Below are positions 1 through 44,869 of a stretch of 44,869 nucleotides of DNA, piece after piece. Numbering within the stretch: position 1 is the first letter of the stretch; every line of letters begins with the position of its first letter. The notes below the pieces were generated by a model. It did not search any database. It was not told the DNA's origin and worked only from the letters and a program-made list of their open reading frames with translations. A program made the position numbers and the translations under genes. Source of the stretch: Stramenopiles sp. TOSAG23-3. Its lineage: Eukaryota. Where the stretch lies: assembly GCA_900128585.1 (NCBI GenBank), contig LT642172.1, positions 1-44,869 on the forward strand. The letters run 5' to 3'.

Positions 1-6
1 ATATTT

Positions 7-135
7 CCTAAGTGAAAATCGAAGAGAAATGTTAATTTATTTTAATGAATGCTGTGTATATATAGACTAAAATACCTAAGTGCGAAGAGAAATGTTAATT
101 TATTCTAGTAATGAATGCTGTGTATATATATATAG
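7..135. repeat. Imperfect tandem duplication of a ~65-nt AT-rich unit
   Basis: CCTAAGTG...CGAAGAGAAATGTTAATTTATT...TAATGAATGCTGTGTATATATA occurs at ~7-65 and again at ~76-135 with small indels. Confidence 0.85.
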
Positions 136-395
136 GGAACAAACAAACAAAATTGTTGAGAAAAAAGATCGGACGGACACTATGGAAAGGAAGAACTGAT
201 GAAATGCACTCAGGCACATTTCTTATAAAAAACCAAAATATATAGTATGTTTTAAGTATGTTTTGATGGAAGAGAAGTGTAAAAGAGCGAAAAGCAGCAA
301 GACCTTTTCTGAACGAAAAAAAACGTTATTTTTCTGCAGCGTTTTCTCTCTGCTTTTCCATTTTGATTTGTGTATATACTTTGGCCCAACGCGTA

Positions 396-1088
396 ATGAA
401 TATCGGACAGGCCGTACCGTTGGCACTCCTCCTTTGCATTTTGTCCCATAATTGTATAGCTGTCCCCATTGTTCGTGACGGCGAGCCCTCGTCGGTTGTC
501 GATGTGAACGTTGAAACGGTATATTTGGCGGCCGGTTGTTACTGGAGCATTGAACTAGCATTCCAACGATTGCCTGGGGTGATGGAAACATCAGTTGGGT
601 TTGCCGGCGGCATGACGACTTCTCCAACCTACGAGGCGGTTACTACCGGTTCGACTGGCCACGCTGAGACGGTGGAAGTCAAGTTCAACCAGAAAAAGGT
701 GTCTTTTGACGAAATTTTGAAAGTGTTTTTTGCGCTACACGACCCCACTACGAAGAATCGCCAAGGGGGTGACGTTGGGACCCAGTACCGGTCCGCAATA
801 TTTTTCACCTCGGCAGAGCAACAGGCGGCAGCCAAGATGTATATGGAACAACACCAGAAGAAACTCTCGCGCCCGATCGTAACCGAGTTATCCAGCATTT
901 CCGGATACACGCGTGCTGTAGAAAACCACCAAAAGTATTTGCAGAAGCTTGGTCAGAACGCCGACAAAGGTGCCGTTTCCCCCATCCGGTGTTATGGGAA
1001 CCGTGGCCCATGGAAGCAGATCAAAGAAAGCGTGCAATCCCTGTTCACTCGCAAGAACGATGGGGGCGTGAGCCACGACGAGTTTTAA
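396..1088 (+). CDS. msrA: Peptide methionine sulfoxide reductase A with N-terminal signal peptide and C-terminal HDEF
   Basis: AAGCYWSIE (GCFW active-site motif), TYEAV..G.TGHAETV, HDPTTKNRQGGDVGTQYRSAIF, AVENHQKYL, and plant-type C-terminal PIRCYG. First ATG at 396 gives a hydrophobic leader MNIGQAVPLALLLCILSHNCIA. Confidence 0.95.
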   Translation: MNIGQAVPLALLLCILSHNCIAVPIVRDGEPSSVVDVNVETVYLAAGCYWSIELAFQRLPGVMETSVGFAGGMTTSPTYEAVTTGSTGHAETVEVKFNQKKVSFDEILKVFFALHDPTTKNRQGGDVGTQYRSAIFFTSAEQQAAAKMYMEQHQKKLSRPIVTELSSISGYTRAVENHQKYLQKLGQNADKGAVSPIRCYGNRGPWKQIKESVQSLFTRKNDGGVSHDEF

Positions 1089-1317
1089 ACTAGGAAAGGT
1101 CGAAGCGCGCCGTTCGTCTCTCAATCATTTCAAAGGAATGAATGAATAGGACGACTTGTAAAATAAAATCTTGAAGATCAATATAAGAGAGCAAACTTAA
1201 GTGTATCACAGCAACACACGAACGATCAAATTCAAAACAAAATGTGGCGTGCGTGTATTTTGTTCATCTCGCCCTTTTTGTCAGACTCTCGAAAGAACGC
1301 AGAACCTATCCCCCCCA

Positions 1318-2832
1318 TTAAACATCCAAGCGCCCCTCGCCTTCCTCAAGCGTTCTTGCTCTTTTTGCTGGCCGCTCGTCGACTTCTTCGTCGTCAGTAG
1401 CACTGTCTGCGTCGTCGGACCCGCTGATCACCCTCACCAGCTCCTCGCCATCGTCGTCGACGTCCTCCCCAGAGGCACTGTCGTCTTCGTCGCTGTCTTC
1501 CTCCCCCGAGGAGGACTGCGCATCCTCTGCCGCTTCAAGGTCGAACTCGGATTCGTTCCCCGAATCGTCCTCTCCTACCGCTTCGTCCTGTTCTCCTGCC
1601 CCTTCGTCCTCCGTCGCCGACGAATCCTCCTCGTTTTTGTTGTCTATCTCCCTCTTTCTGCATATCTTTTTCGAAATGTACTGCATGTAGCACGACAAGG
1701 CCGTCTTCTCCTCGGACCGGATCATTGAAAATTCATGGACAGTGTCGTCTTCCATTGTTACAATGAAGTCCATCGTACGCCCGCTCCCAGCGCGACCTTG
1801 CTCCAACCCGACCATGTCGTTGGCGGGCAAGAAGAGGAAGGGCTTGTTCAAGAAAAAAATGCCGCAGGAAAGGGGGAAAACAAACCCTTCCGACACGCGC
1901 AAGTAGCACTTGACGCAGTTGTCCCCTTGCTCGCTGGCGAAGACGTCCTTGCTGCTCGAGAAGACTTGGGATTTCGGGACCAGGAACCGGAAAAGAGCCT
2001 CCGAAATGTCTTCCATGACAGTCTCCATAGACGGGCCCAGCGAGGCGGCCTTCTCCACCTTTGGCAGCCTCGCAAGGTTGAACTGGACCTGTGCGACCAC
2101 GGGCTTCGTCGCTTTTGTCTTGAAGCTCATTACCAAGTGCCGGCTCTCTTGCTTCCCCACCTTGACAGGGTTCTTGAAGCGCAGGACGTGGGTGGTCACC
2201 AATTGCTTCTGATACTTGTCGGCCATGGGGAGCACGAAGAAGCTTTCCAGCTCCGAGAAGTCGACGAAGACGCTCTTTGCCACGTTCTTTGCACGGAAGA
2301 AAACGCCCGACTTGTGGACCTCAACGTTGTGCTTGCCCCTCGGGTACAAGCACATTACTTGCGGGAGGACAACGCCGGCCTCGTCGGCGGACGGGAACCC
2401 TTGCCCGCTCGCGGGGGCGGGGGCCGCGGAGGCGGGGGCAGACGGCGCGCGCTCCATTTTCATCGACGTGGACGGGGTCTGGAGGGATGCCGACGCCCCA
2501 GACGTCTTGGGCCGCCCACCCTTTGCTATGTTCACGATAATCTTCACCATGTCTTCGGTGGCTGCCGGGTACGCTACGGCAAAGCGCTCTACTTGGGCCA
2601 CCACGCCCTGGTCCAAGGCGAGGCTGCGTATCTTTTCAAGGTGTGCGTTTCTTTCGTGCCCGGAAGTGTTCACCTCTGCCTTAACAGGCAGCTGCACCTT
2701 TGCATTGCACGGAGTTGACATGGGAGTCGAACTGCTCGCTGTTTGGGGAGCACCTGGGGAAACTTTCTTATTCGCGACGAACGCATCAGCGGGCGCCGTC
2801 GAGCCAGGACGTTTCGTCAGGAACCTTTGCAT
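1318..2832 (-). CDS. Histone-chaperone-like protein with SSRP1/Rtt106-type PH domain and acidic tail
   Basis: CVKCYLRVSEGFVFPLSCGIFFLNKP...GRTMDFIV...HEFSMI resembles the Rtt106/SSRP1 middle domain. Long D/E-rich tail and RPAKRAR NLS-like motif. First ATG at 2832 (MQRFLTKRP). Confidence 0.75.
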   Translation of the reverse strand: MQRFLTKRPGSTAPADAFVANKKVSPGAPQTASSSTPMSTPCNAKVQLPVKAEVNTSGHERNAHLEKIRSLALDQGVVAQVERFAVAYPAATEDMVKIIVNIAKGGRPKTSGASASLQTPSTSMKMERAPSAPASAAPAPASGQGFPSADEAGVVLPQVMCLYPRGKHNVEVHKSGVFFRAKNVAKSVFVDFSELESFFVLPMADKYQKQLVTTHVLRFKNPVKVGKQESRHLVMSFKTKATKPVVAQVQFNLARLPKVEKAASLGPSMETVMEDISEALFRFLVPKSQVFSSSKDVFASEQGDNCVKCYLRVSEGFVFPLSCGIFFLNKPFLFLPANDMVGLEQGRAGSGRTMDFIVTMEDDTVHEFSMIRSEEKTALSCYMQYISKKICRKREIDNKNEEDSSATEDEGAGEQDEAVGEDDSGNESEFDLEAAEDAQSSSGEEDSDEDDSASGEDVDDDGEELVRVISGSDDADSATDDEEVDERPAKRARTLEEGEGRLDV

Positions 2833-3099
2833 CTCAAAACCACTTAATAAGGAAGGAGCGAACAAACAAACCAAAAAGAATAAAACAGGAACGGAAAATG
2901 AATGAACGAAGAGAAACGGTCGCCAAATATTAAAAAGTCAATTCCTCTCTACTCCATTTTCTTTTTCTCTTGGTTATTCATTAATTATCTAGAATTGTTA
3001 AATTTGCTCTTTCTCTTAATAAAATCAATACAACAGTTGTGAACAGACAAGAACGAAAAATAAAGAAGATCAAAATAGACGACTTATTATTAATTTCCT

Positions 3100-3345
3100 A
3101 TTGGTACCTTGGTACCGTACGTAGTAGAAGTAATTTAAATTCAAAGATTTAAATTATTTTTTAATTCGGCTTAGGTATTATAATACAGTATAATAATACC
3201 GTAATATTAATACCCAGGTATAATACATGGTTACTGTGTTCCTGTACCGGTACCTGGTTTTATTCCGTCCCTGGTGTACCAGTTGGTGCTATTATCTGGT
3301 ATTATTTATACTGGTTCCTGTTCCTGGTACCACCTGTACCAGCAA
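3100..3345. repeat. Cluster of GTAC/GGTACC-rich palindromic motifs (intergenic element)
   Basis: GGTACCTTGGTACCGTACG, TACCCAGGTA, CCTGTACCGGTACCTGG and CCTGGTACCACCTGTACCAG lie in the spacer between divergent genes. Confidence 0.7.
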
Positions 3346-3555
3346 GAATAATTAGAATGTGTATGCGGTGTGGTTTTTTTTTAAATGATTGATCTTTTTT
3401 TTTGATTTTGTATTTGTTGTGTTTCTATATTTACAATTTTAATTTGTTTTTTCTCTCTACTTTCCTTCTCTTTTATTTCCCAGGAAGTCCGATTATATGT
3501 CCGAGAGAAAGTGTGTTTGCGTTTGTGTGAATGTGTCTGTGTGGTGTATAGATAA

Positions 3556-4173
3556 ATGTCAACGGAAGCGTTGATTGGACGTCACCACCAGGCGTCTATG
3601 AATAGTTCTCGTCCGTGTGATATAAGGATAGAACCGTTTACGAGAGATTTTTACGAAGCGTACGTTAATATTCATGCTGAAATTTTGCCCGTGCAATACC
3701 CGAAAGGGTGGTATGATAGTTTTTTCACGAACGACTCTCGCGTTGGACTCGTAGCGCTGGATATGTCGCTGCCTGCCGAATCACGGGTAGTCGGGTTTTG
3801 TACGGGCAGGGTTGAGTTGAAAGAGAGAGGGTGTTTGGAATGTATATTTAAATGTGGGGATAAAGTTATGATGCACGGTTATGTTATGTCCTTGGGGTGC
3901 CGCAAGAGTCACCGTCGTCAAGGGATCGCGTCAAGGATGCTGGGCGTTCTTTTGGAAGAATTGATAAGCCGGGGTGCCGAACGGCTGTACCTTCATTGCA
4001 CCACTGTAAATAAAGGTGCGGTGGCATTGTACCGAAAGCATGGGTTTGAAGTCGTGGAAAAACTGTTGGAATATTACCATTTTCATGGCAAATACCACGA
4101 CGCGTTCAAACTTTCAAAAAAGATACCTCCAAACCAAGCAAATGATAGAAAGCGACGGCACCATGCTGCATAA
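3556..4173 (+). CDS. GNAT N-acetyltransferase, NAA50/NAA60-like
   Basis: LPVQYPKGWY, YVMSLGCRKSHRRQGIAS (acetyl-CoA motif A), LYLHCTTVNKGAVALYRKHGF, YYHFHGKYHDAF. Confidence 0.88.
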   Translation: MSTEALIGRHHQASMNSSRPCDIRIEPFTRDFYEAYVNIHAEILPVQYPKGWYDSFFTNDSRVGLVALDMSLPAESRVVGFCTGRVELKERGCLECIFKCGDKVMMHGYVMSLGCRKSHRRQGIASRMLGVLLEELISRGAERLYLHCTTVNKGAVALYRKHGFEVVEKLLEYYHFHGKYHDAFKLSKKIPPNQANDRKRRHHAA

Positions 4174-4377
4174 ATATTTGATTCTTACCCAAGAACGAGA
4201 AGATTTATCAATTATGAATATTTTTCCTCCTCCTTTATTATGATATTTAAAATTTTGCAATAATCAAAGGTACGTATTTATATTTTTATTTATTTCTACC
4301 ATTAAATATTAAATAGGCAGGGTACCCTATAAAATATAGTGTCGTCTAATAAAATAATACGAAATATATTACGTGGA

Positions 4378-4412
4378 TGATTGTTGATTGATGATTGATG
4401 ATTGATTGATTG
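4378..4412. repeat. (GATT)n/(TGA)n microsatellite
   Basis: TGATTGTTGATTGATGATTGATGATTGATTGATTG. Confidence 0.7.
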
Positions 4413-4594
4413 GATTTTAACACTTTTACATAAATAGAGTATACGAAAATTTACAAATACATCCCTCTACAATTGTAAGAATCATAATTCATTCGAAACT
4501 CACCGCTTCAGTGGATTTAGGAATGACAGGGGCAGGGGTGATACGCGGATAGATTCCTTTCGTTTAACGGATCTTTCCAGGTTGCAGTTAACCA

Positions 4595-5155
4595 ATGTCT
4601 TCAAACTACGGCAAACTGAACGAAACCCGCTTCTCCCCTGGTGGAGAAGAGGGTATGGGGGTCAAGAAACGCGGTTGTTGTAGTCGAATCGTTTTGTCGA
4701 CTGCTGTGTCATTTTTTGTTGGGGCCGGGCTGTCTTTCCTTTTCTTTGACTGGTTTTTGTTGCCTAGCACGAACTACAAGCCCCCTCCACCCAGCAATGC
4801 GACCTCCTTCGGTTGCACGCTTGAGGCGGACGTTGCGATTTTGTTGGCGGACCAACACACGTTTTTGGACCAGCAAACAAAATGTGGGCGTCAAAGTTGG
4901 GGGGGGGCGGCCCAAACGGCGGCTTGTATCGAAAAAGCAACCGGTATTAGCAAATATTGTGGATATTGTTATGGGGCACTAACACACTGCGGCGCTACGT
5001 ACTGCCGAGCGCCATGCTTCTCCGGGCCGTCTGAAAAGTGTACCAAATGCATCTGTAAGAATTGCCGTACCGATTTCCAAAAATGTACGAAACTTCCCTG
5101 CACGTTGCTTCCAAAGGGGAAATGGAGTTGCGGCGATTGTCCAGGCCATACGTGA
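4595..5155 (+). CDS. Small type II membrane protein with Cys-rich C-terminal domain, function unknown
   Basis: Basic cytosolic N-terminus, one hydrophobic segment (IVLSTAVSFFVGAGLSFLFFDWFLL), Pro-rich linker, then a domain with repeated CxxC/CxxxC spacing. Confidence 0.8.
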   Translation: MSSNYGKLNETRFSPGGEEGMGVKKRGCCSRIVLSTAVSFFVGAGLSFLFFDWFLLPSTNYKPPPPSNATSFGCTLEADVAILLADQHTFLDQQTKCGRQSWGGAAQTAACIEKATGISKYCGYCYGALTHCGATYCRAPCFSGPSEKCTKCICKNCRTDFQKCTKLPCTLLPKGKWSCGDCPGHT

Positions 5156-5423
5156 CATTCAGTTGGAGCATTTGTGTGTATAGTTTAAATAATTGAAAGG
5201 TCGTAATTCGTAACACTCAAAGGAGAATTTTAAAACATGCAATTGGCCTTTCTCATTTTATAATTTTAATGATTTTTAAAAAATACTAATTCTTCAGTTG
5301 TGCAGCCATTATTTTGTTTTTAATGTTCTCCGATATAGTTTAAAACCAAATGAATGCTCCATTTAGACTTATTTTGTTTCCAGGAACAAATAAAAAGTTG
5401 TGATATATGATATCATAAAAAAT

Positions 5424-8400
5424 TTACACGATTCGACTCGTACCACCGCTCATCTCCATGCTCTTTAGCAAGATGCTGCTGGTTCCCAGACCACTTTTTA
5501 CACTGCCCGATGCCGATCCGCTGAAATCAGACGCAGCATCGGACATGTTGTCACCTTGGTCGTCCCCCCCAGCTTCCCTTGCGGCTTTGATTTGGTCCTT
5601 CCGGTGCTCTTTGCGCAACAGCTTTCTGGCCTTCATGAAGGCCCATTTCTTCGAATTCCAAAAGTCAACCCCCATAATTTTTCTGCTCAAAAAGTATTGC
5701 AGCTTATGCAGCGGCAGTGTCATTCTCGGAAATCGCTGGGCACACGCTTTGAATTGCCGAATGTTTAGGCTAAGGCGTTCCGCGGGTTCGGTCCGACTGA
5801 GCTTGCTAAAGTACCGATACATCATTTTCTGCATGCGCTTGACCCTGTACGGGGATTTCGGGTCATCGGACAACTGCAACGCCTCGATCAGCTTGTTTAC
5901 CTCTTTGAGGTCGCACAAACCCTCCCCACTGGTGTCGGCGTAGAAGAAGCAGAATTCTTCAAACCGGCTTGAGTCAAGCATGCAGTACACCCCTAAAAAC
6001 CTGACGAAATCGCCAAATCGAAACGGGTCCGACCGATTCCGAGCCCGACGAAGAGGTCTACCATAGTCGTCTTCTATTGGGAAAAAAGCTAACAAGTAAT
6101 TAAAAAAGATGGGGAGGTCGCCATGATCAAACCCGACGTAATGCAGCAGGTTGTCCCAGTCGACGTACCCGTTGCTGTACATGTCAATGTCCTTGTAACA
6201 TTCCATCAGCTTGGCCAATTCACCGTCTTCCAGGGCCAGCTGGTCCACCATCCTCCACAAACGCTTGTGAGACAGCCACATCTTGTCCAGTTCCCTGTAA
6301 TACAACGCCATGTTTGAGTTCTGCAGCTCGGCCTGCTTCAGAACGTGGTCGGTACTGGCAGACCCCTTCGCGCTGGACACGTGCAGGCTTCCAATCTTGT
6401 CCAATAATTTCTCTTCTTTCTCTCGTTTATTTTCGCCCCACTTAATGTGCAGGTACGTCCCAGGGTCGAGGCCGTACTTTATCAAATCGTCGGGGAGCTT
6501 CATGTACCCTTGGTCGAAGAGCATCTCTTCTTCTCGGAACGGGTTTTGCTGGCCATAGTCTACCGAGCTAATCTTAACGTCGGAAATCGGGCGCTCGACT
6601 GCATCGAACTTTGCCCAGAGCGTGTAGGGGAGGCGGGTCCAGTGCATTTTTGGCATTTCGTCGATTCTTGCTGCACGCCGGTGGGTCACAGCCTTGTGCT
6701 GAGGGAGTTCACTTGCAGACACCGTGTTAGATTTCCAGCCTGTCCATCCCTCCTTTTGAAACCCTTTTAGCTTCGCCGCACCTTTCGACCAACCACCCGC
6801 TGTCTTTATCACGACCATGTGCCGGACGCTAGGCCCTTTCAGGACCCAAACGTTTACTGGAAGCTTGTCATTTGTTGACCTTCGAACGCGCACACGTAGG
6901 TCCCGGTTCGACGCGCACTCGTACCACAATCGGTGGTCGCTTGGTTTAAATCGATGCCCGTACTTTTTTCGAAGCCGCCGTAATTTTCGTTCCTGTTGCG
7001 TTCGAAACGTCCACGTGGATTGGTTCCCCAGTAGGATCTTAAAAGCGATGACCCCCCTTCTTGATCCCAGGGTGTTCTGCTGCGTGCGGTGAATTGCAAG
7101 CTTGACCTTTTCGTGGTTTCGCTTGTCAAACAGGTTACCCTCCTCCATTTCTGCAAGCGACAGGGCCGTCGGGACGAGCGGGTGGGCAACCCGCCTTTTG
7201 CCCTTTTCAGCCAGGAGAACTTCGGTCAGCCGAGTATCCGGGGGATCAAACCCTCTCGACCCTAGCTGACGCTCTGGCGCGGTCTCTGGCCGGGTCACGA
7301 ACGCCGTAACCCAGTCGTACGGGACGTGACGCTCCAGAAGTTTGTCGTCGTCGTAAATAACATCAAAACATTGGAATTCAAACCCCCTCTGGTTTCCCGT
7401 AATTTGAGACACAAAGTTGGAATAATGGACTCCGATAATGACGGCTGGGTAGCTCCATCGCCTATCTCTCCATCGGACGCTGACACGGTCCCCAACTTTA
7501 AACTCGTGCGGAAGCACGCCTGGGTCTCCGTCGGGAATGGTCTCTCTCGGTTTTTTCTTCTTTTGCCTGTCTCGCTTCAGCTTATTTCGCGCTTCGTTCA
7601 CGTGTTTGTCCACAATCAAAGGGAGATACGTTGCCGCAGCCTCGTAAATGGCCCGAACGTGCTTGATAACTTTCATGTGGGGGCCATTCCCGTAAATGGC
7701 CGGGTCGTAGTAGTCTATTGTTCGTTTGTGCGCCACCTGGGCGCTTCCGTAAGGCGTTCGCTCGCCCTCGAACGTTAGCTGTTGCTCTTTCAAGGCCTGG
7801 AACGCTGCCACCTTCTGTGCCAAAATGCGATAGGCACACTTTCGACGCCACGTGCTCTGTATAGCGGTTGCATAAACTTCTCGTTCCCAGATCTTTTTAA
7901 GGAGAGCCATCTTCCCCAAGATCATTCTCCACCACGATTGGATGATGATTGCAGCCTCCACTTCCAGCACCCTTCGTTTTCGAAACAATTCTGCTTGGGC
8001 GATCATGCGGGCTCGGTGCCTGCGCAGTTCTCGTCCCTCGAGTGCTAGGCGCGAACGCTCTTTGTCCATTTCGTACAGCATGCGCTTGTAATCCCTGTAG
8101 TACCGATAAATACGCTGCAATTTGATCGCCAAATTATCCCAGTATTCTCTCCATTCGCGGTTCTCCCGTTCTACCCGTTCTTTTTCGGCCTTCTTGAATT
8201 CGTAAATTCGAAGAGTCACAGAGACCATAAGATGCTTTTTGAACTTAGCATTGTGGTTGACGGCCCGCCACCAGTGTTGAATGGTCCCTGCCCTCCGTTG
8301 TATTTTTAGATTTCTCACGAATTTGATAGCGTAGAAGCTTCGCCATAACGTTTGAAACATGGTGGCCCCATAGTTTCTCTCTGCTTGCTCCATAACATCC

Positions 8401-9584
8401 AAAAAGTGAGAGTCGTCTTCGCCGCTGCTGTCTTCAGACAGGTGGCCCCGGGAACCTTTGCCAACACTGCTCGGGGAGGCCAGGGGGGAGGCCATCAACT
8501 TTTCCTTTGCAACATTCATCTGCTGCTCTATCTCTTTCACTTCCTTCCGCGCCTCTTCATATTTTACTTTTGATTCCATCAGCTCTTTTTTTGCAATTTT
8601 CACTGCAGCTTCGTCTCCAGACGCTTTGGCCTGCTCGTACTTGGCTTTTGCCACGGACATTGAGTTTGCCAGCTCCTTCGCTCGTTTCACTGCTTCCTTT
8701 TGCTCCCTTTTTAAGCGTTTTAAATGTTTTTGCAAAATAGCATTGCGTTCTTTTTCTTCAGCGGTCTTAATTTGCGCCAACGTGTCGGAAAGCATTTTTG
8801 TAAGGCCAATAGCGTGCCGCAGTCTCGTCAAGAACCTACGAACCTGGCGCTGTATTGTTCGTGCGGCTTCGTCGCTTTCTCGCTCGCAAAATAACCGTGC
8901 CAATACTTTTCTTCGGGCCACCCTGGCGAGGGTCCGGCGAACACCTCCACGGTATGCTTTTTGTATGCGCACTGCGCACTGCTCCCGAATGGTTGCCCGT
9001 TGCCTGAGCTTTCGCATTTCCATGTGTGCATTACGGTAACAAACCCACCGGTTAAAACGTTTCTTTCGAAATACTTTATGCCGCGATAGAGCGATGCGAA
9101 GGAGGGAGGATTGAATCACAAGGGCGGCACCGTGACGGCGTTGAATTAGGCAGGATCGAACTATTTTTGCCATCGAACGGTCGTGTAAAATTTTTAAAAA
9201 CCTACATATGGTACGTGACGCGCTCGTTCGCGTCCTGAAACGACGCGCCCTTCCCAGCCTTTGTTGAGAACGGATGGCGTGCCGGTACCACCGTTGCAGG
9301 TTTATGCATGTCAATTTCACGTGCCTAAATTTCTTTCTCATGTTGTAAGAACGGTATATGGACTGGATTGTCTTTGAAGCATCGATTCTCCGCTCCTTCC
9401 GGTGCTTCGCAATGTTTTTCAAAACGCCCATCATGGCATGGTTCGTGGCACCCATCCACCCTGTATTTGTCCCCCTATTTTCCAGAGAACTCCCATAGGC
9501 ATCCCAGTCCCCTGGTTTCACTTGATTCCACCCCGTGGCGGTACCACTTCGCCATGGTTTTATGGCTTTACCGTTTCTATCCAT
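5424..9584 (-). CDS. Large IQ-motif / coiled-coil / Tudor-like / EF-hand protein (calmodulin-binding, possibly flagellar)
   Basis: 1386-aa ORF with many IQxxxR motifs (IQSIYR, LQRWYR, IQKAYRG, IQHWWR, IQSWWR, IQSTWR), a coiled coil, FKVGDRVSVRW...FDVIYDD (Tudor-like), and C-terminal EF-hand-like loops DMYSNGYVDWDN and DTSGEGLCDLKE. Confidence 0.85.
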   Translation of the reverse strand: MDRNGKAIKPWRSGTATGWNQVKPGDWDAYGSSLENRGTNTGWMGATNHAMMGVLKNIAKHRKERRIDASKTIQSIYRSYNMRKKFRHVKLTCINLQRWYRHAIRSQQRLGRARRFRTRTSASRTICRFLKILHDRSMAKIVRSCLIQRRHGAALVIQSSLLRIALSRHKVFRKKRFNRWVCYRNAHMEMRKLRQRATIREQCAVRIQKAYRGGVRRTLARVARRKVLARLFCERESDEAARTIQRQVRRFLTRLRHAIGLTKMLSDTLAQIKTAEEKERNAILQKHLKRLKREQKEAVKRAKELANSMSVAKAKYEQAKASGDEAAVKIAKKELMESKVKYEEARKEVKEIEQQMNVAKEKLMASPLASPSSVGKGSRGHLSEDSSGEDDSHFLDVMEQAERNYGATMFQTLWRSFYAIKFVRNLKIQRRAGTIQHWWRAVNHNAKFKKHLMVSVTLRIYEFKKAEKERVERENREWREYWDNLAIKLQRIYRYYRDYKRMLYEMDKERSRLALEGRELRRHRARMIAQAELFRKRRVLEVEAAIIIQSWWRMILGKMALLKKIWEREVYATAIQSTWRRKCAYRILAQKVAAFQALKEQQLTFEGERTPYGSAQVAHKRTIDYYDPAIYGNGPHMKVIKHVRAIYEAAATYLPLIVDKHVNEARNKLKRDRQKKKKPRETIPDGDPGVLPHEFKVGDRVSVRWRDRRWSYPAVIIGVHYSNFVSQITGNQRGFEFQCFDVIYDDDKLLERHVPYDWVTAFVTRPETAPERQLGSRGFDPPDTRLTEVLLAEKGKRRVAHPLVPTALSLAEMEEGNLFDKRNHEKVKLAIHRTQQNTLGSRRGVIAFKILLGNQSTWTFRTQQERKLRRLRKKYGHRFKPSDHRLWYECASNRDLRVRVRRSTNDKLPVNVWVLKGPSVRHMVVIKTAGGWSKGAAKLKGFQKEGWTGWKSNTVSASELPQHKAVTHRRAARIDEMPKMHWTRLPYTLWAKFDAVERPISDVKISSVDYGQQNPFREEEMLFDQGYMKLPDDLIKYGLDPGTYLHIKWGENKREKEEKLLDKIGSLHVSSAKGSASTDHVLKQAELQNSNMALYYRELDKMWLSHKRLWRMVDQLALEDGELAKLMECYKDIDMYSNGYVDWDNLLHYVGFDHGDLPIFFNYLLAFFPIEDDYGRPLRRARNRSDPFRFGDFVRFLGVYCMLDSSRFEEFCFFYADTSGEGLCDLKEVNKLIEALQLSDDPKSPYRVKRMQKMMYRYFSKLSRTEPAERLSLNIRQFKACAQRFPRMTLPLHKLQYFLSRKIMGVDFWNSKKWAFMKARKLLRKEHRKDQIKAAREAGGDDQGDNMSDAASDFSGSASGSVKSGLGTSSILLKSMEMSGGTSRIV

Positions 9585-10377
9585 TCCGACCTGTTTACTT
9601 TATGCCCCAGATCCCATCCCCAATTTTCAAATCGTTTCTTTAAACCCAACTAGCTTTTTTCGCTCTTTCTCAAACCCAGCATTGAAAAAATGGGATATTT
9701 GCTTTTTTCCTTTCCCTACTTCAATTCTTCGTACTCGGTCTCTTTTCTTTGTTGTCTTCTAATGTCATTCAATGTTTTGTATTTTTTCATATTAGTTTAT
9801 ATAATAGTGTCTTTGTTTTATAGTCATTTTGTTGCATTTTCAAATAATATAATTACTTTCGTTCCTCATATTATCCTCATATAGACTAAGATAGTATACG
9901 AGTATTGGACGACAGGAAGAAAATACTACTTCAATAATAACTTAGTTAAATTTATAACAGGGCGATTGCATAATTTCCAACAGTAGTGCTGCTGTATAAT
10001 TTTTGAAAGTACTAATTTGGCACTATAATGCAAAATGCAAGAATGCAAGGCCTCCCGTGGCCAATTTTTTGTTTTTAGCCTAGTAAATGACTAATTCGAG
10101 AAGAAGTACGGGTAGTATACCCGTACCAGGTACCGTAACGAACAGCGAAAACAAAAACCTAATTTTTTGTTTTAATAGTTGTCTCTGCTCGTAATTCGTA
10201 CTTCGTAGTAGTATATTTCAACATTTTACTCACATAAATCTATTACCAAGTGTTGCGGAATGAAATTATTCATAAAATATGAAATGATTGGATTTAATTT
10301 ACACAGGGTGTGTGTAATTTTTCCTTATTCAATCTTCTTAATTATTTTTTTAATAGTGTACACACTTTATGGTGGAA

Positions 10378-13300
10378 TTAAAACAGATCTAACTCGGCAT
10401 TTTCCCAGTCCATAGACTTGAATTCTCCAAAAGTCAAATGTTCTTGGGTTGAACTTAATCCTTCTCTAAAATTTCCATTAGAAAATAATTCGAAGCTGCG
10501 GTACTCTCGGTCCTGTAGCATGACCCAAAGATGCAAATAAAAATTTGAGGCATCAACGTAATTCATACTCAACGCATGAATGTCGGCATTGTTGCGAACG
10601 GCATGTGGGCATCCACCAGGAATAAATACAAGGTCTCCTGGTTTTTGGATTGCGTAAAACATTGTCGCTTTTTGAAAAAGTGGGTGTTTTTTTAAGTCTG
10701 GATTGAACGAATCCACTTCAAACTTGGCTGTGTTCGATCGTGGGTACAAGTTGATAAAATCCTCCCTTGGAAAAAACCGCCATTCCTTTTCCCCGCTAAT
10801 CAAGTACAACCAAAAATTTGTGCCCCCGCTGTCAACATGAAGATCGCTTTGCGTTCCATTTGCCCCGATGAACAAACTCGGCCAACTGTGCTGGTAACCG
10901 GAGGGGAAAACGCGTTGAAAATAGTCTCCAGCAAAGTACTTTGGCATATTATACTCCTCATAAGGTGGCTCCCCAAATATTTTTGGGCAATGAGAGGTAA
11001 GTGTCCAATCGTGCAAGTAGTACTTTGCACGAGTTTCATTTTTGTTGAACGTATCGATGAACTCTTTTAAAAGCATGCTTTCTGCATCGACTAGCCCGCC
11101 CCAATTCGAAGTATTTTTGTCTCGCTTGACCAAATCCGCTTCCACTTCGCCGCATACTTTCTTGATATGGCTTAATGTCCAAGGCGTCTTCGTCATTGGC
11201 AAATTCTGAATGATTACGGGTCGCTTCTTTTTTGCGTACTCGTTGATGAACACGTCCATGGATAAGTCTTCCCAATCGTAACGGTCAATATGAACTTTTC
11301 TTACATTTTCCGAGTCGTACAATTCTTCCTTTTGGGCGATTTTTTTCTCACGGAGATCGTTCTCGAACTGCTCTATAAGTTCACCCACGGCAGTGTCCAA
11401 CGTTTCTACCATCTTCTTCGCATCGTCAACGGTGTAAACTTTTTCCCGCGAGCCTTCAGAGTGATTTTTAGAGTCCGTTTCGATTGCATTTCTCAGCAGG
11501 TCAACGCTTTTTTCGCCTTTTTTAAAAATTTCTCGTAGGGCTTCTGGAGACCTCACTAGTATATCGAACCCATGCCCGTCCTTCCACTGATCACGAATTG
11601 TCTTTAGAATGTCATTCACGCGTTCCCTAACAAATGTTGCTTCTTTTGGCGGCAGGCCAATTTTATGTTGATAGTCCATGTACTGGTACAGTTCAAAAAT
11701 TTTTGATTCATACTCGCTCAACAGTTCGAATTTCTCCATTTCTAGGTCACGCTTCTGCTCTGTTTTTGGTGTCTCGGTGTCATTGCCCTGTGCTGTTTTC
11801 AAAATTTCGGAAGTGTTGCTTGTGACATTTTTATTTTCGTCTTCTCCTTTGCTTGTGCTTTCTAAACCACTTGTGCTACTATTATCGCCCCCGCCTTGCC
11901 GGTTATCTTTCGCGTCGTTTAAGTAGTCTTGCAACGCCGACAAGAAATTAGCTTGACTTTCGTTAAATGAAAGATCATATTCGTCCATCATGTTCTCGTT
12001 CTTCATTGCCTTCATTACTTGGTCTATTCCGTGGCCTTTTTTATCGTCCATGAGTTGGAACTGCATGTCATCATTTGCTATAAGATTATTCACCAATACA
12101 ATACGGGGAAGGGCATCTTTCGTGCGTTTCACGCCAAATTGGTTTGCGAACTCTTTTCCGTCCGCCCACGCTAACTGGACTTTGTTGTACCCTAACCTAC
12201 TGGAAATTTTAAGCATTTCTGATTTTATTTTGGCATTCTCTTCAGTCTCTTGTTTGTGTAATAATGCCATCACTAACGGCTCGGGTTTATCAAGAAACAT
12301 ATGGCTGTTGTCAGGGGTCAACTGGTTCACAGAAGCACCGCTCATCATTGCAGAGAGCCAGACTTCCAGAACGTCATGTAACCTATTTGAAACGAGAAAG
12401 GCCGACGGCAAATTAAAGCTTTCAATGTACGAACCACTAGCATAAAACTGCACGGGCGACTTGCACAGCTCATCCGTCGACAAAGGATTTGCATCAAGCT
12501 CCAAGAAAGCCATCCACCCGTTTAACTCTTTTGAAACTGCACGGAACGCATCTTGCATTTTGGTAACATTGAGATTGAGGGACGCGTTCGTGTCCTTGAA
12601 ACACCCCACTGCTACGAACTTCTCCGTCGCAATAGTATCCAATGCTGTTGCTCGACCAATGGCACCACTTCGTTTGCGTGATGCTAGGTATCTATTCAAA
12701 TACTCTTCGATGTGGGTTTCGTCCACAACGCTTACGTATTCTTCCTTCATTTTGCCGTTGTGGAAAAGGATCATGATAAAGGGGAAAAAATTCGGCTTTC
12801 CAAATAAAAAAGGGGCGCCGTCGCTCGGGTCTTGCTCGATATCAGAAAATATCGGAACAACCCTCTCGGTCAAAAAAGCATGCCTTGATGAGTCAACGCT
12901 GTGAAATTTCACGACGTCGCCATATTCCCCCGTGCTTACCGTTTTGGCGGCAGCTTCAAATTGCGGCTGCAGGACTATGCTTGACTGGCTTCTTGGGTCA
13001 TAAAACAATACAAATGAGTACTCGCTTGCATTAATTGAAGCGTTGTAGTTTTGGGTCGTCAGCTCGTGAACGTGCGGGTTGCGGACCTCCACACGGGCGA
13101 TCTTGTTTCGCCTTTTGGGCTTCTTTTGGGCAAGTGCACTGGCTGGGGTTTCCTCGGGCTCGGGATCGTTGTCCTTCTCGCCACGCTTTGACTTGGGAAA
13201 GTCCTTGTCCAACAAATTCATCAACGTGGTCAGGTTGTATTTCTTGGCCGCGTATTCATCGCGAAGACTGTAAGTTGGGCCATCCGGTGGTGGTTTGCCC

Positions 13301-14361
13301 GATTGCATAAATGAAAAGTAAAACACTGGTCTGTTGCGTGGGCTCATATTTTCAGAGCCACGATGGTGTGTCCGTGAATTCATCATAACGACAGAACCGA
13401 ACGGAACTACCATTCTGACCGGTAGAGCTCGGTCCGCCATTACGCCAATCTCGTCTTCATCGGCAAAGTGATAATGGGTATGTGTTCTTGGAATTACGTC
13501 TAAGGCCGCCATGTTTTCGGCGACATCCGTCAGATAGCAAAATACGGACACAATCTGAGCGGTTTCCAGATCGTCAAACTGCTCCATTCCAGAATCAGGG
13601 TGCATATCTTGCTGTTTCGCTCCTGGAAAACTGATCAAAGATGAATATTCTACCAAGATTGGGTCTTTCCCAAGAATGTCTTCCAAAATACCCCCGGTGA
13701 ACCCCAGGGCAACCCGAAGAAACCTCACGTTATTTGCGTTGAAAACTTGCGGCAAATCCTTGCGAAAATCCGCCTCCATTATGTTGCCGAACATTTCCTC
13801 TTTTGCTGCCTGCGTCATGGCCAGCGCATCTTGGTATACAGCATCGCAAAGACTAGCCGGCATCACGTTCTGCAAGGCCACGACGCCCATGCTCCTTAGC
13901 TTGTTGACTCCGGTCTCCTTTGTATGGTGAGTCAACTTTCTTGCTTTTTTCTCCTCGGAAGAGACCTTCAGGCTCAACATATCCACGGTCGCGTCGAACG
14001 AATATTCGCGGTCGTCAGCAGTTTCGGAGTCCTTGAACAGCATCTTTGCGATTGAACCGTACGCAAATTGCTGCCCGACCCTGTAAAGCTGCTCGGGGCT
14101 AAGCTCGTCAAACACATCCATTGTTGTTTTGCCGCTTTTGGTGGGTAACGAGGCCAGCTGTTGGTTGTACGCGGACTCTAGTTCCACTGACGATTGCTGC
14201 AACAAATAATATGTCCCTACATTAAACAGAAGGGCGAACAATAGTACAGCCGTAGAAAATTGCAATGCACCATCTCTCCTACCCGCACTTTTTTTTGAAG
14301 AGCCCAACTTTGCCTGAGCTCGAGGCGCCTTCCCACTCTTTTTTGCCTTTGTTTTCGCCAT
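10378..14361 (-). CDS. Type II membrane fusion: PhyH-family 2OG-Fe(II) dioxygenase + redox-inactive thioredoxin/PDI-like domains + JmjC domain
   Basis: Basic N-terminus then TM (FSTAVLLFALLFNVGTYYLL). PhyH motifs PGAKQQDMHPD, ALDVIPRTH, GSVVMMNSRTHHRGSEN..RPVFYFSF. Trx-like VHELTTQNY...FVLFYDPRSQSS..LQPQFEAAA. JmjC WPSLFIGANGTQSDLHVD, GEKEWRFF, QKPGDLVFIPGGCPHAVRN. First ATG at 14361. Confidence 0.88.
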   Translation of the reverse strand: MAKTKAKKSGKAPRAQAKLGSSKKSAGRRDGALQFSTAVLLFALLFNVGTYYLLQQSSVELESAYNQQLASLPTKSGKTTMDVFDELSPEQLYRVGQQFAYGSIAKMLFKDSETADDREYSFDATVDMLSLKVSSEEKKARKLTHHTKETGVNKLRSMGVVALQNVMPASLCDAVYQDALAMTQAAKEEMFGNIMEADFRKDLPQVFNANNVRFLRVALGFTGGILEDILGKDPILVEYSSLISFPGAKQQDMHPDSGMEQFDDLETAQIVSVFCYLTDVAENMAALDVIPRTHTHYHFADEDEIGVMADRALPVRMVVPFGSVVMMNSRTHHRGSENMSPRNRPVFYFSFMQSGKPPPDGPTYSLRDEYAAKKYNLTTLMNLLDKDFPKSKRGEKDNDPEPEETPASALAQKKPKRRNKIARVEVRNPHVHELTTQNYNASINASEYSFVLFYDPRSQSSIVLQPQFEAAAKTVSTGEYGDVVKFHSVDSSRHAFLTERVVPIFSDIEQDPSDGAPFLFGKPNFFPFIMILFHNGKMKEEYVSVVDETHIEEYLNRYLASRKRSGAIGRATALDTIATEKFVAVGCFKDTNASLNLNVTKMQDAFRAVSKELNGWMAFLELDANPLSTDELCKSPVQFYASGSYIESFNLPSAFLVSNRLHDVLEVWLSAMMSGASVNQLTPDNSHMFLDKPEPLVMALLHKQETEENAKIKSEMLKISSRLGYNKVQLAWADGKEFANQFGVKRTKDALPRIVLVNNLIANDDMQFQLMDDKKGHGIDQVMKAMKNENMMDEYDLSFNESQANFLSALQDYLNDAKDNRQGGGDNSSTSGLESTSKGEDENKNVTSNTSEILKTAQGNDTETPKTEQKRDLEMEKFELLSEYESKIFELYQYMDYQHKIGLPPKEATFVRERVNDILKTIRDQWKDGHGFDILVRSPEALREIFKKGEKSVDLLRNAIETDSKNHSEGSREKVYTVDDAKKMVETLDTAVGELIEQFENDLREKKIAQKEELYDSENVRKVHIDRYDWEDLSMDVFINEYAKKKRPVIIQNLPMTKTPWTLSHIKKVCGEVEADLVKRDKNTSNWGGLVDAESMLLKEFIDTFNKNETRAKYYLHDWTLTSHCPKIFGEPPYEEYNMPKYFAGDYFQRVFPSGYQHSWPSLFIGANGTQSDLHVDSGGTNFWLYLISGEKEWRFFPREDFINLYPRSNTAKFEVDSFNPDLKKHPLFQKATMFYAIQKPGDLVFIPGGCPHAVRNNADIHALSMNYVDASNFYLHLWVMLQDREYRSFELFSNGNFREGLSSTQEHLTFGEFKSMDWENAELDLF

Positions 14362-15313
14362 TGCCACAACAGAGTTTGCCTCGTTGCACAAATAAATTCT
14401 TTTCTGGGAGCTAAATGAATACAGAGGGTAATAGGGACCTTTATTTGTACGGACACGTTTGTACGATACAGCAAACAAAAAATGAAATCTTAACTGCGTT
14501 TCGTTCGTTCGTACACAGTGGTTTACAAATATATGTACGTATAGCTATATGGAAGAAAGACTTACTATTGATTCAACTGCTGTTCAATCATTTCTTAAAG
14601 CAAGTATTCATACAAAAGGTATCGGTACAATTTCTCCCAAACAAATTATCAACGAACACACACACAAACAACAATAACGAACAAACAAAAATGTTGAAGA
14701 GAAGAAGAGAAGAAGAGAAGAAGAAGAAGAAAAGAAAGAAGAAGAGTGATGATGATGATGATATTTTAATTAATAGTCTATGCTGAATATATAATAATAA
14801 TGAAGCAAATATAAAATATTTTCGCTTTAATATTACACAGTGTAATAATCTACAATATACGACTATTATCTATCCCCAAAGCTAAATAAAAAAAAAAAGA
14901 TATTAATTTAAACTCTTTTTTTTTAGACGACTACCTCGTACTCGTAGTCTTCTAATAAATAGAGGCTGCGTAGGTTCTGAGTTCTGAAGATGGCGGATCG
15001 ATGTATTAACTTAACGAGGATAGGTCATACAAAACAAACGAAATAATTATTATATTATTATTTAAAATTGTGTATAATAATTGGAATAAGTACGAACATC
15101 ATTGATTGAGAAAAGTTCTTTCTTGCTTTTTGTTGCATTTTGTTGCATTCCGAATGCAACGCTCATTTTTTTCGTACTTGTTTTAGACGACTGACTAGTG
15201 TACTCTTTTTGACTTCCATGCAAGTTACTGCTTTCATGTAAAATGGTAGTTATTTCTTTTTTTATAACAGCCAATTTTCTTGTTTTTATTCTTTTTTTTT
15301 ACTCTTCTTTTAC

Positions 15314-16240
15314 TTACGAGTTACAATGTATTTTTTGCTTTTTGCACCATTTTATCCATTTTGTGAACTCGGGTTTGCTATAATCCTGGCTAAAAGTGTG
15401 CGAAATCATACTCCCCACACCCCATGGGGGATGTTTCATCAATTTTTTTTCTAATCTGTAAATGTGGCCGCGTAATATCTTGCTCATGTGAACGTCCACT
15501 GGTCCTTTGAGTGGCAGCGCATTTAGCAGCTTGTACTTCCCCCTTTGCGAAAGAATATATGCCGTTGTACCAGTTACAAAATCTGTTTGTTGAATATTGC
15601 CGTACCGTTCTCTAATGTGTTTTAGATAGTTTACAGAGGAGGAAGGACTTAAATTCAGCCATTCAATATTAGGATTCGTTTTCATGTCCAAAATGGCCTG
15701 CCTTAAATCAGCCACTCCCATTCCCTCCGCAAATTTTACGTCGTCCTCAATTATCACAGTGTAAGGATCAGCTTCATGGCGTTTCCATACACCGTAATGT
15801 GACAAGCTACACGCAGTTTCGGATTTTGATGAAACTCTTTTAAGGATCGGTGCATGTTGCTCCTTTAAATGCTTATACTCAAATCCATAATAATTTGAGT
15901 AATTTACATCATAAATTTTAGGGTCTACGTCCTTTAACGTCGTTCCGTCAACACCAGGCGCGCGTTTGAGTATAATGCCTGAGACGTTAAAGTTCTTCTT
16001 CAACGTGCTCCAACGATCTTTGCTTCTATCCATATTGACAGCATACACTGATACTTTTTCGTCCCATAAATTTGACATCTGCACTGCATCGTGCTGATCT
16101 TTGAAAGTTTTAAGAATCGCTGGTTGCTTCCCTGCCCCCATTTTATTGCTGACTTGATGACGGAGAAGTCTTTCGCCGTTAGCACGTAAGCCTTTTCCAG
16201 TTACAGAAAGCGAAGCAAGCAGCAAAAGTGTAAGGTACAT
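15314..16240 (-). CDS. Glycosyltransferase family 25
   Basis: N-terminal signal/anchor; VYAVNMDRSKDRW, PGVDG, ETACSLSHYGVWK, VIIEDDV, GTTAYILSQRG and PVD are characteristic GT25 motifs. Confidence 0.9.
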   Translation of the reverse strand: MYLTLLLLASLSVTGKGLRANGERLLRHQVSNKMGAGKQPAILKTFKDQHDAVQMSNLWDEKVSVYAVNMDRSKDRWSTLKKNFNVSGIILKRAPGVDGTTLKDVDPKIYDVNYSNYYGFEYKHLKEQHAPILKRVSSKSETACSLSHYGVWKRHEADPYTVIIEDDVKFAEGMGVADLRQAILDMKTNPNIEWLNLSPSSSVNYLKHIRERYGNIQQTDFVTGTTAYILSQRGKYKLLNALPLKGPVDVHMSKILRGHIYRLEKKLMKHPPWGVGSMISHTFSQDYSKPEFTKWIKWCKKQKIHCNS

Positions 16241-16614
16241 GAGACGGAGAACACGTTCACAATGCGAACCTGAAATATTTCGTAACGACGACGGGAGGGG
16301 GGTGTTTAGTTGATGTCCCCATCAACAATTCGGTTGGGGTGTTCCACGTCAGATTCAATTTTTTGATGCGCACGGGAGATTCTTGTATATACCAGACCTG
16401 AATTATTATATTATTGACTAAAAGCCATTCGGTGTACCGCCGGTGATGACTCTACCGTACTGAATGACGCCCTTGGTACTATATTATTATTACATCTTCT
16501 AGTGTCCAGTATCTTGCAGATTTTCTAAAGTGTCTATTATACGCTACGCTACTACAGTAAATTCAACAGAAACCAGGAATAAGGTGAAGAAGCCCAATGC
16601 CAAGTATTAATAAC

Positions 16615-16710
16615 GCACCGGTATTGGTACAGATGGTACGGTACCTGTACAGGTATAATATTAATACCCGGTATTATACCTAGGTACCTGGTATTATACC
16701 AGGTACAGGA
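16615..16710. repeat. GGTACC/GGTATTATACC palindromic intergenic element
   Basis: GGTACCTGGTATTATACCAGGTAC at 16683-16706 is identical to 22800-22823 and is preceded by further GTAC and GGTATTATACC units. Confidence 0.85.
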
Positions 16711-16816
16711 CAGGACATACAAAGTATAATACAATATAAATAATTGAATTTAAAAAAATAAAAACAACACAACAACAATAAAATAAATTGTTATTAGTCA
16801 AAACTCAGTGTTCAAC

Positions 16817-18133
16817 TTATTTAAATGACTTCATACACAGGTATAAGTAAATAGTCGTTACGGGAATATATTGTTTTTTGAAACAGAAATCAGAGGAAGC
16901 ATGCCTAAGAAAAATAGAAAGAAACTGTTTCGTTGAAATTACAAAAATATGCGCTTTCTCACGTTTTATACAATGATCGTACTGAAACTGGCAACAGTGA
17001 CGCAAACATCTAGGACCAAGTTGAAACTCAGTCCCGCACAGATCGTTGTTTTTACCATTAAAATTATGGACTCTATAAGGGAGCCTTTTTTTGTCAACGC
17101 TATGCACACTGCATGGCAGATCAACCAATTTGCATCCGCGTGCCTGAGCACACTTTCTATAATACTGCATTTCTGGCACATTACGTGAGCAGTGCGTATG
17201 CTGAGAACAGACAACCCTTGGATTGTAGTTCTGCGCGTGTTTATTCAAGTTTTCAAACGTAAGTGAGACTTTCTGCGACCTTAGCTGATTAATGACAGCA
17301 TGCAACTTCTCCAACTGCTTAGGATCTTTCTCGTGGATGGAGATTGGCCGTTCAGTCTTTTTATAACGGGTGGCAGCCTCTTTCAAAACTGCGTTACTAA
17401 AACGGAATCCGGCCGGAGGGTAACGTTGATGCTTCCATCCCTTGTTTAATTGCGTAATTGATTCATTCAGTTCAAACTGAATGCATGCCCCGACCCGTGA
17501 ATCGCTGTGCCACACAGTATTGTACTTGCGCCTACAGAGTGGAATATGTGGTACCATGAGCTCGACCATCCTACGGCTTAATAATATCCCTGCTCCTCCA
17601 ACAACAAAAGCAATAGTTCCCAACTTCTGGTCATTTGCTAGTGCAGGCTTTCCTATAATCCTGGGAACGTTAGGGTCCAATTCGCTGACCATCAACCTCA
17701 AGTTGTCTACGACGATCAACGTGTCGTCGTCAACGCATAAATACCAGTCTGCACGTGGATTATTCTTCCATGCAAGATAAAAACCAAACACCTGCAGATT
17801 GTTGCTTGAACCACTTGTTTCTTCGGGGGAAAATTTTTCTACCGTTGTCACGATCTCTGCGAGTGGCCCGTGCGCGCGCTCGAATGAGTATGCAAGGACG
17901 TTTCTGAATTCTTTGTGCCAACCTACGTGATTTTGGAAGAATCGCTCCCAAGACAATCCTCGCGAATGGTCGATAACCGTGAATATCTGGATAGCTGGAG
18001 CCACTGTAGAGGATCTTAGCGTAGAGCCCTTTTCGCGTATTCCAGTTGCTGACCAACGCAAATTTTGGTAAGTGTGGAATAACGCTAACACCGTTAAAAT
18101 AAGCAAGAGAGTAGGCACAATAACCGAACCCAT
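16817..18133 (-). CDS. GT31/Fringe-like glycosyltransferase with Cys-rich C-terminal extension
   Basis: Type II anchor (VIVPTLLLILTVLALF), ADWYLCVDDDTLIVVDNL (DxD), FVVGGAGILLSR, SDSRVGACI and PISIH. The last ~45 aa may be a non-conserved tail. Confidence 0.85.
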   Translation of the reverse strand: MGSVIVPTLLLILTVLALFHTYQNLRWSATGIREKGSTLRSSTVAPAIQIFTVIDHSRGLSWERFFQNHVGWHKEFRNVLAYSFERAHGPLAEIVTTVEKFSPEETSGSSNNLQVFGFYLAWKNNPRADWYLCVDDDTLIVVDNLRLMVSELDPNVPRIIGKPALANDQKLGTIAFVVGGAGILLSRRMVELMVPHIPLCRRKYNTVWHSDSRVGACIQFELNESITQLNKGWKHQRYPPAGFRFSNAVLKEAATRYKKTERPISIHEKDPKQLEKLHAVINQLRSQKVSLTFENLNKHAQNYNPRVVCSQHTHCSRNVPEMQYYRKCAQARGCKLVDLPCSVHSVDKKRLPYRVHNFNGKNNDLCGTEFQLGPRCLRHCCQFQYDHCIKREKAHIFVISTKQFLSIFLRHASSDFCFKKQYIPVTTIYLYLCMKSFK

Positions 18134-18890
18134 TTCAAATAGTGCTTACCCTTTTGATGGGCGTTCGGCAATGAACTGTAATGAACTGATGTTAAAAAGG
18201 ATTCCATGAATTTGTAAATACAGATGGTGTCCTTGGTAAATTTCAAATTTTCAATTGTCAAATGAAAACCCATCTAGTTCTTCTTCGTCTATAAAATAAG
18301 CTAACTGTTTATTCTTCATAATAAAATCATCATCTTCTCTTCTTTCTTCTTCTACTTTTTTTTTTTTTAATCATTATTATTCATTCTGTTCTTGTTGTAT
18401 GTAAGTAATATTAATATCAATTAAATAGTCGTCTACCAACACTAATAATAATAATAAATTCTAAATCAAAAATTAAAAATTAAAACAGAGTAAAGTATTA
18501 TTATGAGGCAACCGGTAATAAGGAACCTGGGTAACGGTACCAGTCCACCCCGACGGTTCCAGGTACGCTAATACTTGTACACTATCACTAAGTACAACAT
18601 CTAAAGTGGAACTGCTCTCCACAAGTGGTCGCCCCCCTTAACTTGACGTTTCCTGTTCGCTCAGCTCTCTACTGTAGTAAAAACTGTAAAACTCTCACAG
18701 CTCCTGAGTAAAGAGAGGAAGAAATTATTACTGTAATTAATCGGTATAAATAAATTCATACCGTAGTAGTGTCTCTCTCTATTTTAATATAATAACTGTA
18801 CCAGGTGTGGTGACACAAATGATAATAGTGTATTTTATTATTTATATCTATAATTTAAATAAATGGTATTAATAAAACATTTTTAAAAAA

Positions 18891-20861
18891 TTAGGCGCTG
18901 TCTGCCAAGTCCTGAAGCTTTTCTTTCCTTTCGTCCAGCTTCTTTTTGAATGATGCTTGAGTGGATTTTTCGTGGTTCAACTCTGCTTTCGTATCTGCAG
19001 AAACCTTTCGCTGCTCGTTCAACTGGGCTTTCAAAAATTCTACTTTATCCTCCGACGACTTCTTTTCATCGAGTGCTTTCTTCACATCGGAAGAGGCCAT
19101 TTCCTGAACACGCTGGTCGTGCTCTAGTTCTAGTCTTCGCCGCTCCAGCCGGTCGCTATCCTCCATATCCCTATCACTTAGCACGCCCTTCAAAGCCTCT
19201 TGGACTGCGCGGCTCACCGCAGGATCCTTTTCCCCGTGCTGTCCTTTTCCCTTTGATGTTCGAAGGTTTTTCCTCTCTTTCTTGTTGCAGTTTTTGCCAC
19301 CCCCGCACCCAATGACAATATTGATTGCTTGCGGTTGCGGTGCGGCCTGTGCGACAGGAATTCGTGGGGGGTTGTTTCTCAAGGCGCTATGTGCTGATAG
19401 CACGGCCCCAAACCCTTGCATTAAGCCCTCCATCTGCTTCTGCGCATCGATTTGGGCCTGCTCGTCGATATCGGAGGTATCGAAGGCCTTGTTCCAGGTC
19501 GGCTTCATCCCCGCTTTCAGCAGCCTGGCCTCCGTCTTCCGGGTCTCCTCCTTCAGCTTGTTGACATCGTCGCGCATCCTTTCTTTTCGAATGCTCAGCT
19601 TCGATGTCTCCTCGCCCCGGGCTTTCTCGCCATTTGCAAACTCTAATTTTGCTTTCTTCAACTCCAATTCTGTCCTCTTCGCTATTCCCAGAGTCTTTGC
19701 TTTCTCCAACTCCAACGCTTTCATTCGGGTTCTTGCACCTTTCGCACTATTTGCGAGAGCACTTTCAGCTCGCTCGGTGGCTGCCCTCTTGTTCATTATG
19801 GACTCCAATGCTGCCTTTGCAGACTTTATGTCTGCCGCCCTCCCGAGGCGTTCTGCTTCCCGCAACTCGAGCTCCTTCGCGTACCCAGCCTGGAGGAGTT
19901 TATGCTTGCGCTGTTCCAATTCCGCGTTTTCTTGCGCCATTGCATTCTCCTTGGCCCGCTGCTTATTTGCCTCTGCTTGGAGCATACTTTGCCTCGTTGC
20001 AACTTTCTGCGCTTCTAAACGGTCCGCAGCAATTCTCTTTTTGGCTTCGTTCTTTACAGCTTCTTCTCTCTTGATTCTCTTCTCTTCTGCCGCGGCCTTC
20101 ATTGTTTTTAACTTCTCGACCTCTTCTTGTTCTTGCCTTATAAGAGAGGCAATCCCTGCCTGCTTTCGTGGGTTCTCGGTGGCGAGCGAGCGCTGCAAAT
20201 CCGATATCAATCTGTGGGCGTCGGCTTCAACTTTCTTCAGCGCGTGGCAGGCCACCATGGATTTCTTGCTTTGGGTTGTGCTCATCTTACCTTTGGAGCA
20301 TGCGCGAGATGTCTCGTAAAGACGTCCCATTGTGGCTGTTGCGCGTTTCAAAACGCTATCAACGTCGAGTTTGACCTTGATCAGTTCCCCTTCCATTTGT
20401 GCTTTATCCAAGGGTTTGAACTCTGGAAGGCAAGTGCCTTCAACAAAGTTAAAGTTCAAATTACCGGATCTCTCGTCGGTCCCCAGGGACACGCAAAAGT
20501 CCTTCTCGCCTAACTCTACGCTGCACTCCCCGTGAAAACATTCAGTGCTGTCACTGTCACAGAACTTATTCTTCGGGTTTGGGCAATTAAAGTGGGCGGC
20601 ATACTCGTCCGTTTGTGTCAAGTATTCCAACGATACTACTTGCTTCAAATTATACATTGAACAATCTCCCCAAACAGGCCTTTTACCCCGAACGGAGCCT
20701 AACAAATTTTCGTTCTGAGACACTTTAATCGGATATACATTCAAGCCATCAAAATTAACTTTCTTCCGGCATTGTGTGGGTGGGACGGCAGAAGTTGCAT
20801 CCGACAAAGAAGCAGTTACCACTGCAGCCAAGGCAACAAACAGCGTTTTCGCACTTGCCAT
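18891..20861 (-). CDS. Secreted protein: Cys-rich N-terminal domain + long Lys/Ala/Glu coiled coil
   Basis: Signal peptide MASAKTLFVALAAVVTASLSDA from ATG 20861, ~8 Cys in the first ~150 aa, then extended charged heptad-like helices. Confidence 0.8.
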   Translation of the reverse strand: MASAKTLFVALAAVVTASLSDATSAVPPTQCRKKVNFDGLNVYPIKVSQNENLLGSVRGKRPVWGDCSMYNLKQVVSLEYLTQTDEYAAHFNCPNPKNKFCDSDSTECFHGECSVELGEKDFCVSLGTDERSGNLNFNFVEGTCLPEFKPLDKAQMEGELIKVKLDVDSVLKRATATMGRLYETSRACSKGKMSTTQSKKSMVACHALKKVEADAHRLISDLQRSLATENPRKQAGIASLIRQEQEEVEKLKTMKAAAEEKRIKREEAVKNEAKKRIAADRLEAQKVATRQSMLQAEANKQRAKENAMAQENAELEQRKHKLLQAGYAKELELREAERLGRAADIKSAKAALESIMNKRAATERAESALANSAKGARTRMKALELEKAKTLGIAKRTELELKKAKLEFANGEKARGEETSKLSIRKERMRDDVNKLKEETRKTEARLLKAGMKPTWNKAFDTSDIDEQAQIDAQKQMEGLMQGFGAVLSAHSALRNNPPRIPVAQAAPQPQAINIVIGCGGGKNCNKKERKNLRTSKGKGQHGEKDPAVSRAVQEALKGVLSDRDMEDSDRLERRRLELEHDQRVQEMASSDVKKALDEKKSSEDKVEFLKAQLNEQRKVSADTKAELNHEKSTQASFKKKLDERKEKLQDLADSA

Positions 20862-21868
20862 GTTTTCCACGGATAGGGCTGTTAGTGTGTCTTGTCTCCC
20901 ACGCGTGACAGTAACTTTCACTAAACTACCTCTAAAAGTTTATATCCACTGGAATTTTAAGCAAACGTGTCTTGTCACGTTTCGAAAACGGGAAGTTACC
21001 GTTGCAAAGGCGCCGTTTATACTAGAAGTCGGAAAGGGACGAATAGATTGTTCCCGACGATGCCAACCCCCCTTTCCTATTCCCTCTTCCCAATGCCCCT
21101 GACCTGCAAATACCACCAAAGCCGACCGTGAAGGTTCGTCGATACAATGCATGTTGTTGTAAATAAAAATATTTTTATATCCTATAATTATGTATACAAA
21201 TTGTTGTAGTAGACGAGGAGTAGACGAAGTTAAAATTGAAAGAATTTAAAAAACGGGGGGGGGGGGACCTCTACAGGCAGTTTGATAGGAAAACATTTTT
21301 GTTTCATACATAGGTGATGTGACCAGTCTATGTGTGCGTGAAAACATTGCTTTATTATAAAAATGTGTTTGGTAGTTAAAAACAGGAATATTTGTTTGTT
21401 TACTACGAGATGTTCCTATTCATTCCATACAACAATGATTGAAGTGGTCGTCCTCATTTTCTTTCAGTGCACTGCAGAATAGAATACAATGCACGATGGT
21501 ACCTTGGTATTTTGATGTTATTAATACACCATCCATCGTGTGGATTATATTATATGGATGTGGTATTGTATTATATAATGGTGGATAGGGAGGGAGGTGG
21601 ATAGGGATTTAAACGCTTTTAGGTGTTCTCTCTTGTTATGTTAACAACAATACTGCTAAACCAGTATATGAAAGGAAGAAGATGTTTTATATTATAAAAC
21701 TTCGGCCCTTTCCCTTTCTCGTCACGGATGCTATCAGAACTAGTCTCGAGTCTGATGTTGCATCGAGACGAGTATTCAACTCTTTATTTGCTGCCGTTTT
21801 TTGTGTTGATAAAAAGCTTTGACGTCCGGTTGCTGTCGAAACGTTTGTTCAATAGTATAACTCCAAGT

Positions 21869-22600
21869 ATGATAGTGCTAGACGTCTCCCGGAAAGTAAT
21901 TTGTCTGTTGCTTGTGGCCTCTTTTGCGTTTGGCCACAAAGTACGAAATAGTGATCCTGCCCCTTCATTGGCAGATAGTTTGCCGTCGAGTGAAATTAGT
22001 GAAGAAAATGCCACGGCAGTTGATAGTGTCACGGGAGCAGAAGGGAATGGAACGTCAGGGATAGACAGTTTAGTGCCGGAAAAGCCGACGGTCTGGGAGC
22101 CAAAGAAGGCCTACGAGACGTATTTAAAACATCATGAAAGGCACCAGGACCACCTGGCGACTTCGGATTCGAAAATTCGTGTAGCAAACGATCATCTAGA
22201 TGCCATCCACCATAAATTGTTTCACCATGAAGTGCGAAACGAACTGCTTAACCTCGCTGTTAAGAATTCCAGTGACCTGCAAATAGACAATATAAGGAAT
22301 TACATAGAAACCGTAGTCGCAGAGCGCTTTTCCCGTTTCTTGGGAAAGCCGAGGAAAGGTGCAGAGGCCGCTGTGGCCGAACCTGCAAGAGATTGTTTGG
22401 TTTGCCCCCCATCTGGATCGGAGCCTTCGCATGTGGGCGAAGACGACGAAAGTACCATGCAGAATTCGACTTCCGCGAATGTTACAGAAGCTGAGGATTA
22501 TAGGAGCCTTGCAAACCCTGAGAAGAAGAAGAAGAAGAAGAATCGTAACGGGACAAACGCAGCTCGTAACTCGACGAATGCCTCGGCGTCGTTGATTTAA
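21869..22600 (+). CDS. Hypothetical secreted protein with His-rich helical core and many N-glycosylation sequons
   Basis: ATG 21869 gives signal-like MIVLDVSRKVICLLLVASFAFG (upstream in-frame ATGs at 21728 and 21755 also exist). Sequons NAT, NGT, NSS, NST, NVT, NAS; His-rich segment KHHERHQDH...HHKLFHHE. Confidence 0.7.
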   Translation: MIVLDVSRKVICLLLVASFAFGHKVRNSDPAPSLADSLPSSEISEENATAVDSVTGAEGNGTSGIDSLVPEKPTVWEPKKAYETYLKHHERHQDHLATSDSKIRVANDHLDAIHHKLFHHEVRNELLNLAVKNSSDLQIDNIRNYIETVVAERFSRFLGKPRKGAEAAVAEPARDCLVCPPSGSEPSHVGEDDESTMQNSTSANVTEAEDYRSLANPEKKKKKKNRNGTNAARNSTNASASLI

Positions 22601-22784
22601 AACACAGTCCGGGAGCGCGGAACATTTTTGGGGGTCATAAACGTTCATGTTAAGAAGAACGTGTCGAAGTGTTGTGTGAATTTTATAAAAAGGAAAAAGC
22701 TATTTCTTATAAAAAGAGTTTGGTTTCTCGAAAATTACTCCTCAGCAGAGTACAGTTCCTTTTCTATTATAAAAGAAACTTCTA

Positions 22785-22824
22785 CCGGTATTAATACCTG
22801 GTACCTGGTATTATACCAGGTACC
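22785..22824. repeat. Perfect 25-nt palindrome with adjoining palindrome (GGTACC element)
   Basis: GGTACCTGGTAT-T-ATACCAGGTACC at 22800-22824 (12-bp arms), preceded by the palindrome GGTATTAATACC. Confidence 0.9.
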
Positions 22825-23156
22825 GCCTCTCCTGCTTTTATTACCTTAACACGAATCAAGCTTCGTCGACGACTGATGCTGTGCTGTTGGTATAATACAT
22901 TATTACACACGGAAAAAAACAAAGAAGAAACAACCGTTATAATAAGTAAATCATCACAACACAACATCAACAACAACAAAAAATAATAATAATAGAAGGA
23001 AGAAAGAAAGAAAGAAAAACAAGCGGTTTTTGTCGTGTGTGGTTCATTGAATGTCAAAGAAGAACGGTGGGTGGATTAAATCGAAATTAATATGTTTTGC
23101 CATACGTATTTTGTAGGTTCCAACGGTCTGATAAGACGTAAACAAGTTCTTGAGAG

Positions 23157-25016
23157 ATGAGAGAAAAGCTTGGTTCACTGCTCGATTCAGACAGGTGGTT
23201 ATGGTCTACGGCCGTTCCGCGGGATATTGAAAAGTTGTTGGGCGCGGCGAGCTGCGGCAAAAGTGTAGTTTTGGAGACCGATAAGTTTGGCAACACGCCA
23301 TTGCACCTTTGTGCAAAGTATGGAGCATCAACGGGCGTTCTAGAAACCGTGGCGACAGCAAACCTTGCACAGTGCAAAATGCAGAACAATACTGGGAAAG
23401 TCCCCCTACATTTGGCGGCACAACGCGGTTTTTGTGAACTTGTCCGAGCCCTATTCGAACTGGACCCAGAGACGTCCATGGTGAAAAATAAATACGGCAG
23501 CACCGCCCTTGAGTGCGCAAAGCGAAACAACCAGGATATCTCCTCCGTATTTTTGAAATCATTGATGCGGGAAAGGGGCTTTTTGGTGGGGGTGCCGTCC
23601 CTTTTGGAGCGCAGCGAAACGTGGGTTGACACCACGCCAAGCGACGTAGCTGCTTTGATAAAGAAGAATCCTTTTTCAATCCGAACCAAAGACAAGAATG
23701 GGTACTTGCCCGTTCATTTAGCGTTGCACTGGGACGCACCGACTGAGACGTTAATGTACATTGTAGAAGAAAACGTAAGCGTAATGCTTGACAATAAGGC
23801 GGCCCCAATATGGAAGCACGTGACGCCGAAGCAGGTGGATAATTTACTAAAGAGATTCCCAAACGCCTGCACGGACGCTCTGGACGAAAAGACGGGGCGT
23901 ACTATTTTGTCCGTCGCGGTCGTAAACAACGCCCCGGTAGAGACAATCGTGCATTTAATAGAATTAAACGTCCAGGCGCTCTTGCGTGGAGGCGAGGTAG
24001 GTTGGAAGTATGCTACTGTTGAGCACGCAGAAGCTTTGTGGGAAACCATCGTTACCCCCGAAAACACCCCTACGGTACAGGCGAGGGCGAAGGCTTTGCA
24101 CTTGGCCGTCAGCCATGGGGCAACGGAAGACGTTGTCCTTCGTTTGGTCCATTTCTTCCCACAAGCCTGCGAAACGAAAGATCCGAAAACCCTTCAATTG
24201 CCGCTGCACGTCGCCACAATCTGCCGGTTTGCCCATCTCGTGCCCCCCCTGCTGGCATTTTATCCAGCGGCGCGGTTCTCGCGAGACAGGGTCGGCCGGA
24301 CCCCGTCGGACTATGCGAAGCTGGACGAAAGGTGCGCAGGCATTGCTGCAACACTCGCTTACCTTGCTGGTGAGTCCAGCGTAGTCAACACTGAAAAATG
24401 GTCGTATTGCCTCGTGGACGGCGTTCCAGAAGATGAAACCGTGGTAGAGACGAGCTGCAGCACGGCACGGAGCGCTGCTAGTACATCTAGGAGCACCGCA
24501 AGGAGTGCGCGGCCCGTATTGAACACGGGGCGGCGTTTATACTTTGAAGCCTTCGAATGCCTGCGGCAAAGCGACATGCAAATCGTGGTCGGCACGGGGC
24601 CCAACCGAAAGTTCATCGATGCGCACACCAAAGTGCTAAAGCTAAGGTCAAGGTATTTCAAATCAAAGATACGGGGGAGGTGGGCTGAAATGGGGCGCGA
24701 AATTCATTTCAAGCAGATGGATCCTTACTTTGTTTCGCTCATCATCCGCTACTGCCACGAAGGTCGATTTTCCATCGATATTCTCCGGAAATCACACCTC
24801 ACAGTCCTGGAAGTCGCCAAAGAACTGGACGTTCCTGGTTTGATTGCCATTTGTGAGGCATGGGGAATGGGGGGGGGGGGACTAATCTCGCCATCTTTCG
24901 ATTACAAAACAATCCCTGAAGAATTGAAAAATGAAAAAGAAACAGAGGATTACTTGAAAGCACCGTCCTCGCAAGAAGTTAATATAAAAAATGGAAAAAA
25001 GATGTCATTTAAATGA
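23157..25016 (+). CDS. Ankyrin-repeat protein with C-terminal BTB/POZ domain
   Basis: GNTPLHLCA, GKVPLHLAA, GYLPVHLAL, LPLHVA and GRTPSDYA ankyrin motifs; BTB signature SDMQIVVG...IDAHTKVLKLRSRYFKSKI.G.WAE...IIRYCHEG...ELDVPGLIAICE. Confidence 0.9.
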   Translation: MREKLGSLLDSDRWLWSTAVPRDIEKLLGAASCGKSVVLETDKFGNTPLHLCAKYGASTGVLETVATANLAQCKMQNNTGKVPLHLAAQRGFCELVRALFELDPETSMVKNKYGSTALECAKRNNQDISSVFLKSLMRERGFLVGVPSLLERSETWVDTTPSDVAALIKKNPFSIRTKDKNGYLPVHLALHWDAPTETLMYIVEENVSVMLDNKAAPIWKHVTPKQVDNLLKRFPNACTDALDEKTGRTILSVAVVNNAPVETIVHLIELNVQALLRGGEVGWKYATVEHAEALWETIVTPENTPTVQARAKALHLAVSHGATEDVVLRLVHFFPQACETKDPKTLQLPLHVATICRFAHLVPPLLAFYPAARFSRDRVGRTPSDYAKLDERCAGIAATLAYLAGESSVVNTEKWSYCLVDGVPEDETVVETSCSTARSAASTSRSTARSARPVLNTGRRLYFEAFECLRQSDMQIVVGTGPNRKFIDAHTKVLKLRSRYFKSKIRGRWAEMGREIHFKQMDPYFVSLIIRYCHEGRFSIDILRKSHLTVLEVAKELDVPGLIAICEAWGMGGGGLISPSFDYKTIPEELKNEKETEDYLKAPSSQEVNIKNGKKMSFK

Positions 25017-25070
25017 ATTTAATTATAATAGTCTGGATCGTGGGTGGGAACATTGGATTACACTGGAAGG

Positions 25071-25436
25071 ATGTCTTACCTCGAACCGTATTTGCGTCCA
25101 AAAATGGCTTCGCCCCATCGCAAACGGCCGAAATATGGATACAACGAGGTCTACAGATCGTGTGGAAGCTGTGATGCCACATGCAACAAGCCCTATCCAG
25201 TATGTAGAACGGTATGCGCTTTGGGTTGTAATTGCAAGCGTGGATACGTTCGACATAACTTCAACGATGACCATGACACACGTTGTTATAAAAAAAGCTT
25301 CTGCGCAGAATTCCTTGATCCGAACTATGGAAATAGACGAAAATGGTTGGCCCCTACCGACCATCCAAAGACTTTAGACATTACGAAAATAAAGCAGTTT
25401 TTTTTAAACTCGAAGTTCACAACAGTTTGGGTTTGA
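25071..25436 (+). CDS. Small ORF with trypsin-inhibitor-like (TIL) Cys-rich domain; possibly a fragment or pseudogene
   Basis: NEVYRSCGSCDATCNKPYPVCRTVCALGCNCKRGYVR...CYKKSFC matches TIL spacing. The first Cys appears replaced by Tyr and no signal peptide is visible. Confidence 0.55.
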   Translation: MSYLEPYLRPKMASPHRKRPKYGYNEVYRSCGSCDATCNKPYPVCRTVCALGCNCKRGYVRHNFNDDHDTRCYKKSFCAEFLDPNYGNRRKWLAPTDHPKTLDITKIKQFFLNSKFTTVWV

Positions 25437-25651
25437 GACTAATTTTTACTGCAACCAACCCAACTAACAGCAGCAGATCCATTTTATTTTTCTAGTTATA
25501 TATCCATGTAAAAAGATATTTCCTTGTTATTCCTATCTTGTAATGATCCTATTCCCATCATATCTAAAAAATATATTTTTTTTATTAGGATTATTCTCCA
25601 AAAATTAATTTTATTAGTATCCAACCTCCAACTACCACACACCATCACAAA

Positions 25652-25730
25652 AAAGAAAGAAGCCCAACAAACACAACACACAGAAGAAAAGAAGCCCACA
25701 CAACACAACACACAGAAGAAGCCCACACCA
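25652..25730. repeat. Short tandem repeat (~30-nt unit, ~2.5 copies)
   Basis: AAGAAGCCCA(A/C)...AACACAACACACAGAAG repeated. Confidence 0.7.
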
Positions 25731-25994
25731 TCCACCAAATTGCAATAATTGATGAATGCGCTTGGCTTTAATCGGTTGCAATCAGAGACAAAACATTCAA
25801 AAAAAACGAAAACGAAGCGAAAACTGAACAACCAATAGAGTGCGTTTGCTTGAGTTCGTTTGTTGATTAATTGCATTGGAATTTACAGCTTAGTTTCGTT
25901 TCGTTTCGTCTTTCTTTTTTACGGTGTGCAAAAGAAAGTAGGGCTGTTGTAAATCGCATATCGTATACGTACCGAGCGGATATATACACCCACC

Positions 25995-26441
25995 ATGATC
26001 CGGTTTTTAGTCCTTCAGAACCGGCAGGGGAAGACGCGTTTGTCCAAATGGTACATTCCGTTTGATGAGGATGAAAAGAGAGCCGTAGAAGCTGAAGTCC
26101 ATCGCCTCGTAGTAAATCGTGACGCAAAGTACACGAACTTTGTGGAGTTTAACGTGGGCAAGCACACGTATAAGTTAGTCTACCGCCGGTACGCGGGTCT
26201 GTTTTTCACGTTGTGCGTAGACTTGAACGATAACGAGCTCAACTGCCTTGAAACAATCCACCTCTTTGTGGAGATGCTAGACCTTTACTTTGGTAACGTT
26301 TGCGAATTGGACTTGGTATTTAACTTCCACAAAGTCTATGCCGTAGTCGACGAAATATTTTTGGCAGGGGAGGTGCAGGAAACCAGCAAACGCAAAATAT
26401 TGGAGCGCCTGAAGGAGCTGGAGAAACTAGAAGCTCAGTAA
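25995..26441 (+). CDS. AP2S1: AP-2 adaptor complex sigma subunit
   Basis: [20 protein letters not shown]...[11 protein letters not shown]...[10 protein letters not shown]...[31 protein letters not shown], close to the known sigma-2 sequence. Confidence 0.95.
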
Positions 26442-26660
26442 TTGGAGAAGGTGGAGGAGTGTGCGTGTCAGACGGGCGGGGCGGTGCCTGGGCCATAGGC
26501 TTGGGGCACCGCCTACATAGTTTTATAAGCGATCAGTATTAAACTTTAATCGTCGTCCCTACGCCGTAGTCTACCCTGCACGCATCGGCCCAGGGAGGGG
26601 TTTCTCTCTCAGTCCGGTCTGGCGCGCTCGGGTTGCCCTTGCTACAGCCCGCTCCAACAA
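26442..26660 (+). ncRNA. Candidate structured RNA (unassigned family) or structured 3' UTR
   Basis: GC-rich island in an otherwise AT-rich spacer context, with multiple nested complementary segments (see findings). Confidence 0.35.
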
Positions 26661-26887
26661 GTAAGATATCTTTAGCGCGCGACGTCCACGCGTAAACTTA
26701 CGAAGTGTGTAATTGAGAGAGATTTAAAAATAACCAAAAATAAGAGCGTTGAAAAAATGTGTACATATTGGTGTATATATTCCAGCTTGAGCCTCTCTGA
26801 CTTCATCCAAAAATGAAGTTCCTTCCTGCTCGGTCGTGAGTCTCTCTCGTGACCTCTTTTCGCCTGCTTCCCCCACCCACACATACT

Positions 26888-27634
26888 TTATTCATCTGCC
26901 GTATTCGCTTGCTCGTCTTCGACACCCTTCAGCAACATTTGGGTCTCTTGGCGGGTCAGGCACTGGTGCATCGTTTCGTTCTCGAGCCGACGAAGGACGG
27001 AAAACTCCATTTTATCGTCCGTCAAATGCTGCGTATCCATCGCTTTTGCGAGGACTTTTGCTGCAAGCTTCAAGGCGTCCTGCAATCCAATATCCTCCTT
27101 GTATTCCTTCTTCAACATATCGCGCGCCATTTGGTTGTTACTTCCGATGGCGATGGCGTTCCACCCAATATAGTTTCCACTCGGGTCGGCATGGTACAGC
27201 TGAAAATTGAAAGTCTTGTCCCAGCCACCGATTAAAAATGACACTCCGAATGGTCTTTGTCCGCCATACATCGTGTACGTGTGGGCGATGTCGGCCAGCG
27301 ACAAGACCAAGGTTTCTACCGGGACCGGCTCTTGGTAGCTATACTTGTGCTGCTGGGCCCGTACCCGCGCGTGCTGTATCAAAATATTCGCGTCTGAGGC
27401 TAACCCAGCAACAGCAACTGCAATGTGGTTGTCAATCTTGTACATCTTTTCGCTACCCTTGGGCGGCGCTAACAACTTTGACACCGCCTTCTTTTCCGCG
27501 CCGAACACTATTCCCTCTTTAGTCAGTATACCAACGCACACGCCGGCTTGGTCGATGGCCTTCATGGCATATTCCACTTGGTGGAGTCGCCCCTCTGGCG
27601 AGAACGTTGTCGTCCGTGAATCGTAGCGTGACAT
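26888..27634 (-). CDS. PSMA4: 20S proteasome subunit alpha-3 (PSMA4/PRE9)
   Basis: MSRYDSRTTTFSPEGRLHQVEYAM...SEKMYKIDNHI...GGQRPFGVSFLIGGWD...LYHADPSGNY.GW.A.AIG.N. Confidence 0.95.
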   Translation of the reverse strand: MSRYDSRTTTFSPEGRLHQVEYAMKAIDQAGVCVGILTKEGIVFGAEKKAVSKLLAPPKGSEKMYKIDNHIAVAVAGLASDANILIQHARVRAQQHKYSYQEPVPVETLVLSLADIAHTYTMYGGQRPFGVSFLIGGWDKTFNFQLYHADPSGNYIGWNAIAIGSNNQMARDMLKKEYKEDIGLQDALKLAAKVLAKAMDTQHLTDDKMEFSVLRRLENETMHQCLTRQETQMLLKGVEDEQANTADE

Positions 27635-28861
27635 TGTATCCTTTCAGTAATCTTCCTTCGCGAACCAGTACGTGCGTAAATTATAAATATATGTCTCGAA
27701 ACGCAGTGATGATTTTTCTACCTTATCGAATTGTTTCTTTTCTTTCTTCATTCGCACAATCAAAACTTTCTTTCAAATTTCCGCCGTGTAGTAGACTTCT
27801 TTCTTCATCATTTTAAAAAATATAAAATAATAATAATAATAATATAAAATAATAATAATTAAAAAAAATTATTATTCCTCTCCCTCTGTTCTGCTTATTA
27901 TTTTCCAAAAAATAAAAATAATAAATTAAAAAATAATAATAATAATAATAATAAATAAGAAGAAGAAGAAAGAAGAAGAAGAAAAAATTCAAATCTAAAT
28001 AAATACTTATTCTTACCGTTTATAAGTATAAATTAATAACCATACATAGGAAACAATACTACATCATTGAATATATAAATAGTATTGTATATATATCCAT
28101 ATATTATTATATAGGTATATTTATTAACTATACCATTTAATATACTAGTTTTTTGAAATAATTTAGTTTTGGAAGGTTTTTAGGAAGGTTTAGTTTGGTT
28201 TTTAGGAAGGTTTTTTATTATTTTTTTTGTTTTTTTGAAGTAAGAAGAAGAAGAAGAAATTTTAAATGAAAGATATTTGGAATATTACAACAGTACGATA
28301 CTGTACTGTACCAGTATTAATAATAATTTAGATTAATAGCGCACAGACAGTGAAGTGAACACACAGCTCCATCTTCTTTTTCATTTTGATGTTCTTTATG
28401 CTATTGTATATGTAATGTTATTTTATAGGAGAAGAAGAAGAAAAGGAAGTCCCTTCTTCCACAGACGACTCCAAGTCCTCAACTCAAGTCCTCAAGTCCT
28501 CAACTCACGGCTTTGATCCTTCCATATATTAAGGAGTTTACGTCTTTAAGATTAAAATTAATACATTTTCAATTTGTTATACAGTATTATACTTATAATG
28601 AGATTTCTTTTAGTTGAAACACAAAATAGTTAAGACTAGTATCCTTACTACTGAAATTGACCCCTCAAATCTCTCTCTGCCTATTCCCTACTATTAAAAA
28701 AATAGAATGAAAACCCTTCTCCTCCCACCAAAAAATATAATTTTTAAAAGTTCAGCAGTATCACCAAGTAGAAAAAAAAGAAGTCGTTTAGCATCACAGG
28801 GTAGCCATTACACTACAACTACTACAACAACAGCCAAGAAGGGGGAAAAAAACAATTGAAG

Positions 28862-29044
28862 AAAGAAGAAGAAGAAGAAGAAGAAGAAGAAGAAGAAGAA
28901 GAAGAAGAAGAAGAAGAAGAAGAAGAAGAAGAAGAANNNNNNNNNNNNNNNNNNNNNNNNNNNNNNNNNNAAGAAGAAGAAGAAGAAGAAGAAGAAGAAG
29001 AAGAAGAAGAAGAAGAAGAAGAAGAAGAAGAAGAAGAAGAAGAA
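28862..29044. repeat. (GAA)n microsatellite spanning an assembly gap
   Basis: Pure GAA tracts flank the N run at 28937-28970. Confidence 0.97.
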
Positions 29045-29367
29045 AAGAACAAACAACAAAGAAGAGAAAAAATATGATGAGAGAGAGAAGAGAGAGAAAA
29101 AAATGATGAGGAGAGAAAAAATGATGAATGTTTGAATGAATGTTAATTTGATATTTGAATTTATACATGTACTTGAAATGTTATGAAACGACATAATCGG
29201 GTTTATTATTAACAATAGAAGGTTACTGAAATTGATTCAGTGTGTGTGCACATTTAAATTGATTTTTTTATATATCTTCTTACCACATCGTTTCGCACGA
29301 AAAGCCACAACAGTACAGTGGTGCACGTCGAGTTACAGCAGTGTTTTTCAAACGATATTTTTCAACA

Positions 29368-29931
29368 ATGGCCGAAGAAAGTGGAACGTCGTCGACTTGG
29401 TTTGGTGTCACGGGTTGCAATGCTGGTGGAAAGACTACAATTTGCCAGTATTTAGTGGAGAAAAAAGGTTTCAAAATGTCTTCCTGCAGTGATTCGATTC
29501 GAGCGTGGCTAAGAGAACAAGGCATGGAAATTTGCCGAGAGAACTTAATTCAAGGGGGGAGGACGTTACGAGGACAGGGGGGGGGTGGAGTATTGGCAGA
29601 GATGCTCCTCAAAGCAAACGAGGGAGTTCCCAATTTCATCATTGACTCCGTGCGAACCCCAGACGAAGTCACAGCGCTGAAAAAAAAAGCCGGATTCAAA
29701 TTGATCGAAGTCCGAGCAACACGTGCCAACCGATGGGACCGTATGTTACAACGTGGGCGTAAAGGAGATCCTACGGATTACGATACTTTCGTAGCACAAG
29801 AAGAAGCAGAATTAACGGCCAAAGATAGTTCTGGGCAAAACTTAAATGCCACTGCTGCATTGGCAGATATTATCATTGAAAACGATGGGGACATAGATGC
29901 ATTGAACAAACAATTGGATCAACTCTGTTGA
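29368..29931 (+). CDS. P-loop nucleoside-monophosphate/dephospho-CoA kinase-like protein (UPF0200/COG0237-like)
   Basis: GVTGCNAGGKTT (Walker A), SCSDSIR, RENLIQGGRTLR, IIDSVRTPDEV, RWDRMLQRGRKGD and ADIIIENDG. First ATG at 29368. Confidence 0.85.
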   Translation: MAEESGTSSTWFGVTGCNAGGKTTICQYLVEKKGFKMSSCSDSIRAWLREQGMEICRENLIQGGRTLRGQGGGGVLAEMLLKANEGVPNFIIDSVRTPDEVTALKKKAGFKLIEVRATRANRWDRMLQRGRKGDPTDYDTFVAQEEAELTAKDSSGQNLNATAALADIIIENDGDIDALNKQLDQLC

Positions 29932-30432
29932 ACGGCACACAATCTGTCGTCTTCGAAGCAATTTTTTTGCTGTCGTTAGTTGTTGTTTGTTGTTTTTGAT
30001 GGGCGGAATGTGAATCTGCTGAATGAAAATCTATTAATACCAGGTCAGGTACCTTGTTGTAAGAAGTTTCAATTTGTCTTCTTCTATCTTCTTCGTCGAA
30101 GAAATATATTCTTTATTTTTATTTAATAGTATTATTAATATACTTATATTTCAATAGGGTTATTATATACTATAATATTATTGTAGTTGTATTTTATACA
30201 TACTATATATATACATAATAGATCCACACACTTTTTTCTTTTCTCTCCTCCTTCTTCTTTTTTTTTTTTTTTTTTTTTTTCATTCTTCTTCCCCAATTAT
30301 TTTCGGTTGAATGAAGATGTTCAATGTCATTCATGCTGGTGTGTTTTCTATGCAGATTTTTTATATAGACATACATAAAACGAACGGTCTATTCATAAAA
30401 TAAGTACAAATTTTGTAGAGATAAAAGGCGAG

Positions 30433-31287
30433 ATGTCAAGGGCGTTCCTTCGTATTTTGAGAAACCCAACCTCCGCGGAAGAATGGCGTGGTCAGAGGCG
30501 GCGGGTGGTGGAACGGGGGGATAGCATTCGAGTTTCATGCGTTGGACACGCCCAGGAAGACAAACGCATAGATGCCGGGCTGTTTGAAGACGACGTGGTC
30601 ATATTCGTATGCGGGGAGGGGCGAGGGTTACTTATGCCCGTGCTAGACGATTTCTGCGTTGGAATGGGTCTTCACGAAACGAAAGAGCTCGTGGTAACCC
30701 CGGCAGACGACGGGCACCCTCAACCGACCAGGGACCCCGCGCTTATTGTATCGTACCCCGTGGGCAGCGCAAAGGTAAAAGTTGGCATGACCGTACGAAT
30801 AAACCACGAGGGGGAGTATAGGCTCGCTACGGTAAATAGACTGCAAGGTGATACCGCGACGTTAGATATGAACGACCCGTTGGCAGGGCTCACCCTCGTG
30901 TACAACGTGAGCGTCGAAGCATTCGATGCGGACATCGACCGTTACAAGAATTTGTTCCCGCCGCCGGTTCACGTCCCGGACAAAACCTTCAATCTTGCGG
31001 AACTAAGTGTCTACAATGGAAAGGACAGCCGGCGCATTTTTATTGGCTGCCAAGGCTTGGTCTATGATGTAACCTCTGGCCGGAAGTTTTACGGCCCAGG
31101 GGGCTCGTACGGGTTCCTCGCCGGCTGCGATGCCACCGTAGCGCTTGCAAAGTTTTCAATGAATCCTAAATTTGTAAATATTCCTTGGGTATTGGACGAT
31201 TTTGACGAAGAAGAGATCAACGCCCTGGCAAATTACGTCCGTACGTTCACCAAAAAGTATCCCATCGTAGGGCGCGTGCAACGGTAA
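30433..31287 (+). CDS. SlyD-type FKBP domain fused to cytochrome b5-like heme/steroid-binding (MAPR) domain
   Basis: GMGLHETKELVVTP...RDPALI...KVGM...TATLDMNDPLAGLTLVYNVSV (SlyD-like), then FNLAELSVYNG...GLVYDVTSGRKFYGPGGSYGFLAGCDATVALAKFS...KKYPIVG (PGRMC/Dap1-like). Confidence 0.88.
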   Translation: MSRAFLRILRNPTSAEEWRGQRRRVVERGDSIRVSCVGHAQEDKRIDAGLFEDDVVIFVCGEGRGLLMPVLDDFCVGMGLHETKELVVTPADDGHPQPTRDPALIVSYPVGSAKVKVGMTVRINHEGEYRLATVNRLQGDTATLDMNDPLAGLTLVYNVSVEAFDADIDRYKNLFPPPVHVPDKTFNLAELSVYNGKDSRRIFIGCQGLVYDVTSGRKFYGPGGSYGFLAGCDATVALAKFSMNPKFVNIPWVLDDFDEEEINALANYVRTFTKKYPIVGRVQR

Positions 31288-31746
31288 ATATTACGAAAAA
31301 TCCACGATGGCAACCCAAAATTATTTTTTCATTCTCTTTTTCTTTAAAATTATAAAATAGTTTCTCGTCTCTTCCATTTTGACACTGAAAGAAAAAAAGA
31401 AGAGAAGCACGACGTGTCAGTCAGTCGTCGTCGTGGCTTATATTTTGTAGAAAACTATATACGAGTAAGTACAATATTAATATACTAAAAAAGGAAGTAT
31501 TAACGTACGAACCAATATAAATCTCTGCTGATTTTTTTATTTGGAAGAAGTTGTGGTTGGATGATGATAATACACATTTTGTACATTTTTATAGGGAAGG
31601 CAGGAAAATTTTTGCAATTTTAAAGTGTCAAATGTGATTTTAAATACAAAATTATTGTCAAGATTTTTTATTGATATTATGGTTGTGATTGGACTATGAA
31701 GAAACAGTTGTTATGTTGGCTTTAACAGGAAAAAAATAAGAAAACA

Positions 31747-34700
31747 ATGGACACCCTTACCGAGGATCTTAAGAAACTTGTAAAGGCGAAAGATTTGACT
31801 CTTGCCCAGGCAATAGAGTTGAGCAAGCAGGAGGCCCCCAAAGATGAATCTGCAAAACTTCCAACGTTACTGAGTCAGATGGATAACATAAATCCCCGAA
31901 GCATGTACGATGACCTCGTCGACATCCGAGGGGGTCCGCGCTGGGGGGGGGCTACGGTGGTCCATTTGGAACAAAAGGGCCGGGGCAGTTTGCTGCGCAC
32001 GACGGACGTCAACTTAGAACTTACTAAGGAGGGGAGCACTGAGGTGAAGGAGAAAACTAAGCCGAAAACAATCGCAGCACTCTGCGAAGCAGAAGAGGGA
32101 AACTTGACAGCAACGCGGTGGGTGCTTCTCTCCGTTTCAACCATAGAGAGAAATAATCGCACGAAGAAAACCGACTGGGCCGGTAAGAAAAGAAAAATGC
32201 CCAAGTGCGGAAAATGCAAATTAAAATTGAAGCGCTCCTCTTATGCGGGAAAGGGCTACAAGAATGGTTTCATCTGCAACACTTGTGGGGGGCGGTCCAG
32301 GAATGCTGCGGTTCAAACCGGTGCGCGTTGGTTCTGCCACAAGTGCCATTACGACGTGTGCTTTTCCTGCTGCCCTCGGTTTGCAAAGAGAAAGTACCGA
32401 CTCCCAACTAACCCTACACTGCCCGAGACCGGGAATGTGGACGTGCCCGTGAACCCCTCGGCCAAAAAATTATTGTCTCAGTTTCCCGGCACACACGGTG
32501 CAAATGATTTGGAAGAGTGCAGGATATACGTGTGCAGCCTGCGATCGAACGAGGTCGTCCATTTCAAGACCGGGGACCGCCGGTTGCTGGACTATATTTA
32601 CGAATCGAACGGGAACGAGGGGGAGAAATGCCCTGTCGCGTGGAACAAACTTGTAATTCAAGCCTTGCCGGGTCATTCCGTTCGCAACCTCAAGACACCG
32701 ATGCTGCGACATTTTTTTGCGGGTGGGACGAAGGACAAGACCAATCTTAGCATATCGCTTCTTCAAGTCTGGGTCCGTTTCCGCCCGGGCCTGTTCAGCA
32801 ACAAGGGGGGCTTAAGTGGGCCTACCATCAAGGAAGCTAAACCACTCATAGAATCCCGAGCACCAAAACATGCATTGCAAATCATGAAACAGGCCACGCT
32901 CGACGAAAATACGGTTGAAACGATGACCCTTCCTTCCGAATATTCGAAAGAAATGCAAAACCTTATGTTTTTGGAAACTCCTGGAGAGAACCCGTGTTTT
33001 CTGTGCAAAGGGACGGGTTTGCGGTACGTCGCAATGGAAACGGTGTACGGAAAACCGGAGCGATCTAGCCGGCACAGTGCTGCTGCCCTTTTCGCTGAAG
33101 CAGAGATAGAGGACCGTGACGATGGGGCGGGGACCGTCCGTGGGGTTGATTTTACTGACCTAGGCGAAAGGTTAAAAGCCGACCTCGAGTACCAGGAGGG
33201 TGGTGGCAAAAATGGGGAGGAGAAAGGTTCGTGGGGGAGTTCTCTCTACGATAAAGTAGCAACAGGAGCACGCTGGGCCACGGGATCTCATGAAGAAGAC
33301 ACCGATGGTAACGAGAGAAAAAGAGACGATGGCGGCGACAAAAGTATGGGGGATAGTGCCCGGAAACCGGCGGCAGACGACCACGATGAACCATTTAAAA
33401 CACACAGTGGGAACAAGGTGGCCCCGTCTCCTGAGGAGGTGCTACGGCACCAACGCTCAGAACAGTGCGAAGAATGCTGGGTGTGTATGGGCACGGGGAA
33501 AATGAACAACATGGCGACTGCCATGAAGCGTAACTTGGACAACGAAAAGGGGGGGGAGGAAGCGGACGAGTGCTTGATCTGCTACTGTGACCCTCAACAA
33601 TATGGCATTAGTACAGAATGCTCCCATTTTTTCTGCGAAACGTGTATCAAACTTCAGCTGGATACAATTATGAACTCGGGAAAGTTTCCTGGGTACTGCC
33701 CCATTTGTGAGGCCAATGCTCCGAAGGGGGAAGCGCCCCGATATGGAAAAATTACGGGAAAGGCCATGACGTTCTTGCAGCGGCATGGGATAGTGACGAA
33801 AGAGTTTCAGTTTCGTTTCATGCGCAAACAGACAGAGCAAGAAGGAAATAGCTTCTTTGCATGCCCTGGTAAATGCGGGAACTACTTGGTTGACGCGGAC
33901 CCTACATACGTTCTGAGATCTTCTGGGGAAGTTGCCACCAAGATCGAGAAATGCCCCTGTGGCCAAGGGGTTTGCCTGCAATGCCACGAGGCAGTCCCGG
34001 ACAAGAAAATTGAGAGCCACACTTGCCCGTCCGATAAGCGCTCGCGCGCCCATGACGATGCCGCGACGCTCGAGCTAATGAAAAAACTGGGGAAAAAGTG
34101 CCCTAACTGCAACATGTTTATCGTGAAGAACTCTGGGTGCGACGTGATGATGTGCGGTGACAAAGCCCACGGCGATCTGCGGAGGGCCATCAAGAACGGG
34201 GGCTGTGGACAAACCTTCTACTGGACAAGTTTGAAAACGTTTGAAGATACGATCACCAATTTGAATGGCAAGCGAGTGAGGTGCAATCCCCCCAAAAAAT
34301 ACAAGAACGAAATCCTGGCGTACAAGAAGAAAATTGGCATCAATATTTCCGCGGAGGAAGAAAAGGCCGCGAAAAAGTTCCTGGAATCAGGCAGCAGCGG
34401 GGCGCTGTTCAAAGGCTCGTACAAAGACAGGAAGAGGGTTGGGGGGGCATTGCTCTGGGACGCCTGTCTTCGGAACGACAGGCGCCTTGTTATGATGATG
34501 TTCCGCCGATATGACTATGATGAACACAAGGCTACGCGGGCGAGCGTGGACTATCTCGTTCCCGGGATGCCATACCCCAATTTTGGTGCAATCTTTTGGA
34601 CATTCTTCCACTTTCCATTTTATCCGATTTTTTTCTTAATCAGTGTGATCGGCTGCAAATCGAGGGTCGGGGTCTCCAGACGGGTGATGATTTGGGACGA

Positions 34701-36825
34701 CATGTGGTTTGCCCATTTGTTTCTCTACACGTTCATGTGGTGGTCCATGGTGTACTGGTTCGGTGGGTTTGCGTACCCGCTGGTTGACCACCAGTTCCCC
34801 ACGGGCCTTGTCTTCGGTATATTTTTCTGCTTGCCAGCATCTTCGTGGGCGGCTTTCTTGGGCATAACCGGTTCGTTCAACACTCCCTTGACGATTGCTG
34901 CCCGGCTGGGGCATGACGATATTGTACAACTCTTGCTGCTTCATGGAGCAGATGCGGACCGGGCTTCCTCCGCGGACATGACACCTGGACTGGCGGCGGC
35001 TGTGAACCCAAACTGTTACAGCAGAAGGCGGGTGGTCCGTGCACTTTTAAGGTACCGCCCTGGCGCCATGGACCGTGCGCGGAATACGTGCACCCCGAAT
35101 TCCCTGGCAATAGCTACCTGCAGAATACCGCACCGTTGCCGGGCTGCTGATGTCAAAAGACTCTTCAAGACTAGCCTCTGCTCATTGTTTGCCGTAGGTC
35201 TCGCCCTTGTGCTAGAGCTTACGACAGGCCATGGCCGTTGCAACACAGTTAAAGAAAACTTCTGCAATAACCGGAGCAACACAAAACCGTTCAAATTGGA
35301 CTTCGTTTACCCTCCCGACAGCAGCGACCGCCGCTTGTTTTCGCGCCATCGCGGCGATCATTGGCTCGAACCCGCTGTGGCGGTCTCCAAAAGGCCCGCT
35401 CATGGTTTGCGGCGCTTAATAGACCAAAAGTGCAGGGTTCGCTTTTACAACGTTGATGGGTGCACGGCGAATCAGGATTGCGAACGTGTAACGTTTCGAG
35501 CGAAAAAAAAAATCGAGGACGTACAGTGTTGTGGCTCGAGCGGTGAGTGCAAGGTGAGGGAAAACGGAGACCAATACTTTAGCATGGGAGAGTGGAATCT
35601 TCCCAACAGATGCGAGAAGGCTAAATTTGTCCGCGTCTCAAGCGGTTGTTCGATCAAACTAGACATTTATGACAAAGGAGTGAAGGAAGGTACTGCGATG
35701 CACACGGGTTTGGAGAATGAACAAAAAATCAAGCGGTTCCGAGTAGTCCCCCGACTGAAAACTGTGACGGTAATAGACAAAATAAATATTGATGGTTGGT
35801 TCAAAATAGAAAAACCAGAAAAGATTCGTTGCGCTGATCGTATTTGTGACGTTGTGAAAGATGCTGACAAGTGCTGCAGGGCAAAATGTTCGACCATTGC
35901 AGACCCCGCTACGTTCTGCAAGGGATCGGGGGAGAAATTAATCAAAAGTGCAGACTCGTTCCTGTGCGAAGGCCCCGTCTGTGACAGGAAGAGGGCAGGC
36001 GATATCAATCAGTGTTGTCAACGGCAAACTTGTGGTTCCTCTCTTTGGGATTATCCAAACTTGTGCAATGCAATTGGTCGCACTGGAATAAAAATTTCTC
36101 AAAAGCAAAGACGGTGTGCAGAATTTAGCTGCCTGAGCAAGGCCGACATTGAGACCTGTTGTGAGTCTACGTGCGGCCAGATTCCTGTGGCACACCAGGC
36201 ACAGTTTTGCAACAATTATGCGTATCGAAACAGGTATACGTTTGTTTACAAGAACTGGCTGCTATATCCACGCCCCGACATTGTTATTCCACGCCTTTAC
36301 AATTTTTACACGTTGGAGTTTGATGTCCTGTGGCGAGTCAAAAAGACTGCTCAAGAGAATAATTTAGACTTGCTCTTTCAGGTCCATGGCAGCGACAGGG
36401 ATTCATACTTTAACGGCCCACGTAAATCGTTCCCGCAGGTAAACGTAAACACTGTCACCGGGGAAGTCCTGATATATCATCAACAGCGAAGTTTTGGACC
36501 TCTCGTTCGTTTGGCGTTGGGTATAAAGAGCCGCATAAAATTGCGCTTGCAAGGCACATCATTCAAGGTTTGGCAAGACGATGCGTTGGCAATAAACGCC
36601 AACGTGAATCGCGTAGATCTTAACGACCGACGGCCCCACGGAGTCATGGCAATCTACAACAGCCGAACTTTGAATTGGGGGTACCGGAACAGAGTAAGAA
36701 TCGCTAATTTCACAATGAACGGCGGAGGACCACTGAAAGACGACGCGGACAAAATATTTTGTGGCGTCACTGAGAACGATCACATTTGCAAGGAAAAAAG
36801 GGATAGGGCTAAATGTTGCCGATAA
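31747..36825 (+). CDS. Multipass membrane RBR (RING-IBR-RING) E3 ubiquitin ligase with Zn fingers, ankyrin repeats and Cys-rich C-terminal region
   Basis: ZZ-like CNTC...WFCHKCHYDVCFSC; RING1 CLIC...CSHFFCETC...CPIC; IBR CPGKC...CPCGQGVCLQC...HTC; RING2 KKCPNCNMFIVKNSGCDVMMC; hydrophobic segments; NTPLTIAARLGHDDIVQLLLLHGAD ankyrin; C-terminal Cx..C..CC repeats. Confidence 0.88.
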   Translation: MDTLTEDLKKLVKAKDLTLAQAIELSKQEAPKDESAKLPTLLSQMDNINPRSMYDDLVDIRGGPRWGGATVVHLEQKGRGSLLRTTDVNLELTKEGSTEVKEKTKPKTIAALCEAEEGNLTATRWVLLSVSTIERNNRTKKTDWAGKKRKMPKCGKCKLKLKRSSYAGKGYKNGFICNTCGGRSRNAAVQTGARWFCHKCHYDVCFSCCPRFAKRKYRLPTNPTLPETGNVDVPVNPSAKKLLSQFPGTHGANDLEECRIYVCSLRSNEVVHFKTGDRRLLDYIYESNGNEGEKCPVAWNKLVIQALPGHSVRNLKTPMLRHFFAGGTKDKTNLSISLLQVWVRFRPGLFSNKGGLSGPTIKEAKPLIESRAPKHALQIMKQATLDENTVETMTLPSEYSKEMQNLMFLETPGENPCFLCKGTGLRYVAMETVYGKPERSSRHSAAALFAEAEIEDRDDGAGTVRGVDFTDLGERLKADLEYQEGGGKNGEEKGSWGSSLYDKVATGARWATGSHEEDTDGNERKRDDGGDKSMGDSARKPAADDHDEPFKTHSGNKVAPSPEEVLRHQRSEQCEECWVCMGTGKMNNMATAMKRNLDNEKGGEEADECLICYCDPQQYGISTECSHFFCETCIKLQLDTIMNSGKFPGYCPICEANAPKGEAPRYGKITGKAMTFLQRHGIVTKEFQFRFMRKQTEQEGNSFFACPGKCGNYLVDADPTYVLRSSGEVATKIEKCPCGQGVCLQCHEAVPDKKIESHTCPSDKRSRAHDDAATLELMKKLGKKCPNCNMFIVKNSGCDVMMCGDKAHGDLRRAIKNGGCGQTFYWTSLKTFEDTITNLNGKRVRCNPPKKYKNEILAYKKKIGINISAEEEKAAKKFLESGSSGALFKGSYKDRKRVGGALLWDACLRNDRRLVMMMFRRYDYDEHKATRASVDYLVPGMPYPNFGAIFWTFFHFPFYPIFFLISVIGCKSRVGVSRRVMIWDDMWFAHLFLYTFMWWSMVYWFGGFAYPLVDHQFPTGLVFGIFFCLPASSWAAFLGITGSFNTPLTIAARLGHDDIVQLLLLHGADADRASSADMTPGLAAAVNPNCYSRRRVVRALLRYRPGAMDRARNTCTPNSLAIATCRIPHRCRAADVKRLFKTSLCSLFAVGLALVLELTTGHGRCNTVKENFCNNRSNTKPFKLDFVYPPDSSDRRLFSRHRGDHWLEPAVAVSKRPAHGLRRLIDQKCRVRFYNVDGCTANQDCERVTFRAKKKIEDVQCCGSSGECKVRENGDQYFSMGEWNLPNRCEKAKFVRVSSGCSIKLDIYDKGVKEGTAMHTGLENEQKIKRFRVVPRLKTVTVIDKINIDGWFKIEKPEKIRCADRICDVVKDADKCCRAKCSTIADPATFCKGSGEKLIKSADSFLCEGPVCDRKRAGDINQCCQRQTCGSSLWDYPNLCNAIGRTGIKISQKQRRCAEFSCLSKADIETCCESTCGQIPVAHQAQFCNNYAYRNRYTFVYKNWLLYPRPDIVIPRLYNFYTLEFDVLWRVKKTAQENNLDLLFQVHGSDRDSYFNGPRKSFPQVNVNTVTGEVLIYHQQRSFGPLVRLALGIKSRIKLRLQGTSFKVWQDDALAINANVNRVDLNDRRPHGVMAIYNSRTLNWGYRNRVRIANFTMNGGGPLKDDADKIFCGVTENDHICKEKRDRAKCCR

Positions 36826-36977
36826 TCGTTTAACCGAAATTGTGTTTTGTTTGCTCTTTCTCCGTTTTAGAATATCCAACAACGTGTCAAGAACCGAACC
36901 CGCTGGTACCTGTATAATATTTCGGGTTCCTGGTAGTAGTTCGTTGTTGGTAGAAGAAAAAAAAAGAAAAAAATTAA

Positions 36978-37020
36978 AGAAAGAAGAAGAAGAAGAAGAA
37001 GAAGAAGAAGAAGAAGAAGA
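36978..37020. repeat. (GAA)n microsatellite abutting an assembly gap
   Basis: GAA tract runs into the N run at 37021-37121. Confidence 0.95.
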
Positions 37021-37366
37021 NNNNNNNNNNNNNNNNNNNNNNNNNNNNNNNNNNNNNNNNNNNNNNNNNNNNNNNNNNNNNNNNNNNNNNNNNNNNNNNN
37101 NNNNNNNNNNNNNNNNNNNNNAATAAATAATAATTCAAAAAACTACCTTTTTTCTACAAATGGCGCCATCGGATTCGTAGACTACCTCCTTTCTTTCTTT
37201 TCTTTCTTATAGCTTTTTCACGTTCCCAACTTTTGTTTGCTTTCACTTTAGTAGTGGAATTGTCCTCTTCCACCCAATAGATGTGCATAATTACAACAAG
37301 GTTTTCAATTTGAAGAACAGAATTACCCGAGGAAACGCCCGCGGAACCTTCCCTGTTAGCGCCACA

Positions 37367-37747
37367 ATGCAGGCGAGAACGTATGAGTATGACCGTGCAA
37401 CGACGTACCTGAGTGACGCGACTGCCCAAGCTTTGCGCCGCAAAGAGGGTGTGAAGGCGGAAGATCCGGTGCTATCGCAGACGTACTGGATGCCGTCTTC
37501 GTCGTCCCCTGCAAAAATGAAGAGTGCCGCCTTAAAGCAGCAGTCCACGTTCCATAGAAGAAAACCTATCAAGCCAATTGTTTTCACGGAAAAAGACCGG
37601 CAAACCCTAGGGGAAGTCGAGACTCGGGTCGACAATGTAGAGAAAGACATTTTCAGCATCATACAGCAGATGCACGTGTCGTACGCGATATATTCGTCGA
37701 CGGCAAAATCCATCAACAAAGAGCTGGCCCGGCTGAAGGTGGCGTAG
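37367..37747 (+). CDS. Hypothetical protein with C-terminal coiled coil
   Basis: ATG at 37367 in an ACAATG context like other starts here; coding-like GC; ends LGEVETRVDNVEKDI...INKELARLKVA. Confidence 0.6.
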   Translation: MQARTYEYDRATTYLSDATAQALRRKEGVKAEDPVLSQTYWMPSSSSPAKMKSAALKQQSTFHRRKPIKPIVFTEKDRQTLGEVETRVDNVEKDIFSIIQQMHVSYAIYSSTAKSINKELARLKVA

Positions 37748-38050
37748 GAGACGTCTGCGGCACGAGATAGGGAGGGAGAGGCCTTGTTGGTTGGCACGTA
37801 CATAAAACACCTTTTTACTGATGGTCTGGCGTACTGTCATGACGCGCGTGTAAAAAAACTAATGGATATAGTATGTTTGACGCGCGTGTGTATCTTTACG
37901 AAAAGTACATAATATAACGTATATCATTAGTTTATTTTTTATAATATCGTATTTTGTCACTATTTACTTGGAAACCCTAAAACATACACGTGCAAATATA
38001 AAAGATGCGCGTGCGTGTGCACCACTAATCGTTCGTGTTCGATGCCCTAC

Positions 38051-39007
38051 CTATGCCCTTCGCCTCGTCGACGAATTACCCGCCACCGCCGTCGCGTTCT
38101 GGTCCGAAGGCGCTGCCGCGGCGGCTTGAATCGGCAGCGGTATAGGTGGAACCGGGAGCAACAGTGCAGCAGGTGTGCTAGTGCTCTTGTTCGACTGTGG
38201 GGCTTTCGGCTGTTCTTTCGGGGCGGCAGTCGTCTTTCTTAACATGCTTTTCTCCCTGTCGTTCGCGGCCTTCACTTTTTGCTCCTGCTTGTGGTGCCTG
38301 CGTTTCCGCACGCCCTTGCTTTTGGAAGCGACGTTACTAATCCCACTCAAATCCAACGTGAGCATGCCGTCCTTTTCGTCGTGCTCTATTACCTTTACCG
38401 TCACGTTGTTGTCCCCATCGTGGCCACGGATGCGCACAAACTTATTCAGCATGGACTGGAGGCTTTCCCGCCTCCGCCCCTCGGCATAATTGCTAGTTTG
38501 GCGGGCGCCCAAATACCACGAGATCACCATCAGCACCCCAATGATAACGACGTACAACTTTTGCTTGTTCCGCTTGGTGAGCACCACGGGGGCCTTGATA
38601 ACGTCTTTGCTCGTGTATATTTTGATGGGGGGCTTCGGGGCCGTTTCCTCCGGCTCTTCGGGATCCTCTTCCCCATCTTCTGGCCCGTCCCACTTTGCAA
38701 AGCGCAGGGTCATGGGGCGTGGGGCTTTCTTTATTTTAGCCAACAACGCTTTGTACGTCAAAAATTCTATGCTGTCTTCCGACACGGATAACAGGGCGTC
38801 CCCAATCTCGCAGTCCCCGTGGGCTTCGACTGGCCCCATTTCCCCCGACGCGCTGTCGTGAAATGCTTTTATAATCACCACCCCCGAGCGCAGCTGCCTA
38901 ACTTTAAGTCCTAAATGTTTTCCCTTACAAACGACAAGCATCTGCTTGTGCACCGGGTCTGGCAAAGCCACCCTGCGGTGCTTGCTCGCTTTCCGTTGTT
39001 GGGCCAT
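38051..39007 (-). CDS. PDZ-domain single-pass membrane protein
   Basis: KHLGLKV...GPVEAHGDCEIGDALLSVSEDSI...IKKAPRPMTLRF (PDZ), followed by TM LYVVIIGVLMVISWYL. First ATG at 39007. Confidence 0.82.
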   Translation of the reverse strand: MAQQRKASKHRRVALPDPVHKQMLVVCKGKHLGLKVRQLRSGVVIIKAFHDSASGEMGPVEAHGDCEIGDALLSVSEDSIEFLTYKALLAKIKKAPRPMTLRFAKWDGPEDGEEDPEEPEETAPKPPIKIYTSKDVIKAPVVLTKRNKQKLYVVIIGVLMVISWYLGARQTSNYAEGRRRESLQSMLNKFVRIRGHDGDNNVTVKVIEHDEKDGMLTLDLSGISNVASKSKGVRKRRHHKQEQKVKAANDREKSMLRKTTAAPKEQPKAPQSNKSTSTPAALLLPVPPIPLPIQAAAAAPSDQNATAVAGNSSTRRRA

Positions 39008-39550
39008 CCCTCCTTCCTTCGGTTCGTGACTCAAAACGAACAATCAACCAATCAATGCAAAACGAATGAATGAACTATTCTTTCCTTTCTCCAACAAACA
39101 AATACAAATGTACCCGCATGAGAGTTTTTTGCAACAAAATCTGAAAAGTGCAGGCGTTAAAAAAAAAAAGTTGTATTCAATATACAGTCTAGCTGCACAT
39201 AATAAATATAATAAAGAGCTCTCATTCAAAAATAATAATGTTCTTCTTCTTCTTTTTTTTTAAATATATTCTTCTTCTTTTTTTTTTTATTTTATAAAAA
39301 GAAAATTTTAATAAAAAAATCATCTTCTTTCTCCTTCTTTCTTCTTCTTCAACAATGTTGTACGAGTAGGAAGTAGAAAAAATAGTAATAAACATTAGTT
39401 TACTAATTGATAGTAGTAAACTATTGTTATCTGATAGGTATATTATTATTTATTGAGTATTCATGTGAGACGATGATGATGGTATAACATAAATTTAATA
39501 ATAACAAATCATACAGTCGTATATAAATATGTGTGTGTGTGCAAACACAT

Positions 39551-40750
39551 TTAATAAACGACTTTCACCATGTCTTCCTCCAAGTTTTCTTTGGCAACCA
39601 TGGCAACCCCGTCGACGACGTACGGGCGTATGTCGCATTCTACTTGAAAGTATGAGAATCGGTTCGATACCAACTCACGGAAGGCGTCCGCGGATGGCTC
39701 TTGGAACTCGTTCCCAAAGACTTGGAGGCGTTGCATGCTGGTGTTGACCATCATGGCGTCGGCGATGGCGAGGAGCCCCGTGTTGTTTATGCGGTTGTTC
39801 CTGACGTCTAGGTCTACCAGCGTTCGACAGGTGCGCAGGGCCACCCCTAACGCTTGGGCGCCCTGGTCCTGGATTTTGTTATTTGACAAGTTTAGTTTCG
39901 ACAGCGCGCAGCCACCTTTCATGAGAAGGATGGCGAGGGCCTCGGCCCCTGCGATGGAGATGTCGTTGGCCCGGAGGTCCAGGACCTTCAAGCTCGCGTT
40001 GTCCTCGAGGTACTGGGCGATGTTCGCGGCCCCCTGGTCCCGTATGCGGTGTTTTCCCGCGTACAGCTCTTCGAGGGTCCGGTTCGAGCGGAGCATCTTG
40101 GCGACGTGAAAGGTGGTGGATTCTTGCAGGTCAAAGGTCCGGGGGTTTTCCATGTTCAGGACTCGGACGGACGTGTTCTGCCACATTTGCTGGCAGATGG
40201 CGATGACGGCCTGGGTCCCCATCTCCGTGTTCCCGAGGTCGAGGCGTTCCACACGGCAGTTCCCACTGCTCAGGATCCGGCTGACGGCCACCCCTCCGTC
40301 CTCCCCGATAGGGTTCCCGTTCAAGCTGAAGCACTCCGGCTTGGCCCCGCCGTCAGCCCCGATGGCCTCGCAGATCGCCTTGGTCCCGGCCGGGCCGATC
40401 TGGTTCCCGTTCAGGTACAGCTCCCGTACCGGCGTCGCGCCCGTTTCCATCAGCTTGGCCAGCTCCGTCGCGGCCGCGTCCCCGAGGGAGTTGTTCGCAA
40501 GGTTCAGGGCCCCAATGCTCACGCCAGAGTCGATGATGGCGTCGCAGAGAATTGAGATCAGCCCATCCGTGAGCCTGGACCCGAACAGGTGCTTGTGCTT
40601 CCCGTCCAGGACGACGTCCACTTCGTCCCCCCCCTTCCCCGCGCTGTGCTGCTCGTCCAACCGGGCGAACAGCACCGAGGCCGGCTTCTGCGCGGCCTCT
40701 TTGTCCCCGAGCAAGGTCCTCAGCGAGTTTGACAGTTTCCGAGCGGCCAT
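39551..40750 (-). CDS. RNI-like leucine-rich-repeat protein, LRRC34-like
   Basis: Repeated LxxLxLxxNxI motifs with ~28-aa spacing; C-terminal DIRPYVVDG resembles the LRRC34 tail as I recall it. Confidence 0.85.
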   Translation of the reverse strand: MAARKLSNSLRTLLGDKEAAQKPASVLFARLDEQHSAGKGGDEVDVVLDGKHKHLFGSRLTDGLISILCDAIIDSGVSIGALNLANNSLGDAAATELAKLMETGATPVRELYLNGNQIGPAGTKAICEAIGADGGAKPECFSLNGNPIGEDGGVAVSRILSSGNCRVERLDLGNTEMGTQAVIAICQQMWQNTSVRVLNMENPRTFDLQESTTFHVAKMLRSNRTLEELYAGKHRIRDQGAANIAQYLEDNASLKVLDLRANDISIAGAEALAILLMKGGCALSKLNLSNNKIQDQGAQALGVALRTCRTLVDLDVRNNRINNTGLLAIADAMMVNTSMQRLQVFGNEFQEPSADAFRELVSNRFSYFQVECDIRPYVVDGVAMVAKENLEEDMVKVVY

Positions 40751-41716
40751 TGCTTTTCTATTTCAACAAAACTAAGGGTGATGGTTAGGAAATCGCAACG
40801 AGAAGAAATGCGTCGAACGGCGGACAATAAATAGAAAGGCAGCTAACTCCCTCTCTCTCTCGTCGGCGGCCAGGCAGGCAATTAACGAACTAACTCTCTT
40901 TCTCTCGCTTCGGACAACGAACGCACCCAGAAGATATGTTAAAAACTAGTATCGAAAGAAGAAGAAGAGGTTAAAAAAATTGGAAAGACAACGTTCAAAA
41001 ATGTATACGTCTATCTAACATATATAATACATACATACTTACTTTCTTCTTCATTTTCTTTAAATTTTGTAATAATATCGTAAATTCTCGCGCGCGTTAT
41101 TAATTCTTTCTTTCTTTCTTCTCTTTCTTCTTCTTTCTTCTTCTTCTTTCGATTCTTTCTCTTTTGTTGTTTGGTCTCTGTTATTATAGTAGTGTTGTGT
41201 TGTTTCTTTTTATTATTTTTTATTAATTATAATAATAATAATATTAAGAAAAGAAGAGAAGAAGAAGAGGAGGAGGGAGAGAGGAGGGATTATTTTAATT
41301 GTTGAGATAAATAAAACGGTTAGATATATGTAACAGTATTAATGACACTGTCAGAATACAATAAGACCGGTTGAAACGGCCATTTCTCTTTTTTTTTAAG
41401 CATAGCAGAGGGAGGGATATAAAATAATAAAATAATAATATATTATTGTGTAAATAAATATAATAATAATACAGCAGTAGTAATAAAATCCGAGCGACGA
41501 AAGTAGCATTATTGCAAATGCAATAGTTGGTTCAATTGATTTAAATGTATTGCTTTAAAAAATTTCATATGTAAAGAGATTGTGTTGAGAGAGGTAGAAA
41601 TAGATACTTTGTTTGATTGTTTCTTTCTTTGTCTGCTCGTTTGTACACCCACCACCACCTACCTGCCCTTGCGTCTTTCTTCTTCTTCTATTATACTTAT
41701 CTCCCAGCAACGAACG

Positions 41717-44419
41717 ATGGCTGGGTGGGACGACGGAAAATTTCCTGCTGGCCCGCTGGCCTTGTACGAGGACGAAGGGAAGTGTGCGGACTATGACATG
41801 GAGGACGACGAGACGCCGAAGACGATCTCGTGGGCCCGGCCGACGGACATGCTCTCGAATGGGGAAAAGTTCGCGGACCCCCAGCTGTTCATCGATGGGG
41901 ACGAGGCCGGGGACGTCGTGGAGGGCACCCTGGACGACGCCTGGTTCCTGGGGGCCCTGGCCGCCATCGCCGCGCACCCCCTCGCGCTCGTGCAGAACCT
42001 GTTCGTCGACGAGGACGAGGACGCGTGGGCCCGGGACGGCCGCATAAGCTGCCGGTTTTACAAGGACGGGGAGTGGATCGAGGTCCCCGTGGACACCAAG
42101 ATCCCCATGGCGGAGAAGGGGGAGGCGTGCCTGCCCGTCTACGGGCGGTGCCGGAACCCGGAGGAGCAGTGGGTCCAGCTCGTGGAGAAGGCGTACGCGA
42201 AGCTGCACGGGAGCTACAAGTCCATCTCCGGCGGGGACGTCGGGGACGCCCTCGTCGACCTCACGGGTGGAAGTGCCCAGACGATCACCCTCACGGACGA
42301 CCCCGTCGCCGACATGGTGGCGAAGGGGCAGCTCTGGGGTCGGGTCCAGCGCTACCTGGACTACATGTACGTCATCACCTGCGCGAAGACCGCCGCGGGA
42401 ATCAACGAAACCCCGGACGGGGAGGTCGACCTGACCACGGGCCTGATGCAGAGCCGCGCCTACAGCATCCTCTGCGCGAAAGAGATCGGGGCCCTGCGTT
42501 TCATCAAGATTCGGAACCCGTGGGGGGACAGCGCCGCCTGGCAGGGGGAGTGGAGCGACGAGAGCCCGAAGTGGGAGGAGCACCCGGAGGTGGAGCAGGC
42601 CATGAAGGAGGACGCCGCCATCGGCTTCGACCGGTCCATCAACGACGGGACTTTCTGGATGGTCTGGGAGGACTTCGTCCGCCAGTTCGACACGCTCTGC
42701 ATGTGCCGCCTCTTCGGGGAGGAGTTCAACCAGTACCTCATCCAAGGGGAGTGGGAGGGCCGCTCCGCCGCGGGGGCCCACAAGATCATTCGCGACCAGA
42801 TGGTGACCTCCTCCTCCAAGGGGGGGAAGAAGGGCAAGAAGCGGGGCGGGAAGGCGAGCGCCGCCTCGTCCGGGGAGGAGAAGGCCGGGGAGGGAAAGAC
42901 GGGGGGGGGCGGGCGAAAGGTGCACATCTCCAACCGCCGCGGGACGTTCGTAGATGCCGACGGGGACCCCCGGTGGTTCAACAACCCCCAGTACCGCCTC
43001 TTCGTGGAGAGGGAGACGGAGTGCTACGTCTCGCTGATGCAGAAGGACCGCCGGATGCTGCGGCACGGGGACGAGCACTACTCGATCGGCTTCGTCATCT
43101 TGCGCCAGAGCAAGTCAGACCCTGGCCGGGTCTGGGAGCAGGAGCCGAAGAAGACCATCACGGAGAGTGGAAAGTCCAGCTTTTCCGGGCTCATGCCGCG
43201 CCGGGAGGTCTGCAAGGCCAGCGTCCGGCTGTCCCCAAAGTACAACTACATCGTCGTCCCGTACACCCGGGAGTGGGGGGTCGAGATCCCGTACACGATG
43301 CGCGTCTTCACCCGCCAGGAGATCAAGGTCGAGGCCTTGCCGGAGCTGTACAGCCAGACCTACGAGGGGAGCTGGGTTGTCGGCGACGAGCTGGACACCG
43401 CGGGCGGGGCCATGGCCATCCCGGGATCCGGAAAGGAGAACCTAAAGTTCTGCCAGAACCCGCAGTACATTTTCAACCTTCCGAAGTCCAAAGATAGAGT
43501 GAGCGTCAAGGTCGTCCTGCGGCGGACGGACAAGAACGGGGTCGTCAAGGGGAAGCGGGAGGGGAAGAACAACTTCGCCGGCCTCGTCCTCGTCAAGCCC
43601 GACCCGCCGCCGGCGTCCGGGAAAAAGCGAAGGCAGGACATCACCAACTTCATGGGGGAGCCGCTGTCCCCGCACAAGCGGGCTGCGGCCGCCGCGAAGG
43701 CGGAGCGGATCGCGCGCGGGGAGCTTCCGCCCCCCGTCCAGGCCCAGGACGATAGCATATCGAGGAAGCTGGCGATCGCGAGGCAGGAGTGGTGCTGCCA
43801 GTCCGACTTCTCGGACAAGGAGAGCGCGAACGTCAACCTCGGAAAGATCATGCAGGTGTGGTGCGAGAACGGGATGATCGTCGTCCCAGTCCTGCAGCAG
43901 CCCGGGATGGAGGGGTCGTACATGTTGGAAGTCTTCAGCGAGGTCCCCGTGGCCATGAGGGAGCTCCCGCAGGACCACGAGAAGACGGTGGCCGCGGCGT
44001 GGACGGAGCAGCTGTCTGGGGGGATGCACATGTTCGAGAACTGGAAGCGAAACCCTAAGTTTAGCTTGGAGCTCTTCACCGACCGCCCGGCAAAGGTAGA
44101 CATAACGATCTCGCGCCCGTTGGACCGGTGGGAAAAGCGGGCCGTGAAGGATAGTGTAGGGTGCATGATGGGCTTTTACGTCATTGCGGGCACCCGCGTC
44201 ACGAAAGAGCCGACCGGGGTTTTCCACGACGGCAAACCCTTCGTGTCCACCCCATACATGCCTGTTCATAAACTGCAAACACCGGAAGATTTTTACCTTC
44301 AGCCGTTGGCGGAGAAGGAGGTGTACACGATTCTGCCAACCACGTACGAGCCGGAAAAGCTGGGGCCGTTCTTCGTCACCGTAAAAGCCGACTGCGACTT
44401 TCGCCTCAGTCTCAAGTGA
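41717..44419 (+). CDS. Calpain-like protein (CysPc + three domain-III/C2-like repeats), predicted catalytically inactive
   Basis: ISWARP, DVVEGTLDDAWFLGAL, LVEKAYAKLHGSY, ALVDLTGG, IRNPWG, WQGEWSD, DGTFWM; three GxW...AGG...NP(Q/K)(Y/F) domain-III starts. First ATG at 41717. Confidence 0.92.
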   Translation: MAGWDDGKFPAGPLALYEDEGKCADYDMEDDETPKTISWARPTDMLSNGEKFADPQLFIDGDEAGDVVEGTLDDAWFLGALAAIAAHPLALVQNLFVDEDEDAWARDGRISCRFYKDGEWIEVPVDTKIPMAEKGEACLPVYGRCRNPEEQWVQLVEKAYAKLHGSYKSISGGDVGDALVDLTGGSAQTITLTDDPVADMVAKGQLWGRVQRYLDYMYVITCAKTAAGINETPDGEVDLTTGLMQSRAYSILCAKEIGALRFIKIRNPWGDSAAWQGEWSDESPKWEEHPEVEQAMKEDAAIGFDRSINDGTFWMVWEDFVRQFDTLCMCRLFGEEFNQYLIQGEWEGRSAAGAHKIIRDQMVTSSSKGGKKGKKRGGKASAASSGEEKAGEGKTGGGGRKVHISNRRGTFVDADGDPRWFNNPQYRLFVERETECYVSLMQKDRRMLRHGDEHYSIGFVILRQSKSDPGRVWEQEPKKTITESGKSSFSGLMPRREVCKASVRLSPKYNYIVVPYTREWGVEIPYTMRVFTRQEIKVEALPELYSQTYEGSWVVGDELDTAGGAMAIPGSGKENLKFCQNPQYIFNLPKSKDRVSVKVVLRRTDKNGVVKGKREGKNNFAGLVLVKPDPPPASGKKRRQDITNFMGEPLSPHKRAAAAAKAERIARGELPPPVQAQDDSISRKLAIARQEWCCQSDFSDKESANVNLGKIMQVWCENGMIVVPVLQQPGMEGSYMLEVFSEVPVAMRELPQDHEKTVAAAWTEQLSGGMHMFENWKRNPKFSLELFTDRPAKVDITISRPLDRWEKRAVKDSVGCMMGFYVIAGTRVTKEPTGVFHDGKPFVSTPYMPVHKLQTPEDFYLQPLAEKEVYTILPTTYEPEKLGPFFVTVKADCDFRLSLK

Positions 44420-44497
44420 ACTACATAATTCTCCTGTCATATATATTCACTTTATGCGCTTCGTATGTTTCTAATTATTTTACAATGCCACCACTAA

Positions 44498-44869
44498 CAA
44501 CAACAATTCTTCCTTTGCATTTTGTTTGTTTTTTGTTTTTGTGTTTGCAATCGGTATTTTATATAGACACAGCATAGCTTAAAATAAAGTAACAAGTCTC
44601 TTCGTTATCGAATTGGAAGAAATATATTCCAACACAAAAGTTACAACAAGCAATATATTTTGGTAAAAGTAATATACATATACACAGCACTAAAAAAAAG
44701 AACCAACTTTGTTGCAATGTTCCAACAACAATTGTTCTTTTGCAACTTTTTTGTTTCTTTTTTTTGTTTTATCAATCGGTATTTTATATCAACACAGCAT
44801 CTCTTAAAATAAATTAACATTTCTTTTCGGTGTAAAAACGATGGAAATTTATTTCAACACAAACTTACA
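44498..44869. repeat. Diverged direct repeat (~145-nt unit, ~225-nt period)
   Basis: CAACAACAATT...TTTGCA...CAATCGGTATTTTATAT..ACACAGCAT..CTTAAAATAAA.TAACA...CAACACAAA..TTACA at ~44498-44645 and ~44723-44869. Confidence 0.85.

Follow-up and report, generated by a model that had tools for sequence, protein, structure and literature searches.

RBR ubiquitin ligases are autoinhibited and become active only once triggered. One of them, ANKIB1, combines ankyrin repeats, an RBR and a UIM in a soluble protein, with N-terminal ankyrins and an RBR of the Ariadne type. Among the membrane-bound members, RNF144A and RNF144B are described in the accessible text of one review as an RBR with a C-terminal TM domain and nothing more (PMC7458406). 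The accessible text of a second review, on human RING proteins of the membrane, counts five RBRs that have hydrophobic regions and singles out the PA-TM-RING proteins as unique for their extracellular or luminal domain (PMC4021871). In the same portions of these two reviews, membrane RBRs carry anchors only, and the receptor-like E3 ligases are of the RING type. The latter tie an outer or luminal domain to a cytosolic E3, as far as the consulted parts of the sources go (10.1101/2020.05.25.113944, PMC4021871): RNF43/ZNRF3 (PA-TM-RING) are single-pass proteins with a signal peptide, an N-terminal ectodomain and RING scaffolding chemistry, and MEGF8/ATRN-MGRN1 is a two-protein complex, also with RING chemistry. 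The available text of a plant RBR survey distinguishes 14 subfamilies, and the words 'transmembrane' and 'ankyrin' are absent from it (PMC2904391); that of two further papers (PMC3940038, PMC4327156) holds nothing on a layout joining an RBR to an ectodomain. A full-text literature search, with most subscription papers and supplements outside it, returned neither an RBR with an ectodomain nor an ankyrin stack split by the membrane.

The window analysed here is the whole of a 44,869-nucleotide contig (LT642172.1) assigned to Stramenopiles sp. TOSAG23-3. Positions 31747-36825 of its forward strand, which an earlier note had read as a receptor-like RBR ubiquitin ligase, form a single stop-free frame of 1692 aa that is free of N (the closest such run lies at 37021-37121), and a frame of this length is expected by chance at the local GC content with a probability of ∼1e-34. 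The product has no signal peptide, and its first hydrophobic segment appears only from residue 945 on. Its start motif is seen again at the N-terminus of the homologs P0004 and P0061. The features of the protein are given in Table 1. The flanking genes are of the eukaryotic nuclear type (proteasome alpha-3, SSRP1 and calpain). A viral origin was considered and dropped because of these neighbours and because a search of viral contigs gave no relative among 22 candidates.

The source assembly is of the metagenome type (28 Mb, 7088 contigs), and two possibilities had to be weighed: a chimera, which the earlier note had raised against its own reading, and a pair of transcripts that look like a single ORF. 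GC3 drifts downwards, reaching 0.52 in the tail after about 0.60 before it, and none of the RNA-library contigs, compared for four runs from three samples and three studies (the RNA status of one run is a guess), spans the whole gene or reaches from the RBR to the tail. However, a near-identical full-length copy with three substitutions, which belongs to a cluster of 11 proteins, is encoded on a contig of another assembly, and P0003/L014 is a full-length collinear ortholog from another assembly, all nine members of its cluster being 1678 aa long. The same genome also holds a paralog on contig C4056 with an identical order of elements, as well as two soluble relatives. Parts of the gene are present in 20 of the 21 runs listed, 11 of these 20 being recorded as RNA, and the RNA-library contigs of the four runs show no joints and no indels relative to the gene. 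Single RNA contigs among those listed cover 33586-34427, 34440-34728, 34685-35132 and 34816-35468, with a 12-base gap at 34428-34439; the last one crosses the H4 junction, running from H3 through the ankyrins into the tail, although assembled RNA contigs are unable to prove one transcript. A chimera is ruled out because independent assemblies and orthologs hold the same gene, and this explanation as a whole, two transcripts included, is hardly credible. The ORF is genuine and uninterrupted. Outside it, 31112-31567 upstream is without RNA-contig cover and the contigs of two studies stop at 36939, neither of which was counted as evidence.

Table 1. Features of the predicted protein, with positions in the window
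Feature	Position	Strand	Basis
UIM-like helix, possible ubiquitin-binding site, weak	31795..31836	+	Pfam UIM E 0.22, below cutoff
Conserved N-terminal domain, common to the membrane subfamily	31900..32829	+	Alignments
ZZ/C1-like zinc finger within the N-terminal domain	32206..32376	+	Pfam ZZ E 0.44, alignment
Pair of CxxCxGTG motifs (aa 417-424 and 577-585) with a variable low-complexity linker between them	32995..33501	+	Consensus of alignment A1
RING1 (C3HC4), predicted E2-binding finger	33571..33714	+	Sequence; Pfam zf-RING E 2.7e-5; pLDDT 83-93
IBR, 8 zinc ligands (aa 706-760, conserved)	33856..34026	+	Sequence, alignment, Foldseek
Non-canonical RING2	34099..34224	+	Parkin alignment, family counts
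Degenerate first ankyrin-like helix pair, ahead of the hydrophobic block	34426..34554	+	AF2 and structural alignment
H1, Pro-kinked hydrophobic segment, followed by a Cys and basic loop	34582..34662	+	Hydrophobicity, charges
H2 and H3, predicted transmembrane hairpin whose short outer loop is not basic	34708..34872	+	Hydrophobicity, charge counts
Ankyrin repeats 2-4, degenerate towards the end	34879..35121	+	Pfam Ank E 3.5e-6; alignment A7; structural alignment (VIA)
H4, helix inferred to take the tail outside	35167..35229	+	Hydrophobicity, charge counts
Predicted ectodomain, 531 aa, 32 Cys	35230..36822	+	Match to ortholog tail
Tandem Cys repeats (C-x4-C-x8/10-CC then C-x9-C)	35830..36216	+	Sequence comparison
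Cys-free module (∼170 aa) inside the last Cys repeat, probable beta-sandwich	36214..36726	+	Atlas 0.87, lead only

The RING1-IBR-RING2 module had been placed at about 33570-34225, and our results bear this out. All eight cross-brace ligands of RING1 are present (C609, C612, C625, H627, C630, C633, C651 and C654), and both Pfam and PDB RING matches were obtained; the eight ligands of the IBR are also in place, and Pfam IBR models match the relatives weakly. An AlphaFold model of aa 597-1177 was built from a 20-row alignment (mean pLDDT 70, pTM 0.37, with the RBR mostly at 68-93). The best 30 rows of a Foldseek search with this model contain RBR ligases only (parkin, HOIP, ARIH1/2 and RNF216; best E 1.4e-5), with matches covering 230-350 columns of the RBR chains, and the modelled structure confirms the RBR ligase fold. 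No Pfam match to Ubl, Ariadne, RWD or helicase domains was obtained in this protein, nor to the Ariadne, RWD or helicase accessory domains of the pan-eukaryotic RBR subfamilies (Ariadne, ARA54 and Helicase) in 12 relatives.

The third finger departs from the usual pattern. In a canonical RING2, the second zinc site has the pattern F-C-W-x-C. Here, the first zinc site is retained and the second is lost, a Cys-free segment standing in its place. Cys798 (34138-34140), invariant in alignment A1, aligns to the Gly-Cys with the catalytic Cys of parkin, Val800 occupies the +2 position opposite parkin's His, and a conserved +10 His, His808 (34168-34170), sits on a loop insertion. These traits belong to the whole family. 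A RING2 motif screen comprised 66 sequences, 63 picked by the motif and 3 from the same genome, near-duplicates and fragments included. The motif Gly-Cys-x-x-hydrophobic-x-Cys-Gly is found in 64 of them, the +2 His in none of these 64 and the +10 His in 60, and neither Cys of the second zinc site occurs in any of the 50 full motifs.

The loss of the +2 His and of the second zinc-site Cys throughout the family could mean that the RING2 forms no productive thioester and that the module merely binds an E2 or ubiquitin, as a pseudo-ligase or RING1-only scaffold. This is very improbable, since against it stand the invariant Gly-Cys, a RING2 that ranks among the best-conserved regions of the protein, and the +10 His. 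Furthermore, in the accessible parts of the sources, RNF216 is active without a +2 His (PMC7458406), and HOIL-1 is active with a His supplied from elsewhere and a remodelled second zinc site (10.1101/2022.11.13.516300); because these two enzymes work without it, the missing +2 His does not imply inactivity. The protein belongs to the RBR class by its RING1, IBR and catalytic Cys, for which the +2 His is not required, and we predict that it is very likely an active ligase working through Cys798, with His808 as a candidate relocated catalytic base. It shares the fold and the position of the catalytic Cys with parkin, HHARI/ARIH2, HOIP, RNF216 and HOIL-1, and the missing +2 His with the last two, but differs from all of them in the Cys-free segment at the second RING2 zinc site and in the insertion bearing the +10 His. 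By analogy with HOIL-1, a one-zinc RING2 with His808 may use non-lysine or non-protein ubiquitin acceptors.

Upstream of the RBR, the weak UIM-like helix has an Asn in homologs at what we take to be the consensus Ser of a UIM. The N-terminal domain that follows gave no significant Pfam or PDB-sequence match and no Atlas match ≥0.9. The ZZ-like finger claimed for this half was found, as an insertion in two of six aligned N-terminal domains (this protein and its ortholog only), and its assignment is weak, the Atlas giving C1-like leads at 0.82 that serve as leads only. The CxxCxGTG pair, also found in soluble relatives, probably forms one split zinc site right ahead of RING1, and presumably resembles the finger of DnaJ. 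A resemblance between the C/D-x-G-x-W-x-L motif of the N-terminal part and fibrinogen-like domains was also considered, and was rejected for want of support.

The part of the protein that follows the RBR contains the hydrophobic segments and ankyrin repeats. The segments expected at about 34580-34875 correspond to H1-H3 (34582-34872), the ankyrin repeats begin at 34879, and the further segment expected at about 35170-35220 is H4. When the model is superposed on a DARPin, its aa 894-1125 match a run of about 120 consecutive residues (98-104 pairs, rmsd 1.6-2.2 Å, Z ∼15); the pLDDT is 77-87 for the helix pair before the hydrophobic block, 89-90 for the ankyrins after it and 41-55 for the block itself. 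The modelled helix pair stacks on the later ankyrins, and the block would therefore be an insertion that returns to the same side. Thus, a membrane hairpin appears, in the model, to split the ankyrin stack between repeats 1 and 2. Tests of repeat 1 by sequence gave weak support or none: 3 of 16 proteins beat all but at most 3 of 200 shuffles (15 of 200 for this protein), hhalign gave a probability of 2.3%, and no PDB hit was obtained. A complex prediction of ankyrin 1 with ankyrins 2-4, in which the alignments were not used, scored 0.24 with a mark of 0.34 and spoke neither for nor against it.

Comparison with the relatives bears on the number of crossings, which the earlier note had left ambiguous. 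Of 14 relatives, 10 score three hydrophobic segments within the insertion and the other four score two; L008 and P0007 (a EukProt model whose part beyond the ankyrins we took for a probable gene-model fusion) plainly have two helices, and L019 and P0073 show a sub-threshold stretch upstream. H1, which contains two internal Pro, has no equivalent in L008 and P0007, and its counterpart in P0005 and L015 is a clean hydrophobic helix of 19-24 residues, for which a true crossing is possible. Summed over 14 proteins, K+R outnumber D+E by 37 to 8 in the 15 residues that precede H2, and D+E outnumber K+R by 16 to 7 in the H2-H3 loops (110 residues). H4 is the weakest segment of this protein (GES 1.5, with five K+R before and five after), and is preceded by a Cys-rich basic stretch that we take to be palmitoylation-like. 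More K+R precede than follow H4 in seven of nine proteins, this protein and P0005 being tied, after one mis-delimited row was dropped.

An arrangement with three crossings before the ankyrins (ankyrins 2-4 luminal and the tail cytosolic), or with an H4 that does not cross, would leave the RBR and the tail on the same side. The three-segment relatives, the weakness of H4 here and the poor sequence backing of ankyrin 1 agree with such an arrangement. Sequons point the same way, those for N-glycosylation not being enriched in the tails (64 seen versus 75.7 expected) and being slightly enriched in the N-terminal parts (57 versus 43 expected; 4 of 500 shuffles), as do the cytosol-type F5/8 fusions within the family. 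However, this arrangement would invert the charge bias of both short loops, divide the modelled ankyrin stack across the membrane, give two- and three-segment relatives opposite sidedness and place C-type lectin domains, Hint and adjacent-Cys repeats in the cytosol, and we consider it decidedly improbable. Because of the split-ankyrin model, the two-helix relatives, the loop charges and the tails with C-type lectin and Hint domains, the RBR and ankyrins are likely cytosolic and the tail outside (N-in/C-out), with H1 predicted to be re-entrant, H2-H3 to form a hairpin and H4 to be the crossing that carries the tail out. This topology is favoured, and the sequence tests of ankyrin 1 and the sequons do not support it.

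The C-terminal region is of the announced size, and is Cys-rich without being uniformly so, aa 1501-1650 being devoid of Cys. It matches the tail of the ortholog with 30% identity over 498 aa (E 3e-43), in a collinear manner and with the Cys positions retained. No Pfam or PDB match was found for the tail, a PDB sequence search with the tail alignment was also empty, and a search among proteins of 30-929 aa gave no match in 4478 candidates; a single-sequence AlphaFold model of aa 1162-1554 reached a pLDDT of 32 and was left out of the fold search. The tandem Cys repeats, common to the C4056 paralog, L014, L008 and L015, are probably disulfide-bonded stalk units. For the Cys-free module, the Atlas value of 0.87 refers to a DUF1961/3-keto-disaccharide hydrolase/LamG cluster (a ConA/LamG-like lead), and the C4056 paralog carries an F5/8 domain at the equivalent point within a Cys repeat.

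Long tails are a frequent property of the relatives. Twelve relatives extend as far as H4, and 10 of these carry tails of 260 to >2000 aa, several of them cut by contig ends. By BLAST, the tails fall into three classes, the first two of which share one weak module and the third of which matches neither. The tail of L015 contains a C-type lectin (E 7.6e-23) and a Hint domain (E 3.9e-10), and that of P0005 a weak C-type lectin match. F5/8 domains are also found without a membrane segment in P0093, P0101 and P0152, and at the N-terminus in L019; because relatives lacking membrane segments carry F5/8 too, lectin-like domains are no proof of an outside position. P0079 stops 78 residues past H4, and the P0004 lineage is tail-less, stopping 3-25 residues past H4 with the next gene 240 bp downstream.

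With the same topology, the tail could serve for targeting, tethering or retention only, the activity being set in the cytosol by the UIM-like helix, the N-terminal domain and the ankyrins, as in RNF144/RNF19. This would agree with the P0004 lineage, which retains everything through H4, with the division of the tails into three classes that share at most one weak module and with the uneven conservation of the ortholog, whose identity is 75% in the RBR, 29-38% in the ankyrin and membrane part and 28-39% in the tail. Nevertheless, the long tails of most relatives that reach H4 and the wholly collinear ortholog tail, Cys positions included, argue against it, and we regard a mere anchor as unlikely. 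The receptor-like reading stands insofar as an RBR, membrane segments and a large C-terminal region are united in one polypeptide; an outside position of the tail is favoured and unproven.

A FastTree phylogeny of the RBR core was computed with 48 of the 66 sequences (18 partial or duplicate ones were dropped), with a midpoint root and no reference subfamilies. The tree gathers all 13 of its membrane-ankyrin members into a single clade, which also takes in four fragments without a defined end (support 0.76, and 0.94 for its main part) and is nested among soluble protist relatives bearing WWE, UBA, EF-hand, F5/8 or ricin domains. With RNF144A/B, RNF19A/B and RNF217, the protein shares an RBR core followed by hydrophobic segments, in the accessible text of the reviews (PMC7458406, PMC4021871). 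It differs from them in its four hydrophobic segments, modelled split ankyrin stack, 531-aa tail, large N-terminal domain and one-zinc RING2. Compared with the receptor-like E3s of the RING type, it has an N-terminal RBR rather than a RING, a C-terminal predicted ectodomain and a polytopic layout, and neither a PA domain nor an N-terminal hydrophobic segment was seen in it. The protein is thus outside the RNF144/19/217 type and outside the PA-TM-RING type. ANKIB1 resembles it in having ankyrins, an RBR and a UIM-like helix, but here the order is reversed, membrane helices interrupt the ankyrins and an ectodomain would stand at the end. By their domain layout, these marine-protist proteins form a receptor-like RBR subfamily, apparently undescribed so far, inside a wider family whose RING2 is remodelled.

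As an explanation of the whole, we favour, with moderate confidence, a receptor-like polytopic membrane RBR E3 ligase. In this scheme, the N-terminal ∼940 residues and the ankyrin stack would lie at the cytosolic face, where the two-helix hairpin and an optional re-entrant helix would fasten the stack to the membrane, and H4 would cross once, so that a modular Cys-repeat/lectin-type ectodomain is displayed at the surface or in a lumen. The ectodomain would bind a glycan or protein partner; RING1 would receive E2~Ub, and ubiquitin would travel via Cys798 onto the bound partner, at its cytosolic tail, or onto the ligase. Ubiquitination might then lead to endocytosis and sorting, with a logic like that of RNF43/ZNRF3 and MEGF8-MGRN1 as described in the accessible text of 10.1101/2020.05.25.113944. 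The class of substrate, control by a ligand and the direct coupling of an extracellular or phagosomal ligand to ubiquitination that the earlier note proposed are inferences, the phagosomal location above all. More tentatively, and with more doubt than confidence on our part, the subfamily may comprise ligand-gated receptor ubiquitin ligases, a ubiquitin equivalent of receptor kinases, with exchangeable lectin-type heads and a membrane-pinned, split ankyrin stack, in which the autoinhibition of the RBR would be released by binding or clustering. Instead of switching the enzyme on, partner binding may just pick the substrate and the place.

Two side findings emerge from this work: an ankyrin stack that a membrane hairpin appears to divide, and a widespread family of protist RBRs, with 64 motif-bearing sequences seen, in which the RING2 is reduced by one zinc and the catalytic His has probably moved. 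If the proposed reading is true, the union of an RBR and a variable ectodomain in one chain would connect external cues with an E3~Ub thioester in a new manner, and would offer a natural scaffold on which ligases that sense surfaces could be engineered. By this layout, surface contacts might be linked to ubiquitin marks.

The longest tail, meaning the region that follows the last hydrophobic segment, belongs to L015, which is a close relative of the naturally tail-less L016. This tail carries C-type lectin domains followed by a terminal Hint module at the contig edge, and the presence of this module at its end suggests that the L015 ectodomain is autoprocessed. Coordinates of these relatives and of other genes in the window are listed in the table. 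The FKBP-type/cytochrome b5-like fusion is the immediate upstream neighbour of the RBR ORF (31747-36825).

Features of the window and relatives of the RBR ligase
Feature	Location	Strand	Support
L009, soluble relative	G000:C6467, 2769-5828	+	
L015, relative with tail >2000 aa	L015 2761-10779	+	
L016, naturally tail-less member, P0004 cluster	L016 4555-7674	+	
FKBP-type isomerase-like and cytochrome b5-like heme/steroid-binding domain fusion	window 30379-31287	+	FKBP-type E 0.008; cytochrome b5-like E 3.7e-9
PhyH dioxygenase, thioredoxin-like and JmjC/Cupin_8 hydroxylase domains in a single 1388-aa frame	window 10378-14544	-	domain matches
Side-by-side glycosyltransferase gene pair (GT25, Fringe-like)	window 15314-18145	-	domain matches

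In two further relatives (P0092 and P0145), the same RBR precedes a different C-terminal domain, hydrophobic and Cys-rich, which may represent a second route of the family to membranes.

Among the soluble relatives, L009 possesses an additional N-terminal RING2-like module and a WWE domain, and its RING1 and IBR are separated by an insertion of ~100 aa. An extra RING2-like module is likewise found at the N-terminus of P0093. In this protein and in P0101, P0144, P0152, P0143, P0111 and P0011, F5/8, ricin-B, LamG-like or peptidoglycan-binding domains are joined to the same RBR. All seven are devoid of a membrane segment downstream of RING2, and they are candidate cytosolic glycan-sensing ligases.
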